64,000 nucleotides of DNA from the IMG/VR virus record IMGVR_UViG_3300036715_003254, positions 1 to 64,000 of that record. One strand, written 5' to 3'. The DNA is from a virus. The translations under genes were made by a program, and so were the position numbers. Shown piece after piece: positions 1-64,000 of this stretch (positions are counted from its first letter, which is position 1; each line of letters opens with the position of its first letter). The notes beneath the pieces were generated by a model. The model worked only from the letters and a program-made list of their open reading frames with translations, did not search any database and was not told where the DNA came from.

Positions 1-186
1 AACAACAGACCTAAACAAGACAAATTTATATGTACGGCTTGTGGTCATCAGACTAATCCAGATTTCCAGGCGTCTGTACATATACTATATAGAGGTATGA
101 AGTCGTTTGGGCTAGGAACTAGCCTTGCGGACTTATATAAACGCAAAGCCTTTCGTGTTTCAGCTTCGCTGGAAGCTGTTAGTTAG
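1..186 (+). CDS. tnpB: TnpB (IS200/IS605-family RNA-guided nuclease), C-terminal fragment; gene begins before the window
   Basis: Frame 1 reads NNRPKQDKFICTACGHQTNPDFQASVHILYRG...EAVS*. This is the second zinc-ribbon CxxC followed by the RuvC-III NxD-x-x-A-x-x-I motif typical of TnpB ends. Confidence 0.85.
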   Translation, partial: NNRPKQDKFICTACGHQTNPDFQASVHILYRGMKSFGLGTSLADLYKRKAFRVSASLEAVS

Positions 187-238
187 GAAGCTCCTTCATT
201 TATGAAGGAGCGGTTCACCAAGTTCTATTAAGCAAGAA
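95..238 (+). ncRNA. TnpB omegaRNA (reRNA) scaffold overlapping the tnpB 3' end; right end ...GGTTCAC at 218, putative guide 219-238
   Basis: Series of hairpins ending in GCTCCTTCA-TTTA-TGAAGGAGC then GGTTCAC, the usual IS200/IS605 right-end architecture. Confidence 0.7.
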
Positions 239-799
239 CAAGACTAAGAAACTGATTGTTTATGAATAAAGCAATCAAAAATTAAGCTATACAGTAGCTT
301 CCTGTAAGAATTGGTATATTCTTAACTAATCGATATAATAGATTATCAATTAACAAAGAATATATAGTAATAATTCGATAGATTTAAAATTTTTGCTTTC
401 TGTCTTTTAAAATCCCTCTAAAGGAAACATATACAACAATTTTTAAAAATATAAGTAACCGAGAACTTATAAAAATAAATCCTAAAAATATGATTGAAAT
501 TACAACCATAAATTTAGAGACAATTTGACAACAGTAGTTATAATTTGAAGGGATTTGCTTTGTTAGAGAAAATCCGCCTCTAAAATCACATTTTTAGAAT
601 TTATTGTTTTCTGATTTTAGAAACGGAAGAGAAAGAAGTTTTCAGTTCCAGATTCTATGTTTTAGTTTAGAGTCATCTAAAATATAGAATCAGAAACTAT
701 ATTTTAGAGGACTTAATATATGCTCTCGAAATTACAATTTTGCTGGTTTGATTGACAACCAAAATTTATATTCGAGAGCTTAAATATGCAATTCTGCAT

Positions 800-936
800 T
801 TTAAACTCCTCAATTTTTTGTGAACCGTTCCCTTCTGTAAACAGAGTGAACTTCCTAACTAACAACTTACAACAAAGTTGAGCACGAAAGGCTTTGTGTT
901 TATAGTCCACAAGGCTGGTTCCCAACCCAAACGACC
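800..936 (-). ncRNA. Orphan second copy of the omegaRNA scaffold (820-936) with a different putative guide (819-800)
   Basis: The reverse complement aligns with 101-218, with compensatory changes in four stems. No tnpB ORF lies upstream. Confidence 0.7.
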
Positions 937-946
937 TTATAAAATC

Positions 947-1174
947 CTATTTATTCGAAGCAAAAGCTAGAAGTTTGCTAACATTTTCTATTCTAGGTGA
1001 GAAAAACTCCTCTATATCCTTTTTTACGCTTTCAGAATACATATTGTTTTTCATAGCGTCTTTAGAGAACTTCACGCCATTTCTTTCTGTGGTAACTATT
1101 TCTTGAAGTTTATAATCTCTAGACAACCAATTACCACTTTGCTGTTTTGCGTGTGGGCGGAGCGCTTCTAGCAT
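947..1174 (-). CDS. hypothetical protein
   Basis: 75-aa ORF with an AAGGAG RBS and a promoter-like element near 1200-1230. Confidence 0.6.
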   Translation of the reverse strand: MLEALRPHAKQQSGNWLSRDYKLQEIVTTERNGVKFSKDAMKNNMYSESVKKDIEEFFSPRIENVSKLLAFASNK

Positions 1175-1242
1175 TTTATCTTCTCCTTTATAGGCGAAAT
1201 TCTATCGTAAATTACCTTAAAGTTTTATTAAACTTTAAAATT

Positions 1243-1464
1243 TTATTTTGTTCCAGACCCTAGCGATCTAGATCTAGACTCAGACCAAGACTTTGAAACA
1301 AACCAAGAATATTTTTTAGTCTGACTTACAGACCTTGAACTAGCTTTGGTTCTAGTCCAAGACCAAGACCTTGTCCCAGACCAAAAACCAGTCCCATACT
1401 TAGAATTTGACCAAGATCTAGATCTATTTTTTTCACGTCCAATTATTAAAACTGATATACACAT
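1243..1464 (-). CDS. Ser/Arg/Trp-rich low-complexity peptide (73 aa, starts MCISVLIIG)
   Basis: GAGGAAGG RBS before the ATG at 1464; SxSxSx periodicity. Confidence 0.65.
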   Translation of the reverse strand: MCISVLIIGREKNRSRSWSNSKYGTGFWSGTRSWSWTRTKASSRSVSQTKKYSWFVSKSWSESRSRSLGSGTK

Positions 1465-1478
1465 TTTTACGCCTTCCT

Positions 1479-1682
1479 CTATTTTAGCCTTCGCCAAGTC
1501 CAAGAACAAGTACAAATAGGTCTAGACTTCGACCCAGACCAAGACCAATAAAAGGATCTAAAATATTTTCCAGTCCAAGACTTATTCATTGATCAGGTTT
1601 TTGTACAAGAAAAAGATTGAGATCTCGACTTTGTCCAAGATGTATTTTGTTCGTATCCTGTTCTCAAGATTGCTATACACAT
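1479..1682 (-). pseudogene. Ser/Trp-rich peptide paralog (MCIAILRTG...) interrupted by an in-frame TGA at 1593-1595
   Basis: Same start context (GAAGGCRTAAAAATGTGTATA) as the 1464 ORF; the S/W-rich reading continues in frame past the TGA to a TAG at 1479. Confidence 0.55.
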
Positions 1683-1701
1683 TTTTATGCCTTCTTTTTA
1701 T

Positions 1702-1881
1702 TCAAGCCACGAAACCTGTTCCTGAACTTGAATCAACTCTCAACCAAGACTCTGATCTAGACCGAGAAATATGTCTAGAATTTGATACTGACTCATATCT
1801 AAACTTAGACTTAGACCAAGACATAGATTTATATTTTGGTCGAGACAAAGATTTTACTAAACCGACCCTTAAGAACGTCGT
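1702..1881 (-). pseudogene. Ser-rich peptide paralog ((M)TFLRVG...) with ACG at the position of a TAATG-coupled start
   Basis: A 59-codon open frame with SxSx periodicity begins at TA-ACG, overlapping the upstream gene's stop codon. Confidence 0.5.
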
Positions 1882-2156
1882 TACTTTTGTTCTCTAGGCA
1901 AATCTATGTTGATTTGTACGGCATCGATTATTGAGCCTCTGCCGATGATTACTTTCCCGTCAGGGAACGGCTCAACTTCTTTAAATTCTCTTTTTCCCAC
2001 CAGAGCGTCAGAAAATCTATTGGTGTCCGCAATCCAAGCGGCGTCTTCCAACACCAACTCTTGCGGTGTCACATCCACTAGTCTACCAGTGTCAATCATA
2101 GTCACTGTTCTGATGAGATATTTCTTTCCTATTTCCCAAGGACTTGTATCAGCCAT
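1881..2156 (-). CDS. Sm/LSm-like small protein (DUF6948-related phage family)
   Basis: IGKKYLIRTVTMIDTGRLVDVTPQELVLEDAAW resembles the Sm1 motif and the 13497-13874 protein. Confidence 0.6.
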   Translation of the reverse strand: MADTSPWEIGKKYLIRTVTMIDTGRLVDVTPQELVLEDAAWIADTNRFSDALVGKREFKEVEPFPDGKVIIGRGSIIDAVQINIDLPREQK

Positions 2157-2289
2157 TGTAATCCTTTCTTGTTTAATTTCAAGATAAAGAGTAAAAACTC
2201 TAACAAATCAGAATCAAAAACATTATATTTCTGACTTGCTAGAATTTTATTCTAATAAAAAAAGGTTTAAAAATTGAACGATTGAATCA

Positions 2290-2902
2290 AAGAAGAAACT
2301 ATTCAAAACCCAATTTCGATGTATTCTTCTTTTGTAATTCATTACAATTTTAATTATTTGACACGGGTCACCACGAGTCCTCAACACAAAGACTCAAAGA
2401 AGAATGATGAAATCAAAAGAGAAGTTTGGATCTATCCAATTGGCAGACAATATTTGCGTTGTATTCTCTCTTTATGATTCATTCTTTTTTGAATCTTTTA
2501 TAAAAGATTGATAAAATCGAAAAAGAACATTTTGAGACAGCTCTAATCAATCGGAAGCTCCGAATTAATTATTCACTAATTGGGTAGGGTATAAACCTAC
2601 GATCTCATCGTTTTGCTGACGATGTAGTCTTTTTCTATGATTCAATTGTATCATTTCTTGATTCAATGGCGCCAAGAAACCATTGAATCATTCGCACTGT
2701 TTCCCAGACAGCACTTAAAGGCTTCTTTTTAGAGCAATCAGCCAATCAAACTAACTCAACACTATATTAACGGAAGTGCTAACCGTCCGTTATTATTTAG
2801 AGCAACGAAAACTCATAGATTGTTCGCCTTTACCACAATCAGGTGTCAGCTGGGAAGGCTGAAAAGAGAACTCATTGAATAAAATTCTCTTTTCAACTTT
2901 CA
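2290..2902 (-). ncRNA. candidate large structured ncRNA (~600 nt)
   Basis: No ORF of 60 aa or more; promoter -10 at 2909-2914; many hairpins, including 11-bp stems at 2860-2895 and 2659-2690 and a long stem at ~2392-2495. Confidence 0.55.
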
Positions 2903-2908
2903 TAAATT

Positions 2909-2940
2909 ATTATAACTGAAATTAGTTTAAAAATTCTTTA
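2909..2940 (-). promoter_or_regulatory. host sigma70-type (Campylobacterota-like) promoter
   Basis: TTTAAAC-N-TTCAGT-TATAAT, matching the repeated promoter motif. Confidence 0.6.
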
Positions 2941-3231
2941 AATCCAGAGATAAAATCAAGTTTGATGTCAGAGTTTTTAGACTCTCGAGTTTTTAGTGCG
3001 CCTCACAACACAAAAGTTTAAACACAACAGTGTAGGTATTTTGACCTTACGAGTCTCGTCGCAGCAAAGGTTTTCCATTGACCTCAGGAAATCCAATCGG
3101 GCTTGTCTACGCCGGCAAGCAAGCGGATTATGTATGGGAAGATCGAAGTCTTACAGGCATACACAATCATTACCAATTTTCAATATTTGTTCGTTGTAAT
3201 CAAACTTTATAATGCTCTGGATTTAAAAGAA
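2934..3231 (-). ncRNA. candidate ~300-nt structured ncRNA closed by a long terminal stem
   Basis: TTCTTTAAATCCAGAG (2934-2949) pairs with CTCTGGATTTAAAAGAA (3215-3231); AAGTTTGAT/ATCAAACTT extends the stem; GC-richer interior hairpins; promoter -10 at 3247-3252. Confidence 0.55.
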
Positions 3232-3246
3232 CCTTTTATAGTTAAA

Positions 3247-3272
3247 ATTATAGCTAAGAAAAGTTTAAAATA
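3247..3272 (-). promoter_or_regulatory. host sigma70-type promoter
   Basis: TTTAAAC-N-TTAGC-TATAAT. Confidence 0.6.
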
Positions 3273-3383
3273 AAGGAGAATTTTCCCTTATTTCAAAGAA
3301 CGCTTTATAACAAAATCGCCTTTCTCTTTCCAGTAAGATATAATCCAGATTTTGCTAGATGGTATTAAGGTGAACAGAAGAAA

Positions 3384-5924
3384 TTAAATTCTTCTATCCA
3401 AAGTCACTTTAGAGTAATATTCGTCTCTTAGCGCTTGAGAGTCTTCTGCTATTTTTTTAACATAAGGGAAGTATTTTATAATAGCATTTATAATACCCAT
3501 TTTAATACCTTCATCTTCCTCTCTTGAGCTTAAACCTAAGACTTGAGATTTAGGATTTAATCCCCATAAACTCTCTTTAATCATAATTTCTGTCATAGTC
3601 ATAATAATTTTTTTGTCGATATTATATCTCTTGAGTAGAGTTAAGCAACCATAGAATGATCTAAAAAGAGTTAAATCTGCTGATGTAGGCTTTTCTTTAA
3701 AAAGAAGCTCATAAATTTCTTCCAAATTTTTAGAATAAACTGAATTAGAAGTTTTTTCCTCTTTAAAGACATATTTTCCATCGTGCATAACAGGGTCACC
3801 GTTTTTATAGAAGATTTGTCTATATTTTACTCTCATACCTCTATCTACAGAGAATGCTAGCATAGAAAGCCTTCCCTTCGCTTTAGATGAACTAGAAAAT
3901 TTCATTTTATCATCTTCAGAAGGATCTTCTGGTTCAGGAGACGCATCAGTCAATAAAACAATATCTGGTCTGATAGAAAGCGCTCTTACCATATTGATTA
4001 TTAATAGCTTATGTGAAACACCCTTAATCTTATTTTCATATCCCATTACAGTATCAGACCAAACAGAACTATGAGCGAAAGATGAAAAGTCTGTTTGCAT
4101 TCCAGTCTTGTGGTCGTATGAAACCAACTCAAAATCTATTTGTACTTTTACATTGAAGTCTTTGAGAAGGAAAAGACAATTGAATTGAGCGTTATTACCA
4201 GCAGACTCTTTATTCATACCGATATATTGAACGCCTTTTGATATTTCCTTACCTCTATAATCTTGAAGAAAATCGAATAGTTGTTCTGAGTGAACATCAG
4301 GTACAGAAAGGTCTATGTCGCCGACTAGAGGTTTATATTTTTTGAATTCTTCATCACTGATCGATTTATCAAAGAACGCATTTGAAGAGCCGTTGAAAAC
4401 CATATGTGAATTTAGGTATTCTCTATTTTTCCAAATAGGAGTGCCGAATTTCTTTTCATAGTTGTCATTGATAGTGTTAAGCATTTCTGCTATTTTAGCT
4501 GTAATTTCACCTCTAGATAATTTATTCAAATCTATCTTATCTGCTGTGTGTATTTCGTCGCCTAGCCTTACTGAAACATTTCCACCTTCGTTTATTGTAG
4601 ATTCTTTACATTGACTCATTTTTGTGCGTTCTGAACCAGATAAGACTTCCCAACAGAAGCTTGTAAAACCTTTTGGTTTCTGAATTCTTATTGTCGGAGA
4701 AGCAACGAAAACGCCATTGGCATATCTCAAATAAAAGGTAAAAGAAGCTTTTGGAGTTCCATCAGAATATATTACTACATTGTATTGTATACCAGTATTA
4801 TCTTCTGCCTTATTTGAACAAATTTTTACAGAAATATTTTCACCAAAATCTGCTTGTTTTTTCACAAGGAAAATCTTTTTGTCTGTGAGGTAATAATATG
4901 ATTTTTTAGAAATATTTAAGAATCTAAAGACGTTTTCTTTAGTTTCGAGAAGTTTTTCAAATTGTGGTTTTAGAGAGTCTTTTATTTTATTAAAGAAGGC
5001 GTCTCTTTCGTTTTTAAATTTTGAAGCATTTTGAACAAAATAATTTCCAAAAGGTCTAAAATATTTTGATTTTATATTATAGGAATAAAAATTTTCTTCC
5101 TTTGTTGGATTTTCATCTATATTAAATCCAACAACGACATAATATTGATTGTCTCTTTTAAATATTCCGTATTTTATAATTTTGCTTTTCTTTTGACCTT
5201 CTTCTATTTTTTCTTGTTTAAATGAATCTTTCTTTTCCCCATCACCCCTAGAAAAACCGTAAATTACATTATCTTCTTTTATTTCTTGGAGATAATCAGC
5301 AACAATACTATTCCATAAAATTTTGAATTCTGAAGGAGCAGTCTTAATAAAAATATCACTATTTTCTTTTGAAAATTCTTTTGGTAAATTGTCTTCCAAT
5401 GCGTCTATTATTTCTTCGGAATTTTCATCATCTGAAGAAGCACCGCCGTCTTCTATATTTTTATCTACTTCTTTTGCTGTAAGATTAGTTAATGTTGAAG
5501 AAGCAGAGGCTTTTATAGAAACACCAGAATATTCAGAACCACTAGTAAATGAAACATCAGAAGGATCCGAATCTGCTGATTTGTTTTGTCCACCGGCCCA
5601 AGAAAATTCTGTTGGATTGTCTCCATCTTTCATTACATTTGAAAGCTCTGCTCCTCTTCTTCTGAAAACATTGAAAAGAGAAACATCTATCTCAGGTTTT
5701 CCATCTTTTGTTATTAGATCTAATCTTTTTTTAAGAGTATCCCAACCACCAGAAAATTTTGATGTGTCTCCCCAAAAATTTTCATCAAGAATATCTTCAG
5801 GAGATTTAATATCAATACCTCCGAGAAAATGAGACAAAACTCCCAATTCGGTAGAGTATCGAGTTTTTCCTGAAGCACCTTCACACAAAAACTCACTAAT
5901 TTTTTTCATATATTTCTCACTCAA
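3384..5924 (-). CDS. large two-domain protein: PD-(D/E)xK nuclease-like N-half plus Pol-beta-like nucleotidyltransferase-like C-half; possible packaged internal protein
   Basis: W-x-G...PSD...GVSIK in the N-half; FNGSS...VGDID in the C-half; N-terminal MKKISEFLCE resembles a T4 capsid-targeting sequence; late-promoter-like AATAAATA at ~5937-5944. Confidence 0.5.
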   Translation of the reverse strand: MSEKYMKKISEFLCEGASGKTRYSTELGVLSHFLGGIDIKSPEDILDENFWGDTSKFSGGWDTLKKRLDLITKDGKPEIDVSLFNVFRRRGAELSNVMKDGDNPTEFSWAGGQNKSADSDPSDVSFTSGSEYSGVSIKASASSTLTNLTAKEVDKNIEDGGASSDDENSEEIIDALEDNLPKEFSKENSDIFIKTAPSEFKILWNSIVADYLQEIKEDNVIYGFSRGDGEKKDSFKQEKIEEGQKKSKIIKYGIFKRDNQYYVVVGFNIDENPTKEENFYSYNIKSKYFRPFGNYFVQNASKFKNERDAFFNKIKDSLKPQFEKLLETKENVFRFLNISKKSYYYLTDKKIFLVKKQADFGENISVKICSNKAEDNTGIQYNVVIYSDGTPKASFTFYLRYANGVFVASPTIRIQKPKGFTSFCWEVLSGSERTKMSQCKESTINEGGNVSVRLGDEIHTADKIDLNKLSRGEITAKIAEMLNTINDNYEKKFGTPIWKNREYLNSHMVFNGSSNAFFDKSISDEEFKKYKPLVGDIDLSVPDVHSEQLFDFLQDYRGKEISKGVQYIGMNKESAGNNAQFNCLFLLKDFNVKVQIDFELVSYDHKTGMQTDFSSFAHSSVWSDTVMGYENKIKGVSHKLLIINMVRALSIRPDIVLLTDASPEPEDPSEDDKMKFSSSSKAKGRLSMLAFSVDRGMRVKYRQIFYKNGDPVMHDGKYVFKEEKTSNSVYSKNLEEIYELLFKEKPTSADLTLFRSFYGCLTLLKRYNIDKKIIMTMTEIMIKESLWGLNPKSQVLGLSSREEDEGIKMGIINAIIKYFPYVKKIAEDSQALRDEYYSKVTLDRRI

Positions 5925-5943
5925 ATATTTTTAAGTATTTATT

Positions 5944-6120
5944 TTACAAACACTCAACTAATTCAAGCTCAAAAATATCTGTTTCACTCTTGCAAATAAG
6001 AGAGTATTTCAAGCCATCTTTACCTCTATAAATGAAATCTTCAACTTCTTCAAAATCATTCATAAATTCGTCATATCCGACAAATATTTTACCTTCTTCT
6101 TCCTTAATCATTTCTTTCAT
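5944..6120 (-). CDS. small acidic hypothetical protein (58 aa)
   Basis: Open frame MKEMIKEEEGKIFVGYDEF... with an AGGAG RBS at the end of the upstream gene. Confidence 0.5.
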   Translation of the reverse strand: MKEMIKEEEGKIFVGYDEFMNDFEEVEDFIYRGKDGLKYSLICKSETDIFELELVECL

Positions 6121-6127
6121 TTTAAAA

Positions 6128-7222
6128 TCAATCTCCTTTTAAGATATTTTGTAGATCTTTCTTAAAGGTTTTTGAACCTATGTCAAGTATATGGAAGTTG
6201 CTATAATTTTTATAGTAACCTGTTTTCCATTTTCTATCAATAAACTTCTTAGCATCTACTAGACAAATAGTTTTTAGTCCCATCAAAACACCAAGATGTA
6301 ATATTCCACTATCAGCGCATATCAAAGCAGACATATCTTTAAGAAGATCGTAAGTATCTTTCCAGTTTGTAATAGTAGGATTATTAACTCCTGCGTAATC
6401 CTTTCTAGGAACATTAAAGCAAGTCAATTCATATTTGCTCTTTAAGAACAGAATATTTTCAACATCTATGTCTCTATGTACTTCTACAGATCTTTCAGTA
6501 GTATTTAGTTGAAAGCCTATCTTATTATTTTTTGGAAATTTTAAATCTAGTTGATAAAAAGGAAACTCTCTTTTAACAACTAAGGAATAGTTAAACAAAT
6601 CCATTATAAGTGAAAAGTTTTCAACTTTGTTATTATGAAGATACCTGTTAATTTCAGTCGCATTTTTAGCTTGTTCATATTTAAATTGTGGAAACAAATA
6701 TTTCAATAATGAAATTATAGGCGCGTGTTGAGCTGGATGAAGTATTGTAATATTTTTATCTTTTATTATTTCAACATTTTGAAATGCCATAAAGATATCA
6801 CCAAAACCTTGTTCCAACACTATTACATATTCTTTTGTATTCGGAGCATCAACAAAACCAAATCTATTATATTTAGGCGAAGATATAAGTCTTATCACTT
6901 CTTCATTACCGTTTGACAATTTAATTTGATATCCTCTTAGTATATCGTACTCTGCTTGAAGGAATGGGTCATTTATTCTTGTTGATATCAAAAACTTAAA
7001 TCTGAAATATTCATCAAAGTCCGGACCAGAATATTCATTAATCATCTTCCAAGCAGAATCTAGCGAGCTTTGTTTTCCAGTCCTTTCGTAATCATAAAAA
7101 TAAGCTACTGCAGTTTCAAATCTAGCCAGTTCAAACTCAAGTAGTGCCTCGTCTAATGGTCTTATTACAACATTAGTTCTATGTCCTGGATCTATAAGTG
7201 TATGATGTAATTGTTGAGACAA
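6128..7222 (-). CDS. GT-B glycosyltransferase, GT9/heptosyltransferase-like
   Basis: EQGFGD and LICADSGILHLGVLMGLKT motifs. Confidence 0.7.
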   Translation of the reverse strand: MSQQLHHTLIDPGHRTNVVIRPLDEALLEFELARFETAVAYFYDYERTGKQSSLDSAWKMINEYSGPDFDEYFRFKFLISTRINDPFLQAEYDILRGYQIKLSNGNEEVIRLISSPKYNRFGFVDAPNTKEYVIVLEQGFGDIFMAFQNVEIIKDKNITILHPAQHAPIISLLKYLFPQFKYEQAKNATEINRYLHNNKVENFSLIMDLFNYSLVVKREFPFYQLDLKFPKNNKIGFQLNTTERSVEVHRDIDVENILFLKSKYELTCFNVPRKDYAGVNNPTITNWKDTYDLLKDMSALICADSGILHLGVLMGLKTICLVDAKKFIDRKWKTGYYKNYSNFHILDIGSKTFKKDLQNILKGD

Positions 7223-7276
7223 TAGTTATCCTTTTATATTTGGGCTCAAAATATTTTTATTATACCTTATTTAGGT

Positions 7277-7651
7277 TTAAAATATCGGTCTTTGAAGATG
7301 TTTCTCTGAAAAGTCTTTCAAAATCTTGTAAATAGCGTTTTCTATATCTCTTTCAGAGAAGCCTATACTGAATTCGTTTATCATTGTAAGTAAATTTTCT
7401 GAGATAATGAAATTAGTCCGAGCAAACTGATTGGTTTCTTCATTCTGACTAGAAAAATTGAATATAGTAACAACAAGTTCTTGGAAGTGTAGAACATAAG
7501 GGATTTTCCTTGTATATAGTTTACAGTCTTTTAAAAGAGCGCCAATATTACCACCACAGATTGTTAAAAGTAATTCAACCAAACTTTTTTCGAAAGTAAT
7601 TTCTCTTAAAACAAGGTTATCCCAAGTTAATAAGTCTTTTGTTACTATCAC
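7277..7651 (-). CDS. hypothetical protein
   Basis: 124-aa ORF in a co-directional cluster. Confidence 0.55.
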   Translation of the reverse strand: MIVTKDLLTWDNLVLREITFEKSLVELLLTICGGNIGALLKDCKLYTRKIPYVLHFQELVVTIFNFSSQNEETNQFARTNFIISENLLTMINEFSIGFSERDIENAIYKILKDFSEKHLQRPIF

Positions 7652-7670
7652 GATCTTAATACCTTTGATT

Positions 7671-7940
7671 TTATATTATAGCCGGTAACAAATCATTTAC
7701 TTCTTCAATCCTGAGCATTCTAATATCCTTAACATAGGTTCTAAACCAAGGAAATGTTGCCGCTAATCTTTGGACTGTCGTAACGCAAGTTACAGCATTA
7801 ATTGCCGGTCCACCAAAATAAACACTACCTTGTTGCCAAGTAAAGCCGTTAGACTCCATAAATTTTCTTATATCAGCATAAGCGGTTTTACTATACTCTT
7901 CAGGTAAAGAATCACTTATTTGAAAAATTATTGCGTACAT
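7671..7940 (-). CDS. vapD: VapD (Cas2-like virulence-associated protein D)
   Basis: MYAIxF...AYADIRKFM..NGFTWQQGSVY...WF...VKDIRMLRIEE.NDL, the VapD signature. Confidence 0.85.
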   Translation of the reverse strand: MYAIIFQISDSLPEEYSKTAYADIRKFMESNGFTWQQGSVYFGGPAINAVTCVTTVQRLAATFPWFRTYVKDIRMLRIEEVNDLLPAII

Positions 7941-8007
7941 TTAAACCTCTCTTAAGTGTTTTGTTATATATCAATTCCATTTAAATCACTAGTCATTATA
8001 TTCTATA

Positions 8008-8355
8008 TTATGTTTTTCGTAAAATTTTAATAATAGTATATAATGTTTCAATTTCTCTTTTCATCATATTTGGCTCAGTTTCACAAAAAGTGATTAACTG
8101 TCTCTCCAGGTAGCTCCTGTACATATTAAGAAGATCTACTTTTGTAGATGAGCAATAGAAATTGTCTTCGAAGTCCTCACTACTTTCATCGAAGTATTGC
8201 TCCGTAAAAGTATCTAACCGTATAAATTTAAGAGAGCCGTCTCTAAAGTCTCTTCCAATTGGAACAACATCTATATCAAAATCTAATTCTTCTCCAGTAT
8301 TTTCATTCAAGAATTCTTTCTTTACTTTGTATACTTCAAAGTTTTTTAATCTCAT
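8008..8355 (-). CDS. hypothetical protein
   Basis: 115-aa ORF with an AAGGA RBS. Confidence 0.6.
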   Translation of the reverse strand: MRLKNFEVYKVKKEFLNENTGEELDFDIDVVPIGRDFRDGSLKFIRLDTFTEQYFDESSEDFEDNFYCSSTKVDLLNMYRSYLERQLITFCETEPNMMKREIETLYTIIKILRKT

Positions 8356-8460
8356 TTTTAATCCTTAATTGGCTATAATATCAATATTTAACCTTTCATA
8401 ACTGCTAACAGATACAACCAAAGAACATATAATACAGAAAAGAAAATGAGCTCCATTATA

Positions 8461-8676
8461 TTAAATTACTTCATACTCCATTTTATCTTCATCATCGTCG
8501 TCCTCTTTATCATCTATAAGACTGACAACACTACAGTCTACAATTTCGACATTATCTCCATAGATAAAGTAAACTATATCATAAGCTTCATCTTCATATT
8601 CAGCGTCTACTACAACAGGAAGAACACCCGTTTCACCGTTAACATTAGCTAATAGAAACCTAAAGCTTAACATCAA
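8461..8676 (-). CDS. small acidic protein, paralog of 8673-8867
   Basis: Shares SFRFLLxNVxGxxGVL...EAYDI...YGxxVE with its neighbour. Confidence 0.7.
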   Translation of the reverse strand: MMLSFRFLLANVNGETGVLPVVVDAEYEDEAYDIVYFIYGDNVEIVDCSVVSLIDDKEDDDDEDKMEYEVI

Positions 8677-8867
8677 AAATCACCATATCTCATAGCATCT
8701 TCATCGAACGCTGGACCAGTGCAAGTACATTCAAGAACTTCAACATCTTCTCCGTATTCATCGAAAATAATATCATAAGCTTCTTCTTCACAACAAGCGT
8801 TTACACTAGTTGAAAGAACACCTTTTACACCATCAACGTTATTTAGTAAAAATCTGAAGCTGTACAT
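8673..8867 (-). CDS. small acidic protein, paralog of 8461-8676
   Basis: First gene after the promoter at 8900; AAAGGA RBS. Confidence 0.7.
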   Translation of the reverse strand: MYSFRFLLNNVDGVKGVLSTSVNACCEEEAYDIIFDEYGEDVEVLECTCTGPAFDEDAMRYGDF

Positions 8868-8899
8868 TTAAAAATCCTTTAAACTTTTTATATGTTGTA

Positions 8900-8932
8900 A
8901 TTATAACTAAATAAAGCTTAAAAGTATCTTAA
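8900..8932 (-). promoter_or_regulatory. host sigma70-type early promoter
   Basis: TTAAG...TTTAAG-N-TTTAGT-TATAAT. Confidence 0.7.
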
Positions 8933-8971
8933 TTGAAAAGTTTTCAAAACCCATAGAAATATTTTTAGAAT

Positions 8972-9313
8972 TCACCCTGCTAAAAACTGGACATTTAACT
9001 TATTAAAAACTAAAGTCAATATATCATTAAAAATAGCCTGTTCTTGAGATAAGAAACGAATTTTAAACTCGCCTTGTTTAACTTTATACGAAAATCCGTA
9101 AGAATCTGTACCGCTTACCTTTTCTTTTTCTGCTAGAAAAATTCCATCAGAAGCAGAGTAATTAACAAACATTCTTCCGTAATCGAAAAGAAGCTCTTCA
9201 ACAAAAATTTCATTTATAGCCTCGTGTTTAAAGATATACTCATTAAAATTTGTCGGTTTATTTTTAACTGGTATTATCTTTATGGTAAGAGATTCGTTTT
9301 TCTGTTTTTTCAA
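8972..9313 (-). CDS. hypothetical protein
   Basis: 113-aa ORF coupled to the upstream gene. Confidence 0.55.
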   Translation of the reverse strand: MKKQKNESLTIKIIPVKNKPTNFNEYIFKHEAINEIFVEELLFDYGRMFVNYSASDGIFLAEKEKVSGTDSYGFSYKVKQGEFKIRFLSQEQAIFNDILTLVFNKLNVQFLAG

Positions 9314-9549
9314 AATTTACCCCTTCTATTAAATAAAACAAAGAAATAACCGAAAATAGCCAAAAACATAGTATTTACGAATGGCATCCAAGTCATCATT
9401 TTGAAATATGAAATAACACTTAACCATTCATTGTATTTTATTCTGTCAGTTTTTCCATACCAGAGCTTATAAAGCATAGGCTCAAAGAAAGCTTTAAAAA
9501 CGGCTTGACAACCTATTACAGAAAAAATATATATCGCCAACAAATTCAT
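9310..9549 (-). CDS. small membrane protein
   Basis: Two hydrophobic segments. Confidence 0.55.
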   Translation of the reverse strand: MNLLAIYIFSVIGCQAVFKAFFEPMLYKLWYGKTDRIKYNEWLSVISYFKMMTWMPFVNTMFLAIFGYFFVLFNRRGKF

Positions 9550-9550
9550 T

Positions 9551-9871
9551 TTAATCTCCTCCGTGTATCGGACAATTTTTATTGATAATCATACCGTGTC
9601 CTATTCTCTCATTATTATCCATTTTAGGACAAATACAGTGAGGCAAGTACCAACTTCTATGGTATCTTTCGTCTTCTTTAAACTTCCAAGTTCTTTGTAG
9701 TTCGAACTCATTATCTGTCCATTCTTCAAAAAGTTTTCTAAGAGTAGAAACATCTTTTGATTTTGACATTTTAGACTCTATTTCTTTTCTTTTTGAATGT
9801 AGTTGTTCGATTTCTTCGACATCTTTAGGCGTAAGACCTTGTTTTTCTACTAGTTCTGGATTTGCTGCCAT
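9551..9871 (-). CDS. phage hypothetical protein with C-terminal Cys/His metal-binding motif
   Basis: LQRTWKF...PHCICPKMDN...CPIHG. Confidence 0.65.
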   Translation of the reverse strand: MAANPELVEKQGLTPKDVEEIEQLHSKRKEIESKMSKSKDVSTLRKLFEEWTDNEFELQRTWKFKEDERYHRSWYLPHCICPKMDNNERIGHGMIINKNCPIHGGD

Positions 9872-9903
9872 ATTTGATTCCTTTAAAATTATTTTCGTTC
9901 CGC

Positions 9904-10197
9904 TTAAAGATATTTTTCTTCCTCATAAAAATCGATTGCTTCTTCTGAAGTTGAAAATTTCAAAATACTCCAATTATAAACACAAGGCTTTCGATTAATT
10001 CTTCTAAGAACCTTTATCATATAAATTCTTGTATCAAGAATTTGTTCTGATGTTAAAAAAATTATTTCTTCATTAGTAGATTTAAGCACTCTATCAATTT
10101 TTATTTTTAGTCTTGTCATAAAATCATCATCAAAGAAACCGTCATAACATCTAGCTGTAAGTTTAGAACGACCTAAATATTTTTCTGCTTTCGTCAT
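9904..10197 (-). CDS. hypothetical protein
   Basis: ORF with RBS directly after the promoter at 10221. Confidence 0.6.
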   Translation of the reverse strand: MTKAEKYLGRSKLTARCYDGFFDDDFMTRLKIKIDRVLKSTNEEIIFLTSEQILDTRIYMIKVLRRINRKPCVYNWSILKFSTSEEAIDFYEEEKYL

Positions 10198-10220
10198 TTT
10201 AATCCTTTTCGGTTTAGGAA

Positions 10221-10253
10221 ATTATAACTAAACTAAACTTAAAATAAGCTTAA
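10221..10253 (-). promoter_or_regulatory. host sigma70-type early promoter
   Basis: TTTAAG...TTTAAG-N-TTTAGT-TATAAT. Confidence 0.7.
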
Positions 10254-10254
10254 A

Positions 10255-10461
10255 TCATAAGTAAAAATCTAAATTAACTCCAAGTTCTTTTTGAAAAGTT
10301 ATTGTATGAGATTTTTTGTTTTCTTTTTCATCGAAGGTTTTTAATTTCGTTTCGTTAGGAGTTTTTATCGCAACATCTATTCTTGATGTATAGTCTGAAA
10401 GTTTAGTGTGGTAAAGAGCACCATAAAGGTTATTTGAAGAGTTATAAGAAGTTAAAATCAC
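10255..10461 (-). CDS. hypothetical protein
   Basis: 68-aa ORF with an AAGGA RBS and GTG start. Confidence 0.45.
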   Translation of the reverse strand: MILTSYNSSNNLYGALYHTKLSDYTSRIDVAIKTPNETKLKTFDEKENKKSHTITFQKELGVNLDFYL

Positions 10462-10607
10462 AGTAATCCTTTCGCTATTTCTTGATAATAGATCACTATA
10501 GATAACACAGAAATAAAAATAATACTTAAAATCATAGTAAACCTCGTAGAATTTGTGTGATTTAAATCACAAATTCTACAATATTTATATCTTTCATCAA
10601 AGACGAT

Positions 10608-11909
10608 TCACTTCACCTTTTTCTCTTTTACTATGTGTTCAAACTTATCGGCTGTTGAGCGGTCTTCTCTTATAGATTTAAATCTAGGAAGGAACAAACT
10701 CCAAGATCCGGTTTTTGTGGAGATAGCTTCGTTATACACTACTTCTACAATTTTCCCTTTGAAGTCTTCAATTTTGAATTCATTTCTAAACTCATCGGTA
10801 AAGCCTGAAAGGTGAGTTTTTATTTTTCCATCTTCTGACTCGCAAACAAGAGAACCAAGAACTTTTTCATACTTACTTCCAGGAGTACCGTATTCAAAAT
10901 CTACTATTCTTAGAGAGCACTCTAGTTCTGCTTTTAATTTTACTTGTCCTTTGACACGCTTATTTTCATAGATTTGGTCTTCATTTTTTAGGACTGTGCC
11001 TTCAAAGCCTTGATTATAAACTTCATTGAAGTGTTCTTTAGCTTCTTCAAAAGAGTTTACTCTTCTTGTCGGTATAATAGAAAGGAACTTATTATCTTTT
11101 ATCATTTCATTCAAACGATTAAATCTTGAGACATATTTTTCTTTATCATAACCTTCTTTAAATGATTTAATGCCAATTAGATCCCAAGCTTGAAATCTGA
11201 TTTTTGTTTTTTCTTCCTCAGAAGCAGTACCCTTAAGAGCCTTTTGAACAAGACCATTTCCAGCTTGTCTTTTTAGAAGCTCACCATTTTCTTCGGCAAC
11301 AAACTCACCATCAATAACATAACCAACGAAGTCTTGTACATAAGGGATAGTCCATTCAAGGTTTTCTATCTCTCTTCCATTTCTTGTAAAGTATCTCACA
11401 TTAGTAGATGACTCAACTACACAGACAATTCTTGTTCCGTCTGCTTTTAATTGTGAAAGTGCTGGATATTTTATAGCCTTTATAGTCTTTTCATTGAAAG
11501 GTTGACAAAGCATTAAATCGAATGTAGGAACAAGACCAGGAAAAATTTTGTTGATTGTAGAAGTCGACACGCCGCATTTTAGATCTTTTCCTATTATTCT
11601 TTCAACTACTTGAGCGTCTCTTTCTGATACTGATTCAAGAATATTTTTAAGATGTGCTATACCTTCGTTTCCTGTGTATTTTCTATTGACTAAATCGTCA
11701 AGCTCATTCATTGCTTGTTCTAGACCAATTAGACCAGCAGATCTTTTTTTGTACTCAGGAATTTTTCGAATGTTGTAGACCTTGTACGGTGAATATGCAT
11801 AATTCAACACTTTCTTAAGTGTTTCATTATGTAAATGTTCTTCAAGTACTCTCTCTTTAAAGAGACGTGAATTGTCGGAATTCAAAAGCTCAAGTATTTT
11901 CAGAATCAT
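10608..11909 (-). CDS. gp30: ATP-dependent DNA ligase (T4 gp30-like)
   Basis: KADG adenylation motif, DGE, EG-x-VLK, and SLFLPRF in the OB domain. Confidence 0.95.
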   Translation of the reverse strand: MILKILELLNSDNSRLFKERVLEEHLHNETLKKVLNYAYSPYKVYNIRKIPEYKKRSAGLIGLEQAMNELDDLVNRKYTGNEGIAHLKNILESVSERDAQVVERIIGKDLKCGVSTSTINKIFPGLVPTFDLMLCQPFNEKTIKAIKYPALSQLKADGTRIVCVVESSTNVRYFTRNGREIENLEWTIPYVQDFVGYVIDGEFVAEENGELLKRQAGNGLVQKALKGTASEEEKTKIRFQAWDLIGIKSFKEGYDKEKYVSRFNRLNEMIKDNKFLSIIPTRRVNSFEEAKEHFNEVYNQGFEGTVLKNEDQIYENKRVKGQVKLKAELECSLRIVDFEYGTPGSKYEKVLGSLVCESEDGKIKTHLSGFTDEFRNEFKIEDFKGKIVEVVYNEAISTKTGSWSLFLPRFKSIREDRSTADKFEHIVKEKKVK

Positions 11910-11939
11910 TTCATCTCTTTCATTTTTTTGTTTAAAGGT

Positions 11940-11972
11940 ATTATAACTAAACTTTTCTTAAAACAAACTTAA
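11940..11972 (-). promoter_or_regulatory. host sigma70-type promoter of the ligase gene
   Basis: TTAAG...TTTAAG-N-TTTAGT-TATAAT. Confidence 0.7.
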
Positions 11973-11987
11973 GATACTATTTACAAA

Positions 11988-12443
11988 TCAAAAGTTTCCG
12001 CCGTTCGCTATCATTTCTTTATAGAATTTGAAAGCACAAGTTTCAAAATCTTCTTCTAATTTTGAAGAGAAATTTACAAATCGATCTTTGAAAGTACAAG
12101 CGTGTTCAACGTTTTTTGCTATTACATCCATTTTTACGATACCATAAGGCTTTTTATCTTGGATACCCTTAAACTCTAAAGAAGGGAAAAAGAGATTGTC
12201 AATACTTGCTTTTTCTATTTCTTCTATGCTCTTTATGTTTTCAGTGTGTGAATCATAGCTTATTTCAAAAAATTGCCATCCTGAATTTCTCAATCGATAT
12301 ATCTTTTTAATTGTGAAATTTAATCCTCCATCTACTTTCACCTTCTCAAAACTATGTTCAAGACCTGCTCTTTCGGCACTAGATAAAACCTGATGGTCAA
12401 TCTCGAAAATTTCTTCTGGAAAATCTTTAGAATGAAATAACAT
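11988..12443 (-). CDS. hypothetical protein
   Basis: 151-aa ORF with a GGAG RBS. Confidence 0.6.
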   Translation of the reverse strand: MLFHSKDFPEEIFEIDHQVLSSAERAGLEHSFEKVKVDGGLNFTIKKIYRLRNSGWQFFEISYDSHTENIKSIEEIEKASIDNLFFPSLEFKGIQDKKPYGIVKMDVIAKNVEHACTFKDRFVNFSSKLEEDFETCAFKFYKEMIANGGNF

Positions 12444-12536
12444 TTTATTTCTCCGTTTTGTATTTTGAAATATGGAGATTTAACTAAAAATTTCGCCATT
12501 CAAAGATCTCTCCATATACTTATTTCTATATATTAG

Positions 12537-12881
12537 TCATAGTTCTACCATAGAGTAGTTTCTTTTAGATTTTTCTTCTACATCATTAAAATCTAGAACT
12601 ACAAGCTCTGGAAAGCCACAAAGCATATCAATATAAGCTCTAATAGGAGTGTCAAATTTTAATTCTACAACTTCTACAAGATAAGATCGACCCGATTCAG
12701 TTTTTCTAAGAAGAAGTGATACAAGATTACCTCTTACAATAAGATCTAGCTCTATATCCTTATCTTTCAGAGAAATAGGAAATAGAAGAGAAGTAGAACT
12801 TTCATAAGAAACGTGAACAGAACCAATTAAAGAATCGGCTTCTGAATTTGTTTTTTGATTTTCTACTTTTAAAAGTTTCAT
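12537..12881 (-). CDS. hypothetical protein
   Basis: 114-aa ORF coupled (ATGA) to a small upstream ORF. Confidence 0.6.
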   Translation of the reverse strand: MKLLKVENQKTNSEADSLIGSVHVSYESSTSLLFPISLKDKDIELDLIVRGNLVSLLLRKTESGRSYLVEVVELKFDTPIRAYIDMLCGFPELVVLDFNDVEEKSKRNYSMVEL

Positions 12882-12985
12882 TTTTTATAGCTTTTTAGGA
12901 TTTTTGCTGCTTCAGCAATAGTAGCTATATTTTGAGATATCATTATCTCGAAAAGTCTTTTTATTTCTGATGGTTTACCGAACAT
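12878..12985 (-). CDS. small protein MFGKPSEIKRLFEIMISQNIATIAEAAKILKSYKK
   Basis: GAGGAG RBS, directly after the promoter at 13014-13019; ATGA overlap with the next gene. Confidence 0.55.
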   Translation of the reverse strand: MFGKPSEIKRLFEIMISQNIATIAEAAKILKSYKK

Positions 12986-13216
12986 TTTAATCTCCTCTTT
13001 TTTAATTTAGAAAATTATAACTAAACTATTCTTAAAGAAAGCTTAAATTTAATCTTCAAAACTAAATTTTTTATCTCTTATTTTATAGTATGAGAAGCAA
13101 TTCGGCTTCTCAAGTTTTAAACTGACTCTATTATTAGTGAACAACTAAACTCTTTATCTCTGTATCATACTTTTTTATTTTCCAACAAATCACCCATTGC
13201 CGAAACTATATAAAAA

Positions 13217-13510
13217 TCAACCTTCTCCACCACCATAACCACCAGATCCGTTACCGTCTCCGTAACCATATCCAGCGCCATAACCATCTCCATTGCCATA
13301 ACCGTCTCCGATACCGTAACCAACACCATCGCCATCATTAAATATAGAACCTTGACCGTTTGCAGAACCGCAACCTAGTCCACAGCCGTATCCAGATCCG
13401 TTACCATCTCCAGATCCGTTACCATCTCCAAATCCAAACTGTGAACCAAATCCATCACCAGTACCATTACCGAATCCGGAACTTTTATTAATGTGTCTAT
13501 CTAACCACAT
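13217..13510 (-). CDS. Gly-rich (GxGxG) low-complexity peptide
   Basis: Leader MWLDRHI followed by alternating Gly with D/N/S/Y/F/C. Confidence 0.7.
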   Translation of the reverse strand: MWLDRHINKSSGFGNGTGDGFGSQFGFGDGNGSGDGNGSGYGCGLGCGSANGQGSIFNDGDGVGYGIGDGYGNGDGYGAGYGYGDGNGSGGYGGGEG

Positions 13511-13874
13511 AACTTTTTTGACTTTTTATGTTTTCTATCGCAACATCAGTACAAGGAATTATCTCTATTGGTTGAAGCCATACTTTTTCTACAGCTTCGC
13601 ATACTTTACTACTATTATCTAGACCGGCAATAGATACTTCACTTAGACTAATACCTTTATTAGCTGTTTTCCAGTAATAAAGTCTTCTAGCTTCTCCTAG
13701 AATAATTTCATTACCTTCTTTTTGTAGTACCTTGCCAAACCATACTCCAGCAGAGTAAGTTCTTATGATAGAATATGTTCCTACCATTTCATTACAGCCT
13801 TTAATTGTCATATTCTCAAACAAGCACTTAAGTTCAGTTATTTGTTCTAGAGTTAAATCTTTTATATTAATCAT
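13497..13874 (-). CDS. DUF6948-like (Sm-like) protein
   Basis: IIRTYSAGVWFG...EARRLYYW...SLSEVS...EIIPCT, recognised as a phage family usually found next to Gly-rich ORFs. Confidence 0.75.
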   Translation of the reverse strand: MINIKDLTLEQITELKCLFENMTIKGCNEMVGTYSIIRTYSAGVWFGKVLQKEGNEIILGEARRLYYWKTANKGISLSEVSIAGLDNSSKVCEAVEKVWLQPIEIIPCTDVAIENIKSQKSYVVR

Positions 13875-13877
13875 TTC

Positions 13878-14207
13878 TTATCCTTTATTTAAAATTTCAT
13901 CTTGGTCTGAATCATCTTCCCAGTCTCCATTACCACAGCCAAAACCACTACCACAACCATAGTTACGACCATAACCAGAGCCGCCGCCACAGCCATAGTC
14001 GTTACCAGAACCAGAGCCACTACCAGATCCATCACCGTCTCCATCTCCATAACTAGTGCCTTCGCCCGAACCATAACCAAATCCATATCCATCACCATAT
14101 CCATCTCCCATTCCAGAACCACTACCTGAACCTGCACCATAACCGCTACCAGATCCGTCGCCGAATCCAAAACCGAAGTCTATACCTATATTTTCATCAA
14201 GTAGCAT
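13878..14207 (-). CDS. Gly-rich (GxGxG) low-complexity peptide
   Basis: Leader MLLDENI followed by GFG/GSG/GDG/GYG repeats and an acidic tail; AAGGA RBS. Confidence 0.7.
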   Translation of the reverse strand: MLLDENIGIDFGFGFGDGSGSGYGAGSGSGSGMGDGYGDGYGFGYGSGEGTSYGDGDGDGSGSGSGSGNDYGCGGGSGYGRNYGCGSGFGCGNGDWEDDSDQDEILNKG

Positions 14208-14225
14208 AATTCTTATCCTTTAAAC

Positions 14226-14636
14226 TTAATTGCCATCGCCTCTTCTTATTAAATCTCTTTCTTTTATTGTTTCTCTCTTTTCGTATTGTTTTTTACCTCT
14301 ACAAAATCCAACTTTTAGCCTAATAACTGTTTTTTCGTCTTGATATAACTCGAGAGGTATAATAGTAGTTCCCTTTTCAGAAAGAAATTTCATCATTTTC
14401 TCTCTTTCTTTCTTAGTACAGAGAACTGTCTTTAACCTTGTAGGATCGTCAACCTTTCCTATATGAAATTTCGTATAGACACCTTTAGAGTCAATCATAC
14501 AATATTCACCTTTTAAGTTCGCTCGGTGTTCTCTGATGGCCTTTACCTCTTGTCCAAAAAGTATCAAGGAACACTCAAGCTCCTTTTCGATTGTATAATC
14601 GAATTTCGCTTTTGTGTTCTTAGCGAATGATATCAT
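14226..14636 (-). CDS. smpB: SsrA-binding protein SmpB (divergent)
   Basis: NxKAKFDY, LxGQEVKAIR, DPTR, KGTTIIPLELY, RGKKQYEKRETIKERD. Confidence 0.9.
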   Translation of the reverse strand: MISFAKNTKAKFDYTIEKELECSLILFGQEVKAIREHRANLKGEYCMIDSKGVYTKFHIGKVDDPTRLKTVLCTKKEREKMMKFLSEKGTTIIPLELYQDEKTVIRLKVGFCRGKKQYEKRETIKERDLIRRGDGN

Positions 14637-15034
14637 ATACCTAACACCTGTTTAGATAGTTCTGATAGACTTTTAGGATTATACAGACCATCAAAATTTT
14701 GTTTAAAATGAGCGTTTATTTCTCCTAGCGATTTTGGAACAGCAGGAAGAGATTTTTCAGAAACTAGCTTTTTAATTCCATTTACTACTTCATCGTCATT
14801 CATTTGTTTTGGAAGATAAGATTCATAAAGCGCCCTTTCCGAGTCTTTCAAATATTCGTTCTTCAACAAGTTTCTAATTACTTGAACACATTCACCGTCA
14901 GTACTCTCCCTGTTACCTTTATTCTTTCCTGGAGCCATCACTTCTCCAAGAAGGAACGATAGATCTTCTTTTGTTGGTAAGTTGTTTTTTCTAGCTATAT
15001 ACAAGTCTCCATATATTTTTGCTTGAATACCCAT
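14633..15034 (-). CDS. YqeY/GatB-domain protein
   Basis: ...LSFLLGEV...TDGECVQVI...ExALYESYLPKQMNDDEV, the YqeY pattern. Confidence 0.75.
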   Translation of the reverse strand: MGIQAKIYGDLYIARKNNLPTKEDLSFLLGEVMAPGKNKGNRESTDGECVQVIRNLLKNEYLKDSERALYESYLPKQMNDDEVVNGIKKLVSEKSLPAVPKSLGEINAHFKQNFDGLYNPKSLSELSKQVLGI

Positions 15035-15035
15035 A

Positions 15036-15233
15036 TTAAAATCCTTCCTCTACTTCTTTAATTTTAATATTTTGTATTTTTATTATTTTGTCCGGCTTTA
15101 TCGTCTCAAAAAGGTCAGTATTATTCCATTCCGCCAACGAATTGTTGATTTTGTTCACTACGCCTTGCTCTGTTTCTTCATCTACATAAAAGGTTTTTGT
15201 TACTAGACAAGTCATTACTACTCTTTTTCTCAT
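15036..15233 (-). CDS. hypothetical protein
   Basis: 65-aa ORF coupled to the upstream gene. Confidence 0.55.
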   Translation of the reverse strand: MRKRVVMTCLVTKTFYVDEETEQGVVNKINNSLAEWNNTDLFETIKPDKIIKIQNIKIKEVEEGF

Positions 15234-15517
15234 TAAAATCCTTTACAATAAGTTTCAGTTTTTATTTCACAGTTTCTACCATTAAATGGTACTATTATTT
15301 CTACACAGCCAAGTTCTAATAGTTTTTCAGCCAGAATTTTATTTTTTCTACCCGCAGCTCTATATTGAGCACCGTCATCAATATAATTATAGTAATAATC
15401 GATTTGGTTAGCAAGTTCAATAGCTTTAGCTATATTTTCTTCTGAAACGCCTTCTTCGAAAATAATTTTAGAAGTTTGGAAAGTTTTGATATCGTTTTCG
15501 ATAGTTTTCATTTTCAA
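15233..15517 (-). CDS. hypothetical protein
   Basis: ORF right after the promoter at 15540. Confidence 0.6.
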   Translation of the reverse strand: MKMKTIENDIKTFQTSKIIFEEGVSEENIAKAIELANQIDYYYNYIDDGAQYRAAGRKNKILAEKLLELGCVEIIVPFNGRNCEIKTETYCKGF

Positions 15518-15539
15518 GCCTTTTTACTTAATTTGAGAA

Positions 15540-15572
15540 ATTATAACTAAAAATTTCTTAAACTAATCTTAA
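15540..15572 (-). promoter_or_regulatory. host sigma70-type promoter driving the yqeY-smpB-DUF6948 cluster
   Basis: TTAAG...TTTAAG-N-TTTAGT-TATAAT. Confidence 0.7.
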
Positions 15573-15610
15573 ATTTCAGCAAAATTAAAAATTAAGGTTA
15601 ATTTAAGAAA

Positions 15611-15898
15611 TGGTGGACGATACGGCATCGAAGCCGTGTTATCCTGATATCTTCGTTAAGAAATAGTTAAAACAAAATCGCACTTGAAACGATTTTGAGT
15701 TCAAATAGGAGTTTTACAATGTTTTTAGAGAAAAGTGAAAAGAAAGGAAAAGAAAAAATTCAACTTCGTAGCAAAAGGAGTTGTTTCTTGTTAAGCTGCC
15801 AACTCCGCTGCAGGTTTAAAGTTTGTATTGTTTGCACTTATTTGTTTTCAAGTGTATTTCTTACCTACACAATAACAGGATCTTACCCTTAACCGCCC
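15611..15898 (-). ncRNA. ssrA: tmRNA (one-piece, 288 nt); tag ANNTNFKPAAELAA* at 15835-15791
   Basis: 5' GGGCGGU pairs with AUCGUCC-A-CCA, giving the G3:U alanine determinant; T-arm ACGGC-UUCGAU-GCCGU; UAAGU before the GCA resume codon; tag ends LAA-stop; SmpB nearby. Confidence 0.92.
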
Positions 15899-15907
15899 GT
15901 GTTTAAA

Positions 15908-16056
15908 TGGAAGCTGGTTTCATTGTTTAAGCAATGTTCCCAGCTGAGACAACAACTATACGCACACCCTTAAAACTATGCGATCCTTTGCTGCCGAAGG
16001 ATTTCTCGAGACATTGAAGTAGAGGTGCACTTACTTCTGAATACTCAATGAGAAAT
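15908..16056 (-). ncRNA. candidate multi-hairpin RNA just upstream of the tmRNA
   Basis: Stems GAAGUA/UACUUC, AUCCUU/AAGGAU, CGCAUA/UGUGCG, AGCUGG/CCAGCU; ends ...CUUCCA. Confidence 0.4.
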
Positions 16057-16066
16057 TATTCGAATG

Positions 16067-16108
16067 ACTTTCTTCGATGGCTATTCTCGAATAGCCATCG
16101 AAGAAAGT
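16067..16108. repeat. perfect 20-bp inverted repeat
   Basis: ACTTTCTTCGATGGCTATTC-TC-GAATAGCCATCGAAGAAAGT. Confidence 0.9.
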
Positions 16109-16126
16109 TATTAAGTGCTTCATTAA

Positions 16127-16300
16127 ACAATCAACGGGTAGTTACTCCCGTGTATCCATCTAGCCTCTTCCTATCATTGAAAGAGGTTACTGATAACTAA
16201 ATGGACTTTTTATTAAGCACACAGTCAGCGGCGCTATTTGACGCCGCATATCCGTCTAGCCTCTTTCGACAAAAGAGGTTACTGGCAACTAGATGGACTT
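16127..16300 (-). ncRNA. two tandem copies of a ~80-nt structured RNA motif
   Basis: Each copy reads AAGUCCAUYUAG-UURYCAGUAA-CCUCUUU-loop-AAGAGG-CUAGAYGGAUA-hairpin-UGAYUGU. Confidence 0.65.
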
Positions 16301-16347
16301 ATTTCTAAAGCCTAGCACAAAGGTGTATTATTCGGCTTTAGATCGTT

Positions 16348-16551
16348 TTATTTTGTAGCGTTTGCTTCAGCTTTTTTAGCTTCAGCTGCTTTTTTTGCTT
16401 CAGCTTTTTTAGCTTTTCTTTCTTCAGCTTTTTTAGCTTTTTTTGATTCGACTTTTTCAGTTTTGTTTTCATCAGCTTTTTTAGCTTCAGCTGCAAAACC
16501 TACAGAAGCAAGACCAGCTATAACAAGAAGGCTTACAAGAACTTTTTTCAT
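16348..16551 (-). CDS. small exported Lys/Ala-rich protein (Asr/acid-shock-like composition)
   Basis: Signal peptide MKKVLVSLLVIAGLASVGFA followed by AEAKK repeats; promoter -10 at 16603-16608. Confidence 0.75.
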   Translation of the reverse strand: MKKVLVSLLVIAGLASVGFAAEAKKADENKTEKVESKKAKKAEERKAKKAEAKKAAEAKKAEANATK

Positions 16552-16677
16552 TTTTATCTCCTTTTATATAGAAAGCGATTATTTATCACTTTCTAAAGTC
16601 AAATTATATTCTAAAAAAGTTTAAAATAAAAAGTTTTTTAGAAATTATTTTGAAGTCAACTTCTATTTCGGATGATA

Positions 16678-18033
16678 TCAAAAACTTTGACTTGTGAACG
16701 CTTCAAATAATTCATTGTCTTTCATTAGCGTGCTTTCGGCTGGAGAAGTTTCTTCTATTGTCCCAGCGGCGTCGAAGAATTGCATTCGTTTAAAGTTTAC
16801 GCCAATCAATATTTTAGATAGGTCGCCTGTATTCCTATTTTTTCTAATTGATAGAATTATCTGTCCATTCTTTCTCATTTCATCGTTAGATATCATAAGA
16901 GTAAGAGTGTCAGCTGTCATAACAAAACCGAGAGAATCTGAAACGGTGTCCTCGGTTGCATCTATATTGCCGTAAGAACTTCTATTCAACTGAACGGCTG
17001 TCACAACTGGTAAATTTTGTTTCTTAGCAAATCCGTGACACTCTTCGGCAACAGATTTCATAAGGCTATAAGTGTTACCGAATGTTCCTAAACTTCCTCT
17101 TGAAGACTTCATCAAGCCTATATAGTCTATAATAACTAAATCAGGTACAAAGTCCTTTTTGTTCTTAAGGTCAGTTATAAGACCATTAAGAGTCACAATA
17201 TCCATAGATCCAGCAGGATACTCTTTAATTACAAGTTTTCCTAGTTGTGGTCTAACTTCTTCAAATTTCGATTTCAAGACTGTTTTGTCTATTTTCGATA
17301 ACTCAAAAAGATCTATATTAAGAATATTAGCATCTATTCTTTTCGATATTTCTAGTTCTGACATTTCTAGTGTAATATACAGAACATTCTTTTTCTTTAA
17401 TAAGTTAGAAGCTGCTGTATGGACCAAAAGAGCAGATTTACCTCCGTGTGATGGTGAAGCAAAAATGTTTAAAGTCTTTGGTCGGAAGCCGCCTAGTTTC
17501 TTATCGAACTCTCCAATACCGGAAGTATATCCGAAATTCTTTTTATTATAGTACTCGATCCTTTCAGATATTTCAGAATTATAATCGTGTCCTATATCAG
17601 AATCAAAGTGTATCTTAAGGGCTTCTTCTATCATAACAGGTATTTGAGTAAGCTCACCCTGTTTTTGCATTATTTTAGCCGAAGAAAGAATAGCGTCTTG
17701 TAGTTCTTTTAGCTTGACAAACTTTTCAGTTTCTTCAACCATATACTGCAAATTATGTATAGGAGTTGAGTCAACGAATATTTCTTTGAAATGACTCAGA
17801 ATGCCTTTTTGAAAATCTCTAGACTCAGAGTATTTTGGATCATTTTTTATAAACAGACCTATTTCTTTTGGTCTAGGGTATTCTTCTGTCCTTTCAAAAT
17901 AAGACTTTATAGCCGAAAAAATTTCAGCGTTTTCGACTTTAGAAAAATGTGTTCGCTTTAAATGAGTGAATACCTTACTGAAATATTCCGGGGAATAAAG
18001 TAAGGAGTGTAGAATTTGTTCTTCCATGTACAT
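16678..18033 (-). CDS. gp41: replicative DnaB-like helicase (T4 gp41-like)
   Basis: Walker A SPSHGGKS, YITLEMSE, IIDYIGLM, TAVQLNRS, KNR. Confidence 0.93.
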   Translation of the reverse strand: MYMEEQILHSLLYSPEYFSKVFTHLKRTHFSKVENAEIFSAIKSYFERTEEYPRPKEIGLFIKNDPKYSESRDFQKGILSHFKEIFVDSTPIHNLQYMVEETEKFVKLKELQDAILSSAKIMQKQGELTQIPVMIEEALKIHFDSDIGHDYNSEISERIEYYNKKNFGYTSGIGEFDKKLGGFRPKTLNIFASPSHGGKSALLVHTAASNLLKKKNVLYITLEMSELEISKRIDANILNIDLFELSKIDKTVLKSKFEEVRPQLGKLVIKEYPAGSMDIVTLNGLITDLKNKKDFVPDLVIIDYIGLMKSSRGSLGTFGNTYSLMKSVAEECHGFAKKQNLPVVTAVQLNRSSYGNIDATEDTVSDSLGFVMTADTLTLMISNDEMRKNGQIILSIRKNRNTGDLSKILIGVNFKRMQFFDAAGTIEETSPAESTLMKDNELFEAFTSQSF

Positions 18034-18058
18034 CCTTTATGGAATATTTTATAAAAAT

Positions 18059-19024
18059 CTATTTTAAATATTTGAAAAACTCTTGGACTATGGATACAAT
18101 GTCTTTCTTATAGCTCTCGTGATTTTTATCAAAAAGAATACCAAAAGCTTTTTCGTGACCATCTAATTCTTTAAAGGATTCTTTTCTTTTACAAATATCT
18201 TCTAGTATACTCTTAACATCAAACTCTTTAGTATTTAAACTATCAGATAATCTTACAGAGCCTCTTCCAAAAAGAGTCATATTAATGAATATATCATAGT
18301 CTTTTTCATATTCTTCTCTTATTAGATCTATAATATATTCATTTGTTGAAAATGCTGCTACACAGTTCTTTTCGAAAATTATACCTCCAGAATTCTTATA
18401 TTTCTCGAGAGTTCTTTTATTTTCTTCGATTTTATTTTTTATCATTTCTTCGTGTTCTTCAGAAAATAGTAAATAATCTGAAGCTATCATATCATCAATG
18501 AGTTTAACTATGTTTTGAAACCTATACTTTTCACAAGTTGTAAGTCTGAAAAGTTTAAATCCTTTTTCAAAGAAAATACTATCTCTATCGAAGATATCAT
18601 AAGCACTTATATGTTCTATAAATCTTTCAAGCTTTGAATTTTCTAGATTCCATTTTTTCTTACAAGCTAGGAAAGTAATTTTACTAGCTGACATTTTATT
18701 TGTATGTAAAATTATAAGGTTTTTAGTTTGATATTTCTTAATATTAAAATCATAATTATGATGGTCGAAAAAATAAAATTCTACATTAGGATATTTGTTA
18801 GATATTTCCTGTAGAGTAATTAAATATTTTTCGTTTTTAAACATTAAGTCAGTAATAAAAACCTTAGAATACTTTCCTGCTATTGAAGAAAGAATATTAA
18901 GTGTTGGTTCTATATGAATATATGAAATATTTCTAAGAGATACCTCTTCATCTGGAAATGTTTCTATTACACAAGTTTGACATCCTATACCATCAAGATC
19001 TGTATGACTTATATGTAAAATCAT
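18059..19024 (-). CDS. DHH-family phosphoesterase
   Basis: SHTDLDG, ITDL, DHH, GHEKAFG. Confidence 0.85.
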   Translation of the reverse strand: MILHISHTDLDGIGCQTCVIETFPDEEVSLRNISYIHIEPTLNILSSIAGKYSKVFITDLMFKNEKYLITLQEISNKYPNVEFYFFDHHNYDFNIKKYQTKNLIILHTNKMSASKITFLACKKKWNLENSKLERFIEHISAYDIFDRDSIFFEKGFKLFRLTTCEKYRFQNIVKLIDDMIASDYLLFSEEHEEMIKNKIEENKRTLEKYKNSGGIIFEKNCVAAFSTNEYIIDLIREEYEKDYDIFINMTLFGRGSVRLSDSLNTKEFDVKSILEDICKRKESFKELDGHEKAFGILFDKNHESYKKDIVSIVQEFFKYLK

Positions 19025-19428
19025 TTCTTTCTATTCTTTCTTTTTTCTATTCTGTGATGCTCGAATTTTTTCATAATCCTTTCCTTTTCTTCATCACTCA
19101 TTAACTCTAAATATTCTAGTGCTGTTTTTTCTGAACAGTTAAAATAATCCATTATATTTTCTAACTCTTCTGTCTTAGATATTTTTTTAATTGATGGATA
19201 CTTTAAATACTGAATTTTCGGCATAGAATATCTAACAAGTTGATATTGATTTTCAATCGGCACTTCTGGGTAAACATTAATAAAGTTTACTATAAGAGCA
19301 CCAAAAGGATGGTTTGATAAAAATCTACAAAAGACAAAAGAAGAAATGTCTTTTATTTCTTCTTCTGTCGGATAGAAGTCTTTTTTAAATGCACTAGACA
19401 TTACATTCCACGAATTTCTTTTTTCCAT
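19021..19428 (-). CDS. gp62: clamp-loader small subunit (gp62-like)
   Basis: F...RFLS...N...QY...LENIMDYFNCSEKTALEYLELM pattern. Confidence 0.7.
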   Translation of the reverse strand: MEKRNSWNVMSSAFKKDFYPTEEEIKDISSFVFCRFLSNHPFGALIVNFINVYPEVPIENQYQLVRYSMPKIQYLKYPSIKKISKTEELENIMDYFNCSEKTALEYLELMSDEEKERIMKKFEHHRIEKRKNRKK

Positions 19429-19448
19429 AACTTGTATTTTATCCTATT

Positions 19449-20003
19449 TTAGTTTAAAATTGTAGACAAATCGAGCGGAGTATAGTTCGTATTTTCTACA
19501 GAAACGCAGATACCCTGAGTCGACTTAAAATGTGTGTTATGGACGTGTCCAAATATGTTTATTGGATTTTGTTTACCAGATTTCCATTCTTCCCATTCTT
19601 TTTTATACTGCTGGAAGGCTTCTTTATTATCGAACACTTCGTATTCATCAACAACAGGAATATGTGAGAAAAATACTCTTTCAGTTTTAATAAACTTTAT
19701 GAAAGCCTTAAAACCACATTCGTTTATATAAAATGAAGAGTCGAAATGGTCGTGATTTCCTTTTATAAGAATTATATTACCGTTAAGGCTTCGACAAAGT
19801 TCGCTTAAAGAATCCTTTCTGCCTTGTAACCCACAAGAAAGGTCGCCAAGATGGATTACCGTGTCTTCAGGAGAGACTACAGAATTCCAATTTTTAGCGA
19901 TAGTCTCGTTCATCTCATACTCATCAGAGAATGGACGAGAGTTGTATCTGATACAGTTAAAGTGAAAGAAGTGTGTATCAGATATAACAAATGTTTTTGG
20001 CAT
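19449..20003 (-). CDS. calcineurin-like metallophosphoesterase
   Basis: SDTHF, HLGD, GNHD, SHIP, GHVH. Confidence 0.9.
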   Translation of the reverse strand: MPKTFVISDTHFFHFNCIRYNSRPFSDEYEMNETIAKNWNSVVSPEDTVIHLGDLSCGLQGRKDSLSELCRSLNGNIILIKGNHDHFDSSFYINECGFKAFIKFIKTERVFFSHIPVVDEYEVFDNKEAFQQYKKEWEEWKSGKQNPINIFGHVHNTHFKSTQGICVSVENTNYTPLDLSTILN

Positions 20004-20006
20004 TAT

Positions 20007-20390
20007 TTAAGCTTTCGGTTGTAAAATAGTTTTTATCCATTCAAGCAATGTGATGACAGCGTGCGCAACAGCAGCAACAAGAGTTGTACCTGTCATACCT
20101 GTAATAGCAACATTTGACATTACATACCAAAGAAGAGCAATTTTCAAAATTCCAAAAACCATAATAAATGGAAGTAACACCGTTCCGCCTAAAGCACCGA
20201 GAACTGTTGACAAACCTTTATTATTCCCGACAGAAGAGCCTATTGCAGCTCCACTAAATACAAGAATCAAAAAAGCAATAAAGCTAACAATACTGAAGCC
20301 AACTAACGAGACCCAAAACATAGCTGTATAAGCAGAAACAAATCCGCTACCGAAAATATAGAAAATCACACCGATTAGATAAATAAACAT
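20007..20390 (-). CDS. multi-pass membrane protein
   Basis: About four hydrophobic helices; promoter -10 at 20412-20417. Confidence 0.7.
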   Translation of the reverse strand: MFIYLIGVIFYIFGSGFVSAYTAMFWVSLVGFSIVSFIAFLILVFSGAAIGSSVGNNKGLSTVLGALGGTVLLPFIMVFGILKIALLWYVMSNVAITGMTGTTLVAAVAHAVITLLEWIKTILQPKA

Positions 20391-20442
20391 TTTGTTTCCT
20401 TTTTAATTTTTATTATAGCGGATTTTATTTTAAAAAAAACTT

Positions 20443-21903
20443 TCACGAGAAAAGTTCTTTCATTTTTTCTTTAGCCTCGTCCCAACTTCCAGTCATAGTA
20501 CCAAAAGAATATTCTGAGACAGTACTTTCAAAGAAATTAGTGTAAGTAGTCAGACTCAACTGATTTTCCATCCAAGGAAGAGGATTTTCTTTGATACCGT
20601 AGTTCGGTTTGAGTCCGAATTGTTTTAATCTTTGATCAGCAATATATCTTACATAAAGTTTCATTTCATCTTTAGTAAGATTATTCAAGTCTCCTAGTTT
20701 GAATACATAATCAATATAATCTTCTTCTTTAGCTACAATCTGTCTGGCAGCTTCGTAAATATCTCTTTTAAAATCATCATTCCAGATTTGTCTATTCTCT
20801 TTTATTATAGTTTTGAATAACCAAGCGTTGCCGTCGATGTGACAGTTTCCAGTAACAGAAACTTTGCCATTACTTCTAATAACAAAAGCTTTTCCTGGAA
20901 CAGTTGGACAATAGAAATTTTTTTTATCTGTATTTTCAAGCTTTGTTTTTTCTATTTTACTACTACCGCCTTTTATAAATTCATCACCTTCCACAAATTC
21001 ATATTTTTCTGCTATTTCTTCTTGTGCTTTTCCATCTCTTTTAAATACCATTCTATGACCAGGAGTAACTATTTGTTCGACATCATCTGACTCAAATTTA
21101 TAATAGTAATCTGGACAAGATTTAGTAAAGTGTGTTGGTTCTACAAAAGAATATTCTTCTGTTTCCATATCGAATTGGAGTATTTTTTCTCCTGGCTGAA
21201 GATCTTCTATCTTTTTCCAAGAACCATCTTCTAATTGAACTTCCGTACCTTCTATTATACAATTTTCATCAAGGATACTCCACGACAAAACCTTGTTCAT
21301 ACCAGGAAATTTACCATCTCTAGAGAAAGAAGCTAGTATAGCAAACTGAGCAAATAAAGATATACCTTCTACTAAACCAGAATAAACAGCTATCATTCTA
21401 GCAACATCTTTTCTGAATTCTATATCAGCTTTTTCTATACCATATTCAGAAACATAGTAATGGAATTGTCTAACTCTTGCTTTATGTATATAATCATATT
21501 TTAGAGAAAGACTAGGAATATACTCGTATTCTTTATAGAACTCTTCTGGAAAGCCTAGAGTATCAAGAAGCAAACTATAAGCGTCTTGATGTAGAGATTC
21601 TCTGTTTCCGAAGCTTCTCAACATCATTTTAACTTCATTGGGTTTAAATGCTCTAATAAGAATATCATATCCCATACCTACTTCTGTGTCATTTTGAACA
21701 AAACCTTGAAATATACTTGTTATTATGTGCTTTTCTTCTATAGAAATAGTAGTCCAGTCTTTCATATCGCCTGAAAGGTCTATCTCTTCGGTAGTCCAGT
21801 GAAGGGCTACCTCGTGAGTTTTATATCTATCATAAGCGCTTGGATAATGAAATGGTTTATATGATTTTGAATCAGTATGAAATAAATTATATTTTTTTGA
21901 CAT
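20443..21903 (-). CDS. nrdB: ribonucleotide reductase class Ia beta subunit, containing a mini-intein
   Basis: W-x-x-EEI, ESLHQDAY, EGISLF, DEN-[intein]-CH, NFFE. Confidence 0.93.
   Translation of the reverse strand: MSKKYNLFHTDSKSYKPFHYPSAYDRYKTHEVALHWTTEEIDLSGDMKDWTTISIEEKHIITSIFQGFVQNDTEVGMGYDILIRAFKPNEVKMMLRSFGNRESLHQDAYSLLLDTLGFPEEFYKEYEYIPSLSLKYDYIHKARVRQFHYYVSEYGIEKADIEFRKDVARMIAVYSGLVEGISLFAQFAILASFSRDGKFPGMNKVLSWSILDENCIIEGTEVQLEDGSWKKIEDLQPGEKILQFDMETEEYSFVEPTHFTKSCPDYYYKFESDDVEQIVTPGHRMVFKRDGKAQEEIAEKYEFVEGDEFIKGGSSKIEKTKLENTDKKNFYCPTVPGKAFVIRSNGKVSVTGNCHIDGNAWLFKTIIKENRQIWNDDFKRDIYEAARQIVAKEEDYIDYVFKLGDLNNLTKDEMKLYVRYIADQRLKQFGLKPNYGIKENPLPWMENQLSLTTYTNFFESTVSEYSFGTMTGSWDEAKEKMKELFS
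20845..21261 (-). mobile_element. cis mini-intein (139 aa) in NrdB
   Basis: Starts CIIEGTEV, has block B VTPGH, ends SVTGN followed by Cys+1; no endonuclease domain. Confidence 0.9.
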
Positions 21904-21918
21904 TTTACACCATCCTTT

Positions 21919-22995
21919 TTATTGACAAGACAAACAAGTTTCATATTTGTCCATTTCTTGAATTATTTCTCTTTCGTAATTTGAGCTAGCTTTAGTAGCA
22001 GATTGACTTCTACAGTAGTAAAGACCTTTTAATCCAGCTTTCCAAGCTTGTAAATGTACATAAGCAAGATAACTTCTATCAACATCGTGATTAAAGAATA
22101 GATTTACGGATTGACCTTGGTCAATTTTTTCTTGTCTTACTTTAGCGTGAGAAATAATCCATCTTTGGTCTATTTCGTAAGCTGTTTTGAATACAAGTTT
22201 AGCGTCGTCACTCATCCACTCAAGACCTTGAACAGAACCTCTGTCTTTGATTATTCTTTTCCACTGTTTTTCAATCCACTTATCATCTTCGCCATTCTCT
22301 TCAGCATATTTCTTGATATACTTTTCAAGATTGACATTTCTTATTTCGTGTTTTCCTGTTTTATTTTCGTGAATATAAGCGTTAGCTATAATAGGATCTA
22401 TTCCAGGAGACACATTGTCACAAAGAATAGAAATACTTCCAGTAGGAGCAATAGCCATCTTACAGACGAATCTATCAGTTCCATCTCCATATTCGATAGA
22501 CATAGGACAAGCGCCTTTTTCTTTAGCTATTTCTTTTGACGCTCTATCAGTAGCATCTTTCAAGAAAGTACAAACCTTTCTTTGGAAACCTTCAGCAAGA
22601 GCTGACTCGAAAGGTATCATTTTAGATTGGAGATATGTGTGAAGACCCATTTGACCTAGACCAACAGATCTTTCATATAGAGCGGATTTAAGAGAGTTTT
22701 GGAAACCTCTCGGTTCACCGAATTTTCCAGATTTAGCTTTTCTTTCAAAATCGTCAATTACATTATCAAGAAGTCTCATAATATCTTCTATAAATTGGTA
22801 GTTGTCTTTCCACTCATCGTATTTTGCTAGGTTGACTGAAGCCAAACAACATACAGCAGTGTAATCTTCTGCTACTCTCAACATTATTTCATTGCAGTTT
22901 GAAACTAGTATTTCATTAGCGAAAAAATTGTGGTTATCCTCCACAGTTATATCATAAACAGGAATTTCTTCCTCTAAAAATTCTATTTTGAGCAT
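21919..22995 (-). CDS. nrdA: NrdA C-terminal half, preceded by split-intein IntC (33 aa, 22897-22995)
   Basis: MLKIEF...VYDITVEDNHNFFANEILVSN/CNEI, then CCLAS, GLG, IAPTGS, DQGQS, KGLYY, CLSCQ. Confidence 0.93.
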   Translation of the reverse strand: MLKIEFLEEEIPVYDITVEDNHNFFANEILVSNCNEIMLRVAEDYTAVCCLASVNLAKYDEWKDNYQFIEDIMRLLDNVIDDFERKAKSGKFGEPRGFQNSLKSALYERSVGLGQMGLHTYLQSKMIPFESALAEGFQRKVCTFLKDATDRASKEIAKEKGACPMSIEYGDGTDRFVCKMAIAPTGSISILCDNVSPGIDPIIANAYIHENKTGKHEIRNVNLEKYIKKYAEENGEDDKWIEKQWKRIIKDRGSVQGLEWMSDDAKLVFKTAYEIDQRWIISHAKVRQEKIDQGQSVNLFFNHDVDRSYLAYVHLQAWKAGLKGLYYCRSQSATKASSNYEREIIQEMDKYETCLSCQ

Positions 22996-23010
22996 ATATT
23001 TCTTCCCTTA

Positions 23011-24078
23011 TTAAGATATTTTAAGAACATCAGTTTCATTCAAATCTTTGGCCATAACATAACCTCTGTTTTCTGTCCAAATTTTATGGTCAGGAGTACA
23101 AACGATTTGTTTGCCAGATTCAGTATCTGTTATTCTCATTACTTTAGCTTTAGGCGAAGTCATAGCAAAATCAGTAACTTCTTTGAATGAAATTTCTTTT
23201 GTTTCAGTATTCATAGACTTTACTTTATCGCCTATTTTTATATCTTTTAGTTTTTTATAGCCTTCTTCTGTTTCTAATATAGAATCGCCAGATAAGCATA
23301 ACTGTGAAGTTGTTATTTTCCATCCAGCTTTCACATACAATTCATTCAAATTCTTATTAGCGTTTTCCGAAAAGAATAGATAAGGTTCGCCGTGTTGATG
23401 TCTCTTAGTAAGAATTTTTGTAAATATGTCAAAAGCATCTAGAGTTTTTACTACACTTCCGTCTTTTCTAGAGTATAGGTTATATGACTCGCCGTTTATG
23501 ACAGCATTTAAAAACTCATCAGTAAGTTTTACTGCGTGATGTAGTTTAGGCATCCTTCTTTCTATAGAAGCACCTTTTGTAGTTCTCATTTCTATAAATT
23601 CTTCTATTTCAGGATGATGTACATCTAGATAAATTGCTTGAGAGGCTCTTCTCAAACCTCCTTGAGAAATACCTTGAGCAATAGACTCGCTTATTTTTAG
23701 GAAAGGCATTATACCTGATGTTTTACCGTTCTTAGTTTTAGCGCCTACCTCTCTTACTTCTGAGAAGTCATTTCCTATACCACCTCCAGCAGCACCAAGA
23801 ACCATAGCCTCATAATATTTGTTAAAGATATCATTAAGAGAATCTGAAGTTTGCTGTACGAAACAAGAAATAGGTAAACCTCTTTCATTTCCTAGATTCG
23901 CTGTTATTGGTGTTGATGTTCTAAACCAATTTCGCTCAAAATAGCTATAAAGTCTTTTTTCGTGTTCGGGATTGTCGGCTCCAGCGCGACAAACTCTTTT
24001 GTAAACGTCTTCGGGTTTTTCTCCTGCTGCAGGATTCACATACGACTCTTGAAGCATAATTCTTTCAAATTCGTTCAT
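23011..24078 (-). CDS. nrdA: NrdA N-terminal half, ending in split-intein IntN (95 aa, 23014-23298)
   Basis: STP, PISCF, GGGIG, QGGLRRA, GEPYLFF, then SQL/CLSGDS...VCTPDH...DLNETD. Confidence 0.93.
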   Translation of the reverse strand: MNEFERIMLQESYVNPAAGEKPEDVYKRVCRAGADNPEHEKRLYSYFERNWFRTSTPITANLGNERGLPISCFVQQTSDSLNDIFNKYYEAMVLGAAGGGIGNDFSEVREVGAKTKNGKTSGIMPFLKISESIAQGISQGGLRRASQAIYLDVHHPEIEEFIEMRTTKGASIERRMPKLHHAVKLTDEFLNAVINGESYNLYSRKDGSVVKTLDAFDIFTKILTKRHQHGEPYLFFSENANKNLNELYVKAGWKITTSQLCLSGDSILETEEGYKKLKDIKIGDKVKSMNTETKEISFKEVTDFAMTSPKAKVMRITDTESGKQIVCTPDHKIWTENRGYVMAKDLNETDVLKIS

Positions 24079-24165
24079 TCTTTTTCCTTTCGTGAGATAA
24101 AATGGGGAGGCTATTTATTTTTAAATAACCATCCCTTTGAGTATATTCTGTAAATTATTTTAATA

Positions 24166-24753
24166 TCAGTTCGTCGGTTTCTCTTTAATGTGATCAATAG
24201 CTCCAAATTCTAAAGCTTCTTTTGGAGACATCCAACAGTCTCTTTCTAATTTGTCATAAATTACTTCTTTTTTTTGTCCTGTATTTTCACTTAGAATTTC
24301 ATACAGTCTTTCTTTAAGGAACATAACTTCTTTGTAGTGAATTCCTATATCAGTTACCTGTCCTTGTACTCCCGATAAAGGTTGATGGAAGAGTATACGA
24401 GAATTAGGTAAAGTGTATCTTTGACCTTTAGTACCGCAAGAAAGAATGAAAGCTCCCATTGAAGCTGCTTGACCAATACAAACAGTTCTAACAGGAGAAG
24501 AAATAGTTCTCATAATATCAACTAGAGAAAAGCCGTCTGTAATTACTCCTCCTGGAGAGTTTATAAGCATAGTTATTTGCTCGTCCGAAACAGAATCAAG
24601 ATAAAGCAGCTGAGATATCACTGAAGTAACAAGTTCTTCTTCTATTTCTCCTACAAGAAATACTGTTCTATTTTTATTAAATAGTCGGCTATAACAGTCA
24701 TACTGTTTTTCGCCTCTAGTATTTGATTCAATTGCTATTGGATTTACTATCAT
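24166..24753 (-). CDS. clpP: ClpP protease proteolytic subunit
   Basis: INSPGG; catalytic triad intact: AASMG (Ser), HQP (His), ERD (Asp). Confidence 0.95.
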   Translation of the reverse strand: MIVNPIAIESNTRGEKQYDCYSRLFNKNRTVFLVGEIEEELVTSVISQLLYLDSVSDEQITMLINSPGGVITDGFSLVDIMRTISSPVRTVCIGQAASMGAFILSCGTKGQRYTLPNSRILFHQPLSGVQGQVTDIGIHYKEVMFLKERLYEILSENTGQKKEVIYDKLERDCWMSPKEALEFGAIDHIKEKPTN

Positions 24754-24769
24754 AAAGTTCCTTTTGATT

Positions 24770-25285
24770 TTACTTCTGTGGATATATTACTTTTATGCCG
24801 CATTTTTCTAGTAATTCAATACCAGAAAGATCTCTATATGGCTCTTTAAATACTACAGTTTTTATTCCTGATTGTATTATCAACTTAGCACAATCAACAC
24901 AAGGTGAAAGAGTAACATAAAGAGTAGCTCCTTCAGCAGAATTATTTGATTTAGCTAGTTTAGAAAGAGCGTTCAATTCTGCGTGAAGACACTCTGTTTT
25001 AGTAACAAGAAAATGTCCTGTTCCATCACAACGATCACAATCAACCATACCGTGAACAATATCGACTGAACCGCTTCCATTACAATAAGAACAAGTAATT
25101 AAGTCTTCACATCTATTATCCATTCCTGAAGGCATACCATTCCAACCCATAGCGATTATGTTACCATCTTTAACAATAACACAACCTACTTTCTTTCTTT
25201 CAGCAAAAGACATTAGTGAACATCTTTCTGCTATGTCCATATAGAAATTATGATATTTCTTTTCTTTGTCTGTTAAAGTGTTCAT
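24770..25285 (-). CDS. cd: dCMP deaminase with a CxxCxGxG zinc-finger insertion
   Basis: HAELNA and SPCVDC deaminase motifs. Confidence 0.92.
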   Translation of the reverse strand: MNTLTDKEKKYHNFYMDIAERCSLMSFAERKKVGCVIVKDGNIIAMGWNGMPSGMDNRCEDLITCSYCNGSGSVDIVHGMVDCDRCDGTGHFLVTKTECLHAELNALSKLAKSNNSAEGATLYVTLSPCVDCAKLIIQSGIKTVVFKEPYRDLSGIELLEKCGIKVIYPQK

Positions 25286-25332
25286 AATATTCCTTTTAAA
25301 GGAAGAAATTATAGCTCTGGAAAGTTTAAATT

Positions 25333-25632
25333 TTAATTGTGTCTCAAAAAGACTTTATGTAACTTAAATTGTATAAATCTTTCTTGGGTTTTTACATAGT
25401 TTTTACCACAAATAGAATAAGACAAGCAATATGCTTTTTCAAATATTACTCTATCACCTTCTTTGATATTTTTTACTTTTTTACCAACAGCAATTACAGT
25501 ACCTTTAGCTTGTCTTTCTGAATCAATTCTTTCACCTTCTTCATCAGAAGTATCAAGTTCATCAGAATCAAGCTCTATTACTATATCTCTTTTGTTTAAC
25601 CATAAAAGAATTGATTGTGTTTCTTCTGACAT
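25333..25632 (-). CDS. GroES-like co-chaperonin paralog with an atypical acidic mobile loop
   Basis: GTVIAVGKKVKNIKEGDRVIF; similar to 25744-26031; own promoter -10 at 25681-25686. Confidence 0.75.
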   Translation of the reverse strand: MSEETQSILLWLNKRDIVIELDSDELDTSDEEGERIDSERQAKGTVIAVGKKVKNIKEGDRVIFEKAYCLSYSICGKNYVKTQERFIQFKLHKVFLRHN

Positions 25633-25743
25633 ATTCTTCCTTTATTGAATCTTTGGTTATTAGATTTCTTTTCAAGAAGAATTATAGCTAAAATTTTCTT
25701 AAATTTAACTTTAATCTTTTAAGAAATTTTTAGCTTAAAAAGT

Positions 25744-26031
25744 TTAATCCATTTTGAGTTGAATATGTTTCTCCAGAATCTGTGTATACTTCTTATCACC
25801 AACAGTGTAATCGATACCGAACTCTTTTCCAAAAACTACTTTATCACCGACTTCGACCTCTTTTACTTTACTACCAACAACAACTACAGTACCTTGAGTT
25901 TGTCTATCTAAAACAGATCTATTTCCTACTCCAGTAATAATACCAGACTCAGTTATTTGTTCGTACGGATCAAGTTCTATTACTACATCTTTTTTATTAA
26001 CCCATCTAGGAACTGAAGGAAATTCAAACAT
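25744..26031 (-). CDS. groES: GroES-like co-chaperonin
   Basis: TESGII mobile loop and GTVVVVG...VEVGDKVVF. Confidence 0.85.
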   Translation of the reverse strand: MFEFPSVPRWVNKKDVVIELDPYEQITESGIITGVGNRSVLDRQTQGTVVVVGSKVKEVEVGDKVVFGKEFGIDYTVGDKKYTQILEKHIQLKMD

Positions 26032-26043
26032 ATTTTCTCCTTT

Positions 26044-26529
26044 CTAAAGTAAATCTTCACCTATTTTCAAAAACTCTTCAAATTGATAAATGAAATAGTC
26101 TTTATATAGAGAAACTATCTCTAGTTCATAGTAAATTTTCGAGAAGACTATTATAGGACAGTTATTGTATTTTACAATTAGAAGCGGCTGTTTTTTAGCA
26201 TTTTCGGCGTCAGTTTCAGCTTGTTCTAGCCAAGTATCCCATTGTGTGACTTTGCCTTCTATAATAGACTTAAATGATGGAGGAGTTTTATACGCTTTAC
26301 ACTCAATAGTAAATCTAAAGTCTTTAGGAGTGATTATATCTCCAAAGTCTTGGTGTTCTTCTAAATGTGTTTCAGTTCTAAATTGATTTTTTCCGCCGAA
26401 GAACGCACCAGAATTAGCGTTTCTATAAAAAGATTGTTTCTTCCCGTAATAGTCTTCGAAAACTTCTGATAGTCTATTTGCTACTATTCTTTCGAAGCTA
26501 TTACCTTTTTGTTTGCTGTTTATTCCCAC
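26044..26529 (-). CDS. Holliday junction resolvase (Hjc-like PD-(D/E)xK)
   Basis: KGNSFER, SGA, GDI, IECK. Confidence 0.85.
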   Translation of the reverse strand: MGINSKQKGNSFERIVANRLSEVFEDYYGKKQSFYRNANSGAFFGGKNQFRTETHLEEHQDFGDIITPKDFRFTIECKAYKTPPSFKSIIEGKVTQWDTWLEQAETDAENAKKQPLLIVKYNNCPIIVFSKIYYELEIVSLYKDYFIYQFEEFLKIGEDLL

Positions 26530-26573
26530 AAAAATCCTTTCATATTTTTATTTTAACTTATTTTAGTTTAAAA

Positions 26574-27071
26574 TTATAACCAAAACAGATAACCATTAAA
26601 GGAAAGATCTAATGGAATTCCGCTAACAATTCTTACAGCGCCTACTCCGTAATTACTAGAAGAGTCTGTAGACGGAGATCCATAACCGCTTGAACCATTC
26701 CAAGTTCTTACATAAATGCCGTCTCCGCCACCATCTCCGACACCGCCGTAACCAGTTTGGTATGTACCTCCTCCATTTCCAGCAACAAAATATGGAGAAA
26801 TAAAAAATGAAGTCTCTCCAGGAGTATTTGAGTTATTTGCTGTAGTACCGCCTTTTCCTACTTTAACAAGGTATTGTGTTCCTGGAACAACAGGAATATT
26901 TGTTTTCCATCCTATTCCTCCACCAACACCAGAACTTGTGCTAGAACTATAGCCTCCGCCGCCTATACATAGTGTTGTAACTTTTGAAACTCCGACAGGA
27001 CAAGTCCAATAATAAGTACCAGGAACAGTAAACCTATCATTAACTTTTACTGTTGTATCATTATAAAACAT
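26574..27071 (-). CDS. glycine-rich domain protein (tail/fibre-associated type)
   Basis: F-T-x-PGTY-x-WTCPVGV...GGGG...VxPG-x-x-Y-x-V-x-VGKGG. Confidence 0.65.
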   Translation of the reverse strand: MFYNDTTVKVNDRFTVPGTYYWTCPVGVSKVTTLCIGGGGYSSSTSSGVGGGIGWKTNIPVVPGTQYLVKVGKGGTTANNSNTPGETSFFISPYFVAGNGGGTYQTGYGGVGDGGGDGIYVRTWNGSSGYGSPSTDSSSNYGVGAVRIVSGIPLDLSFNGYLFWL

Positions 27072-27898
27072 TATTTTCTCCTAAAAAGGTTTTTAAAAAA
27101 GATTTTGATTTTATCTAAAAGAGTTATTTGTTTCACATCATTCTGTAAATTTGTGTCAATCTCAGACATTACCCACAAATCTAATATATCTCCTGATATA
27201 TCTTCATAAGGTAAACAAATAAAACCATTATTTCCCCACTGAGAACTCCAAGAGTTTTCTATAATTAGATTATCCCCATCATATCCTACTATTACCATAG
27301 TATGACCGCCTTTATCTTCGCCTCTAGGTGTAGATTTAAATGCTTTTACTTGTTCTTCAAATACACTTTGAACACCAGCAGAGAAAAATCTATCGTCAAT
27401 ATTCATTCCTATTATTATAGGTTTCTTTTCACAAATTGCTTGTTTGATTGATTTTAAAGTATTGTCTTTTTGTTCAATAATTCTTTCATATTTCAATACT
27501 CTGTTCTTTTTTGCTTCATCTATAACAGATTGAGGCGGTTGTGTTTCAATATTATTAAGATCGAATTTCCAATGATCTTCTGGACATATTCCGTAAGTAT
27601 AAAGACATTTACATACATCTCTTGTATATGCTCCATTATCTTTACCTTCTAAATTTGAATTTCCATTTCTCAACCAATAATATAAGAATAGTCTAGAGGT
27701 TTGAAAGAAGTTGTTTTGCATTTTTAGATGAATTTCAAAAGCTGAAGTTCCAGCGTGAGCTGTACAACTATGTGTTTGTCTTTGGTCTTCTATTACTTCA
27801 ACATAGTCTTTAAGCGAAAAGGAATTGACTATCTGAGTATTTGAAGAGAAAATATAGTCTCTATCATCTATTAGATCTTTTAGAATTGTTGGTTGCAT
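27071..27898 (-). CDS. papain-like (C1) cysteine peptidase
   Basis: DQxxxxSC, SRLFLYY, GGHTMVIVGY, ENSWSSQWG. Confidence 0.9.
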   Translation of the reverse strand: MQPTILKDLIDDRDYIFSSNTQIVNSFSLKDYVEVIEDQRQTHSCTAHAGTSAFEIHLKMQNNFFQTSRLFLYYWLRNGNSNLEGKDNGAYTRDVCKCLYTYGICPEDHWKFDLNNIETQPPQSVIDEAKKNRVLKYERIIEQKDNTLKSIKQAICEKKPIIIGMNIDDRFFSAGVQSVFEEQVKAFKSTPRGEDKGGHTMVIVGYDGDNLIIENSWSSQWGNNGFICLPYEDISGDILDLWVMSEIDTNLQNDVKQITLLDKIKIFFKNLFRRK

Positions 27899-27996
27899 AC
27901 TTCTATTCCTAATGATATGATAGAATTATTTATTTAAAGCGGATTGTTTGAAAGAAAGTTTTTAACAAAACAACTTCAAAGAGAAGATATTTAATT

Positions 27997-28026
27997 AAAA
28001 ACTTAGAGTCCAAAGAGGACTCTAAG
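27997..28026 (-). terminator. intrinsic terminator after the major capsid gene
   Basis: CTTAGAGTCC/GGACTCTAAG stem followed by a U-run on the minus strand. Confidence 0.75.
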
Positions 28027-28037
28027 AATGAAGGCTA

Positions 28038-29375
28038 TTAAGCACCTAGTACAGTACTTGTTAGAGAAACACCGAATGTTCTAGCGTAATTTTCTGGGTT
28101 AAGAGGGTTTTTGCTTAGAGCATACCTAGAAGCAGCGATTAGAGCTGGTTGACCAGATTCAGGATTTACAGTTTTGATAAAGCTTACTGGGACATATGGG
28201 CTGTAGAAACACATATTGTCAGCAGCAGTAGCACCTTTGTAAAGTGTAGTTACATAATCAGCTTCAGCAAAGTTGTCAACTATAACATTGTATTTACCGT
28301 CAAATGTACCAACTTGAGAAGCAAGTGATAGACCATCAACATTGTTAGGAACTGGAGAAAGAATGAAACCACCGAGAGCAGAAAGCATAATAGAAACTTT
28401 TGGAGATACTACAAGAGTATTACCAGCGCCTCTTCTTGTCAATCTACCGATTTCTCTAGATTCAGCATCAATTTTAAGAGCTAGGCTTCTGTATTTTTCT
28501 ATTTCCCATCTACCATCATAAGAGTGAACAGTAGCGTCAGAAACAACAGTAGCTGTATTGTTTACATAAGTAACAATTTCCCTATCAAGTTCAGCTTGAA
28601 GTTCATAAGAGATAAGGTTCATCAATTCGTTTTCAGCATTTAGACCGTGAACTGCTTGAAGGTCTTGGAACATTTCAACAGTGTATTTTGCTTTTAGTTT
28701 TCTGGTTGTTGTTTCTACCATTTGTCTAGCTATTGTAATACCTAGTTCTTTCATATCAGTGCCAAGTTGTTCACCTACGGCTGTAGAAACAGGACCAGTA
28801 TAGTTTTTAAGCACTCTTGTAAATGTAGCTTCGTTTGAGAAAACAGCAGTTACAGTAGTTTCAGCAGCAGAGAAAGGATTAGCATTGTCAACCGCATCAC
28901 CAGCAGCAAATACGCCAGAAACATTTTTAACAAGTAGTTTGCTTCCTTCTATGTAGATAACTTTACCAGCTTTTTTATCAGAAGTTGATATATCACCGCC
29001 TACTGTAAATTTAGTAGATGCATCAGCAAGATCAGTTACAAGGATTTGTGCGTTTGCTACAGGAACAATTGAGTTATCGCTTGTGCCAGTATATCTAGTT
29101 GTAAGAGCATAGATATAACCTGTTGGTCCAGGAAGTGGAGCAACACCAGTAAGAGCGTTAGCGATTAGATTTGGGTGAGTTCTTCTTACAAGAGGAAGAA
29201 GTATATTTGTGAAAGTTTGAATATCGCCAGATACTGTACCTTCGCTTATAAGTTTTTGAGCTTCTTTAGCTGTGTTTTCAAGAAGCGTCGCCATAACTGA
29301 TTTTTCAGATTCTCTTAGAGCAGCAAATTTTTTGCTTTCTAGAGCATCACTGTATTTTTCTACAAGATTTTCCAT
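28038..29375 (-). CDS. gp23: major capsid protein (T4 gp23-like)
   Basis: LLEN, LVRR..PNLIA, GPTG, RKLKA-x-YT-x-E-x-x-QDL-x-AVHG, FYSPYVP, SRY. Confidence 0.96.
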   Translation of the reverse strand: MENLVEKYSDALESKKFAALRESEKSVMATLLENTAKEAQKLISEGTVSGDIQTFTNILLPLVRRTHPNLIANALTGVAPLPGPTGYIYALTTRYTGTSDNSIVPVANAQILVTDLADASTKFTVGGDISTSDKKAGKVIYIEGSKLLVKNVSGVFAAGDAVDNANPFSAAETTVTAVFSNEATFTRVLKNYTGPVSTAVGEQLGTDMKELGITIARQMVETTTRKLKAKYTVEMFQDLQAVHGLNAENELMNLISYELQAELDREIVTYVNNTATVVSDATVHSYDGRWEIEKYRSLALKIDAESREIGRLTRRGAGNTLVVSPKVSIMLSALGGFILSPVPNNVDGLSLASQVGTFDGKYNVIVDNFAEADYVTTLYKGATAADNMCFYSPYVPVSFIKTVNPESGQPALIAASRYALSKNPLNPENYARTFGVSLTSTVLGA

Positions 29376-29401
29376 TTTAGATTTTACTCCTTTAATTTTT
29401 A

Positions 29402-30172
29402 TTACCAGTGTTTTTTAGCAATATCAATAACTGATACAGCTTTTTTTGTTTCTTCTTTTACAGACTCAGAAACAACTTTTTCCTCTTCTTTAGCTTCTGA
29501 ACTAGTAAATTCAAGAGCTTCTTTAATAGATTTTAGTTGTTCCATAAATTTTTCTACAGATTCTACATCAGTAGATTTCAATTCCACAACTTTTGCAAGT
29601 TTTGCGAAATTTTCGGCTTGAGGTAGAGTTAGACCTTCAGATAGTTCTTTTATAAGTCCTATCTTAGACAGTTCTATATATTTAGCTTTTAGAGCTTGAT
29701 GTTCTTCAAATAGTTTATCAAAAGACTCTTTCAACTCTTCAGCTTCTTTATCTTTTTTACCTTTACCTTCTTTTTCTTCTTCAGTTTCACCGTCTTCTTT
29801 ATCTTCTTCGTCTTCTTTATCACAAGCTTTCGCTTCGGCAATAGTGATTCCGAATTCGCCAGCGAGCGCCTTTACTGATTCGAAAAGAGCTGCTTTTCTC
29901 AATTCAACAACTTCTTCTGCGGATTCAATAAGGAATTTTTCACTTAGTTCTTGTGTAAGATAGTCAAAATAGTTTTCAACTTTTTCAGAAAGAGAAGTTT
30001 TAAATTCTTCCTTTTCAGCTTCCATAGATTCGACAAGCGCTTCTTTTTCTTTTTCAAGACTTTCAGCTACTCTTTGTTCTACTTCTGCGGAAAGAATTAC
30101 TTCTACTTTTTCTTTAAGTTCGTCGGTAAAAACTTCAGAGTCAATAGATTCAAAAATTGGTTTTAAATTCAT
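29402..30172 (-). CDS. gp22: prohead core scaffold protein (gp22-like)
   Basis: Acidic coiled coil between gp21 and gp23. Confidence 0.8.
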   Translation of the reverse strand: MNLKPIFESIDSEVFTDELKEKVEVILSAEVEQRVAESLEKEKEALVESMEAEKEEFKTSLSEKVENYFDYLTQELSEKFLIESAEEVVELRKAALFESVKALAGEFGITIAEAKACDKEDEEDKEDGETEEEKEGKGKKDKEAEELKESFDKLFEEHQALKAKYIELSKIGLIKELSEGLTLPQAENFAKLAKVVELKSTDVESVEKFMEQLKSIKEALEFTSSEAKEEEKVVSESVKEETKKAVSVIDIAKKHW

Positions 30173-30275
30173 ATTCTTCTCCGAGTTAGTTTTTCTTTCC
30201 GTAAGGATTTAACACCTTTACAAGTATATTTATTTGTGAAGAAAACGGAGATTTTTATCTCCGTTTTAAGAGGGA

Positions 30276-30965
30276 TTACTTTAAGAGGTTTTTAAATTGG
30301 TTGAGGATATAAGTTTCTACTAGTTTTCTATCGTAGTCTTTTAGTTTTTTTATTTGAGTAAGTTTACTTTCTATTATAGCTTCTTCTTTTACTTCTTCTA
30401 TTAGACCTGTAGATTCATTAATAGTATAAGTCTTATCAGTGTAGATACCTTCTACAAAGCATTCGTATACTCTGTTTAGGTTCACATTGTAGTCTGAAGG
30501 GAGAGATACTATGTCAAAATTGATCAATTTATAATTAGTTATAACACCATCATTACCAACATTACCTACTCCTCTAGAAGAAACACCTATTCTGATACCT
30601 TCATCGATTAAGTTTTTTATAATATTAGCTTTTGGATTATCTAAAAATTTGGACTTACCTATTACATATTTTCCTTCTATGTCCAATTTGGTTATCTTTG
30701 CAACCGCTTCTAGTGGATCTACTGTAGTTCTAGGCGGATGTTCCATTTCCATTAGTGTGTTTACAGTAGAATTTTTTAACTCCTCTTGATACTGAGCAAC
30801 ATTAGACTCCCAAATATGTCTAGGGTAAATTCTTTTGTTTCTGTTCCTTTCTCCTATTGTAGAAAAAACACCTTCTATAAAGATATTTTTTTTACCTTCT
30901 GAAGCTTCTACAAGAAAATCTACTTGTGTTTCTTCTGCTTCAACCATTAGTTTTAAGTTTTTCAT
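30276..30965 (-). CDS. gp21: prohead protease (gp21-like)
   Basis: IEGVF, NRNKRIYP, EHP, GVSSRGVG. Confidence 0.93.
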   Translation of the reverse strand: MKNLKLMVEAEETQVDFLVEASEGKKNIFIEGVFSTIGERNRNKRIYPRHIWESNVAQYQEELKNSTVNTLMEMEHPPRTTVDPLEAVAKITKLDIEGKYVIGKSKFLDNPKANIIKNLIDEGIRIGVSSRGVGNVGNDGVITNYKLINFDIVSLPSDYNVNLNRVYECFVEGIYTDKTYTINESTGLIEEVKEEAIIESKLTQIKKLKDYDRKLVETYILNQFKNLLK

Positions 30966-30967
30966 GT

Positions 30968-31153
30968 TTATTCTCCTTTTTTCTCCACAGATGCAGGTTT
31001 AGAGTTTTTTATTACTTCTCTGTATTTTCTAATTTCAGAAATTCTTTGAGAGACATCTTCTCTAGAAGTTATTCTATTTCTTATTTCTTCTTTTGCCGTA
31101 GAAAGAAAATCCGAAAATTTTCCGTTAGCACAAAGATCTACTATATTTTTCAT
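30968..31153 (-). CDS. small prohead core protein (gp67/68-like position)
   Basis: Synteny between portal and protease genes. Confidence 0.55.
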   Translation of the reverse strand: MKNIVDLCANGKFSDFLSTAKEEIRNRITSREDVSQRISEIRKYREVIKNSKPASVEKKGE

Positions 31154-31171
31154 TACTTCTCCTTTATTCGC

Positions 31172-32758
31172 TTAGTATTCTTCATCGTTTTCTTCTTCAT
31201 CAGAACTTCCACCGCTGTTTTCAGCTTCTCTTTTTTTCCTTTCAGCAGCTTCTTGATCGATTTCAGTTCTCATCTGCCTAATTTCTTCGTCTGTCATCTT
31301 AAGAATATTTTTATTTACCCATAGTTCGCTAAATTTTTTACCTATAAGAGGCTCTACAGTACTATAAGTATCAATTTTCTCTTTAAATGATTCGGTTTCT
31401 AGTTTATCAAGGAAAGAATTTTCTTTTGAATATATTAGTTTGAATTGACCTTTGAATTTTTCAAACTCACTTTCTTTCATTTTACCTTGAGAAACTAATT
31501 GTCTTTTCATAAGTTCAATGAAAAGTTTATTGAATTGTCTTCTTAGTCTACTAATATATGAGAAGAATTTTATTTCATCTCTAGATACAGTCATTGAACC
31601 AAAATCATAATCGGCGGATGTATCGACATTCATTCTAGAGAGAGGAACTTTCATCGCTAGATAAAGTTTTTCTCTTATGTATTTGATGTCATTCATCTCG
31701 CCAAGATTTCCAGTTTCATCTAGAGTTTGTACATCTAGACCTTTATTACCGTCTCTTGACATAACCCAATAGTCTTCTACTATCGCATTGACGGCAGAAG
31801 TATTTGTTATACTTCCTGTTGACGGATCGTATACCTTTTTATATCTGAATTTATTTTGCATCTCAAGCGCCGCTTGCTGGGCTTTCGCCGCAGGCAGACC
31901 AGATATATCCATATTAAACACTCTTCTTGATACAGAGTGTGAAAATCTCATTGGAACTAACATATCTTCCAGAGACTCAAGCATATTAGCTACTTTTATC
32001 GCATTATGTAGATTTGAACGAATAACTCCTTGATCAAAAAGTCCTGAATCTAGTCTTATAACTTCTTCTGGAAGAAATGTTATTTCATTTAAGTCTTGTT
32101 GATTAAATATAAAGAACTTATTTTCTCTAATTTGAAAATACTTCCATTTATTGTCATTCTTATCAAAATAAAGGTAATAAGGTGATAGTATATTAAGAGA
32201 TTTAATTCCTCTATTCAAATTTTTATGATATTCAACTTGAATATTTAGTTGACCATCTATAAACCAAGATTGAACCATAGTATAAGAATTTTCTTCAAAA
32301 TTCAAAAGTCTCAAAACTGATTTTAAGGCTTCCGCAAATGCTTCTTTTATAGAATCTGAAACTTCAGCACTATCATCAAATTGTACTTGTATCGGATCGT
32401 CTTTCGCTGCTGTGAAAAGAAACTCATTAATTATTTCATCTATTCCAGCTTGTACATCAGAATATGATGATACTTTTCTATAAGTAGTGATAAGATTAGC
32501 TTGTTTTTCAAGAAGCTGTTCTAGTGCACTTTTATCTGAGAAAGCCGAAGTAGTAGAAGAAGGTAAACCATCAAACCAAAAAACTGTATTTGAATAGTTT
32601 TCTTCTCCGTGTGTAAGATACCTGTCTACAGTTTGTTGTTGTATGATTGGCATCATTTCCGGTCGTTTTTGTTTGAAAAAACCTGTTTTAAGGCTTTCGT
32701 TTAATGATTCAAAAAATCCCATAGATACTCCAAAATATTTTCCTAGAATATTTATCAC
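31172..32758 (-). CDS. gp20: portal protein (gp20-like)
   Basis: YR, IDEIINE, WFIDG, LED, RRVF, EDYW, KLY-x-AMKVPLSR, RDEIKF; the true start may be the later MGFFES. Confidence 0.95.
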   Translation of the reverse strand: MINILGKYFGVSMGFFESLNESLKTGFFKQKRPEMMPIIQQQTVDRYLTHGEENYSNTVFWFDGLPSSTTSAFSDKSALEQLLEKQANLITTYRKVSSYSDVQAGIDEIINEFLFTAAKDDPIQVQFDDSAEVSDSIKEAFAEALKSVLRLLNFEENSYTMVQSWFIDGQLNIQVEYHKNLNRGIKSLNILSPYYLYFDKNDNKWKYFQIRENKFFIFNQQDLNEITFLPEEVIRLDSGLFDQGVIRSNLHNAIKVANMLESLEDMLVPMRFSHSVSRRVFNMDISGLPAAKAQQAALEMQNKFRYKKVYDPSTGSITNTSAVNAIVEDYWVMSRDGNKGLDVQTLDETGNLGEMNDIKYIREKLYLAMKVPLSRMNVDTSADYDFGSMTVSRDEIKFFSYISRLRRQFNKLFIELMKRQLVSQGKMKESEFEKFKGQFKLIYSKENSFLDKLETESFKEKIDTYSTVEPLIGKKFSELWVNKNILKMTDEEIRQMRTEIDQEAAERKKREAENSGGSSDEEENDEEY

Positions 32759-32852
32759 CTTATTATTCAGGTCCGGAGTTTCACTAAAGAGTCAAAATAA
32801 ATATATCACAAATTTAATATTGTATCAATAAGTTTTCAGATTTTTAAAGTGT

Positions 32853-32860
32853 TATAAATA
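32853..32860 (+). promoter_or_regulatory. T4-type late promoter TATAAATA
   Basis: Exact consensus upstream of the + strand tail-fibre operon; a gp55 gene is present. Confidence 0.7.
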
Positions 32861-32883
32861 TCTCGAAAACTAAGGGGGATAAA

Positions 32884-33177
32884 ATGGCCGGAATAAAATT
32901 TGGTAGTGTAACGCCAGATGCTAACACAGATACAGTTTTGTGTAAAGTGCCTGTAGGTAAAACTGCTACTATGACTATAAATGCTTGTAATACGACTTCT
33001 GATTCAGCTACTGTAAGTATAACAATAGGCGGAGACGCAATAGAATACAAAACAACTATAGCTGCTAATGATGTGCTAGAAAGAACTGATATGATAGTAG
33101 TTTCTGGAGAGAGTGTTGTAGTAAATACTTCTACTGCTGGAGTTACATTTAGAGCTTATGGTATTTGGGGCGTATAA
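32884..33177 (+). CDS. small beta-rich virion/tail-fibre-associated protein
   Basis: GGGGA RBS; precedes the tail fibre gene. Confidence 0.7.
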   Translation: MAGIKFGSVTPDANTDTVLCKVPVGKTATMTINACNTTSDSATVSITIGGDAIEYKTTIAANDVLERTDMIVVSGESVVVNTSTAGVTFRAYGIWGV

Positions 33178-33179
33178 AA

Positions 33180-36100
33180 ATGGGAAGAATTACATCTACA
33201 GACCAATTAGCTACCAAAGATTATGTTTCTAGCGCCATTTCTGATACTAAGAAATGGGTAAGTGATAATTATAGTAATGACCACGTCCAAGTAAATCCTG
33301 ACTGGACAGCTACTAGTGGTGCTGCTCAAATACTAAACAAGCCTACTACTATTGCTGGATATGGTATTACTGATGCTTACACTAAAACTGATGTTGATAA
33401 TAAAGACTCTAGTACTCTTTCATCAGCTAAATCTTATACAGATACAGCAATAGCTAATCTAGTTAATTCAGCTCCATCTACACTAGATACTTTGAAAGAA
33501 ATAGCTGATCAACTATCACACGATGAATCAACTGTTTCAGCTTTAACTAATGTGGTAGGTACTAAAGCTCCTATTGATTCGCCTTCATTCACAGGAACTC
33601 CTGTAGCTCCAACAGCTGATGCTACTACTAATACAGACCAAATAGCTACTACAAAATTTGTTACAGGAGCTATTTCAGATACAAAAACTTGGATAAGTAA
33701 ACAGCCTTTCTATAACGCTTTACCACAAGTAAGTTCTGATTGGACAGCAACAAGCGGAGTAGCCCAAATACTCAATAAACCTACTACAGTAGCTGGTTAT
33801 GGTATCACAGACTCTTACACAAAATCTGATGTTGATACTGCGCTAAAAAGTAAAGCTCCAATTGACTCTCCTACATTTACAGGAACACCGATAGCACCAA
33901 CTCCAGATGCTAGTACTAATACAGATCAATTAGCTACTACAAAATTTGTATCTGGAGCTATATCAGATACTAAAACTTGGATTAGCAAACAACCTTTCTA
34001 TAATGCTTTACCGCAAGTAAGTTCGGATTGGAGTGCTACTAGTGGTGTAGCCCAAATTTTGAATAAACCTACCACTATTGCTGGATATGGTATTACTGAT
34101 GCTTATACAAAAACAGATGTAGATAATAAAGACTCTAGTACACTATCATCAGCTAAATCTTATACAGATACAGCAATAGCTAATCTAGTTGACTCAGCTC
34201 CTTCTACACTAGATACTCTGAAAGAAATAGCTGATCAAATGTCAAAAGACGAGTCTGGTGTTTCCGCTTTAACTAATGTAGTAGGTACTAAAGCTCCATT
34301 AGACTCTCCTGCGTTCACTGGAACTCCAACTGCTCCAACAGCAGATGCTAGTACAAATACAGATCAATTAGCTACTACAAAATTTGTCGCAGGTGCTATT
34401 TCTGATACTAAGAAATGGGTAAATGATAACTATGGTGATGATAAAACTCAAGTAAATTCCGACTGGTCGGCTACTAGTGGTGTAGCTCAAATTCTTAATA
34501 AGCCAACTACTATTGCTGGTTATGGTATTACAGACGCTTATACTAAATCTGATGTAGATACAGCTCTAAGTGCTAAAGCACCTATAGACTCTCCTACATT
34601 CACAGGAACACCAATAGCACCAACAGCAGACGCTAGTACTAATACAGACCAAGTAGCTACTACAAAATTTGTTTCTGGAGCTATTTCAGATACAAAAACT
34701 TGGATTAGTAAACAGCCTTTTGCTGGCGCTCTACCTCAAGTAAGTTCAGATTGGAGTGCTACTAGTGGTGTTGCTCAAATACTAAACAAGCCTACTACTA
34801 TTGCTGGATATGGTATTACTGATGCTTACACTAAAACTGATGTTGATAATAAAGATTCTAGTACTTTATCTTCAGCTAAATCTTATACAGATACAGCTAT
34901 AGCTAATCTAGTAAATTCTGCTCCATCAACGTTAGACACACTAAAAGAAATAGCTGATCAACTTACAAATGATGAATCAGCAGTTTCCGCTCTTACAAAT
35001 GTGGTAGGAACTAAAGCACCATTAGACTCACCTACATTTACAGGCACACCTAAAGCGCCTACACCAACATCTGGAGATAATACTACTCAAATAGCTACTA
35101 CAGAATTCGTTTCTGGCGCAATATCTGATACTAAAAAGTGGGTAAATGATAATTATGGTAATGGAAAATCTCAAGTAAATGCCGACTGGAGCGCTACTAG
35201 TGGTGTAGCTCAAATACTAAATAAACCTACTACAGTAGCAGGATATGGTATTACAGATGTTTATTCAAAGACTGATGTAGATACAGCTCTAAGTGCTAAA
35301 GCTCCAATCAGCTCTCCTACATTTACAGGAACACCAATAGCACCAACAGCCGACTCTAGTACTAATACAGATCAAATAGCTACTACAAAATTTGTAGCTG
35401 GTGCTATATCTGATACTAAGAAATGGGTAAGTGATAATTACAATAATCAACCGCAAGTAAACTCTGATTGGTCTGCTACTAGTGGTGTAGCCCAAATACT
35501 AAATAAACCAACTACTGTAAGTGGTTATGGTATAACAGATGCTTATACTAAAACGGATGTTGATAATAAAGACACTAGTACACTATCTTCAGCTAAATCT
35601 TATACTGACACAGCTATAGCTAATCTAGTTAATTCAGCTCCTTCTACACTAGATACACTAAAAGAAATAGCCGACCAACTATCAAAAGACGAATCAACTG
35701 TTTCAGCTTTAACTAATGTAGTAGGTACTAAAGCTCCTATTGATTCGCCTTCATTTACAGGTACACCAGTAGCACCAACAGCTGATTCTGGAACAAATAC
35801 AACCCAAATAGCTACTACAGCGTTTGTAACAGGTGCTATTAATTCATATATACCGTCTAAATTGGCTACAGGTAGAGTTTTAAAAGTTACTGGAGATATA
35901 TCATTTACTACTCCAACATTTGATGGTTCAAGTGATATTAGTGCTACAGCTACGCTTCCTGATGTAGTTACAGCCGGATCTTATAATTACATCACAGTCA
36001 ATAGTAAAGGTCTAATAACCTCAGGAACTAAATTACCTGCTTACACACAAGAATTAACTGCGGATGATGGACAAACACAAATTACATTGAATGGACCTAA

Positions 36101-36233
36101 AGGTTCTTGTTTCGCAGTATTTAAAAATGGTGTAAGAATTCCTTCTACTGCTTGGTCTGTAGATGGAACTACTTTGACCTTTAATGATTCACTATCTAAA
36201 GGCGACACTATAATAATAGATAGTTCTAATTAG
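33180..36233 (+). CDS. long tail fibre with tandem modular repeats
   Basis: Repeated KPTTIAGYGITD, APSTLDTLKEIA and SPTFTGTPxAPT fibre motifs; ATG at 33180 preferred over TTG at 33165. Confidence 0.88.
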   Translation: MGRITSTDQLATKDYVSSAISDTKKWVSDNYSNDHVQVNPDWTATSGAAQILNKPTTIAGYGITDAYTKTDVDNKDSSTLSSAKSYTDTAIANLVNSAPSTLDTLKEIADQLSHDESTVSALTNVVGTKAPIDSPSFTGTPVAPTADATTNTDQIATTKFVTGAISDTKTWISKQPFYNALPQVSSDWTATSGVAQILNKPTTVAGYGITDSYTKSDVDTALKSKAPIDSPTFTGTPIAPTPDASTNTDQLATTKFVSGAISDTKTWISKQPFYNALPQVSSDWSATSGVAQILNKPTTIAGYGITDAYTKTDVDNKDSSTLSSAKSYTDTAIANLVDSAPSTLDTLKEIADQMSKDESGVSALTNVVGTKAPLDSPAFTGTPTAPTADASTNTDQLATTKFVAGAISDTKKWVNDNYGDDKTQVNSDWSATSGVAQILNKPTTIAGYGITDAYTKSDVDTALSAKAPIDSPTFTGTPIAPTADASTNTDQVATTKFVSGAISDTKTWISKQPFAGALPQVSSDWSATSGVAQILNKPTTIAGYGITDAYTKTDVDNKDSSTLSSAKSYTDTAIANLVNSAPSTLDTLKEIADQLTNDESAVSALTNVVGTKAPLDSPTFTGTPKAPTPTSGDNTTQIATTEFVSGAISDTKKWVNDNYGNGKSQVNADWSATSGVAQILNKPTTVAGYGITDVYSKTDVDTALSAKAPISSPTFTGTPIAPTADSSTNTDQIATTKFVAGAISDTKKWVSDNYNNQPQVNSDWSATSGVAQILNKPTTVSGYGITDAYTKTDVDNKDTSTLSSAKSYTDTAIANLVNSAPSTLDTLKEIADQLSKDESTVSALTNVVGTKAPIDSPSFTGTPVAPTADSGTNTTQIATTAFVTGAINSYIPSKLATGRVLKVTGDISFTTPTFDGSSDISATATLPDVVTAGSYNYITVNSKGLITSGTKLPAYTQELTADDGQTQITLNGPKGSCFAVFKNGVRIPSTAWSVDGTTLTFNDSLSKGDTIIIDSSN
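33280..35840 (+). repeat. seven imperfect fibre repeats alternating long and short
   Basis: Seven QVxxDW units; units 1, 3, 5 and 7 include the SAPSTLDTLKEIA block, units 2, 4 and 6 lack it. Confidence 0.85.
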
Positions 36234-36275
36234 GTCTGATAGTTATTTTACTAAAAAGACTGAAAATAATATAAG

Positions 36276-36298
36276 AGTAGCAGGATCTTCTGCTACTC
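36276..36298 (+). terminator. hairpin downstream of the tail fibre gene
   Basis: GAGTAGCAG/CTGCTACTC stem; weak U-tract. Confidence 0.45.
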
Positions 36299-36729
36299 CA
36301 GATATGAAAGAGTATCAAAAATTTAATAATGATAATCTTTATTAAAAATGCTTTGAACTTTGATTAATACCACAGAAACTTAAACCTATAAAATGTTATC
36401 TATATCTTAGTAAACCTCTCCTAAACCATCATTATATGATTCAAACTTTTTAGTTGTATATAAAACATCATTTAATAAAAATATTTTTTAGTGTAGTATT
36501 ATATTAAAGTAGAAAAATAAATTTTTTAGCGATTATTATATAAAAGTAAAAAATAAAATTTTTTTAGATAAGAAAATGCTATATGCTATATTCTAAGGAC
36601 GGCTATAGAAACACAAACTCTTTTTAAACTAATAAATTATATTAAAGTAGAGATAATACTTGAAAGGAATAGTAGGAGTAAAGAAGAAAGAAGAGATATA
36701 CTGAAGTTGTATATCTCTCTAAATAGTTA

Positions 36730-37959
36730 TCAAATCATTTCTTTATGTTTTCTTTTCTTAACTTTTTCTAAAATAGAAATACCTTCTTCTTTTAAATAAG
36801 AATGTTTTGTTTCTTTCTTCTTAGCCTTTTTCTCTTGAAGAAGTTTTATTATAGAACCAAGATCAGAAGGTAAAACTGTCTCGCTCTTAAAATACTTATC
36901 AAAATCTTCATCTAAATCGTAGGTATTCCAAACATTCTTAGCTTCGGAATTAGTTAGTGGTCTCAATTTTATAATATCAAACATTCTTCCTTTTCTTAGA
37001 AGAGCAACATCTAGATCTTCCGTAGAAAGATTTGATGTTATCAAAAACTTTGTCTTTTTAGTTTTTGTAAATAGACCATCAGTAGTGGTAAGAAAATTAG
37101 AAATGAATTTATTTTTTTGATCGTCTATATTTGAATTCACTTCGGCTGTTCTATGAGTCAAGTAATAATCTATATCATCTAAAATAACAAGATCTGGAAT
37201 TTCTTCACTTATTTCATTCCAAAACTCATCGTTTGAAAGAAGATTTTCATTTTTCAAATAGAAAGCTAAAATTTCTCCAGAAGTTTCTGAATTATCATCT
37301 TTCTTTACTAAATCTATATTTTCAAGAAGAAACCTTTGGTAAACATTCAACATTTTAGATTTTCCTAACCCTGGATCGCCTATTACTATCAAAATGTTCT
37401 CGTTTGAAAGAAGAAATTGTTTAAACATTTCATCTACATCAATATACGGATAATATTCCTTTTTAAATTCTTTCATTTCTTCTAGTCTATAGTATATGTT
37501 GCTACTTCTTCCTAAAAGACCATCAGATCTTTGATAGAATCTTCTTATCTGAATTTTTGTTTGTGATACTTCAACATCAAACTCAGCAAATACTTTATTT
37601 ACAAATTCTGTTTCTTTAATGTTTTTTACATAAATATCATATTCGTTAAACTCTTCATCAGTTTCTTTTCTGTCGTAAAGTAGATGAAAGAATAATATAA
37701 GTTCTCCATCTTCATTATAACCTTTATATTGAAACAAAGTATAATTTACACTAATCGGTCTTTCAATGACTTCAATACGCATTTTCTCTTTAAGAATTTC
37801 TACCGCTTCAAAAGCATTTTTTTGTCTAAGAATATAAGTGAAAGCAGTAAAAGAACTATCAATCTGAGAAAGTAAATTTTCTCTAGAAATAAATTCCGGA
37901 AGAGAAAAAGCAAGATCCGATGTAGTAGAATGTAATACTTGTTTATTTGTAAGTTCCAT
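36730..37959 (-). CDS. AAA+ ATPase
   Basis: GDPGLGKS, ILDDID, ITSN, DVALLRKGRMFD. Confidence 0.88.
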   Translation of the reverse strand: MELTNKQVLHSTTSDLAFSLPEFISRENLLSQIDSSFTAFTYILRQKNAFEAVEILKEKMRIEVIERPISVNYTLFQYKGYNEDGELILFFHLLYDRKETDEEFNEYDIYVKNIKETEFVNKVFAEFDVEVSQTKIQIRRFYQRSDGLLGRSSNIYYRLEEMKEFKKEYYPYIDVDEMFKQFLLSNENILIVIGDPGLGKSKMLNVYQRFLLENIDLVKKDDNSETSGEILAFYLKNENLLSNDEFWNEISEEIPDLVILDDIDYYLTHRTAEVNSNIDDQKNKFISNFLTTTDGLFTKTKKTKFLITSNLSTEDLDVALLRKGRMFDIIKLRPLTNSEAKNVWNTYDLDEDFDKYFKSETVLPSDLGSIIKLLQEKKAKKKETKHSYLKEEGISILEKVKKRKHKEMI

Positions 37960-37961
37960 TT

Positions 37962-38927
37962 TTAACCTTTATATTCAATTTGTTGTGAAAGACATAGTTC
38001 AGCGCAATACGCAGCTAGAGTAATATACTTGTCTCTTGACCTTTGACTCATATCTAGATATTTCGCTGTAGTCATTATAACAACAGGAATACTTTTCTCT
38101 GAAACAATTTTGTCTATTTTGCTATAAACCATAGTATAGAGATGCTCTGGATCAGATAATTCATTTAACAGAGGTCTCGCTTTTGAAAAATCTTTTTTCT
38201 TTAATGCTACAATAATCTCGTCAACAACTAAATTTTCATTCAAAATTCTCTCGGAAATTTCTAGTTTTCCGCTAGTAGAATTTTGTTGTAAAATCATTAT
38301 CATCTTTCTTACTGAAGGATAATAGGTTAGAATAACTTTTTGAAGTTGTTCTTTTTCGTATTCAATACCTTCATTTTCAAGAATGAATGTTAGTCTTTTA
38401 AATATTTGAGCACCTAGTTCTTTCTTATTTTTATGGAACATTTCATCAAAATCGAAAGTTACAAGTCTGTTTCTTAAAGGCTCTATTAACTTATCAGGAT
38501 AGTTTGCTGTAAATATAAATCTTGTGTTTTTGGAGAACTCTTCAATTATACCTCTAAGAGCTTGTTGTGCTCCTCCAGCACTAGAAGAAAGACCATCAGA
38601 TTCGTCCATAATAACAATTTTTGGAGCATCAGTAAAAGACGCATTAGTAGCAAAATTTGTTATTTTATTTCTTGCTGTATCTATATTACCGTCTCTAGAA
38701 CAATTTATCCAAAGACTATCAGCTTCAAGATCCTTAAGAATAGCTGTAGCTATTGAAGACTTTCCTAATCCTGGAGTTGACGAACAAAGAAGAAGATTTG
38801 GAATTTGGCTTTGTTCTTTAAACTCTTGAAATTTAGCCATAACATCAGAAGGGAGTATCATATCAACTAGACTTTGTGGTCGATATTTTTCAGCCCAAAT
38901 AAAATGTCTGTTGTCAATTTTTTTCAT
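37962..38927 (-). CDS. gp44: clamp-loader large subunit (gp44/RFC-like)
   Basis: WAEKYRP, PGLGKS, DESD, QQALRG-x-IEEFS, FIFTANY. Confidence 0.95.
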   Translation of the reverse strand: MKKIDNRHFIWAEKYRPQSLVDMILPSDVMAKFQEFKEQSQIPNLLLCSSTPGLGKSSIATAILKDLEADSLWINCSRDGNIDTARNKITNFATNASFTDAPKIVIMDESDGLSSSAGGAQQALRGIIEEFSKNTRFIFTANYPDKLIEPLRNRLVTFDFDEMFHKNKKELGAQIFKRLTFILENEGIEYEKEQLQKVILTYYPSVRKMIMILQQNSTSGKLEISERILNENLVVDEIIVALKKKDFSKARPLLNELSDPEHLYTMVYSKIDKIVSEKSIPVVIMTTAKYLDMSQRSRDKYITLAAYCAELCLSQQIEYKG

Positions 38928-38953
38928 CGATATCCTTTTTCTTTAGAGTATTA

Positions 38954-39457
38954 TTATATCTGAATTAAGTTTAACAATTTCTCTCTATCAATATAGAGGC
39001 TCAAAAATCGTAATCTTTCTTTTTCAAATTTCAAAATTCTACTTGAGTCATCAATTTCTTCAAAGGAAAATAATGGCATTAATAATGAAATCTTATTAGA
39101 AAGATATTCTTTCATTATGTCTTTAACATCGAATTCCTTACCATATTTCTCTTCCATATAGTTTTGGTCTTTTGAAAAGTAAAAATTTGGTTTTGAGAAG
39201 TAATCTTTAAATCTTTTATATTTGCTTAGGTCTTTTTCAAATTCTTTAAACAAGTTTTTCTTATTGTAGAATGCGCAACAAATCGCCGCTAGCTTAAAGT
39301 TTTTTTCAGTCCAGCTCTCATAAAAATTCACATTTACTACATTTCTAAAAAGAATTTTCTTCTTATCAGATACAGATACAAATCTAACAAGTCTACCTTC
39401 TTTTCTAGTAAGTTCTACTGACCAATAGATTTGATACTGTTTTGATTCAGGTAACAT
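38954..39457 (-). CDS. hypothetical protein, possibly gp59-like helicase loader
   Basis: Adjacent to gp33 as in T4; sequence support is weak. Confidence 0.4.
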   Translation of the reverse strand: MLPESKQYQIYWSVELTRKEGRLVRFVSVSDKKKILFRNVVNVNFYESWTEKNFKLAAICCAFYNKKNLFKEFEKDLSKYKRFKDYFSKPNFYFSKDQNYMEEKYGKEFDVKDIMKEYLSNKISLLMPLFSFEEIDDSSRILKFEKERLRFLSLYIDREKLLNLIQI

Positions 39458-39458
39458 A

Positions 39459-39743
39459 TTAGAAGTCCTCTAGACTTTCTTCTTCTTTTATTGAATACTT
39501 TTTCACATTATGAAGTTTTTCTTCAATCATTTCTTTTTCTAGAATAGCCGTAATACCTCTATCTTTTGAAAGCATTACACCTATTTCTTCCTCGTCAAGT
39601 TCATTTTCGTCACAGTAAAGAAGAATAAGTTCTAAAAGTTTTGTATCTTTTAAACTTAGTCCTTTAGTGTTAGCGAAATTTTTTACTTCTTCTATAAATT
39701 CTTTTGTATCATTTTTCATCTTTTCCGTTGTCTCCATTTTCAC
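39459..39743 (-). CDS. gp33: late-transcription coactivator (gp33-like)
   Basis: F..EV....LELILLYCDENELDEEEI..ML pattern; near gp55. Confidence 0.6.
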   Translation of the reverse strand: MKMETTEKMKNDTKEFIEEVKNFANTKGLSLKDTKLLELILLYCDENELDEEEIGVMLSKDRGITAILEKEMIEEKLHNVKKYSIKEEESLEDF

Positions 39744-41475
39744 TTATAATGATTTTACTGAAATGTTTACTTTTATCAATAGATATTATCCTATCAAATT
39801 CTGAGTTATCACTAACAATATCTGTATTGTGAGAAATTATAATAACATCTTTCTCGTTAGTGTATTCTCTTTTCAAAATCTCAAGAAGTTCCATTCTACC
39901 ATTATAATCAGCAGAAGAGTCAAGAACTTCATCTAGAACTAGAAGATTGGTTTTAAAGCCATTTCTTAGCTCAATCATTTTGTGGAATGCGAAAAGAATA
40001 CTAAAGTTTATTCTCATTTTTTCGCCATTACTCATTGAATTATATTCTTTTTCCTCGCCTCTAAGAATTATTCTTTCAGTGAAGTCCTTGTCAATGAATA
40101 TGTTATAAGAAATTCCGGAAAATTTCTCAAGATACTCATTAATCAACTTGTTGAAAAGTGGAAGTTGCATAGAAATTACAACTCCTTTTAGCCTATCAGA
40201 ATCAAGAAGGCTTTCAAGTCTTTGATATTTTTCTAATTTAGTTCTATCTTTAGATAATTTAGTTAAGATGGTTTTGATTTGCTCTTTCTTTTCAGAGATA
40301 GAATTCTTTAAAGACTCTTCTGATTTTGAAACCTTCGGAGAGCTATCAAGCATTGTGTTAATTTTAATTTCTATTTTCGTTTTTTCACTTAAATGGATGT
40401 CAAGCTTCGCTTTCAAGGCTTTAGCATCGTCTAATCTTTCTTTTAAAGAGTTAAGCTTCTTGTTTAATTCAACAAGCTTTGATTTTTGAATTTTTATTTC
40501 TTCGTCATTAATTTGAAGATTTTCTCTATGATGATTTAACTCCTCTTCAGAATAGGCTACTCCTAACAACTCAAGCTTTTTACAACCTATACAATGTGAG
40601 TATGTTTTTTCTGTTATTTCGAGTTTTTGAATTTCTTTTTCTATTTCTTTTCTTTTTATAGAGAGAGCGCTTAAATTATTTTCGATAGTTTCCTTTATTT
40701 TAAGTGCTTTCTCGTAACCATCTTTCAATGGTTTAAATTTTGAAAGCTCTAACTTCATCTCTTCAATGATTTTGTTTTTATTATCAAGCTCTTCTTTGAG
40801 TAGTGCTTTCTCGCCCTCTTTCTTAAGCTCGTTTTCTTCTATAAGTTGGTTAAGAATAATTTGTTCTGACTCTAGAGTTTTCTCAAGAGTTTCTTGTTGA
40901 TAGGTATATTCTCTGATTAGAGTTTTTTGATTACCTAGTTTTTCTTTTAATCTTATTTTTAGGTCTTTAAATATTTCGGTGTCAGCAATAATTTGAAAGA
41001 CATCTTCTTTTTCTTGTTTATTAAGATCTAGAAACGCTTTAGAAGAAGAAATATTAGCACCTAGAACAATAAGTTGTCTAAAAATATTTTCAGAAACTCC
41101 GCCCATAAGAGTCTGAGTAAGAAATTCTTGCTGATTTTTATTATGAGATAGTTGGTCTAATAATTCGCCATTCTCGTAAATCTCAAAAACTTGAGGTTTC
41201 AGACCTCTTCTTATCTGATACTCTTTCCCATTATAATCAAAAAACAACTCAACAAGCAATTCCTTCTCGTTGATATTGTTTATCAAAGATTGTAACTTAA
41301 TCTTTCTATAAGGTTTGCCAAAAACAGCGAAATAAAGAGCCTCTATACCTATCGAAGACTTCCCTGAGCCGTTATGTGAAACTACCAAATCAAGTCCGTT
41401 TTTGTACTTGAATTCGGTAAAAGAATTTCCGAAACTTAAAAAGTTCTTAACTCTAATCTTTTTGAATTTAATCAT
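39709..41475 (-). CDS. gp46: recombination ATPase (gp46, Rad50/SbcC-like)
   Basis: KNFLSFGN, NGSGKS, coiled coil with CxxC hook, SNGEK, LDEVLDSS. Confidence 0.95.
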   Translation of the reverse strand: MIKFKKIRVKNFLSFGNSFTEFKYKNGLDLVVSHNGSGKSSIGIEALYFAVFGKPYRKIKLQSLINNINEKELLVELFFDYNGKEYQIRRGLKPQVFEIYENGELLDQLSHNKNQQEFLTQTLMGGVSENIFRQLIVLGANISSSKAFLDLNKQEKEDVFQIIADTEIFKDLKIRLKEKLGNQKTLIREYTYQQETLEKTLESEQIILNQLIEENELKKEGEKALLKEELDNKNKIIEEMKLELSKFKPLKDGYEKALKIKETIENNLSALSIKRKEIEKEIQKLEITEKTYSHCIGCKKLELLGVAYSEEELNHHRENLQINDEEIKIQKSKLVELNKKLNSLKERLDDAKALKAKLDIHLSEKTKIEIKINTMLDSSPKVSKSEESLKNSISEKKEQIKTILTKLSKDRTKLEKYQRLESLLDSDRLKGVVISMQLPLFNKLINEYLEKFSGISYNIFIDKDFTERIILRGEEKEYNSMSNGEKMRINFSILFAFHKMIELRNGFKTNLLVLDEVLDSSADYNGRMELLEILKREYTNEKDVIIISHNTDIVSDNSEFDRIISIDKSKHFSKIIISENGDNGKDEK

Positions 41476-42575
41476 TTACTTTCCAGTATCGCTAGGAATT
41501 CTTCTTTCAAATCTGTATTTTCAGTTTCAAAATATGATATCAAAAGCTCTATTGTTGACTTGTTTTGTATCATTTTACTTGTAGTTTCAGACATCTTTAT
41601 TGATAATTCAGAAACTTCAACATTATTAACAAAGTCGAATTTAACATCATTAGATTTTAATAAAAAGAGCGCTTCGTCATATAGATGGTCTTTTGAATCG
41701 TTTATAATAAATTTTATCGTATTTTGTTTTAACAATTCAATTTTTTCTTTTATTTCAGACAAATCCATCTCAAATACTTTTCCTGGAATTAAACCTTCTA
41801 TTTTATACGGCTTTTCATCAGATTCGTGATAGAGAATTTTGATAAATCTTTTCGAAAAGGTATTTGGGAAAAATTCTAGTTCTTCTGTTTCAAAGTTTAA
41901 AACATAGAAGCCTCTTTCTGTGTCAAAATCACCCCAATTTATTTGGTATGGTGTGCCTACATAATAGATATACCCATCAGAGTTCTTTAAATGGTAGTGT
42001 CCTGAAAATACTATTTTAGCGTTCGGATAAATCTTTTTTAAAAAGTTTTTATCTATTTTACTATGCTCGTCTACGACATTCTTCAAAATTTCGAAATTCT
42101 TAATTTCAAAGTGTCCTATAACATAGTCAGAATTCATTTCTTGAAGCGTTTCATCAGGTAATATCCAAGGAATAAATGCTACAGTCTTTCCAAAGAAGTT
42201 TATTTCGGTCGGCTCGGATATAACTTTAAAATTTTCTGTTTCAAAAAGAGATGTAGAATTAACGCTTCTTTTGTTCTTAAAATATATGTCGTGGTTACCT
42301 AGAACTTCCCATCCGATTATATTATATTTTGGTAAGAGAGCTATAATCTCGTTTTTCGCTCTATATAGAAAATTGATGTCTATTGTTCTTCTATTATCGA
42401 AGAAATCTCCACAAAAGAAAATATTTTCTATTTTCTCATTATGAGCGAATTTCAAAAGGTTTTCAAAAAAAGCCTTTTGTTCTTCAAAGACTCTCTCGTC
42501 GAAATTCTTCATTCCAAAGTGAAGGTCGCCGACAATTATAGCCTTTTTATTACTCATCATTTGCCCATTCATCAA
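41472..42575 (-). CDS. gp47: recombination nuclease (gp47, Mre11/SbcD-like)
   Basis: GDLHFG, GDFFD, GNHD, GHFE, SGHYH. Confidence 0.95.
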   Translation of the reverse strand: MMNGQMMSNKKAIIVGDLHFGMKNFDERVFEEQKAFFENLLKFAHNEKIENIFFCGDFFDNRRTIDINFLYRAKNEIIALLPKYNIIGWEVLGNHDIYFKNKRSVNSTSLFETENFKVISEPTEINFFGKTVAFIPWILPDETLQEMNSDYVIGHFEIKNFEILKNVVDEHSKIDKNFLKKIYPNAKIVFSGHYHLKNSDGYIYYVGTPYQINWGDFDTERGFYVLNFETEELEFFPNTFSKRFIKILYHESDEKPYKIEGLIPGKVFEMDLSEIKEKIELLKQNTIKFIINDSKDHLYDEALFLLKSNDVKFDFVNNVEVSELSIKMSETTSKMIQNKSTIELLISYFETENTDLKEEFLAILESK

Positions 42576-43284
42576 TAGATTCTATTCCTAGCTCTTTTAA
42601 AATCTCATCGTCACTCATTTTGATGATATCTTTTACATTTTTTTTCTTATTCGGATTTTTATAGAAGTCAAATTTTTCTTTAGAATATTTTTGGAGTACA
42701 AGATTTTCAAATTTATTTTCTCTTTTTAGTTTTTCAAAAAGTTCAAAAGAAACTTCAGCTTCTTCTAGTAGTACTACAAGAGTGTCGTGTTTTATTTCTT
42801 CAGGTTGTTTAATATCGTTTCCATTCTTAGAAACAACGACATAATATGTTGGAACAATCTCTTCCTCTTCTTCATAACTTTTTCTTAGAAGCTTTTTTCC
42901 ATATTCTTTGATTACTTCATCAAGCTGTGATATCTCTATGCTTCTTTCCATTATTTTTTCATTTCGTCTTTTCTGATTTATTACTTCAACAAATGATTTA
43001 AAGCAAATCTCAGTAAGATATGCAAAGGCTTTTACTGGTTTATTAGTTCTTTTACTAATCTTAGATTCGTCAAAATTTCTATAATAAAGAAGGCATCTCA
43101 TAACAGCATTTGAAATCATATCGGCTTTCCATAGGTCAGAATAATTGGAGAAACTAGGCATCCTCGTCATATTGTTTGCTATTGAAATAAACATTTCACC
43201 TAGAGCTTCCTTTGAATGTTTTGGATCTTCCTTACATTTTCGAAGTTCTAAAAGTAGATCTTCTTCTTTTAAATAAACCGCCAT
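42550..43284 (-). CDS. gp55: late sigma factor (gp55-like)
   Basis: LGEMF..IA....PSFSNYS.....DMIS.A...CL.Y..NFD...AFAYLT.IC..SF. Confidence 0.9.
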   Translation of the reverse strand: MAVYLKEEDLLLELRKCKEDPKHSKEALGEMFISIANNMTRMPSFSNYSDLWKADMISNAVMRCLLYYRNFDESKISKRTNKPVKAFAYLTEICFKSFVEVINQKRRNEKIMERSIEISQLDEVIKEYGKKLLRKSYEEEEEIVPTYYVVVSKNGNDIKQPEEIKHDTLVVLLEEAEVSFELFEKLKRENKFENLVLQKYSKEKFDFYKNPNKKKNVKDIIKMSDDEILKELGIESIDEWANDE

Positions 43285-43297
43285 TAATTTTAATTCC

Positions 43298-43305
43298 TAT
43301 AAATA
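43298..43305 (+). promoter_or_regulatory. T4-type late promoter TATAAATA
   Basis: Exact consensus upstream of the gp2-like gene. Confidence 0.65.
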
Positions 43306-43344
43306 ATATATTGATATTATTTTACCTTAAAGAAGTTTAAAATT

Positions 43345-43869
43345 ATGAAAAAAACTAAGGACCAATTATCGGCTGAAGCATCATTAAGAATGGTAAGAAG
43401 TCTTATTATGAAAGAGACAAGACCTCTGGATAATAAGAATCTTGCTCCAGGAAACCTTGTTTTCTTTACATACGATGCTAAAGATAAAACTAATAGATGG
43501 GATAGAACTCCAATGGTATTCTGTCTCAGGCTGTCATCAAACTATCTTTTGGGATTAAATTTCCATTATCTACCTGTAAGAAGAAGAAAAATTTTATATC
43601 AATATCTCTTTTCTCTATACGGAAAAGAAATAGAAAAACAACAAAGGATTGTTTTTAGCTGGAGTCAAATAAGAAAATTCGTTTTAAAGCTAGGAAAACC
43701 TGTTTTAAGACTTTATATAAGAAAAAGAATAAGTAAAAGAGGTGTTAAAATCCCTTTCAATCTTCATCAACAAGCAATAGAACTAAGAGTAGAGACTTTC
43801 ATAAAAGGAGCGCCTAAAGGAGAAGTCTTATTCGCAAGAGCATCAAAGGCTATGAAAAAGAGAGGTTAA
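43345..43869 (+). CDS. gp2: DNA end protector protein (gp2-like)
   Basis: PG-x-LVFFTYDAK, WDRTP, GLNFHYLP. Confidence 0.85.
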   Translation: MKKTKDQLSAEASLRMVRSLIMKETRPLDNKNLAPGNLVFFTYDAKDKTNRWDRTPMVFCLRLSSNYLLGLNFHYLPVRRRKILYQYLFSLYGKEIEKQQRIVFSWSQIRKFVLKLGKPVLRLYIRKRISKRGVKIPFNLHQQAIELRVETFIKGAPKGEVLFARASKAMKKRG

Positions 43870-43871
43870 GA

Positions 43872-44057
43872 TTAACCTCTCGGTAAGTCCTTTTCTCTAC
43901 AATGAACTGTTCTAGAGGTTCTTCTTCCGCCTCTACCGTTGTTTTCTATGATGACATACATACCAACACCTTTCTCAGTTCTTTTTTTGTGGTTAGAACC
44001 TTCGATTTTTTGACCAACACAGTCTCTTTTACACTCTGAAATTTTTCTTATTTCCAT
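43872..44057 (-). CDS. small basic hypothetical protein
   Basis: AGGAG RBS and promoter -10 at 44085-44090. Confidence 0.55.
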   Translation of the reverse strand: MEIRKISECKRDCVGQKIEGSNHKKRTEKGVGMYVIIENNGRGGRRTSRTVHCREKDLPRG

Positions 44058-44111
44058 ACGAATTCTCCTTTTTTAGAACATAGAATTATAAATAATAAAG
44101 GTTTAAAATAA

Positions 44112-44543
44112 TCACACAGGTAAATCTTTTTCGGTGAGAACTTTAAATGTTATACCATTTTCTTCACAAAATTTTTGAGCTGCTTCCCATTTACATCTAT
44201 TTTGTTCTACAGTGATAGCGTTCTCGACTAGTCTTTTTTTATTTTTTGTAGCTTTGATTTGCATATCTTTTGAAGGTTTTATTTCTATAAGGTATTTTTC
44301 AATTATACCGTTCTTTTCTATCTCAACATAAAAATCGGGAAAATACCTGTGGATTTTGTTGTCTATTGTATATAGATATGGTATAACAATTTCTTCGCTT
44401 GCCCATTTTACTACAGCGTCGGTAAAATCACACCAACACATAAAGAGTTTTTCCCAAGAAGAGCGATAGTAGATTTTAGAGACATCCCCAGCGTATTTCT
44501 GGGGATTTTTTGGTACATAAGTACCTTGACAGAACTTAGACAA
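44112..44543 (-). CDS. gp4: head completion protein (gp4-like, TnsA-endonuclease fold)
   Basis: PKNPQKY, YRSSWE, WASEE, HRYFPDF, EIKP, KWEAA. Confidence 0.93.
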   Translation of the reverse strand: MSKFCQGTYVPKNPQKYAGDVSKIYYRSSWEKLFMCWCDFTDAVVKWASEEIVIPYLYTIDNKIHRYFPDFYVEIEKNGIIEKYLIEIKPSKDMQIKATKNKKRLVENAITVEQNRCKWEAAQKFCEENGITFKVLTEKDLPV

Positions 44544-45681
44544 CTTGTATTAGAACCCAATCGCCGTCTGATAGAGTACCAGGAATGAATGAAATTTCTT
44601 TTGTGTGATTATTAACAGTATATGTTAAACTTCTCAAAATGACACCGTTTCTATAAACGAAAATAGAAGTCAAATCCATATCTGATGGAACAGAAATTAC
44701 ATTATTATCTTCAGAAGCAATATAAGTATGTTCGTGTTTTTTTATTTTGTTTATTGAATTTCTTATTGAAACAAACGAAATAATATCGCCTGACTTGAGA
44801 ACTCCTGGAAGAAAAGATACAAAATTGTTATTTATATTGTATTCGTTTAAATTGAGCAAAGCGCCATTTAAAAATACTAAATTAGGGTCATTAGTAAAAG
44901 TAACAAAATTTGATTGTCCATTAGAAGTAAATTCTTCAGTTGTAATTGTAAAATTTGCTCCGTTTGTCGTATTACTTATTATTAAACTCGAAACAACAAT
45001 TCCCGGATCGAGAGTTGAAGTGAATGTTACAGTATTACCATTTATACTATACTCGCTTGAACTAATCATTACGCTGTTTACAAATAATATTTTAGGAGTA
45101 TTTGTGAAAGTAATACTATTCGATTTTCCGTCAGAGATATGTTCTTCGATTCCAACAATAGGAGAATTCGTCTCGTTTATTGTGTTACTTGTTATTATGG
45201 CTGTAACAATATCATCTAAATTGAAATATTTTGAAATTAAAGTTACCGTATTATCATCATTAACTCTATATTCACTTGAATCAAGTAAAAAACCGTTTAG
45301 AAATACTACTCTAGGAAAATTTGTAAAAGCGACACTGTTTGTTACTCCACTGATAATGTGTTCTTCGGTTTCGATCGCTATTTTTGCTCCTGTTAAAACA
45401 TCAAAAGAACTTAATACCCAATTAGAACTATTCGAATCCGGAGCAGAACCTCTTGAAGGTTTTATACACACCCAAAAACGATTATTATAAAATACAGCAT
45501 CAGATTCTTTGTAATATGTTGTTGAATTCCAATCAGGAACATTATCGAGCTTGAAAAACGAAATAAGAGCTTGTAATTCATATTTCAGTCGAAAAAAAGG
45601 TTTATTGAGAAGTTCTTCGGCGAGCAAATCACCGTCTTTCATCATATAATTTTGATAAAATTCTTGTACAGTCGTTATCAT
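44536..45681 (-). CDS. baseplate/tail structural protein with a CBM5/12-like motif and repeated V(F/Y)xNG domains
   Basis: WNSTTYY...FW...P...W, then four VFLNG-like repeats. Confidence 0.65.
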   Translation of the reverse strand: MITTVQEFYQNYMMKDGDLLAEELLNKPFFRLKYELQALISFFKLDNVPDWNSTTYYKESDAVFYNNRFWVCIKPSRGSAPDSNSSNWVLSSFDVLTGAKIAIETEEHIISGVTNSVAFTNFPRVVFLNGFLLDSSEYRVNDDNTVTLISKYFNLDDIVTAIITSNTINETNSPIVGIEEHISDGKSNSITFTNTPKILFVNSVMISSSEYSINGNTVTFTSTLDPGIVVSSLIISNTTNGANFTITTEEFTSNGQSNFVTFTNDPNLVFLNGALLNLNEYNINNNFVSFLPGVLKSGDIISFVSIRNSINKIKKHEHTYIASEDNNVISVPSDMDLTSIFVYRNGVILRSLTYTVNNHTKEISFIPGTLSDGDWVLIQVV

Positions 45682-45697
45682 AGTGTTGTCCTAGTAT

Positions 45698-46318
45698 TTA
45701 GAAATAGATTGTCCAAGTTATTTTGTGTTCAACCGAAGAGTCTTTAGCTTTAACTGGAAATGTCTTCATAGCAAACATATTATATGATGTTCCAGAAGTT
45801 TTAAAAAATAAACCAGCTTCAGTAAATGCCGCAGAATCGTTTGAACCGTTTGCAACATCAGACGGAAGAATAACAACAAATGTTAAAACTGTTCCGGCAG
45901 CATTTACATTTACACTTGGAGAAGCAGATGAATTTTTTTCGCCGTTACCTATTCCAGAAACATTTGTCGCATAACCATTTGCGCCCGGATCTGTAAAATC
46001 AACAGTATAGTAATAGTCATTAAATGATTGAGAAATCAGTTGATTTCTATTTTCATCAAATATTTCTGTTTGTTGTCCTTTTGTAAATTTATCGCCGACA
46101 TTAAGAGGAGTCATAAGATTAGTGCCGTAACCATCTGTACCAATAACAAATCTTGAAATACCAACTGCATTTGTTACTTGTCCTGCTATTACTTTAGCCA
46201 TATAGATTCTAGCATTTACAACAACAAGATTATTGTCTTCATATGTATCAATAATATTTCCATCTTTATCAAGAGACTCAATTTTAAAATAACCTCTTGC
46301 TTTCATTTCTTCTTTCAA
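45698..46318 (-). CDS. baseplate/tail-collar structural protein
   Basis: NLVV, IGT, FTEAGL, KTFPVKAKD, ITWTI. Confidence 0.7.
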   Translation of the reverse strand: MKEEMKARGYFKIESLDKDGNIIDTYEDNNLVVVNARIYMAKVIAGQVTNAVGISRFVIGTDGYGTNLMTPLNVGDKFTKGQQTEIFDENRNQLISQSFNDYYYTVDFTDPGANGYATNVSGIGNGEKNSSASPSVNVNAAGTVLTFVVILPSDVANGSNDSAAFTEAGLFFKTSGTSYNMFAMKTFPVKAKDSSVEHKITWTIYF

Positions 46319-46347
46319 GATTTTTCTCCTTTAACTTTATTCTTTAT

Positions 46348-47877
46348 TTATTTCTTACGTATTTCAAAATCAATAGTTGAATTTGGGAACAAAACATTTT
46401 CGTATGGAAGAACTTTAACAGGATATTTAGGGTCGTTAAGTCTTATTCCTTCGCCCAAATAATAGCCTGTGGTCATTCTTTCAAACAAACCATAACTTTT
46501 AACTGATAGAACTTTAACATCAACAGATGCATACGGGAACATAACTTCTTCATATGGATGAATAATAACAGGGCGTTTCTTATCGTTAAGTTTTAATCCG
46601 TCTTCTCCTAAATAATGACCTCTAGCCATTTTATCTCGAAGTCTAAAGATATTTCCAAAATTTGTTATAGTATCGTGTGTTTCAAATTTCTCTGATATTT
46701 TTTGATTTTCTTCTAACTGTAATGTTTCTGCTGTGATTAATGAATCAGAAGAGTCTGAAGTAATAAAATAGTCTTCTGAGTAAACAAATAACTCTTTTGT
46801 ATATCCTCCTCCTATACGGAATGAGCAAAGTTTCAATCCTTTTTCACCAAGTTTTTTTTCGTCAACACCTAATCTCGGACATCCATATTTCCAGAAGTTC
46901 ATTTTTATGATTTTATTTGAACTTTCAAATAAACTTTCTTTTATTCTTGTTACAAACTTTCTGTCGTAGCTTACAGTAAGTTTTGCCCTTTCTAATACTG
47001 AAAGAACTGTGTTATCTTTGGAATAGAAGATAATTTTCCCTGAACCGTCCTTTTTTATATAAGAACCATCAGTGTATGTTATAAGATAATTATCTTTTCC
47101 GAAACCATCTTTTGTGTAATATATAAATGAAACACCAGAAGAAAAATCCCTGACGCTTGGACCTTCTGATATTCTTACTACGAAGTTTGATTGAATTTCT
47201 TCAACATCAAAGTAATCTTCCAAAAAATTATATACTTTATTAGCATACTCGTAACTAAATCCAACAGGGTGAACAAGCGGCTTAATAATTTTGTTAAACA
47301 GTACTCTTCTAAGCGAACCTTCTACAGTATATTTAAAAGGCTTATCTCCTTCTTCGACATTTATATAAAAGTTAGTATCATCGTCAAACGAAAGTTTAGT
47401 TTTAGAAAGTAATTTTGCGTAGTAATAGAAAGGATTTACTTTACCTTTATCTGTTACAGATTTTTGAGAGAAAAGTATCAAGTCTTCAGTAAAATTGAAA
47501 CCGTCATTAAAAGGATAATTTCTATCTATATCAACAAAGTCTTGACCTATTGCAGTAAAGAATTTTTTTAGGTCGTTAATAACCTCAGTATCATCTAGTC
47601 CTTTATAGAAAGCGACACTAAATGAATTAAGAAACATATTTACAATATTTCTTTTGAACGCTTGAAGATCTATTGTATCAAAATATTCATTATTTTTAAG
47701 ATTAAAATCAAAAGAAATTCTTGTTGTTGGTTCTATGTATCTCAAAAAGAGAAAGAATAAGTCATAAAGAACCGGACTTGTATCTCTAAGTTGAGGAGGA
47801 ATTATATCTTGATATATTACCTCAAGCTCATTAACACCTATTTCCGGAATATTTGAGAACTGCTTATTAACAATCAT
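46348..47877 (-). CDS. baseplate wedge subunit (gp7-like)
   Basis: IKPLVHPVGF motif; downstream of gp6. Confidence 0.65.
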   Translation of the reverse strand: MIVNKQFSNIPEIGVNELEVIYQDIIPPQLRDTSPVLYDLFFLFLRYIEPTTRISFDFNLKNNEYFDTIDLQAFKRNIVNMFLNSFSVAFYKGLDDTEVINDLKKFFTAIGQDFVDIDRNYPFNDGFNFTEDLILFSQKSVTDKGKVNPFYYYAKLLSKTKLSFDDDTNFYINVEEGDKPFKYTVEGSLRRVLFNKIIKPLVHPVGFSYEYANKVYNFLEDYFDVEEIQSNFVVRISEGPSVRDFSSGVSFIYYTKDGFGKDNYLITYTDGSYIKKDGSGKIIFYSKDNTVLSVLERAKLTVSYDRKFVTRIKESLFESSNKIIKMNFWKYGCPRLGVDEKKLGEKGLKLCSFRIGGGYTKELFVYSEDYFITSDSSDSLITAETLQLEENQKISEKFETHDTITNFGNIFRLRDKMARGHYLGEDGLKLNDKKRPVIIHPYEEVMFPYASVDVKVLSVKSYGLFERMTTGYYLGEGIRLNDPKYPVKVLPYENVLFPNSTIDFEIRKK

Positions 47878-47879
47878 TA

Positions 47880-50009
47880 TTATAGGCTACTTATTTTGAA
47901 ATAGTTTAATCTTGGGGTAGAATTTCTTATGTATCTTGCATCTTGAGAATTTGGCGAGAAAACAAAATTAAGATACTGATTATTAGTAAAGAATGTGTCA
48001 GCTAGACTTGATGACGAATTTACATCAACAGATGCGTTAGATGTTCTAAGATTCAATTTTATATAGATGAATTGTTTACCGTATATTTTTGAAACTATAT
48101 ATGTACCACAAACAACATTATTATAAGAAATATTAAATGATACAGTTCTACCATCATATAAAACGCTTCCTTGAGTAAAATTGACAATAAGGTTATTATT
48201 ACCAATTTTTACATCATCTGTTAAGAAACCAATAGTCGATATATCCGGAAGCAAATCGGGATTTACAAAACTATTTTCGTCTATAAAGTTAGTAAACGGA
48301 AGAGGAAGAAAAAATTCAAAAAATTTATTTGCTCCTGACTCATTTGACTTGTCTATTATATTGTATTTTGAAAGAACGATTTTTTGAGAAACATTAATAT
48401 CGACGCCGTTAGTATCACCAATAGAAGAATAAACTATTTTTGATATTCCACTTCTAAAGAACTCATTATTAAATGTTTCATATGTAGTATCAAATAAATC
48501 AGTCACAGATGTTATGATTTTATTCAAAACATTTGAGTCAAAAATGGGTTTTGTTATTCTTACATTGATATCAAGGTTGAAGTATAATGGTTGTCTGAAT
48601 TCATTTTTTAGAGTCATTATTTTGTATTTTGAAAGATATGTAAGAATATCGCTTTTATTTTCATCAGTAAAATAAAACTCTTTTTCATTTTCAGAAGAAT
48701 ATATTCTTTTATATTCAACATTCCCGCCATTAACATTCAAATATTGTTTAGATTTTGTTGTTTTTGTTGGAAGACCTGAAATATAAACTGTACCAAGTTG
48801 TTCTATTACATAGTCTTCGCCACCCCAAACGGAAGAATCTTGAACTAATTGGTGTTGTTTTAATATAACTTCATAATCTTGAGCGGTAACAGCTCTGTTT
48901 GCGACATTATGAAATACTGCCGCTATTTCTTTAATTTGTTCATTTGACTCTTCATCAGAACCAGCAAACACTTCATTCATATAAGTAAATACAGTATAGA
49001 TCGAACTATCAGTTACGCCAATAGGAACAACATTAAAGTTTTTATTTGCTGATACGAATGTGATTTTTCCTTGGGCGCTTCCTTGAGAACCTTTTGAAAT
49101 AAGCACATTAACAAACACTTCGGCATTAAGTATAGGTTCATCACAGACGCCTGCGAATTTAAAATAAATTGTTGATGTATTAGTATCGATATCTCTCAAT
49201 ACGACATATGATTTTTCAAAATTATATTTTTTTAAATCTATATCTTGAAACTGAACATTTTGCCAAAGAACTTTATCCTCGTATTCGCCATCAGCATTAT
49301 ATCTTGAAACAAAAACTTCAATTCCGTCTTGTTCAATATCTTGATAATCTAGTGGTATAGTATATGTTGTTCCTAAAGAACCATCAGGTTGAAGAGTTTT
49401 TGTCATTTTAAAGCATAATTCGCTACTTCCTAGTGGAGCATATACAGGATCAAAATATCTAAACAGAGTTCCTTCCTTTACTGTTATAAAGAAAAATGTT
49501 TGTATATTATGTTCATCAAGATCTGATTGAGTAATATTGCCTTTTGTTTTGAGAAGAGTATTATATAAGGTTGTTTCTTTTGTTATTTGGTCTTGAGTTA
49601 TTCCAATGATTTCTTTATCAGAATCCATATAGTAAAAAGTATTATTTCCGTCAGTAAAAGCGCTATATTTTGGAAGAACACAGTTAAACGGTTGGTTGTT
49701 TAATACTCCATCAGGAGCTTCACACTTAATCAATAATTGATATTGATATGATGTTTTTCTTTTTACTTCATAGCCTAGCATTCTGGCCATTTTCAATATG
49801 TTTTTTCTTTTTGTTGCAGTAGCAAGAAAGAATTCAGAAAGCATAAGAGATGCGTTCGCATTATTCATAGCGACGGCGTAAGATAATAATGTTGTTAAGA
49901 AAGCTGTATTTGAACCAGGAAAAATAGCGTCAACGAAACCTAGTTCTGTTGCTTTTTCATTTAAAGCTGATTGAATATCATCTTGATTGAACGGTACAAA
50001 ATCTAACAT
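47880..50009 (-). CDS. gp6: baseplate wedge subunit (gp6-like)
   Basis: F-x-GSN, EFFLATA, A-x-MLGY, NRAVTAQDY, VWGGED. Confidence 0.92.
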   Translation of the reverse strand: MLDFVPFNQDDIQSALNEKATELGFVDAIFPGSNTAFLTTLLSYAVAMNNANASLMLSEFFLATATKRKNILKMARMLGYEVKRKTSYQYQLLIKCEAPDGVLNNQPFNCVLPKYSAFTDGNNTFYYMDSDKEIIGITQDQITKETTLYNTLLKTKGNITQSDLDEHNIQTFFFITVKEGTLFRYFDPVYAPLGSSELCFKMTKTLQPDGSLGTTYTIPLDYQDIEQDGIEVFVSRYNADGEYEDKVLWQNVQFQDIDLKKYNFEKSYVVLRDIDTNTSTIYFKFAGVCDEPILNAEVFVNVLISKGSQGSAQGKITFVSANKNFNVVPIGVTDSSIYTVFTYMNEVFAGSDEESNEQIKEIAAVFHNVANRAVTAQDYEVILKQHQLVQDSSVWGGEDYVIEQLGTVYISGLPTKTTKSKQYLNVNGGNVEYKRIYSSENEKEFYFTDENKSDILTYLSKYKIMTLKNEFRQPLYFNLDINVRITKPIFDSNVLNKIITSVTDLFDTTYETFNNEFFRSGISKIVYSSIGDTNGVDINVSQKIVLSKYNIIDKSNESGANKFFEFFLPLPFTNFIDENSFVNPDLLPDISTIGFLTDDVKIGNNNLIVNFTQGSVLYDGRTVSFNISYNNVVCGTYIVSKIYGKQFIYIKLNLRTSNASVDVNSSSSLADTFFTNNQYLNFVFSPNSQDARYIRNSTPRLNYFKISSL

Positions 50010-50018
50010 TTATTTTTC

Positions 50019-50387
50019 CTATGGTGTTTTCATATTTATTTTGAGTACTCTTGCTGTGGAATCATTATCTATTTTTAGAGTGAAATAAACTTTTATTTCT
50101 AGAGAATTATATTCTGGATGAGGTTGAACATCAACGAATTTAACTGTTACTCTTTTCTCCCACATTTCTATTGAAGAAGTTATTTCACCCTTAACGACAT
50201 CAACTATATTTGAATTCATAGCCGAAAAAAGAAGAGAACTTAATCTTGAACCAAACTCAGGTGAAGACGGAAGACTTCCTATTGGTGTTAAAAGTATATT
50301 TCTAATGGAATTTTCTACGGCTTCATAGTTAATATCGAAACCAGTATTCTTACAAGCAACGTCAACATAAAAAATGTCCTGTGCCAT
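50019..50387 (-). CDS. gp25: baseplate wedge / sheath initiator (gp25-like)
   Basis: SIRNILLTPIG, PEFGS, WEKRV. Confidence 0.92.
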   Translation of the reverse strand: MAQDIFYVDVACKNTGFDINYEAVENSIRNILLTPIGSLPSSPEFGSRLSSLLFSAMNSNIVDVVKGEITSSIEMWEKRVTVKFVDVQPHPEYNSLEIKVYFTLKIDNDSTARVLKINMKTP

Positions 50388-50388
50388 T

Positions 50389-52005
50389 TTAAATCACCCC
50401 TTGCGCAACAGTTTTATAGTAATCGTTTTGAGGAATAGTTGCTCTTATTTCTCTTTTATAGTTTTTATACATAGTTTTGAGCGTGTCTAACTTTTTAGTA
50501 TCTAATTTTGTTGTTGTTCTGTTTTGGATTCTCATTATATCTAAATCGTTAGATTCGGTTAGTGGTAGATTATTTATAAAGGAAATATTTATTAAATTCG
50601 CAGTCGGAACTTGTTTCTTTATACAATTTCTCATATCTGTCAAACTTTTTGCCCTTTGACTTAATTGTTTTGTTTTCGCAAAGGATTCTATCTCTGTTAT
50701 CATACCAAAAAGACTTTGTTCGGTTGGTGTCAAAGATTGAGAGTGAAGATCTTTTATGTCTTCTTTCACTACATCAATCATTTGATATATAGAAGGAAGT
50801 GGAAGATCCAAATAGTCGACTTTAACATCGAGATTTGTTAACATCTCTGATTTTAAAGAAGAAAGATTTCCGAGAGTTGAATCCATCATAGATGACAGTT
50901 TACCTTGAACTTCTGAAGTAATATTACTAAGCATTTTTGTTGCGTCAGGTAATGCTAATTTACTCCCAGAAAGTAAAGAATTTATTTGACTCATAGATGA
51001 TGTCAATAGACCTCGAATATTAGTAACAGATGAATTTAGAGAGTTTGCAAGATTTTTAAATTCTTCGTTAGCGCCTAAAGTTTTTATCAAATCGTCAATA
51101 CCAGAAAAGGCTGTAGTAGAAGTTTGTTGGAATGCGGAAGCCAAATCTTTAAGAGCGACTTTTCCTTTTTGAGCAGAATCAAACTTCGCACTAGAAACAA
51201 CCCCCAAAGCATTTGTTACTGATTTTATATCCTTCACTAACTCTTCTGTTGCCTTACTTACAATAGAAGAAACAAGTTCCGACTTTTGTCCAGGCATCAT
51301 ACTATTAAGTGTACCTGCTACATCCTTTTGAAGAGCGTCTATTCCGCCTACAGAATTGGAAAACAATCCAACAGAAGTCGGCAAACTTGCACCGCCTATT
51401 AATCCCTGTGCATTTGAGGTTATAAGACTCATAACATCTTTATTATTTGGTAGAGAAAAACCGTTTATATTTGTTAATTGACTAGTCGTATCTTTTATTG
51501 AGTTTGCTAGATTGTATGTTGATACGGTTTTAAGAGCTGAAGAAACAGTTTCTTCTCCTGAATTAAAAACACCTAAATCTTGTTTTAAAAAATCGTTTGG
51601 ATGAGATAGAACGCCTTTAAGAACTTCAACTTGTTTATCTCTTACTGTTTTAGCAGAAGGAGAAATATCAGCAAAACAGTCATTAATACATATTGAAGAA
51701 ACAGATTTTCTATCTGGTCTGAGGTTTTGAAGAGTGTTCTTCGGTGTAGTATTTTTGAACAATCCTGATCTAGGAGTCAAATCTGACATAGTATTTACTT
51801 GATTTACGAATTCATTTAGAAGAGTATCAAACTGATTAATATCTATTTTAAGAAGAGTAGATTGAGTCTTAAATCTATCTTCCGCTTCTGATTGCATTTG
51901 TTGGTGAATAAATTCTTGATAATTTTCAGGAATACTAGTTGCTTGATTTGTAAGAAGATCCGAAAAAGAAGACGGCAAATTAGATGTTAAGCTCGGTGTA
52001 ATCAA
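50389..52005 (-). CDS. hypothetical helical structural protein
   Basis: 538-aa Ser/Leu-rich ORF inside the baseplate operon. Confidence 0.6.
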   Translation of the reverse strand: MITPSLTSNLPSSFSDLLTNQATSIPENYQEFIHQQMQSEAEDRFKTQSTLLKIDINQFDTLLNEFVNQVNTMSDLTPRSGLFKNTTPKNTLQNLRPDRKSVSSICINDCFADISPSAKTVRDKQVEVLKGVLSHPNDFLKQDLGVFNSGEETVSSALKTVSTYNLANSIKDTTSQLTNINGFSLPNNKDVMSLITSNAQGLIGGASLPTSVGLFSNSVGGIDALQKDVAGTLNSMMPGQKSELVSSIVSKATEELVKDIKSVTNALGVVSSAKFDSAQKGKVALKDLASAFQQTSTTAFSGIDDLIKTLGANEEFKNLANSLNSSVTNIRGLLTSSMSQINSLLSGSKLALPDATKMLSNITSEVQGKLSSMMDSTLGNLSSLKSEMLTNLDVKVDYLDLPLPSIYQMIDVVKEDIKDLHSQSLTPTEQSLFGMITEIESFAKTKQLSQRAKSLTDMRNCIKKQVPTANLINISFINNLPLTESNDLDIMRIQNRTTTKLDTKKLDTLKTMYKNYKREIRATIPQNDYYKTVAQGVI

Positions 52006-52011
52006 TTTCTT

Positions 52012-52302
52012 CTATCCTATTAAAACATTTGGCGAGCATTTATCAGCTTTAGAACCACAACTTATTTTGTCTCCGTGTCTATGTGCCGGTCTACCGTTAA
52101 TGAAAACCTTTGAAGAACCGGAAGAAGCTGTAGCTGAATGTGGAGGACTTCCTGGACAAGAGTGATCTTCATATTTATCGCCAACTCTCATAATAGGAAG
52201 ACCGTTGGCAAAGACATTTGGAGAACCTCCGGCAGCTTTTCTTGGTGGCGCTTTACAAGGGTCTCCAGTAGACATATCACCTTTTCTTACTACTCCAAGC
52301 AT
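52012..52302 (-). CDS. PAAR spike-tip protein (gp5.4-like)
   Basis: GSPNVFANG, GSSKVFINGRPAHRHGD, CGS. Confidence 0.92.
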   Translation of the reverse strand: MLGVVRKGDMSTGDPCKAPPRKAAGGSPNVFANGLPIMRVGDKYEDHSCPGSPPHSATASSGSSKVFINGRPAHRHGDKISCGSKADKCSPNVLIG

Positions 52303-52360
52303 TAATATTCCTCAATGATAATATAAGTGGGACGCTTTTTTTGTATGGTAAAATATTTAT

Positions 52361-52407
52361 TTGTGCTTATATCAACCGTCCTTTAGGACGGTGTTTTACA
52401 CACAAAA
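52361..52407 (+). mobile_element. IS200/IS605-like end-hairpin relic
   Basis: GCTTATATC-A-ACCGTCCT-TT-AGGACGGT-GTTTTAC resembles TnpB-element right ends. Confidence 0.45.
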
Positions 52408-52469
52408 TGGATAAAAAATTGGTATCAAAATAGAACAACAAAAAACTCTTAACCAGTACACGAATTTCC

Positions 52470-53348
52470 TTAATTCAAATTTATGGATGGAGCAGAAACA
52501 GAGAAAGCGCCTCCGGAATGAAAATTAGTTGCGCCTCCAGTTTTAAAAGACAAACTTCCGCCGATTTCAAATGAAACATTTCCGCCGATTTTTATCGTTT
52601 CTGAGCCGTGAGTTTCTCTTTTAATATCTGAATCAATAAATTCTATAGAATTCCCTGTTATATGAGTTTTCCTATCACCATTTACTATTTCATATGTATT
52701 ATTCAATGATTTAATGACAATTTTTCCATCAGGAAGCATTTCTATAAGTGAACCTGATTTATGGAAGATATGGATTCTTTCATTTCCTTCGGTATCATCT
52801 ATCTCAATAACGTGACCGCTTGAAGTTTCTAGAACTTTATTTTTTGTATATTTGCCTTTCTTATAATTATCATAAGGTTCTTCTACTTTATTATCTTGTT
52901 GTTTTTTAGCACAAGGAGTTTGGTCTTGTTTTTCTCCCCTAGCTAATCTATTATAGTCTGGTTCATTCAATCTTGAAAGAAGAGGATATTTGAGATCTTT
53001 ATCGCAGAATGATATTGTGTCTCTTTGTTTTCTAACGCCTGCTGTTACTCCAATTACTACAGGATGGTCGTGTTCTCCCGCATCAAAAAATACCCAAACA
53101 TAACAACCTTGTTCAGGAACAGAAGAAACGCCTATTCCTGAAATTAGTCCAAAATCTGGAGAAACCAAACATTCTGCCCAAGGAAGATTATCAACAGGAT
53201 TTACTTTAGGGTCTTCAGAGTGAATTCCGAAAATTCTTACCCTTACTCTTCCCATTTTTAATGGGTCTTGATTGTCTTCTACAACTCCTCTGTAAAAGAT
53301 CTGATTTCTACTTGAAAGGTCACTTGCTTGTTCTAGTGAATCTATCAT
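52470..53348 (-). CDS. gp5: baseplate central spike (gp5-like, OB-fold plus beta-helix, no lysozyme domain)
   Basis: GVVEDNQDPLKMGRVRVRIFG, LPWA, SGHVIEIDDTEGNERIHIFHKSG. Confidence 0.93.
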   Translation of the reverse strand: MIDSLEQASDLSSRNQIFYRGVVEDNQDPLKMGRVRVRIFGIHSEDPKVNPVDNLPWAECLVSPDFGLISGIGVSSVPEQGCYVWVFFDAGEHDHPVVIGVTAGVRKQRDTISFCDKDLKYPLLSRLNEPDYNRLARGEKQDQTPCAKKQQDNKVEEPYDNYKKGKYTKNKVLETSSGHVIEIDDTEGNERIHIFHKSGSLIEMLPDGKIVIKSLNNTYEIVNGDRKTHITGNSIEFIDSDIKRETHGSETIKIGGNVSFEIGGSLSFKTGGATNFHSGGAFSVSAPSINLN

Positions 53349-54493
53349 ATTCTATCCTTATAACCACTTCTAACTAATATTAATTTAATCATAAAAAGAT
53401 CTTGTGTTATGAACATATAAGAAACGCCTTTCACTAACCAATAACCAGCGATGTTTTGATCTGGTTTAAACGATTCTCCTCTGTCAGGTGTTTCTCTATG
53501 TATAGTTATCTTATCACCTATATCCGGAGAGTCAAATGTTCCAGGAATTAAAATTTCCATCATATTATTTTCATTAAAACTGTTAGCGAATGTATAACGG
53601 ACATCTTCTTCAACAGTTTTGATATGTTTATAAACAGATCTTTCTAAAAGATTTTTTGGGCTATAATCGATTTCCTTTTCTGTCAAAGTGTTCTGATCCT
53701 TTTCCATTAAATCTCTGGAATATAACCTAAACTGTTGTCTTAAATCAGTAATATCAATTGAAAAGATCTTTTGTTTAGGTGTCGTAAGAGGAGAGCTTCC
53801 TGCTCCCATTTTTATCACTTTAAATTCTTTTATTTGATATAGATAATACGGATTAAGGTGATGGAAAATATACGGATGTTCGAATTCCTTTGCGTCTTTA
53901 ATTATATTGTCGTATGACTTACAACAGATATTATCTCTAGTTTGATATACTTTCATATTGTATTTCTTAGCAAGTAGATTTAAACTAGCTATTAGAGGTT
54001 TATTACCTTGAACAGTATAATAATCTAGAGATTTAGCGTAATCATTTTCTATATAGTCTACACCTTTGTCTGAAACCATATATTCACTTAGAAGATCGCT
54101 AATTATATCTCCAGGTTTTTTATCTACAAATACTTCAGTATGAGTTTGACACATAAACTGATATGTGTCTTGATCCACAAATTCTATTTCTACTTCGTTT
54201 GTTTTATTTCCAACAGAATTTACTTTAGTTTTTATAGCGACGAAGGTTTCTTTATACTCTATATCTAGACAACATTTCGCTATAATATCTATCTTGTTAT
54301 TCTTATTAAGCGGAATAATCTCGACCAAGTTTTGAGTATCTACAAATTTCAAAACTCCGGATACATAAGAGTTATCAAGACTTCTGTTTATTTGAAGAGA
54401 AGTGATATAAACAGTCCCAATACTTCTCGCTTTATTGTCGTCAAATATTAGCGTGAAATGTTTAAGTTTCTGTTCATTTCTAGTATTAAACAT
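53345..54493 (-). CDS. baseplate hub protein (gp27-like)
   Basis: Position upstream of gp5; IPG...IGD...GYWLVKGV C-terminal pattern. Confidence 0.6.
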   Translation of the reverse strand: MFNTRNEQKLKHFTLIFDDNKARSIGTVYITSLQINRSLDNSYVSGVLKFVDTQNLVEIIPLNKNNKIDIIAKCCLDIEYKETFVAIKTKVNSVGNKTNEVEIEFVDQDTYQFMCQTHTEVFVDKKPGDIISDLLSEYMVSDKGVDYIENDYAKSLDYYTVQGNKPLIASLNLLAKKYNMKVYQTRDNICCKSYDNIIKDAKEFEHPYIFHHLNPYYLYQIKEFKVIKMGAGSSPLTTPKQKIFSIDITDLRQQFRLYSRDLMEKDQNTLTEKEIDYSPKNLLERSVYKHIKTVEEDVRYTFANSFNENNMMEILIPGTFDSPDIGDKITIHRETPDRGESFKPDQNIAGYWLVKGVSYMFITQDLFMIKLILVRSGYKDRI

Positions 54494-57006
54494 TAAATAA
54501 ATCTTTCAGTGAGAGTAATATTATTAGTACACGTAGCTAAACATCTTCTACTCATATATTTATTTGTTAAAGTAAATGTTGTTGGATTTACTAAAGTCTT
54601 ATCAAAATTAACATCAGTGATTGAATTCATCAAAATAGAAGCATCAACTGTTTGGTTATCAGCTTTATTGTATGTGTATGTGACATTATTAATATAGATA
54701 CTAAATGTTTCAGACGAAGTTGTGCTTGAAACCAAAGTCACAGTAATAACTTGATATTTCGGAATATAGTTATACTCAACATCAGCATAAGCAAGTTGCA
54801 TAGCTTGCGAAGTTTGATATGTAATTGAAATATTTTCAAGATTAGTAATTTTTGATGTAGTAGATGTTATAACGATTTTATTATCAATATTCGTAGCAGT
54901 TATAAATCTCCTCGCAAGTTCTGTTATGAAATAAGAAATATCGTCAACTATATTTCCACTATTATTTCTAATTATAACATCAAATCCATTCAATTCTAAA
55001 GAAAATGTTTTTGCAGAATCAATTAGAGAAAGAGTATATGCTGAATCTAGTGTTGTGAAGTTTGAAGCATTTGTGATGTTAAAGCTTGAGTCTTCTTTAA
55101 GAGATGTTAATTTATATTTAACAAGTTCTTTTAGTTTCACAAATACTATAGTATTTTTTGCTGATGTTCCACCACTTACCAAGACTCTTGAATCTGGAAG
55201 GAAAACCGTTTTATGTCCTGATGTCAAATCCGGAAGGTCATCTAACCGTTCAAATGTTATTGTTGTTCCATTAATTATTGCCAAATACTGTTCATTTACA
55301 GAAACACTGTCAGATACTTTGTAACCGCCGTTAAATAGAATTCTTCCATCTCCTAGTACAGTACTAGAATGTAGAAACTGAATATCAGCAGGCATATCAG
55401 AACCAGTAGACCAAGTAATTGTATTATTAGAGATTACACCGAAGGTTGTATTAGAGTAATATGTTGTCGTCACATTATTTCCAGAAACATCTTTTGAGAG
55501 TCCTCCAGAAATTAAAACTCTTCCATCAGGTAAAAGAACACAAGAATGTTGCTCTATTTTAATTTCTTTTCCTGAATTCCAAGTAATAGTATTACCAGAG
55601 ATTGTTCCGAATGTTGATTGATTATACGTTGTTGTTTGATTAGAAGAAGAATCTCCTGAGCCACCGGTGATTAATAATCTTCCATCAGAAAGTAATACTG
55701 TTGCGTGATTCACAATTACAGAATTGAATTTTGTTCCTTCTACCCAAGTAATTGTATTACCAGATATTGTTCCAAAGTATGTTTTATCGACAGCCGAACC
55801 GTTGTTAGAACCTCCAATAACTAGAATTCTCCCATCAGAAAGAAGCGTTGTTGTGTGATTATTAAGAGCCGCCGGAAGGTCTGTTCCTGAAACCCAGTTT
55901 ATTGTATTACCGGAAAATGTTCCAAAGTATGTTGTAGTTTGAGATGTAGAACCATCTAATCCACCTATAATTAGAATTCTATTATCGGAAAGAAGAGTAA
56001 CTGTGCTTCCAGGAAGAGTAGCTTTTGGATAGTCTGTTCCTGATACTGAAGTCAAACTCTTTTTTATATTTGAATCGAAAGTCGAAACTGAAACAAGACC
56101 GTTTAATGCTGATGTTATTTTATTCAAATGAGAAAAATAAGTTTCCGTTATAGAAGCCGTAATGGTTATTGTTGAATTATTAGAACTGTCTTTCGAGAAA
56201 CTGAAATTTATATCGCTATGTATATCAGTTTCATATACATTAAATTGTTTGTGAGAAATTTGATTAAAAGGATAATTACTCAAAACAATTGTATTTTGCG
56301 CAAAAGAATCGTAAGAAAGAGTTTTTTCTTCAAAATAAATTCCTATAATCGACACTATATCGTATACTGTTGTTATAGTTCCGTTCTCAGTTATAAGAAG
56401 ATCATATTCTCTGTGGATATTTTTGCTATCAATAGGAGTAGCTATAACAACAGTATGAATTTGATCATTTCCTTCTATAAATACAGGCTTATAATCTATG
56501 GATTCTGATTCTACGAAATTTTTAATATTTTTTCTTACGTCTTCATACATATAAATCATATAATTTTTCTTTAAGAATTTCAGATTTCTGTATGTTTCAT
56601 TTTCTTTTTCGACAATAGTATAAAAATAATCCCTCTTAGTTTGTATTTTTCTTTCGATTTCTTCTTCTGTCATACTTTGAGAAATAATCGGAAGGAAAGT
56701 TTCTTCCCATTTTTTAAGTAAGTCATCAACTCTTCTTTCTAGCACTCTTTGAGATTTAGGAAGATCGTAAATAGGACTGATATTATTTTCTAGGCATACA
56801 ATGTCCCACTCAACAGTTTCGCCGTAATAGAGGGAAGAAAGAAGATCTGGAGTAGCAGAATCTTCTACTTGCATAGTTTCGAAATATTCGTTGTTTATTT
56901 TATATTTTTCCGGAATATCTCTCATAGACTTCTCAGAAAGGTCATAAAGAGTAATATTTCTTTCTGGAAATGAGATCTCATTAAAATTTAATAGTGCATT
57001 TTTCAT
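54493..57006 (-). CDS. gp53-like baseplate wedge (LysM) domain fused to a Kelch-repeat beta-propeller
   Basis: TPDLLSSLYYG...WDIV..N.I...YDLP; six H...LL(S/P)DGR(I/V)L..GG repeats. Confidence 0.8.
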   Translation of the reverse strand: MKNALLNFNEISFPERNITLYDLSEKSMRDIPEKYKINNEYFETMQVEDSATPDLLSSLYYGETVEWDIVCLENNISPIYDLPKSQRVLERRVDDLLKKWEETFLPIISQSMTEEEIERKIQTKRDYFYTIVEKENETYRNLKFLKKNYMIYMYEDVRKNIKNFVESESIDYKPVFIEGNDQIHTVVIATPIDSKNIHREYDLLITENGTITTVYDIVSIIGIYFEEKTLSYDSFAQNTIVLSNYPFNQISHKQFNVYETDIHSDINFSFSKDSSNNSTITITASITETYFSHLNKITSALNGLVSVSTFDSNIKKSLTSVSGTDYPKATLPGSTVTLLSDNRILIIGGLDGSTSQTTTYFGTFSGNTINWVSGTDLPAALNNHTTTLLSDGRILVIGGSNNGSAVDKTYFGTISGNTITWVEGTKFNSVIVNHATVLLSDGRLLITGGSGDSSSNQTTTYNQSTFGTISGNTITWNSGKEIKIEQHSCVLLPDGRVLISGGLSKDVSGNNVTTTYYSNTTFGVISNNTITWSTGSDMPADIQFLHSSTVLGDGRILFNGGYKVSDSVSVNEQYLAIINGTTITFERLDDLPDLTSGHKTVFLPDSRVLVSGGTSAKNTIVFVKLKELVKYKLTSLKEDSSFNITNASNFTTLDSAYTLSLIDSAKTFSLELNGFDVIIRNNSGNIVDDISYFITELARRFITATNIDNKIVITSTTSKITNLENISITYQTSQAMQLAYADVEYNYIPKYQVITVTLVSSTTSSETFSIYINNVTYTYNKADNQTVDASILMNSITDVNFDKTLVNPTTFTLTNKYMSRRCLATCTNNITLTERFI

Positions 57007-58034
57007 TAATGTCTCACATTAGTGTCTGTTGATGCTGGAGTAGCGGTATTTGTAGGTGGTGTGCTGTTCGCTGTCTTAGTAGAAGTGGCTTGCTGCACAA
57101 TATTAGAACCAACAAAAGCAGATTCAAATCCTTTTGCAGAAGAAATACCTCCAGAGTTTTTACCGAAATATATTGGTGTAATTTCTGCAAGACTAATATC
57201 AAGTTTCATAGCTTTTGATCTCCAATTTTCAAAAAAAGTAGCCTTTCCTTCCAAAGGAGTATAATTCAAATGTATACTTGTTATTGCACATAGTCCAGGT
57301 TGGGCAATATTATTTAATACGCTGCCATCACTACCGAATGTAATTTTGAAAACTTTAGGCGATTCAAGAAATATTCCTGATGCTATTGGAAGAGCCGCAT
57401 CTTTCAGCATTGTTATTTGTTTTGAAAGCATATCAGATTCTTTTTGGTTTTTAGGATAGAAATAAGCCTGAATCCCCCAATCTCTTGGTTTGACACCGGC
57501 GAACTTCATTCTTGTAAATGGATTCACAATATTATCATTTGTTGCTGCAAGTAATGAGTTAGTTGCTTCTTGACCTGTTTGAGCAATTTGACCACCTAAA
57601 CCAGAAGCGATTTTAAATAGGTCTGTTTCTTGCCAATTGATATCTATTTTCTCAACTAGTTCTGTAGCTACTAGAAAAGTAAAATGCATTTCTCCTTTAA
57701 AATCAGCATCAGTAACATTTCTTGCATCTTTAAAAAAGAATGCGTGATCTATTTTTCCTGCACTTAAAGTGACCCTCAAAAGACCGTCTTGATTTTGTTT
57801 ACCAGATAGAGGAGACGGTGGTCTTTGAATAGCAGTTAAATCAGAAACTTGTAACCCGAGTTTTGAATTGGCAATGCTTGATTGTCTTGTTTTTGGCTGC
57901 GATTCCGGTTGTTGAGCAAATGAAGGAAGATCTCCTCTTGATATATTTGTTGGAGAAGTATCAACAGTATTATCTTTTGATATGAACGCCGACGGAGCAT
58001 CGAGCGCCATCTGAAAATACGGTGTAATATCCAT
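57006..58034 (-). CDS. gp48: baseplate tail-tube cap (gp48-like)
   Basis: VNP...F-x-GV-x-PR, FYPKNQKES, CAITSI-x-LNYTP. Confidence 0.75.
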   Translation of the reverse strand: MDITPYFQMALDAPSAFISKDNTVDTSPTNISRGDLPSFAQQPESQPKTRQSSIANSKLGLQVSDLTAIQRPPSPLSGKQNQDGLLRVTLSAGKIDHAFFFKDARNVTDADFKGEMHFTFLVATELVEKIDINWQETDLFKIASGLGGQIAQTGQEATNSLLAATNDNIVNPFTRMKFAGVKPRDWGIQAYFYPKNQKESDMLSKQITMLKDAALPIASGIFLESPKVFKITFGSDGSVLNNIAQPGLCAITSIHLNYTPLEGKATFFENWRSKAMKLDISLAEITPIYFGKNSGGISSAKGFESAFVGSNIVQQATSTKTANSTPPTNTATPASTDTNVRH

Positions 58035-58040
58035 TCAAAT

Positions 58041-61000
58041 TTATCCTTTTATGAAAAATTGTGTCAATAATCCCATTCTGTCAGCTTCAAAATCGTGAAG
58101 ACTTATATTGGTAGTTGTTACCTTTGATAGATCTTTGCTTGCTGGATTAGTCATAGCAAGATTACTTTGTTGTTGCGCTTCTTGATTTGGTTTATTTATT
58201 GCCATTTTTCCGGCTTCTCCAATTTTATTAACAGCGCTGCTAGTTGAACCTACAGGAGTAACTGTTGCTGGTGTCGCAGGAGCTTTAGGTGTGCTTGGAG
58301 AACTAGATGAAGGAGTCACCGAAGCACTTTTCTTAGCGCCTTCTGACGGATTTTTAACATTTGGTCTGTTTACACTTTCAACTTGTCTAGGATTTGGATC
58401 AGAAGAACTTCCTCCGCCACTGCTTACTTTAATTGGTGGTACAGGTTTCAAAGGAGGAGCAGCTTTAGCATTAACTCCCGCAGGTTGAATGTGCCACGCT
58501 TCAGGTAATCTAGGACTGTGAAGTAATGGTCTATCTATTCCCCATTTAGCTAGAAGACCGAGCCTATCAGCTTCATTAGCATCATTGGAGTTTATGTCCA
58601 TAGCAAGACCCTTTTCGTGAGCGGATCTTCCTGGAGGCGCCACTTTACCATTACCTTTCGGCGGATACTGTTTAACATTCTCGGCGTATAATTGTGCTTG
58701 TTTTACTGAATCCCTATATCCAGAGTTTACTTGAATATCTCTTCCTGTTGCTTTTTTAAAATCAGCTGCCATTCCTTGAAAGTTTTTAAAGAAAGCTGGA
58801 TTTACATTATCCAAATCTACGCCAGATTGTTTTTTGAAACCTAAACCACTTTTTATTTTGTCGATTGCTCCACTAATACCTGAGCCAATTGAACTAGCAA
58901 CAGAAGATACTGTATTTCCTACTTTGCTTGCGGCAGAAGAAACAAAATTTCCTACTTTGCCTGCTGTAGAAGAAATGAAGTTTCCTGCGGCACTTGCTGT
59001 AGAAGAAACAAAGTTTCCTACTTTACTTGCTGTGTTTGATACAACATTTGCTCCAGAAGAAAATAACTCGCCAACAGTATTAGAATTTGTTAATTTTGAA
59101 ACCCATCCTGGAAGAGGGATAGAAGTTATAGAATCAAATAATTTTCCTGGAAGTGAAGTGACAAAGTCTGCAACTGTCTTAATAAATTTTCCTGGAGCTT
59201 CTAAAAGAAGTTTTGTTAAACTTTGTATAGTAGTGCCAACAGTTTTAATAAAGTTCCAAACTTTTTTAATACCTGCGCCTATCGCAGATATACCTTTTTG
59301 AATCCAAGTAAATGGTGATGTTATTACATCTATTAATACTTTTGGAACTTCTTGCACTTTGTTCCAAATCCAAACAAAGGCATCGCCTATCGCAGTAAAA
59401 GTTTTCGTAAGCGTTGAATTTGGGTCAGACATCTTGTCTGAAAGCCAATCTCCAACACTATCACCTAGTTTTTTACCTAGATAACCTCCAACCATTGTTC
59501 CTATCGGACCAAAAAGAGAACCTAAAGCCGCGCCACCAGCTGCTCCAATAGCGGAAGCTCCTATTTTAGCTGTTTTTTGTCCTCTATTAAGATTCTTATC
59601 ATCTTTTACTTCTAAAAATCTGTCGATACCGCCCATAATACCAGCTAATGGACCTGCAACTTTCGGAGAACCTAGCTTTTTAATAAATTTCCAAGTTGAA
59701 GAAAGACCGGCCTTACCTTTATCTGCGATATTTTTTACTAGTGAACCAGTTTTATTAGCTACTTTTGAAAGACCTGCTTTTCCTTTTGAAACAGCATTTT
59801 TTGCGAATGAGCCGATTTTCTTAGCTACTTTAGTAAGTCCTCTTCTTGCAGCAGATAAAGATTTTCTTAAGAATGAACCGAATTTCTTGACTACTTTGAA
59901 AAGACCCTTAGCCATCCAGAGAAGACCTTTTAAAAGACCTTTAAGAAGTCCTAGAATACCTTTTTTCCATTTATCCATTCCGTGAGTTTTAAAGTTTTTA
60001 CTCTTATCTGTTTCAGCCTTAAATAAATTTGAAAATAGACCGCCTTTGGGTTTTGGAGCTTCTTTTACTGATTTTTTAGGAACTTTCTTATTAAATAAAC
60101 CACCAAATAAACCTTTTTTCTCTTTTTTATCCTCTTTTTGACCTTCTTTTTCGTCTTCTTTTCCGCCACGTCTTTTAGAACCGAAAAGACCTCCAACTGC
60201 GCCAATTAAACCTCCAACTGCACCCAATATTCCTTTAGAATAACCTGCTACTTCGTGAGTTTTAAAATTACCAGATTTATCTACCTCAGCCTTTGAACCA
60301 GACATAAAGGTCGGCTGTGTTGGCTGTGTTGATTTTTCTGATTCGACTTTAGGATTTGAATTTTGTCCTTTAGATTCAGAATCAGTGTTTTGTGTTTTTT
60401 CGCCTTTTTTTGGTTTGAAAAAACCTCTAACTGCATTAACTATTCCAGTAGAATGGCCAGCAACTTTATGAACTTTGGTGTTGTTCGATTTATCTACTTC
60501 AGCCCTTGGCAAAGTCATAAAATGTTGTGTTGGTCTAGCTACTTCGAAAGACTGTTTGGTTATTTCAGCCATTGATTTAGTTATTTCAACAGCCGGTTTA
60601 GTAATAAAATGTTGTACTGGTAAAACAGTAGAAGACTGTACTGGTCTAACAGTAGAAGACTGTACTGGTAAAACAGTAGAAGATGGTCTAATAGTAGAAG
60701 ACTGTACTGGTAAAACAGTAGAAGACGGTCTAGCCATAGAAGACTGTACTGGTAAAACAGTAGAAGACTGTACTGGTCTAACAGTAGAAGACGGTCTAGC
60801 CATAGAAGACTGTACTGGTAAAACAGTTTCAGTTGTCGGTCTAGTAGTAGAAGACTGTACTGGTCTAACAGTAGAAGACTGTACTGGTAAAACAGTTTCA
60901 GTTGTCGGTCTAGTAGTAGAAGACTGTACTGGTCTAACAGTAGAAGACGGTCTAGCCATAGAAGACTGTACTGGTCTAACAGTAGAAGACTGTACTGGTA

Positions 61001-62957
61001 AAACAGTAGAAGACTGTACTGGTCTAGCTATAGAAGACTGTACTGGTAAAACAGTAGAAGACTGTACTGGTCTAGCTATAGAAGACTGTACTGGTAAAAC
61101 AGTAGAAGATGGTCTAACAGTAGAAGACTGTACTGGTAAAACAGTAGAAGACTGTACTGGTAAAACAGTTTCAGTTGACGGCCTGTTTGTTTCTACTATT
61201 GACCTAGTAATAAAAGATGGTGTTGGTCTAACTATTCCAGATCTTATTCTAACTATTTCAGCTCTAACACTTTGTCTGTTTTCTCTAGCTCTTTGTCTAC
61301 TTTCTCTAGCTCTTTGTCTATTAGTTTCTGTTCTTTGTCTACGTGTTCTAGTTCTAGGTCTGCTTGTTTCAGTTTCTGGTCTGTCTGTTTCTGGACTATT
61401 AGTTTCCGTTCTTTGTCTACGTGTTCTAGTTCTAGGTCTGCTTGTTTCAGTTTCTGGTCTGTCTGTTTCAACTCTTGGTCTAGCTGTAGAAGATGTTGTT
61501 GACCTGCCTATTTCAGTATTAGAATTTGAAGCTTGTTCTCTAGACTCTGAAGTATTATTTAATGTATTTTCTACTCTTTGCGATCTGAAAAAACCACCAA
61601 GAAGACCTATCACTCCGGCTGAAGTGGCTTCAACTATTCCACGAACTCCTCTTGGACTATTTTCATTGTTGTTATTTTTTATTCCCGTCATAAAAGACGG
61701 TAGTTTCATTTCTTTTTTCGCTAAATCTTTTTCGTTTCCTTCTTTCTTCGTTTCTAGCTCACGAAGCTTTTCTTCTAACTTAGCAAGTTCTTTTTCGGCT
61801 TTTTTCTTTTCTTCTTCTCTTTTTTCTCTTTCGGCAGCCGCAGCTTCAGCGTCTCCTGAAATTTCATTTAGTCTATCTACTACTGTATCTCTACTTTCTT
61901 CAATTTCTTTAAGAACAGGATCTTTTCTTTTTTCTACAATTTGTTTTTTTATAGAATCGATTTCTTCATCTAGTTTAACTTGATCTTCAATCTTATTTCT
62001 AAGCCTTTCTTCATCTTCTCTATTCATAGAGAGTTTTCTGAAGAGACTGTAGTTAGCTTTTTCCTTGCTAACGAGAGCTTCTACAAGATTTTCTTTATAT
62101 TGGTTTTGAAAAACCTCTTGTTCTTTTAGTATTTGAGCTTTCTGTTCTTCAAGTTCCCTTTTTTCTTCTTCTGAAGCGCCTGCAAGTAGAATATCGATTC
62201 TCGCAAGTTGTTGATCTAATGATTTTTGATATTCGTCTTTTTGTGTTTTAAGGTCTTTTCTTAAGCCTTCTATATCAACCTGTTGTTTCTTTCCGAAGAT
62301 TTCATAATTTTTCTTCATCTCATAGGCAACACCAAGAATGCCTTTACTTTGAAAATCTGAGAATGAAGTTTTTACTATATTTCCAAAGGTTTTTCTATTT
62401 TGTTGAAGTTTTATTGAAAAGTCTGACTTTAAGTCAACAATTTCTGAAGCGAATTTTTTATATTGGTTACTAAAGCCTGATTCTTGTATTTGTTGAAGAG
62501 CAATTCTTTCTTTTCTAGCAATCATTTGCTCTTCACTCACCATAGTAATGATTTTGGCAAATTGACCGTTAGAATTTTTAGATAATTTTGAAAGTTTATC
62601 GGCTAGGCTTGTTCTGAAAGCTTGGGAAAGAGAAACACGACTTTTTTCAACAGCTTTGTTTAAGGCACTCAAACCCGATTCCATATTATCGAGTTTAGCG
62701 CCTAGAAAATCTAATTTCTTTTTTAAGCCTTTTACTTCTTTGATAGCTTTAAGAACTTCTTCTACATTATTCGGATCAAATAATCCATTCTTTACTTTTG
62801 AACTTATCTCATCAACTGATTTTCTAATAACATCGACTGCATTCCTAGTTTTGTCATCAAATGAATTATCTTTTACCTCATCAATTGATTCTGAAATGCC
62901 TTCTAGTTCTTTTTTTAACCTTTCTAGTTCTTTATTAAAATCAGTTGTTTCAGCCAT
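58041..62957 (-). CDS. tape-measure / baseplate hub protein (gp29-like) with C-terminal M15 (D-Ala-D-Ala-type) zinc peptidase
   Basis: N-terminal coiled coil, amphipathic tape-measure repeats, then SGYR..Q, APPGRSAHEKGLAMD, EAWH. Confidence 0.82.
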   Translation of the reverse strand: MAETTDFNKELERLKKELEGISESIDEVKDNSFDDKTRNAVDVIRKSVDEISSKVKNGLFDPNNVEEVLKAIKEVKGLKKKLDFLGAKLDNMESGLSALNKAVEKSRVSLSQAFRTSLADKLSKLSKNSNGQFAKIITMVSEEQMIARKERIALQQIQESGFSNQYKKFASEIVDLKSDFSIKLQQNRKTFGNIVKTSFSDFQSKGILGVAYEMKKNYEIFGKKQQVDIEGLRKDLKTQKDEYQKSLDQQLARIDILLAGASEEEKRELEEQKAQILKEQEVFQNQYKENLVEALVSKEKANYSLFRKLSMNREDEERLRNKIEDQVKLDEEIDSIKKQIVEKRKDPVLKEIEESRDTVVDRLNEISGDAEAAAAEREKREEEKKKAEKELAKLEEKLRELETKKEGNEKDLAKKEMKLPSFMTGIKNNNNENSPRGVRGIVEATSAGVIGLLGGFFRSQRVENTLNNTSESREQASNSNTEIGRSTTSSTARPRVETDRPETETSRPRTRTRRQRTETNSPETDRPETETSRPRTRTRRQRTETNRQRARESRQRARENRQSVRAEIVRIRSGIVRPTPSFITRSIVETNRPSTETVLPVQSSTVLPVQSSTVRPSSTVLPVQSSIARPVQSSTVLPVQSSIARPVQSSTVLPVQSSTVRPVQSSMARPSSTVRPVQSSTTRPTTETVLPVQSSTVRPVQSSTTRPTTETVLPVQSSMARPSSTVRPVQSSTVLPVQSSMARPSSTVLPVQSSTIRPSSTVLPVQSSTVRPVQSSTVLPVQHFITKPAVEITKSMAEITKQSFEVARPTQHFMTLPRAEVDKSNNTKVHKVAGHSTGIVNAVRGFFKPKKGEKTQNTDSESKGQNSNPKVESEKSTQPTQPTFMSGSKAEVDKSGNFKTHEVAGYSKGILGAVGGLIGAVGGLFGSKRRGGKEDEKEGQKEDKKEKKGLFGGLFNKKVPKKSVKEAPKPKGGLFSNLFKAETDKSKNFKTHGMDKWKKGILGLLKGLLKGLLWMAKGLFKVVKKFGSFLRKSLSAARRGLTKVAKKIGSFAKNAVSKGKAGLSKVANKTGSLVKNIADKGKAGLSSTWKFIKKLGSPKVAGPLAGIMGGIDRFLEVKDDKNLNRGQKTAKIGASAIGAAGGAALGSLFGPIGTMVGGYLGKKLGDSVGDWLSDKMSDPNSTLTKTFTAIGDAFVWIWNKVQEVPKVLIDVITSPFTWIQKGISAIGAGIKKVWNFIKTVGTTIQSLTKLLLEAPGKFIKTVADFVTSLPGKLFDSITSIPLPGWVSKLTNSNTVGELFSSGANVVSNTASKVGNFVSSTASAAGNFISSTAGKVGNFVSSAASKVGNTVSSVASSIGSGISGAIDKIKSGLGFKKQSGVDLDNVNPAFFKNFQGMAADFKKATGRDIQVNSGYRDSVKQAQLYAENVKQYPPKGNGKVAPPGRSAHEKGLAMDINSNDANEADRLGLLAKWGIDRPLLHSPRLPEAWHIQPAGVNAKAAPPLKPVPPIKVSSGGGSSSDPNPRQVESVNRPNVKNPSEGAKKSASVTPSSSSPSTPKAPATPATVTPVGSTSSAVNKIGEAGKMAINKPNQEAQQQSNLAMTNPASKDLSKVTTTNISLHDFEADRMGLLTQFFIKG
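60610..61175 (-). repeat. coding minisatellite (24-nt and 18-nt units) encoding PVQSSTVL/PVQSSTVR/PSSTV
   Basis: GAAGACTGTACTGGT(AA/CT)AACAGTA repeated about 20 times with variants. Confidence 0.95.
61275..61470 (-). repeat. Arg-rich coding repeats (ETDRPETETSRPRTRTRRQRTETN x2; RQRARE x2)
   Basis: Direct duplications visible in both DNA and protein. Confidence 0.9.
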
Positions 62958-62965
62958 TTTAAACC

Positions 62966-63151
62966 TTACAATGATTCATCAAAAATCATTGATTCTCTTA
63001 ATTTTTTTATTTCCTCGGAAACTAAATTTCCATAGACCTCTCTCTCAAAAGGATACATATTGTCAATTTCTTCCACAGAAAATTTTCCGTGTATTTTCAT
63101 TGAAGTAACAAATTTGTAGTAGTCCTCTAAAGTGAGGTCTATTGCTACCAC
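62966..63151 (-). CDS. baseplate hub assembly protein (gp51-like)
   Basis: YY....M..H.KFS..EIDNMYPFEREVY motif. Confidence 0.8.
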   Translation of the reverse strand: MVAIDLTLEDYYKFVTSMKIHGKFSVEEIDNMYPFEREVYGNLVSEEIKKLRESMIFDESL

Positions 63152-63867
63152 GGCAAAAAATCTGGTGAATCTCCTAGAGAGATTTCAGTCTCTTCTTTAC
63201 AGTATTTACATTTCACTTTAACAGTATTAGTTGTAGTTGAAGCCTTCATTTCTTTATATTGAGAAATGAGATCGTCAAAATCTGAAACAGGAAGACTTTC
63301 AATGAATTCATTTACTTCTTCTATTCCGAATGCTTCGAAAACTTCATCGCCTATTCTTACTTTTTTAATAGCTAGAGCAAATTCTTTAATGACTTTTTCT
63401 ACGATATTTTCTTCTTCTCTTACTATTTTTCTTGCTTCAGGATTATTGTTGTCAAAAAATTCTATTTCAACTTCTTCACCCTCAATAACTTTTTTTATTG
63501 TTCCAAAACTCGAAGGTTTAAATGTTATAACTTTTGAAATTGAAAGTTCTTGGCTATTTCTTTTATTACAATGAGGACAAACATATTTCACATTAAATTT
63601 GTCACCTATTGAAGCTTTTCTTAGTTGTACAAGAATATATTCCTTTTCTGCGTCAGAAAGCTTTTCCACTTCTTCAGGAGTTTCACAGTTAGAATAGATA
63701 AGACTTTCATATAAAGCTTCCATATATTCTGATTCTTTAGCACCTTCTTGTATCTGCATTTTCGCAAGAAGGTAGTTCTTTTCATTTTTAGTTGTCCACC
63801 TTTTAAAGAAGAAAGCTCTATTGCCTATTTCTATCGGGAAAAACGATTCAGAATTTTTTAGTTTCAT
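63145..63867 (-). CDS. gp26: baseplate hub subunit (gp26-like)
   Basis: EKNYLLA, EYILVQLRKASIG, two CxxC pairs. Confidence 0.8.
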   Translation of the reverse strand: MKLKNSESFFPIEIGNRAFFFKRWTTKNEKNYLLAKMQIQEGAKESEYMEALYESLIYSNCETPEEVEKLSDAEKEYILVQLRKASIGDKFNVKYVCPHCNKRNSQELSISKVITFKPSSFGTIKKVIEGEEVEIEFFDNNNPEARKIVREEENIVEKVIKEFALAIKKVRIGDEVFEAFGIEEVNEFIESLPVSDFDDLISQYKEMKASTTTNTVKVKCKYCKEETEISLGDSPDFLPW

Positions 63868-63894
63868 ATTTGTCCTTTAAGTTAAGTTTCAAGA

Positions 63895-63999
63895 TTATTT
63901 ATTTGTCCTATTGATAGTAATACATTTAGGGTCAGTAACAAACTGTACAGTAACAGTTTGGACATCGTTTGAAGATGCTTCAAAGGTCAAAGTAGAAAC
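63895..63999 (-). CDS. C-terminal fragment of a tail-tube-like protein (gp19/gp54 family); gene begins beyond the window
   Basis: VSTLTFEASSNDVQTVTVQF, a tube-protein C-terminal strand pattern. Confidence 0.45.
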   Translation of the reverse strand, partial: VSTLTFEASSNDVQTVTVQFVTDPKCITINRTNK

Positions 64000-64000
64000 A

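Follow-up and report, generated by a model that had tools for sequence, protein, structure and literature searches.

How does a guide RNA scaffold come to stand alone in a phage genome, and can it be of use there? The question is raised by the first kilobase of the window, the 64,000-nt stretch of DNA that was analysed, which is the opening part of a 138-kb phage record. A tnpB gene truncated by the record start (copy c1) is followed there by a second scaffold of the same kind (c6), on the opposite strand. The features of the locus are:

1-186, plus strand: 3' end of tnpB copy c1 (61 codons and the stop), an open-ended frame cut by the record start, with a weak Cas12f1-like_TNB Pfam match
101-218, plus strand: omegaRNA scaffold of c1; it overlaps the 3' end of tnpB and closes with GGTTCAC, where the element has its right end (106.6 bits; 32/32 pairs)
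219-238, plus strand: guide 1, the 20-nt flank of c1, different from guide 2
713-799, minus strand: open frame of 28 aa behind guide 2, enclosing a long hairpin (716-785, inverted repeat I3)
800-819, minus strand: guide 2, the 20-nt flank of c6, within which GAGGAG (811-806) is the ribosome-binding site of the 28-aa frame
820-936, minus strand: full-length orphan omegaRNA scaffold c6, without tnpB
937-987, minus strand: leader common to three orphans, with a sigma-70-like TTGCTT-16-TATAAG, overlapping the last codons of the 75-aa frame
939-943, minus strand: TTTAT, the TAM of the family, 2 nt upstream of the c6 scaffold
947-1174, minus strand: putative open frame of 75 aa, upstream of c6
948-955, minus strand: AATAAATA, a late-promoter-like motif enriched upstream of genes, 11 nt before the c6 scaffold

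The orphan scaffold and its family

Pairwise alignment of 60-260 (+) with 780-980 (-) finds similarity from about 96/941 to GGTTCAC (212-218 and 826-820) and none beyond, and a BLAST search of the whole record gives 79% identity between the c6 and c1 scaffolds over 126 nt (E 3.5e-22). A previous interpretation made from the letters alone (the sequence-only reading) had described 820-936 (-) as a diverged copy of 101-218 lacking a tnpB gene, both copies ending in GGTTCAC before diverging into guides at 219-238 (+) and 819-800 (-), and these observations hold. Against the family profile c6 scores 91.7 bits (E 2.5e-27), close to the tnpB-linked c3 (92.8 bits) and the orphan c5 (92.5 bits). Its indel states are also seen in tnpB-linked bacterial copies (e.g. 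L022), and it is homologous to scaffolds that overlap tnpB 3' ends. There is no tnpB frame next to it, the same-strand frame upstream being the unrelated one of 75 aa, which has no Pfam match; we therefore file c6 as a stand-alone omegaRNA, with no effector or transposase adjacent and with effector-bearing members of its family elsewhere in the genome. An assembly artefact is ruled out by contigs of run X3, independent of the possible source samples (another sample, another study), which bridge 168-904 and 895-2027 with zero differences. A search of 1-3000 against Rfam returned sub-threshold chance matches only and no omegaRNA family, and an exact-scaffold pattern had 0 matches in IMG/VR.

The record holds six scaffold copies, three belonging to tnpB-omegaRNA genes and three orphan (c4, c5 and c6). 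Two of the tnpB genes are complete and transposase-less, the third being the one truncated by the record start, and neither a Y1 nor a serine transposase (tnpA) is present in the 138 kb. In all six copies and in the bacterial relatives, similarity is lost directly after the right end (G)GTTCAC, which in c5 reads GGTTTAT. The family belongs to the IS605 group and is IS606-like, and all of the matching bacterial loci (62/62) are from Campylobacterota. Of the 6 full bacterial elements examined, 5 have TTTAT at their left junction and one has TTAT; Helicobacter mini elements have TTTAT there as well, in agreement with the IS606 target specificity given in PMC3154945. Judged by its sequence, 820-936 (-) is thus a predicted stand-alone omegaRNA gene, comprising the guide scaffold and right end of an IS606-like TnpB element of the IS605 group.

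The sequence-only reading had pointed to covariation in four stems. From c1 to c6, stem 1 changes from A-U to G-C and from C-G to U-G, stem 2 from C-G to U-A, the third hairpin from G-C to A-U and the terminal hairpin from C-G to U-A. Across 22 family members the five-helix structure is paired in 92.3% of 702 cells, versus 78.2 +/- 0.8 after shuffling (0/500 reach the observed value), with 40.7-59.0% in slid controls and with double changes in 18/32 pairs; the covariation is therefore real at the level of the family. What did not stand is its attribution to c6 in particular. None of the three compensatory pairs of c6 is private, each allele recurring in c2, c3, c4 or c5, so that the covariation is older than c6, and on that point the alternative offered with the same reading, covariation predating the insertion, was right.

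What c6 has for itself is damage. A C-G closing pair kept in 21/22 family members is broken in c6 alone (T.T), and its terminal hairpin has one mismatch and one bulge. Inherited alleles and private damage fit an inert relic: an IS606-like element would have lost its tnpB and left a decaying right end, perhaps passively transcribed in the downstream leader. Against such decay, the profile score and the pair count of c6 (29/32 family pairs, the other five copies ranging over 28-32/32) equal those of tnpB-linked copies.

Promoter motif, leader and guide

The top enriched 7-mer upstream of open frames is ATAAATA (27/130 windows, 6.8-fold), and AATAAATA, at 955-948 (-), occurs in 22/130 upstream windows and at 33 sites across the whole record. 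The sequence-only reading had called this octamer late-promoter-like, and it is indeed a genuine motif of the phage: A/T-rich and enriched just upstream on the coding strand, in the manner of T4-type late promoters. Its placement suggests a putative promoter. With the 119-nt insert removed, the motif would lie 29 nt from the ATG of the small downstream frame, a distance typical for this phage; c6 sits between AATAAATA and GAGGAG/ATG. Copy c4 is laid out likewise, motif, scaffold and then gene start, ahead of a 353-codon open frame.

The three orphans have a leader in common, roughly 50 nt long and with promoter-like motifs. In local alignments of the 60 nt upstream of the scaffolds, c4-c5 reaches z 9.3 and c5-c6 z 7.1 (0/500 shuffles for each), and c4-c6 reaches z 2.8 (7/500 shuffles); to speak of a strong upstream block in all three would be an overstatement, as c6 clearly matches c5 only. 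Sigma-70-like sites were called before c4 and c5 and none before c6. A segmental duplication of c4/c5, with about 190 nt in common upstream, was considered and withdrawn because their match past the proximal 60 nt is not significant (z 1.2, 58/500 shuffles). No significant resemblance links the leaders to the 3' ends of tnpB, to the sequence upstream of the tnpB genes e2 and e3 or to bacterial left ends; against the last, c4 gives one gappy match (z 3.2) and c5 and c6 nothing above z 2.5. No GC-rich hairpin was seen in them by eye, and the 7 matches of a leader-plus-scaffold pattern in metagenome contigs are all chance, without a scaffold.

The TTTAT beside c6 may be partly coincidental, since tnpB codons of c1 align with its TAT, and as evidence for an exact mini-element boundary it is thereby weakened. 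An identical arrangement of TTTAT, 2 nt and scaffold is found in an independent Nitratifractor orphan (L063). Within the record guide 2 matches its own flank only, with no TAM beside it: there is no second match at <=2 mismatches in 16 nt, and the three other sites found with <=4 mismatches in 20 nt (3-4 mismatches) do not follow TTTAT. In IMG/VR the guide-2 20-mer has eight exact matches, in unrelated coding or ribosome-binding-site sequence and none after TTTAT. These matches are chance, and the host targeting that had been proposed for the guide draws nothing from them. The guide-1 20-mer has 0 matches in IMG/VR.

An empty c6 site turned up neither among phage relatives nor in viral and metagenome contigs. 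Positions 1-6000 matched INPHARED (blastn) in the scaffold and nowhere else, viral and metagenome contigs contain no relatives of the 75-aa frame, and a neighbouring 91-aa protein finds 131 relatives in IMG/VR, of which the 79 retained loci have only that gene in common. As these searches returned no syntenic phage relatives, an empty c6 allele was not findable in them. No RNA runs are listed as containing the stretch.

The neighbouring insertion and the phage nucleases

For the neighbouring element the empty site does exist. In runs X5/X6 a contig spans 219-343, preceded by 33 letters that finish with TTTAT and not with a scaffold. The related phage with this empty site, TTTAT followed directly by guide 1, comes from vent metagenomes and is 98-99% alike in the flanks. 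The c1 element is thus an insertion polymorphism at TTTAT, as expected of a mobile element; the tnpB 3' end that it retains is 97% identical to residues 411-471 of a full TnpB of the phage (100187-101599). The related phage also has the spacer between c1 and c6 without a tnpB element, so that no meaning attaches to the orphan's position facing the tnpB gene, to which the sequence-only reading had drawn attention. It appears that c1 and c6 are two separate insertions 600 bp apart.

The same phage carries an ortholog of c6 in which the flanks are 98-99% identical, whereas likeness is below 80% at the scaffold ends and other sequence stands in place of the conserved terminal GGTTCAC. With the scaffold ends diverged between conserved flanks, selection at the c6 locus is therefore not evident, which strengthens the case for an inert relic. 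So does the frequency of orphans among the bacterial relatives, where 20 scaffolds without tnpB stand against 22 with tnpB, of 69 matches, and where many of the orphans may simply be relics. A 28-nt right-end relic at 117105-117132 of the record shows that decay takes place in this phage genome. An inert c6 would, on the other hand, have to be reconciled with the promoter-bearing leader directly before the scaffold in three orphans, with the motif 11 nt upstream of c6, and with stand-alone omegaRNAs functioning in trans, as reported in the summary that PMC10691335 gives of them. We consider the relic a serious possibility that is nevertheless unlikely.

The nucleases required for action in trans appear to be at hand. 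Alignment to solved TnpBs indicates that the RuvC D-E-D is kept in the two complete tnpB genes (shown for e3), with the motifs GIDMN, VVEDL and NPDHQAS aligned with the catalytic D, E and D. Comparison of e2 with e3 gives a dN/dS of 0.17, indicating purifying selection, and an ATAAATA motif lies ahead of both. As tnpB is kept under purifying selection with its D-E-D and without tnpA, use in trans is possible, and a TnpB of the phage could possibly employ the c6 RNA. The phage TnpBs' own scaffolds have two small insertions, which we count against the compatibility of c6.

Possible roles and known parallels

The best reading, which we hold with moderate confidence, is that c6, as a selfish stand-alone guide, is employed in trans for homing, and most likely it helps a selfish mobile element to spread rather than the phage. 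According to this reading, transcription from the promoter or the leader would produce the scaffold with about 20 nt of flank as its guide, and a TnpB of the phage, supplied in trans, would load this RNA. The complex would then recognise TTTAT followed by the guide-2 sequence, which is the same locus, free of the insertion, in a co-infecting relative. Cleavage there, followed by recombinational repair, would copy in the element with its neighbourhood, as homing or marker exclusion, and the phage's own copy would be spared because the scaffold separates TAM from target. Of the domesticated TnpB with an extra trans-acting guide that the sequence-only reading had imagined, use in trans is thus possible and inter-phage homing is favoured; host targeting finds no support in the IMG/VR matches, nor TldR-like repression in the record.

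One may speculate on a wider scheme, to which we give a rather low probability. Phage-promoter-driven, transposase-less TnpBs, together with three promoter-driven stand-alone guides, each directed against its own locus as it occurs, free of the insertion, in rival phages, would form a distributed RNA-guided marker-exclusion system. It would be a natural step from the single guide of a transposon to a multi-guide, CRISPR-like arrangement, kept because inheritance in co-infection is biased.

It is improbable, in our judgement, that TnpB and guides form a domesticated multi-guide system serving the phage, be it to attack competing phages or the host or, in the manner of a TldR, to repress the gene with the ribosome-binding site spanned by the guide. 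The missing transposase and canonical left end would suit such a system, as would the ATAAATA motif before e2 and e3, the presence of three guides and three nucleases and the position of guide 2 across the ribosome-binding site of the next frame; a mobile element is nevertheless what the c1 polymorphism at TTTAT fits, the c6 ortholog is not conserved, and no TAM-flanked guide match was found in IMG/VR. Repression in particular is unsupported because the nuclease residues are kept and guide 2 has no second TAM-flanked match in the record. Some TldRs are borne by prophages. As nuclease-dead TnpB repressors (PMC10705468), TldRs resemble the phage system in pairing a TnpB relative with an omegaRNA-like guide, and differ from it in that the phage TnpB has an intact RuvC D-E-D and the record no TAM-flanked promoter target. 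Equally doubtful is a role in cis, in which the inserted scaffold would now be mainly a 5' untranslated leader affecting stability or translation of the downstream transcript, with or without TnpB binding: the layouts of c6 and c4 and the pairing of the c6 5' end with the ribosome-binding-site region in the minimum-free-energy fold would fit, but the fold energy of c6 alone is no better than that of shuffles (z -0.97), the coding status of the 28-aa frame is uncertain because of the hairpin within it, and the layout is that expected of any TTTAT insertion in a 5' leader.

Selfish homing by c6 would have close parallels. Stand-alone, effector-less omegaRNAs that work in trans with compatible effectors were described by Altae-Tran 2021, according to the summary in PMC10691335. 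As outlined there, they resemble c6 in having a guide derived from their own flank, no adjacent effector or transposase, and effector loci elsewhere in the genome; c6 differs in lying in a large phage, downstream of a phage motif and inside the 5' leader of a gene, and its activity in trans is a prediction. PATE-like mini IS200/IS605 elements encoding omegaRNAs (Meers 2023; PMC10055086) and the mini-IS606 elements of Helicobacter are likewise protein-less, keep the whole omegaRNA and right end, and need TnpB in trans. The Helicobacter minis, unlike c6, have a recognisable left end (TTTAT followed by CC.ACTAGC..., with a GC-rich hairpin) fused to the scaffold, to which the phage leader has no significant likeness. 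With stand-alone omegaRNAs and PATEs carrying them already in print, the conceptual gain is small. What makes c6 of interest is that here a large environmental phage, with several nuclease-competent, transposase-less TnpBs, offers a clean and well-delimited natural case of a stand-alone omegaRNA, and that the empty site predicted for the neighbouring element, TTTAT plus guide, is seen in a co-occurring relative. If c6 were loaded in trans, it would demonstrate RNA-guided homing between co-infecting phages, a process treated as a theoretical possibility in a 2026 review (PMC13565253); our literature search found no paper that described it for phage orphan omegaRNAs. The free-standing homing endonucleases of T4-like phages (Seg and Mob, as reviewed there) offer a working analogy, not a class to which c6 belongs: the mode of action proposed for c6 is theirs, cutting of an insertion-free rival allele and spread by repair in co-infection, whereas here recognition would be guided by RNA and the guide gene would be separate from the nuclease gene.

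With IS606 itself the phage copies have in common the TTTAT target and the right end GTT(T)CAC, and at 77-81% identity their scaffold matches those carried by Helicobacter phages and prophages. IS606 of H. pylori belongs to the IS605 group with divergent Y1 tnpA and tnpB, whereas the phage copies have neither tnpA nor the left end. The phage TnpB has only 40-42% identity with the majority of H. pylori copies, and about 60% with those of Sulfurimonas, Sulfurovum and Aliarcobacter.

An orphan scaffold among six copies

The phage record is a linear IMG/VR virus of 138,481 bp (the window being bases 1-64000), with 32% G+C and an estimated completeness of 94%. It starts inside a tnpB gene; what remains of the encoded protein shares 97% identity with the C-terminal end of another TnpB in the record, which is full-length at 471 aa. 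Six full omegaRNA scaffold copies were found in the record, three attached to tnpB and three orphan:

1-186, plus strand, 3' part of the tnpB of c1 (last 61 residues)
101-218, plus strand, c1, tnpB-attached scaffold, within the window
115539-115656, c2, tnpB-attached scaffold
100151-100269, c3, tnpB-attached scaffold
97777-97889, minus strand, c4, orphan scaffold
101847-101961, plus strand, c5, orphan scaffold, outside the window (1501-1615 of the extracted locus L005)
820-936, minus strand, c6, orphan scaffold, the subject of this analysis
117105-117132, minus strand, 28-nt right-end relic upstream of the complete tnpB gene e2, not significant alone

The c1 and c6 scaffolds can be aligned from AGTCG/GGTCG up to GGTTCAC, directly past which the similarity is gone. 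With a BLAST E of 3.5e-22 and a family profile E of 2.5e-27, the resemblance far exceeds chance. The sequence-only reading had placed both guides and the motif AATAAATA correctly, and its statement that the minus-strand copy has no tnpB of its own also held, as none adjoins it; the 75-aa ORF that does adjoin it matched no Pfam family. Contigs of sequencing run X3, whose sample and study differ from those of the possible source samples, span both c6 junctions with zero differences, and c6 is therefore not an assembly artefact. Judged from these comparisons, c6 is a real and intact omegaRNA of an IS606-like family that stands alone.

The two complete TnpBs (genes e2 and e3) have frames of 471 and 476 aa, or 469 aa from the shared ATG, and both contain the Pfam domains HTH_OrfB_IS605, OrfB_IS605 and Cas12f1-like TNB. 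The RuvC D-E-D triad, whose integrity had been put in question, is present in e3, where GIDMN, VVEDL and NPDHQAS align with RuvC D, E and D of solved TnpBs; these residues we take to be catalytic. Between e2 and e3, dN/dS is 0.17 and dS 0.47. No Y1 transposase and no serine recombinase was found in the whole record. Similarity between e2 and e3 begins only at about their ATG, and they are therefore without a tnpA and without a recognisable left end; their upstream regions have only the ATAAATAAT motif in common, and the mutual similarity of these regions is not significant.

The relic at 117105-117132 consists of the scaffold's terminal hairpin and GTTCAC, and follows closely on the stop codon of a paralogue gene; this points to an earlier insertion, since decayed, beside the present tnpB. 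By eye, the terminal hairpins look mosaic, that of c5 resembling c2 and that of c4 resembling c1, which suggests exchange between copies. The right end of c5 reads GGTTTAT rather than GGTTCAC, placing the family's transposon-adjacent motif (TTTAT) directly before its own guide, and this end together with the perfect terminal hairpin scores as an intrinsic terminator. This copy truncates one member of a ten-copy family of ~100-aa genes (EKYLGxSKLTSEY).

Structure and covariation

A five-helix structure was evaluated over 22 family members, in which 92.3% of 702 cells are paired, compared with 78.2 +/- 0.8% in shuffles (0 of 500 as high) and 41-59% when the structure was slid. Changes on both sides occur in 18 of the 32 pairs. 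The c6 copy forms 29 of these 32 pairs, and the other five phage copies 28-32. Up to the terminal hairpin, c1 and c6 are separated by 4 gap columns and 12 substitutions, of which nine fall inside pairs, such that pairs 15/21, 29/44 and 65/80 are compensated, 13/23 becomes a wobble and 69/76 is broken.

Each compensated allele is present in another copy: the stem-1 G-C of c6 recurs in c3 and c5, the stem-2 U-A in c2, c4 and c5, and the A-U of the third hairpin in c4 and bacterial copies. The covariation thus reflects variation already standing in the family, which bears out the alternative offered by the sequence-only reading, namely that it predates insertion. Three features are unique to c6: an initial G, a T.T where 21 of the 22 members have C-G, and a mismatch and a bulge, one each, in the terminal hairpin.

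Insertion setting and guide targets

In the 120 nt before each of 130 crude ORF calls, ATAAATA is the top enriched 7-mer (27 of 130 windows, 6.8-fold), and AATAAATA occurs in 22 of the 130, with 33 sites record-wide. Most sites are followed at a distance of 24-34 nt by an ATG that has a ribosome-binding site. The phage's most enriched upstream motif, (C)AAATAAATA, usually has this same spacing. It has minus-strand examples in the window at 5942, 24118, 27933, 46351, 50039 and 63902, is also found ahead of both complete tnpB genes, and probably represents the late-type promoter of the phage. Around c6 the order is:

955-948, minus strand, AATAAATA, overlapping the stop codon of the 75-aa ORF
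943-939, minus strand, TTTAT, followed by AA and then the c6 scaffold
819-800, minus strand, guide 2, following the scaffold, with GAGGAG inside
799-797, minus strand, ATG, directly after guide 2

When the 119 nt of c6 are removed, the distance from AATAAATA to the ATG is 29 nt, the usual spacing for this phage, and the simplest history would be that c6 inserted at TTTAT within a phage 5' leader. The c4 copy has the same layout, followed by an open frame of 353 codons. The 50-60 nt leading into the scaffold are common to c4, c5 and c6 (z of 9.3 for c4-c5, 7.1 for c5-c6 and 2.8 for c4-c6). In c4 and c5 this leader holds a predicted sigma-70-like promoter ending 3-6 nt ahead of the scaffold; its c6 equivalent, TTGCTT-16-TATAAG, does not pass the rule of the promoter scan.

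For none of the guides was a second perfect site found in the whole record. The c5 guide matches paralogues of the ten-member family with 1-3 mismatches, at sites that follow TTCAT, TTCAC or TTTAT. In IMG/VR, guide 1 (the flank of c1) had zero matches, and guide 2 chance matches only, none after TTTAT.

The stretch was found in runs X1-X4, which are sediment and mat metagenomes, and in no RNA run. Relative to unique flanks, summed contig depth in X3/X4 is ~15-19x in the c1 scaffold bin (101-200) and ~4x at c6 (801-1000), and several other guides follow GGTTCAC at loose contig ends; many more family copies must therefore exist in these communities. A relative 98-99% alike in the flanks occurs in the vent metagenomes X5 and X6, whose figures are identical and may represent one data set. 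One of its contigs covers 219-343, and the 33 letters before that end in TTTAT, without a scaffold; this is the target of element c1 in its uninterrupted form. At c6 the same relative retains 699-818 and 936-1093, with another sequence in place of the GGTTCAC end and with scaffold ends too divergent to align at 80% likeness. Both phages thus share the orphan, which must be correspondingly old, yet it is conserved less than its flanks.

Between the two convergent guides lies a 600-bp A/T-rich spacer (219-819) with inverted repeats at 315-364, 573-627, 671-713 and 716-785, in which no convincing ORF and no tRNA were found; the X5/X6 relative keeps it except for ~344-473. Beyond c6, GACCAAGAC-like units (families D1-D3) are densely repeated in direct orientation at 1243-1880, within overlapping short ORFs on both strands.

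The IS606-like family and the reading of c6

In the phage database search only the scaffold gave matches, which came from Helicobacter phages and prophages at 77-81% identity; one of these has a divergent 'transposase' beside tnpB. A core-pattern search yielded 5 loci in viruses and 62 in genome contigs, the latter all from Campylobacterota (Helicobacter, Sulfurimonas, Sulfurovum, Aliarcobacter/Arcobacter and Nitratifractor). The nearest TnpBs, ~60% identical, adjoin a divergent 138-aa Y1 TnpA in the IS605-group layout, whereas the phage genes e2 and e3 lack tnpA. Comparison of copies gave a left junction of TTTAT/CC in five of six full elements (TTAT in the sixth) and in Helicobacter mini elements, and a right end of (G)GTT(T)CAC; IS606 is described as inserting adjacent to TTTAT or TTAT (PMC3154945, citing Kersulyte 1998). 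Of 69 scaffold matches outside the phage, 22 have an upstream tnpB, 20 have none, 2 have a fragment only, and for 25 the closeness of a contig end prevents a judgement.

Stand-alone omegaRNAs without effector or transposase have been described beside effector loci and shown to act in trans, their role being given as unknown (PMC10691335), and c6 resembles these in having neither effector nor transposase beside it, with effector loci elsewhere in its genome. PATEs often encode omegaRNAs that require TnpB in trans (Meers et al., PMC10055086), a 2026 review raises non-restorative homing into co-infecting phages as a possibility in theory (PMC13565253), and a preprint describes a cyanophage tnpB whose role is given as unknown. 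Our literature searches turned up no paper that treats orphan omegaRNAs of phages. The reading we favour, at roughly even odds, is that c6 is a selfish homing guide riding on the phage's TnpBs. That c6 is instead a relic we regard as less likely.

Protein-less mini-IS606 elements occur in Helicobacter pylori (L019, L024, L033-L035, L044, L047, L053, L061, L065, L070 and L071), in which the left end (TTTAT/CC.ACTAGC plus hairpin) is joined within ~30 nt to the omegaRNA scaffold precisely at its start. An independent orphan scaffold in a Nitratifractor MAG (L063, 162-276) has TTTAT plus 2 nt before its start, spaced as at c6, and may represent a recurrent route to minimal units that lack a left end.

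Follow-up and report, generated by a model that had tools for sequence, protein, structure and literature searches.

The window analysed here comprises the 64,000 nucleotides at positions 1 to 64,000 of the IMG/VR virus record IMGVR_UViG_3300036715_003254, a record of 138,481 bp with a CheckV completeness of 94%. Its minus strand carries, in an ORF-free gap, a compact one-piece tmRNA (ssrA) gene of 288 nucleotides (15611-15898), supported by ARAGORN -ps, a sub-threshold Rfam RF00023 match and the MFE fold. A divergent smpB gene (14226-14636, 136 amino acids) lies 974 nucleotides away on the same strand, next to a gene for a YqeY/GatB-like domain protein (14633-15034, 133 amino acids), and two small ORFs of the ORF list (15036-15233, 65 amino acids, and 15233-15517, 94 amino acids) sit between the tmRNA gene and the yqeY-smpB pair, again on the same strand. 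A clpP gene (24166-24753, 195 amino acids) is located on the minus strand 8.3 kb away.

Detection and structure of the tmRNA

At default settings ARAGORN detected no tmRNA, either in the window or across the genome, and Rfam gave no tmRNA match at its gathering threshold. When ARAGORN was run with the -ps option, which corresponds to 95% of the threshold, the 138,481-bp genome yielded a single call, c[15611,15898], with a tag of exactly ANNTNFKPAAELAA. A relaxed Rfam search aligned RF00023 to 15611-15888 with 13.5 bits (E-value of 0.0058 in 1.4 kb and of 0.0012 in 301 nucleotides), the resume region and the T-arm being placed with high posterior; the gathering cut-off is 47 bits, and both this value and the ARAGORN threshold are detection thresholds and not a biological property. 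The sequence-only reading had proposed these two tools as a check and had regarded the lack of a covariance-model match as counting against the gene. Its expectation is borne out in that a call and a covariance-model match were both obtained, and is not in that the former disappears at default stringency and the latter stays sub-threshold. ARAGORN -ps made no call in 100 dinucleotide-shuffled genomes (13.8 Mb), and the five calls made in shuffles with -ps90 were all of the other (starred) type and had poor tags. The tag pattern described below matched the window once and none of 100 shuffles. In view of the absence of calls in 13.8 Mb of shuffles and of a tag pattern typical of Campylobacterota, the tmRNA-like gene is not a product of chance.

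The tmRNA, as read from the sequence and the ARAGORN bracket string, has an acceptor stem of 7 bp (GGGCGGU paired with AUCGUCC as G1-C, G2-C, G3.U, C4-G, G5-C, G6.U and U7-A), the 5' strand of which (15892-15898, minus strand, as are all features of the RNA) provides G3 of the G3:U70 alanine identity pair. The 3' strand (15615-15621) is followed by the discriminator A (A73, 15614) and by an encoded CCA (15611-15613) that ends at 15611. The T-arm (15622-15637) consists of a 5-bp stem (ACGGC/GCCGU) and a loop of 6 nucleotides, UUCGAU, with C:G closure. The G3:U acceptor, encoded CCA, T-arm and tag that the sequence-only reading had assigned to a tmRNA at 15898-15611 were thus all found there. 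The T-loop keeps UUCGA, but its 6 nucleotides contrast with 7 in all 122 comparators (112 Campylobacterota-type and 10 viral ARAGORN calls), and the D-loop of 10 nucleotides, in which GG and GA are kept and the U-rich centre is replaced by UAA, contrasts with at least 12 nucleotides in 111 of the 112 host-type calls. Other phage tmRNAs also show the AAC-AC junction ahead of the T-stem and the GG..GAY frame in the D-loop. Since loop-loop contacts at the elbow are described as required for SmpB binding, these non-canonical T- and D-loops could impair the tRNA-like domain.

In the MFE fold, the acceptor stem and the T-arm reappear together with a long, bulged P2 helix of about 22 bp (5' strand 15855-15881, 3' strand 15641-15665). 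P2 encloses a span (15641-15881) in which the tag region is accompanied by a linker rich in pyrimidines and by a single hairpin of 9 bp (15673-15697). In both the MFE and the centroid folds the stop codon of the tag lies in the loop of a 7-bp candidate helix H5 (15777-15806), formed by GGAGUUG (15800-15806) and CAACUCC (15777-15783). Overall, the RNA folds modestly better than its shuffles (z of -2.09, with 6 of 200 as good). None of the pseudoknots PK1-PK4 is recognisable, as the RF00023 alignment deletes, mispairs or poorly aligns their stems, and only about 19 nucleotides separate P2 from the resume codon. An H-type PK1 drawn by hand between RNA positions 29 and 63 left no third loop and was rejected. 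PK2-4 have been described as dispensable and PK1 as replaceable by a hairpin (Giudice 2014).

A terminator-like element (15548-15611) borders the gene on its 3' side. Its hairpin (15553-15611) starts at the last base of the CCA, has inverted repeat arms of 24 nucleotides that are 88% complementary, and is followed by UUUUU (15548-15552). It folds with -17.1 kcal/mol (z of -4.97), and none of 200 shuffles was as stable. A sigma-70 scan showed no convincing promoter directly upstream of the RNA, the sigma-70 model being uninformative for such a host.

The tag, the likely host and persistence of the gene

According to the sequence, ARAGORN and the Rfam alignment, the tag reading frame (15791-15835) has 14 codons, ANNTNFKPAAELAA, and a stop; it opens with the resume codon GCA (15833-15835), closes with TAA (15791-15793) and ends in LAA. 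The context upstream of GCA, AACAAAUAAGU, agrees with the Rfam consensus at high posterior. A genome search with the tag pattern, A-N-N-x-x-[F/Y]-x-P-A-x-x-x-A-A-stop, returned at least 120 loci, and 79 of the 80 named ones among the matches listed were from Campylobacterota. Default ARAGORN placed a tmRNA at 111 of the 120 loci listed, for example with the tags ANNTNYRPAHALAA and ANNASFRPAAALAA, and these calls provided the host tags for comparison. Judged from these sequence matches, the pattern belongs to Campylobacterota tmRNAs. Two residues set the phage tag apart, as Glu11 replaces an Ala present in all 28 distinct host tags and Lys7 occurs in none of the 28. Because the tag copies the Campylobacterota design, host proteases should be able to read it. 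The similarity of the phage RNA to Campylobacterota tmRNAs is confined to the resume and tag region, which argues against a recent capture of the gene from a host.

The helicase of the phage is closest to those of Campylobacter phages of 124-134 kb. The record probably represents an uncultured phage of about 138 kb that infects Campylobacterota, in habitats such as sediments, mats and vents. A search of the phage genome revealed no RF-1/ArfB, RNase R or RtcB, and a match to RNA_ligase reached only 22 bits, below its cut-off. Near-identical copies of the stretch were present in four DNA sequencing runs, one of which is possibly the source of this DNA; no RNA run was listed among the runs that match the stretch. 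A vent run contained a variant of about 92% identity with pieces of both the tmRNA gene and smpB, in contigs of low depth that differed at 2 of 134 positions over the 3' third of the RNA and at 23 of 299 positions over smpB. Among the indels listed for a diverged contig, all were outside the tag frame. These contig comparisons covered the parts of the stretch spanned by contigs of four DNA runs, the best-matching run, possibly the source, being left aside. The sole phage relative detected, using DnaB as a query, is a fragment of 31% completeness that lacks both the tmRNA gene and smpB.

These data bear on whether the RNA may be a decaying relic of a captured host ssrA fragment, or a false call, i.e., a chance tRNA-like fold beside a genuine smpB. 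Such an origin would account for the sub-threshold scores with both detectors and for the missing module in the only detectable relative, and host ssrA fragments do occur in viral contigs: a search of these with the tag pattern retrieved only one other tmRNA, of host type and cut at the contig end, and no other viral contig with a phage-borne tmRNA of this tag design. However, the shuffled controls, the intact acceptor stem, tag frame and CCA, the retention of the gene in the vent variant and the terminator-like hairpin that bounds it all speak for a genuine gene, and the restricted similarity to Campylobacterota tmRNAs speaks against a recent capture. We therefore regard a relic or a false call as highly improbable.

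SmpB, ClpP and the neighbouring genes

The smpB product scored 109.7 bits with Pfam PF01668 (cut-off of 27) and matched profile positions 2-135 of 143, in agreement with the earlier description of a recognisable smpB about 1 kb from the tmRNA. It remained below both NCBIfam cut-offs (108 bits with an equivalog cut-off of 130, and 107.7 with 119.1). Residues 5-132 align to solved SmpBs, tail included, and all 18 columns that are invariant across 14 SmpBs are kept, with an 8-residue deletion in an internal loop. The C-terminal tail is GKKQYEKRETIKERDLIRRGDGN, in which GKK..EKR.. can be read with E replacing the D of DKR; it aligns as far as residue 139 of the 144-residue T. thermophilus protein and four further residues lie beyond. 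An AF2 model had a pLDDT of 84 and a pTM of 0.72, with a tail helix (residues 120-133) of low pLDDT (54-66), and the best 21 Foldseek matches of the model in the PDB were all SmpBs, with target-normalised TM-scores up to 0.88. The model thus predicts the OB-fold beta-barrel body of an SmpB, and the basic tail is present in the sequence. In a phylogenetic tree, the protein and a single relative of 66% identity were placed on a stem of 1.7 substitutions per site, apart from 73 other SmpBs. This separate long branch, together with an identity of only 36-38% to the SmpBs of four Campylobacterota genomes, rules out a recent host origin.

The stop codon of the YqeY-like gene overlaps the smpB start (ATGA). 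The sequence-only reading was right about this adjacency, whereas the family assignment is less firm: Pfam PF09424 gave 25.5 bits and narrowly missed its cut-off of 27, PHROG 1460 'tRNA amidotransferase' gave 54 bits (E-value of 3e-14), and NCBIfam gave no match. A general partnership of YqeY with phage SmpB was discarded, as homologues were found near smpB in only 3 of 50 viral loci, which represent a single lineage since their matches are identical. Neither small ORF had a Pfam or NCBIfam match or a relative near other viral smpB genes.

The clpP gene was identified with Pfam PF00574 (217 bits), and the Ser/His/Asp triad motifs GQAASMG, HQPL and RD align to a solved ClpP, as expected for the intact clpP noted before. 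The NCBIfam ClpP models gave 222-234 bits, just below their cut-offs, compared to 64.5 bits for the head-maturation model, and the neighbouring genes are nrdA, nrdB and a dCMP deaminase gene; on the basis of these scores and neighbours, a role as prohead protease was ruled out. The protein is of the cellular type and is 50-54% identical to ClpP in all five Campylobacterota genomes compared. No match to AAA_2 (PF07724), and no ClpX/ClpA-type unfoldase, was found in the 138-kb genome, so that a host unfoldase would be needed. The link of ClpP to the tmRNA-SmpB pair is circumstantial.

Comparison with known systems and proposed function

The RNA and protein share with bacterial one-piece tmRNA and SmpB (RF00023 and PF01668; structures 7ac7, 4v8q and 2czj) G3:U70, A73 and CCA, a P2 helix, an A-rich resume context, GCA, an LAA-ending tag and a stop in the H5 loop, as well as, in the predicted protein, the OB-fold of the body and a basic tail at the C-terminus. 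They differ in being phage-encoded, in the lack of recognisable PK1-PK4, in the 6-nucleotide T-loop with C:G closure, the 10-nucleotide D-loop and the sub-threshold scores, and in length: at 288 nucleotides, the RNA is at least 64 nucleotides shorter than the 112 Campylobacterota-type tmRNAs (352-535 nucleotides). The phage SmpB differs from bacterial ones by its scores below the equivalog cut-offs, its 8-residue deletion and its very long branch.

The combination of a phage tmRNA with an SmpB is not new, although its form is unusual here. The sequence-only reading had considered a cognate phage SmpB to be described much less often than phage tmRNAs, but such a pair is no rarity, as indicated by the tmRNAs and SmpB mentioned for huge phages (Al-Shayeb et al. 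2020, PMC7162821), by SmpB homologues in 67 GenBank phage records, including 15 Lak phage records and a 735-kb phage, and by a co-occurrence survey in which 15 of 49 SmpB-bearing IMG/VR records also had an Rfam-grade tmRNA. The huge and Lak phages resemble the present one in carrying copies of both dedicated components of trans-translation, but many of the SmpB-bearing records are far larger (Lak, 635-735 kb and 230-520 kb) than the approximately 138 kb found here. The 10 ARAGORN calls at viral tmRNA loci measure 221-504 nucleotides, with at least 352 in the eight regular full-length ones, and all have 7-nucleotide T-loops. At 50 loci around other viral smpB genes, relaxing ARAGORN added no tmRNA to the 5 called by default.

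Relatives were also searched for with several other queries. The single SmpB retrieved no relative from viral contigs, and a profile of the two closest SmpBs retrieved only SmpBs of 34-40% identity from JGI metagenome contigs. The T-arm/CCA pattern matched at least 116 loci, and among the matches listed none resembled the phage RNA beyond a match of about 30 nucleotides to its 3' T-arm/acceptor end in three. Together, the SmpB, T-arm/CCA, DnaB, SmpB-profile and tag-pattern searches provided no relative of the RNA for an analysis of covariation.

Among other phages, tmRNA is counted in 402 of 18,146 phage genomes in the study of T4-like marine myophages (Melnitz and pelagimyophages) by Buchholz et al. 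(2022, PMC9004378). These resemble the present phage in that their ssrA is of the type of a (past) host lineage, but they are described as mostly two-piece, in contrast to the one-piece form with its own smpB found here; where that paper deals with smpB, the gene figures only as the bacterial partner in trans-translation and not as a phage gene. The roles proposed there, the maintenance of hijacked translation or the tagging of proteins for recycling, are the same as those considered here. Two-piece tmRNAs are described as having strongly reduced pseudoknots with tagging kept (Giudice 2014). The two-piece, plastid and endosymbiont forms thus share the reduction of pseudoknots, whereas the present RNA is unpermuted and viral and is reduced at the PK1 position as well.

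We consider it likely that the phage tmRNA and SmpB make up a streamlined, functional pair for trans-translation. Transcription of the 288-nucleotide RNA would be independent and would stop at the hairpin and U-run that directly follow the CCA, and host tRNA-processing enzymes would trim the RNA. Phage SmpB would bind it at the tRNA-like elbow, host AlaRS would alanylate it via G3:U70 and A73, and EF-Tu would deliver the charged RNA to stalled ribosomes with an empty A site, where the SmpB tail would probe the empty mRNA channel. Translation would then resume on GCA, append (A)ANNTNFKPAAELAA and stop at the UAA in the H5 loop, releasing the ribosome. The C-terminal LAA would route the product to ClpXP-type proteolysis, to which phage ClpP subunits may contribute with a borrowed host unfoldase. 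The benefit would be the recycling of ribosomes and amino acids while host and phage mRNAs are cut during infection. A counter-defence role and redirected proteolysis, both put forward in the sequence-only reading, are ideas at this stage.

The unusual loops and the lack of recognisable pseudoknots would also fit a decoy or inhibitor. In that case, the RNA, with or without phage SmpB, would titrate host SmpB, AlaRS or EF-Tu or occupy stalled ribosomes, and tagging would be incomplete and host trans-translation damped. The RNA of mycobacteriophage DS6A, likewise a reduced phage-borne tmRNA derivative, is reported to act as a tmRNA inhibitor upon expression in E. coli (Hudson, Lau and Williams 2014, PMC4131195, and a 2025 database paper). 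However, it is described as having little beyond the tRNA-like domain, whereas the present RNA retains the tag frame in full and is accompanied by a phage SmpB of full length, including the tail that is reportedly needed for tagging. A near-consensus resume context, an open frame of 14 codons with the host design and a terminal LAA, and an H5-like stop loop would be superfluous in a decoy, and we consider this function very unlikely.

The same divergent features could alternatively reflect an orthogonal pair, in which the elbow of the RNA has changed jointly with the long-branch SmpB, so that each works mainly with the other and is insulated from host SmpB and tmRNA, and in which Lys7 and Glu11 change the reading by proteases or adaptors; we regard this as unlikely. 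Besides the long stem, the low identity to host SmpBs and the T- and D-loops unlike all or nearly all comparators, it would be in line with the description of E. coli SmpB Trp122 entering the elbow pocket and of G19 being needed for binding (Guyomar 2021), as the phage residue aligned to Trp122 is Val104. In E. coli, ClpX is described as reading the C-terminal LAA, and ClpA as reading ALA and N-terminal residues. The phage tag could, for example, be read by ClpX via LAA and yet evade recognition of the ClpA type, which might favour particles with phage ClpP. However, fast phage evolution may simply explain the divergence of both partners, the Trp122 column varies among SmpBs, the AAC-AC junction and GG..GAY frame are common to other phage tmRNAs, and the protease rules stem from E. 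coli and not from Campylobacterota. It is similarly improbable that the three parts form one private, co-diverged channel, in which a pseudoknot-free minimal tmRNA is read only by phage SmpB, the Lys7/Glu11 tag retunes the choice of protease and phage ClpP joins host unfoldases.

Phage-borne ribosome rescue is documented and, to our knowledge, essentially unstudied at the bench. The present locus shows that the tmRNA-SmpB pair is not confined to huge phages, as the genome measures about 138 kb, and from its tag design Campylobacterota can be predicted as hosts of an uncultured phage of sulfidic habitats. Default ARAGORN and Rfam settings overlook such genes, and surveys of phage tmRNAs would therefore undercount them. 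The RNA appears as a naturally minimised one-piece tmRNA, with a TLD, P2, a short linker, the tag, H5 and little else, and may serve as a natural test of the pseudoknot dispensability suggested by mutagenesis. Should the private channel prove true, it would represent the smallest one-piece tmRNA design from nature with proven function, as well as a natural orthogonal SmpB-tmRNA pair. Mutual specificity of the RNA and its SmpB, if established, would make the two a ready-made pair for orthogonal tagging.

Sequence and fold of the tmRNA candidate

The 288-nt tmRNA candidate (15611-15898, minus strand) had been described by the sequence-only reading as carrying a G3:U acceptor, an encoded CCA, a T-arm and a tag, and all of these elements were read directly in the sequence. 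The acceptor stem consists of 7 bp, 5' GGGCGGU pairing with AUCGUCC and including G3.U70, and is followed on the 3' side by a discriminator A and the CCA. The T-stem of 5 bp (ACGGC/GCCGU) surrounds the loop UUCGAU, and the frame GCA...TAA encodes the tag ANNTNFKPAAELAA. The check by ARAGORN and Rfam proposed for this stretch was positive in part, both detections lying below default thresholds. Default ARAGORN reported neither a tRNA nor a tmRNA anywhere in the genome, the window included, and Rfam gave no match at gathering thresholds. At 95% of the threshold, ARAGORN made a single genome-wide call, c[15611,15898], a standard (unpermuted) tmRNA with the same tag, and a relaxed Rfam scan matched the tmRNA family RF00023 at 13.5 bits versus a cut-off of 47. 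The posterior of this alignment is high at the resume context (AACAAAUAAGU-GCAAAC versus the consensus AAAAAAUAAuU-GCaAAC), the T-arm and the 3' acceptor, and low over the pseudoknot region; none of PK1-PK4 was recognisable in it, and about 19 nt separate P2 from the resume codon.

In the minimum free energy fold, positions 18-44 pair with 234-258 to form a P2 of about 22 bp; the acceptor stem and the T-arm are also recovered, as is a 7-bp helix (GGAGUUG/CAACUCC) with the stop codon in its loop. The fold energy of the whole RNA is modestly below that of shuffled sequences (z -2.09, 6 of 200 shuffles as good). A hairpin with 24-nt arms starts at the last base of the CCA and is followed by UUUUU; it reaches -17.1 kcal/mol (z -4.97, with none of 200 shuffles as stable) and is plausibly a terminator bounding the tmRNA gene. 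When the genome was shuffled 100 times with its dinucleotides preserved (13.8 Mb), ARAGORN made no call at 95%; at 90% it made five, each of the other (starred) type and with a poor tag. A relic or a false call, to which the sub-threshold scores and these controls both pertain, is considered the least probable of the readings weighed.

Compared with Campylobacterota-type tmRNAs, which among the matches listed measure 352-535 nt (median 362), the phage RNA is short. Only in the resume and tag region does blastn detect similarity to them (the best alignments being 26 nt at 92% and 74 nt at 72%), and the candidate is therefore not a recent capture. According to loop lengths read from ARAGORN structure strings, its T-loop has 6 nt, whereas 7 nt were found in all 112 host-type calls among the matches listed and in 10 of 10 viral-locus calls, and the closing pair of its T-stem is C:G instead of the G:C of the comparators. 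The D-loop, of 10 nt, is also shorter than in 111 of the 112 listed host-type calls (at least 12 nt) and in the viral calls (11-14 nt); it retains GG and GA, with UAA in place of the U-rich centre of the others. The AAC-AC junction 5' of the T-stem is not unique to this RNA, as it is common to two other phage tmRNAs (L177 and L179). Giudice et al. (2014) describe PK2-4 as not needed for tagging, PK1 as replaceable by a small stable hairpin, two-piece tmRNAs as functional with far fewer pseudoknots, and D-loop/T-loop contacts as required for SmpB binding. A decoy RNA, on which the lack of recognisable pseudoknots, the altered loops and the intact tag frame all bear, is judged very unlikely.

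Tag kinship and probable host

The tag was generalised to the pattern A-N-N-x-x-[F/Y]-x-P-A-x-x-x-A-A-stop, which matched once in the window versus never in 100 shuffles. Searched over one genome per prokaryote species, it was found at 120 loci at least, and among the matches listed with names 79 of 80 belong to Campylobacterota (Campylobacter, Helicobacter, Arcobacter, Aliarcobacter, Nitratiruptor, Sulfurovum, Hydrogenimonas, Sulfurospirillum, Thiovulum and others), the sole other named match among those listed being 'Candidatus Cibiobacter'. Default ARAGORN identified 112 tmRNAs in 111 of the 120 listed loci, with tags such as ANNTNYRPAHALAA, ANNASFRPAAALAA and ANNVKFAPAYAKAA. The phage tag is therefore of Campylobacterota design. 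It differs by 4-6 substitutions from every 14-residue host tag among the matches listed (109 tags). Two of its residues, at positions left free in the pattern, are unique: Lys7, which is A, R or T in the host tags listed, and Glu11, which is Ala in 28 of 28 distinct host tags listed.

The DnaB helicase is nearest to that of Campylobacter phages of 124-134 kb (36.5-36.8% identity), which are only slightly closer than a Prochlorococcus phage (34.8%). Four sediment or microbial-mat DNA runs contain 86-99% of sampled words, and one of them may be the source of the record; two hydrothermal-vent DNA runs contain 9%. Tag, helicase and habitat together make a Campylobacterota host likely, and we hold this assignment with good confidence. 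A phage tmRNA may also reflect a former host, as stated by Buchholz et al. (2022, PMC9004378).

In one hydrothermal-vent run (X5), the contig over parts of smpB shows 23 differences in 299 nt and that over the 3' third of the RNA shows 2 in 134 nt, the flanks differing at 22 positions with 5 gaps in 340 nt and at 8 positions in 46 nt. As these are single contigs at a depth of 2-3, they give only a weak hint that the RNA is more conserved than its surroundings. In a second DNA metagenome run (X4), a diverged contig spans the middle of the RNA; the indels listed are all outside the 45-nt tag frame: some precede the resume codon, and others follow the stop codon or are in the pyrimidine linker.

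SmpB and its occurrence in phages

The smpB gene (14226-14636, minus strand) had been noted as recognisable beside a YqeY-domain gene, and this was borne out: its 136-residue product scores 109.7 bits with Pfam SmpB, and its start overlaps the stop of the YqeY-like gene (14633-15034, minus strand) in ATGA. The NCBIfam SmpB equivalogs give 108 bits, below their cut-offs of 119 and 130. Residues 5-132 align to solved SmpBs, and the tail is present, since residue 132 corresponds to residue 139 of the 144-residue T. thermophilus SmpB. The shortness of the protein is due to an 8-residue internal-loop deletion common to its single close relative (P0002, 66% identical); the loop in question probably corresponds to the 'central loop', disordered in SmpB crystals. 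The AlphaFold model has a pLDDT of 84 (body 86-93, tail 54-66), and SmpB structures fill the first 21 places among its Foldseek matches in the PDB. The tree built from 75 SmpBs joins the phage protein to P0002 (support 100/100), the two sharing a stem of 1.7 substitutions per site; the 37 viral, 4 Campylobacterota and 32 other sequences are placed away from them. The Campylobacterota SmpBs, matched in 4 of 5 genomes, share 36-38% identity with the phage protein, no more than SmpBs of other phyla do.

In E. coli, as described by Guyomar et al. (2021), Trp122 of SmpB enters the elbow pocket and G19 is needed for binding. Val104 of the phage SmpB aligns at the Trp122 column, which is variable among SmpBs. 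The tmRNA and SmpB are thus both divergent at their interface, which is compatible with co-adaptation and is not proof of it. A private, co-diverged SmpB-tmRNA pair with a retuned tag, for which the altered T- and D-loops, the long SmpB stem, Lys7 and Glu11 are the relevant observations, along with the variability of the Trp122 column, is considered unlikely.

According to Buchholz et al., 402 of 18,146 phage genomes have a tmRNA gene, T4-like marine myophages among them, and Al-Shayeb et al. (2020, PMC7162821) describe huge phages carrying tmRNAs and SmpB. By tblastn, SmpB is present in 67 phage records of GenBank, 15 of them from Lak phages, and the 735-kb phage is also among them; some small records with a terminal smpB look like host flanks. 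A profile search located SmpB at 50 IMG/VR loci; in 15 of the 49 SmpB-bearing records RF00023 matches at full length and above its cut-off, with scores of 38-42 bits in 3 others, and at 5 of the 50 loci ARAGORN placed a tmRNA within 5 kb of smpB. The rarity attributed to a phage SmpB accompanied by a tmRNA was thus overstated. In the open-access literature we found no paper on a Campylobacterota-phage tmRNA or on a one-piece phage tmRNA so reduced.

In six smpB-bearing viral records of 135-236 kb (G001, G005, G014, G017, G018 and G034), Rfam detected no full-length tmRNA and relaxed ARAGORN none in the vicinity of smpB; these genomes may carry SmpB without a tmRNA, or their tmRNA may be located in a part that is missing or have diverged beyond detection. 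Three smpB loci (L132, L135 and L136, in records of 135-191 kb) have a YqeY-like homologue about 2.4 kb downstream of smpB (28% identity over 121 columns, the matches being identical to one another), and their records (G014, G017 and G018) gave no RF00023 match at E <= 0.01. A Campylobacter-type tmRNA with the tag ANNVNFAPAYAKAA at positions 1-350 of an IMG/VR locus of 37,913 bp (L330) was rejected as not phage-owned: it is cut at the 5' end of the contig, the pattern usually left by a prophage at an ssrA integration site.

Gene neighbourhood, ClpP and reading of the system

The IMG/VR virus record is linear, of 138,481 bp, with a CheckV completeness of 94% and a GC content of 28-35%, the window being its first 64 kb. 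ARAGORN found no tRNA gene in the entire genome, and the tmRNA is the sole tRNA-like gene of this T4-like-sized genome. It lies among tightly packed minus-strand genes, in the order dnaB (16678-18033, Pfam DnaB_C 77 bits), an ORF-poor stretch, the RNA, two small minus-strand ORFs in the ORF list, the YqeY-like gene and smpB. Immediately 3' of smpB, a 109-residue ORF (13878-14207) consists nearly entirely of Gly-X repeats (GSGSGYGAGSG..., GDGYGDGYGFGYG...) and is followed by a DUF6948 gene (13497-13874, Pfam 89.7 bits).

A near-perfect palindrome (16063-16112; 24-nt arms, 96% complementary, 2-nt spacer) precedes the tmRNA 5' end by about 165 nt and caused spurious miRNA-family matches in the relaxed Rfam scan. 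It could serve as a terminator acting in both directions, as a processing stem or as a site for protein binding. The ORF-poor stretch also holds a tandem motif pair (16148-16216 and 16244-16308, spaced by about 92-96 nt; repeat families D3, 84% identity, and D5, 86% identity). A phage tmRNA with an attached riboswitch has been described by Buchholz et al., so that a regulatory leader in this place is conceivable by analogy. Within a small minus-strand ORF (16348-16551), a 47-nt unit rich in CAGCTTTTTTAGCTT occurs in four diverged copies (16343-16494), and metagenome strain variants differ there by whole repeat units.

The clpP gene (24166-24753, minus strand) is intact, as had been claimed: the 195-residue protein scores 217 bits with Pfam and 222-234 bits with NCBIfam ClpP models versus 64.5 bits with the head-maturation model, and retains the Ser/His/Asp motifs. 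It is 50-54% identical to ClpP of 5 of 5 Campylobacterota genomes, and at most 49.5% among the best 12 of 804 GenBank phage records. Its link to tagging was overstated in the earlier interpretation. Its neighbours are nrdA (two ORFs), nrdB and a dCMP deaminase, with no head genes, and the 138,481-bp genome contains no ClpX/ClpA-type AAA_2 domain, RF-1/ArfB domain, RNase R or RtcB. Since the AAA_2 domain is missing, the phage, as judged from its genes, would provide tmRNA, SmpB and ClpP but no unfoldase.

The two adjacent nrdA ORFs lie at 23011-24078 and 21919-22995; the C-terminal part of the first matches helicase-type PHROGs and not reductase, and an internal stretch of nrdB (20443-21903, 486 residues) matches a PhoH-like family. 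This suggests inserted elements (intein or homing element) or a split gene.

The observation made from the sequence is real, and its interpretation was right in kind, with the overstatement confined to novelty and the ClpP link. A functional, streamlined phage trans-translation pair is the most likely reading, and one that we regard as probable. Such a pair would use the AlaRS, EF-Tu, ribosomes and unfoldases of the host.

Follow-up and report, generated by a model that had tools for sequence, protein, structure and literature searches.

A candidate RNA element: two tandem copies of a folded module upstream of the tmRNA gene in an uncultured T4-like phage

An uncultured T4-like phage carries two head-to-tail direct repeats of 92 nt between a small ORF and its tmRNA gene. 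The two copies, units A and B, are 84% identical by column, and each folds on its own into a bulged hairpin followed by a short GC hairpin. They favour the minus strand, they differ from one another in a pattern that is not neutral, they belong to no catalogued RNA family, and no other copies were found in the genome or in the collections searched. The stretch analyzed (the window) makes up the opening 64 kb of an IMG/VR virus record of 138,481 bp that is rated 94% complete. We tentatively read the units as a duplicated, cis-acting, factor-recognised RNA module of an untranslated transcript, a possible interpretation that we would not call probable. If functional, the module would be a new RNA element for the little-known non-coding RNA clusters around the tRNA and tmRNA genes of large phages, and it could reveal the means by which a phage controls or protects the transcript carrying its own ribosome-rescue RNA. 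For the present it is a documented candidate that RNA-motif searches of larger metagenome collections could take up, and not yet a discovery.

Table 1. Features in and around the two repeat units. Positions are those of the window; the two arms of a helix are given in the order in which they are read on the minus strand.
Feature	Position	Strand	Basis or remark
Helicase gene	16678..18033	-	gp41-type replicative helicase
Small ORF, 67 aa	16348..16551	-	ORF list and translation; N-terminus signal-peptide-like, tail a Lys/Ala-rich repeat
Hairpin H0	16304..16342	-	9-bp stem UCUAAAGCC/GGCUUUAGA, 21-nt loop; sequence and fold
Unit A	16212..16303	-	sequence and fold; covariance model 107.5 bits
Unit A, P1	16298-16289 with 16259-16250	-	A-C mismatch at 16294/16254
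Unit A, bulge	16288-16279	-	UUGCCAGUAA
Unit A, P2	16278-16272 with 16266-16260	-	CCUCUUU with AAAGAGG
Unit A, P3	16247-16242 with 16233-16228	-	GCGGCG/CGCCGC
Unit A, tail	16227-16212	-	begins UGACUGU
Unit B	16120..16211	-	sequence and fold; covariance model 109.2 bits
Unit B, P1	16206-16197 with 16163-16154	-	
Unit B, bulge	16196-16187	-	UUAUCAGUAA
Unit B, P2	16186-16180 with 16170-16164	-	CCUCUUU with GAAGAGG
Unit B, P3	16151-16147 with 16138-16134	-	ACGGG/CCCGU
Unit B, tail	16133-16120	-	begins UGAUUGU
24-bp inverted repeat (palindrome)	16063..16112	.	96% complementary, 2-nt loop; directly behind unit B
Phage tmRNA, 288 nt	15611..15898	-	acceptor stem GGGCGGU/AUCGUCC with G3-U, T-arm, CCA end, tag frame
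YqeY/GatB-C-terminal-like protein	14633..15034	-	PF09424 25.5 bits, just below the cut-off of 27; PHROG 1460 'tRNA amidotransferase', E 3e-14
SmpB gene	14226..14636	-	PF01668, 109.7 bits

The order of features along the minus strand is helicase, 67-aa ORF, hairpin H0, unit A, unit B, palindrome, a leader of about 165 nt, tmRNA, three small ORFs and SmpB, and all ORFs of at least 100 aa between 11988 and 21903 lie on that same strand. The helicase has its closest cultured relatives among Campylobacter T4-like phages, at 36.8% identity. The 67-aa ORF has no match in a PHROG search, and its best Pfam match, to DUF7857, is sub-threshold (17.4 bits against a cut-off of 27). The tmRNA starts 221 nt downstream of unit B and has a tag frame of ANNTNFKPAAELAA-stop, so that the sequence-only reading made before this analysis, which had placed the motif upstream of a tmRNA, was right as far as the letters can be read. 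Standard annotation would overlook this gene: ARAGORN calls no tmRNA at 15611-15898, and the Rfam model RF00023 scores 13.5 bits against a gathering score of 47, with E values of 0.0058 and 1.4e-4 in separate scans. One of the three small ORFs between tmRNA and SmpB is the YqeY-like gene of Table 1, which suggests a small translation-related module. Small proteins encoded nearby also include a DUF6948 Sm-like protein and the products of a 94-aa and a 65-aa ORF. An identical SmpB is carried by six other contigs, and one contig of 1892 nt carries an SmpB that is 66% identical.

Each unit consists of a 10-bp helix P1, a one-sided bulge of 10 nt, a 7-bp helix P2, a 2-nt joint, the short GC hairpin P3 and an AU-rich tail; P1, bulge and P2 together make a 17-bp hairpin that is interrupted by the one-sided bulge. 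Folded alone, units A and B reach minimum free energies of -29.9 and -27.2 kcal/mol, and the 226-nt stretch that holds them folds better than every one of 200 dinucleotide shuffles, with z scores of -5.94 for the minus and -5.53 for the plus strand. One unit aligns on the other in an in-genome blastn search at E values of 4e-10 and 3e-9. The tandem duplication with a strong fold inside each unit, as first described from the letters, is therefore borne out, and the conserved bulge, a P2 with different loops in the two units and the retained pairing of P3 were all recovered in the per-unit folds. Standard pairs occupy 43 of the 44 pair cells on the minus strand. The one cell that fails is in unit A, where an A faces a C halfway along P1; the shared 10-bp P1 that had been described, GUCCAUYUAG with CUAGAYGGAU, is present in both folds, and its consensus had hidden this mismatch. 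The range flagged at the outset, 16127-16340, also reaches into the 9-bp hairpin H0 (16342-16304), a separate structure and no copy of either unit. Folding the whole stretch at once gives an alternative that encloses both units, with perfect pairing between the P1 5' arm of unit A and the P1 3' arm of unit B. This closing fold is better by 3.8 kcal/mol than two separate units, so that the two repeats may also work as a single domain-swapped RNA.

For the units, pair cells, energies and the direction of the neighbouring genes speak mildly for the minus strand. Standard pairs fill 43 of 44 cells on the minus strand versus 40 of 44 on the plus strand, and the summed unit energies are -57.1 versus -50.1 kcal/mol. 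This is the strand that had been inferred at the outset, and it is the strand of all neighbouring genes.

The differences between the two copies are distributed very unevenly. They are few in the 5' arm of P1 (1 of 10 columns), the bulge (2 of 10, so that 8 of 10 letters are kept), the two arms of P2 (0 of 7 on the 5' side and 1 of 7 on the 3' side) and the 3' arm of P1 (1 of 10); they are frequent in the P2 loop (7 of 9), the P3 arms (4 of 10), the P3 loop (6 of 10) and the tail (7 of 16). Taken together, the core of P1, bulge and P2 stems differs in 5 of 44 columns (39 kept), against 26 of 52 in loops, P3, joint and tails (Fisher p 6e-5), and a substitution pattern that is not neutral is thereby supported. 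Within P3, the four changed letters among ten in the stem all fall in two fully compensated pairs, G-C to A-U and C-G to G-C, and a simple chance estimate for such compensation in two of the five aligned pairs is about 0.005. P3 thus looks like a hairpin that is kept for its shape. No compensatory change is found in P1 and P2, where two one-sided changes keep a pair and one breaks it; from the pattern of core differences, the bulged hairpin appears to be kept for its letters, a constraint at the level of sequence and not of mere pairing. The description of the motif as conserved structure with changed sequence therefore holds for the two P3 pairs and fails for P1 and P2, which lack compensation, and a covariation shuffle control, with two sequences only, is not significant (109/500). 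Conservation of the bulged hairpin letter by letter would fit a site for a specific factor or else gene conversion between neighbours, and the near-identity of the core could be due to such conversion between adjacent repeats instead of selection.

A pseudoknot between bulge and tail had also been proposed. The pairing amounts to 4 bp in unit A and 5 bp in unit B, lengths that are reached by 91% and 56%, respectively, of 20,000 shuffled tails; being at the level of chance, the pseudoknot was dropped. A third unit upstream of unit A was likewise considered and not retained, as the homology there is too weak to call.

The same measurements bear on the proposal of an element that acts as DNA next to the replicative helicase gene (an origin, a site of recombination or a palindrome bound by protein), which we think very unlikely. 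The gp41-type helicase gene does end 375 nt from nested inverted repeats, and the plus-strand fold is overall nearly as good as that of the minus strand. Against this, G-U pairs favour one strand, the compensatory changes in P3 preserve a hairpin and not a sequence, and there is no turn of the GC skew near 16 kb. The P2 loops moreover differ by 4 nt, so that the arms of P1 stand 32 nt apart in one unit and 36 nt in the other. An RNA hairpin can accommodate such a difference without harm, but it sits poorly with a DNA site whose half-sites must keep a fixed distance.

It was also possible that the units are passive hairpins of a 3' untranslated region, terminators or barriers to 3' exonucleases behind the small ORF, that were duplicated by slippage and have no specific factor; we hold this to be rather unlikely. 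Unit A begins 45 nt downstream of the stop codon of the 67-aa ORF, with hairpin H0 in between, and the helix kept by compensation is the GC-rich P3. A match to a terminator had been named in advance as a result that would speak against a novel functional motif, and the scan is divided on this point: P3 and tail of unit B were the only terminator-like site flagged within the units (5 pairs, 4 of them G-C, tail TGATTGTTTA), whereas P3 of unit A was not flagged and its tail is not T-rich. The scanned region holds two terminator-like sites against 1.1 expected (sd 1.2) in shuffles, and the match in unit B is thus not above chance. A barrier role would also leave unexplained why the bulge (8 of 10 letters) and the letters of the stems are conserved amid drifting loops and tails.

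Sequencing runs provided a view of variation among strains. All or part of the stretch is present in six DNA runs, none of them recorded as RNA, and the comparison was made on contigs. Runs X3 and X4 show no other letters over 15848-16700 and 15863-16449, respectively; run X3 may be the source sample. Runs X5 and X6, which are possibly one data set, hold one contig of 337 nt from a related strain, covering 15862-16201 with 22 other letters and five gaps. Nineteen of the 22 differences are listed by position; the other three and all five gaps could lie in the core. Of the listed differences, 3 fall in 201 nt of tmRNA and leader, 13 in 57 nt of palindrome and spacer, and 3 in 82 nt of unit B; on this count the leader of the tmRNA is at least as conserved as unit B. 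The three in unit B are all in its last 19 nt, two in the tail and one in P3, and none is listed in 16139-16201, which comprises the loop and 5' arm of P3, the 3' arm of P1, P2, the bulge and part of the 5' arm of P1. The chance of this distribution is about 0.012 if the three unlisted differences are also outside 16139-16201. One tail change converts the UGAUUGU of unit B to the UGACUGU of unit A. The change at 16138 breaks the loop-closing pair of P3 in unit B, with no compensation among the listed differences.

Some contigs of run X4 have a different arrangement. Two contigs, each single and of low depth, carry junctions of 15888 with 16346 and of 16209 with 16468, the latter with 27 letters between that resemble the end of the ORF; the joints are weak, at 80% likeness and with one side of 25 letters (less than 30). 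Another contig of this run matches only 16303-16417 and then diverges from the window. These contigs are a hint that co-occurring close relatives may lack or replace one or both units, in which case the module would be dispensable. In runs X3 and X4, the Lys/Ala-rich repeat of the small ORF (16369-16446) has a summed contig depth of 77-383, with flanks at 7-25; this low-complexity coding repeat resembles many other sequences in the samples.

The units match no catalogued family. Among the 4227 families of Rfam 15 there are no matches at gathering in the whole window. When the cut-off is relaxed to E values up to 10, 21 matches appear in 15300-16700, and the units are overlapped by just one of them, to the lysine riboswitch, with 11 bits against a gathering score of 30 (E 7.1). 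With nothing at gathering and nothing meaningful at this looser limit, the units are not a catalogued riboswitch, ribozyme, sRNA or leader, in agreement with the first impression that no known riboswitch or ribozyme was present. A covariance model, a check that had been suggested together with the motif, was built from units A and B only. Over the 138-kb genome it finds these two units, the next score being 11.6 bits (E 3.6), and it has brought up no homologue in the collections searched. A loose structural descriptor passes 5 of 107 CAGUAA sites in the genome, with long stems in units A and B only, and low-stringency blastn yields no further unit copy in the 138 kb. By model, descriptor and antisense scan, the bulged hairpin recurs nowhere else in the genome, start codons included; the antisense targets of the bulge are the units' own complement and scattered coding matches.

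Searches of other collections were equally negative. The region 15550-16350 has no blastn match among 50,697 phage records. With the narrower query 16120-16345, 18 phage records are returned, all at E values of at least 3 and with at most 20% coverage, and there is no match among 72,556 plasmid records. One motif-pattern scan of IMG/VR gave two loci, both within coding sequence of another phage and not homologues; another gave three loci with covariance-model scores of at most 9.3 bits; further motif-pattern scans, and a scan with the tmRNA 3'-end pattern, gave no loci. A pattern scan of GTDB contigs gave three loci, the best of which scores 14.9 bits over model positions 12-52 only, with unpaired flanks. 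We judge these three to be chance matches. The three GTDB genomes behind loci L016-L018 have no match. The helicase has relatives at one IMG/VR locus (45% identity) and at five JGI metagenome loci (25-55%); over these six loci the covariance model, with filters off, attains at best 18 bits with P1 and P2 skipped, and the 68-kb record behind locus L002 has no match. An SmpB pattern has 13 matches in IMG/VR, none of them a relative, and a spurious plus-strand ORF of 50 aa over unit B, used as a proxy query, found no protein. Among the papers listed by a literature search none concerns an RNA motif upstream of a phage tmRNA, which does not prove that nothing has been published. The element is uncatalogued and an orphan, with one locus in one uncultured phage lineage.

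Such isolation would fit a recent tandem duplication without function, its uneven differences being due to gene conversion or mosaic origin. In addition to the single locus in a single phage lineage, the units are missing from the helicase relatives at 25-55% identity, and co-occurring strains may be without them if the weak joints in run X4 are real. We nevertheless regard this explanation as quite unlikely: two pairs in P3 are fully compensated, the differences are strongly clustered outside the core (p 6e-5), and the sequence is identical in contigs of X3 and X4, of which X3 may be the source sample.

We give very little credence to the reading as a tandem riboswitch or self-cleaving ribozyme. 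The units do resemble an aptamer in having an unpaired bulge that is conserved together with the stems on either side, while the loops vary; aptamers in tandem are known, and the hairpin after each unit could act as an expression platform, that of unit B having been flagged as terminator-like. Nevertheless, there is no match beyond noise among the Rfam families even at E values up to 10, no pseudoknot or tertiary pairing is supported, and the per-unit folds as we read them offer no alternative pairing of P1 with P3 common to both units. Downstream lies only an RNA gene, with no protein gene to regulate. Nothing thus points specifically to the aptamer or ribozyme that had been envisaged. A protein sponge had been named beside these. 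Sponge RNAs of the CsrB/RsmZ type present a GGA motif in many hairpin loops; in the per-unit folds GGA is in no loop, the GGA of unit B lying in the P2 stem, and a sponge of this type was set aside. As a whole, the suggestion of a functional RNA in the sequence-only reading keeps its support from the repeat, the fold, the strand, the non-neutral pattern and the want of an Rfam family, and loses its pseudoknot and its leaning to an aptamer or ribozyme.

The interpretation that we tentatively prefer, that of a duplicated cis-acting module, would work as follows. One RNA module would have been duplicated locally in the 830-nt untranslated stretch between the small ORF and the tmRNA gene, and the units would be transcribed on the minus strand like the neighbouring genes. 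A factor from phage or host, most likely a protein, would recognise the bulged hairpin by its sequence, and P3 would be a purely structural hairpin. Two copies in series could then control the fate of the transcript ahead of the 24-bp palindrome and the tmRNA. Their output might be a choice of read-through versus termination in the manner of nut or put sites, or else processing or stability. Besides the fold, the strand, the sparing of the core, the compensated pairs of P3, the unequal spacing of the P1 arms and the positions of the listed differences in the related strain, we count in its favour the layout: a hairpin, the two modules and then the 24-bp palindrome, all in untranslated sequence that precedes an RNA gene. 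No candidate binding protein for the bulged hairpin was identified.

Several known systems resemble parts of this arrangement. The hairpins cut by RNase III in T7 and the nut sites of lambda are related irregular hairpins, with an internal loop or bulge, that lie between phage transcription units and are recognised by proteins. They share with the present units the occurrence of related copies of an irregular bulged hairpin; however, they are scattered between genes and not side by side, and there is no sequence likeness. In T4, rnaC and rnaD are small structured stable RNAs of the tRNA cluster. By description, which is the only level at which the two were compared, they too are small structured RNAs beside translation-related RNA genes, but they are single genes whereas the units here are in tandem. 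Close in outline are the putL and putR RNAs of the lambdoid phage HK022, cis-acting, factor-independent antitermination RNAs that are described as about 70 nt long, with two bulged stem-loops at a short bifurcation and two sequence-related copies per genome (PMC9378689). They act on transcription through downstream terminators (PMC9378689). An antitermination RNA of the put type suppresses such terminators by binding the zinc-binding domain of the beta-prime subunit of RNA polymerase. The units here, at about 75 nt, likewise have two stem-loops, a bulge and a 2-nt joint, and the two related copies lie ahead of strong hairpins; the likeness is confined to outline. Set against it, the put sites stand behind two separate early promoters instead of side by side, their sequences show no likeness to the units, and the phages are of unrelated types with unrelated hosts.

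The transcript might instead act in trans. Cut in its AU-rich linkers into units of about 90 nt, it could furnish small RNAs or decoys that soak up a protein, in the boldest form an anti-defence mimic of a host RNA antitoxin, comparable to the pseudo-ToxI repeats of phage PhiTE; this we consider somewhat improbable. In its account of type III toxin-antitoxin loci such as those of ToxI and CptI, PMC5086642 gives a folded RNA in tandem direct repeats, with a palindrome behind them, as the defining layout, and the two 92-nt units, 84% identical, are tandem direct nucleotide repeats of this sort. Phage PhiTE is described as bearing a toxin-less pseudo-ToxI array of changing copy number (PMC3475682), which shows that a phage can carry antitoxin-like repeats and vary their number. 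In the present phage, AU-rich single strands separate the units, and copy number may vary between strains, as the weak joint of 16209 to 16468 would have it. However, no toxin gene accompanies the units: PF13958, the ToxN family, has no matches at E values up to 1 in the 138-kb genome, and there is no minus-strand ORF of at least 40 aa between 16120 and 15518. There are two copies only, and no host counterpart was found, either as a look-alike repeat in the 72,556 plasmid records or in the GTDB pattern scan, whose three matches are chance. The repeats of ToxI and CptI are also far shorter, with about half the length of the 92-nt unit. Finally, the solved antitoxins described in PMC5086642 all form a pseudoknot, which is unsupported in these units.

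A further-reaching claim, which we think unlikely, is that units A and B are the founding members of a phage RNA class not described before, a tandem two-stem module with a sequence-specific bulge. Such a class would be either a put-like antiterminator ahead of the tmRNA, RNA-only or protein-assisted, in a T4-type phage of a non-enteric host, or a transcript cut into units of about 90 nt that neutralise a host defence nuclease, an antitoxin mimic of twice the known size.

Two minor observations concern the sequences between and behind the units. On the minus strand, AU-rich stretches of similar wording directly precede each of the three large hairpins, at 16304-16316 (GGCUUUAGAAAUAA), 16212-16223 (GCUUAAUAAAAA) and 16105-16116 (GCACUUAAUAAC). 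We take them to bear a loose resemblance to boxA-type sites, and they may be mere AT-rich linker. The palindrome has no T-run after it on the minus strand and is absent from the list of the terminator scan. Together with the 7-nt spacer (16063-16119) it accounts for 13 of the 19 listed differences in the 337-nt contig of the related strain, 9 of them in the palindrome itself, and this segment is a hot spot of variation in which the stem is retained. Compensation is seen in one pair at least (16069 T>C with 16106 A>G), and the change 16066 G>A mends the sole imperfect pair.
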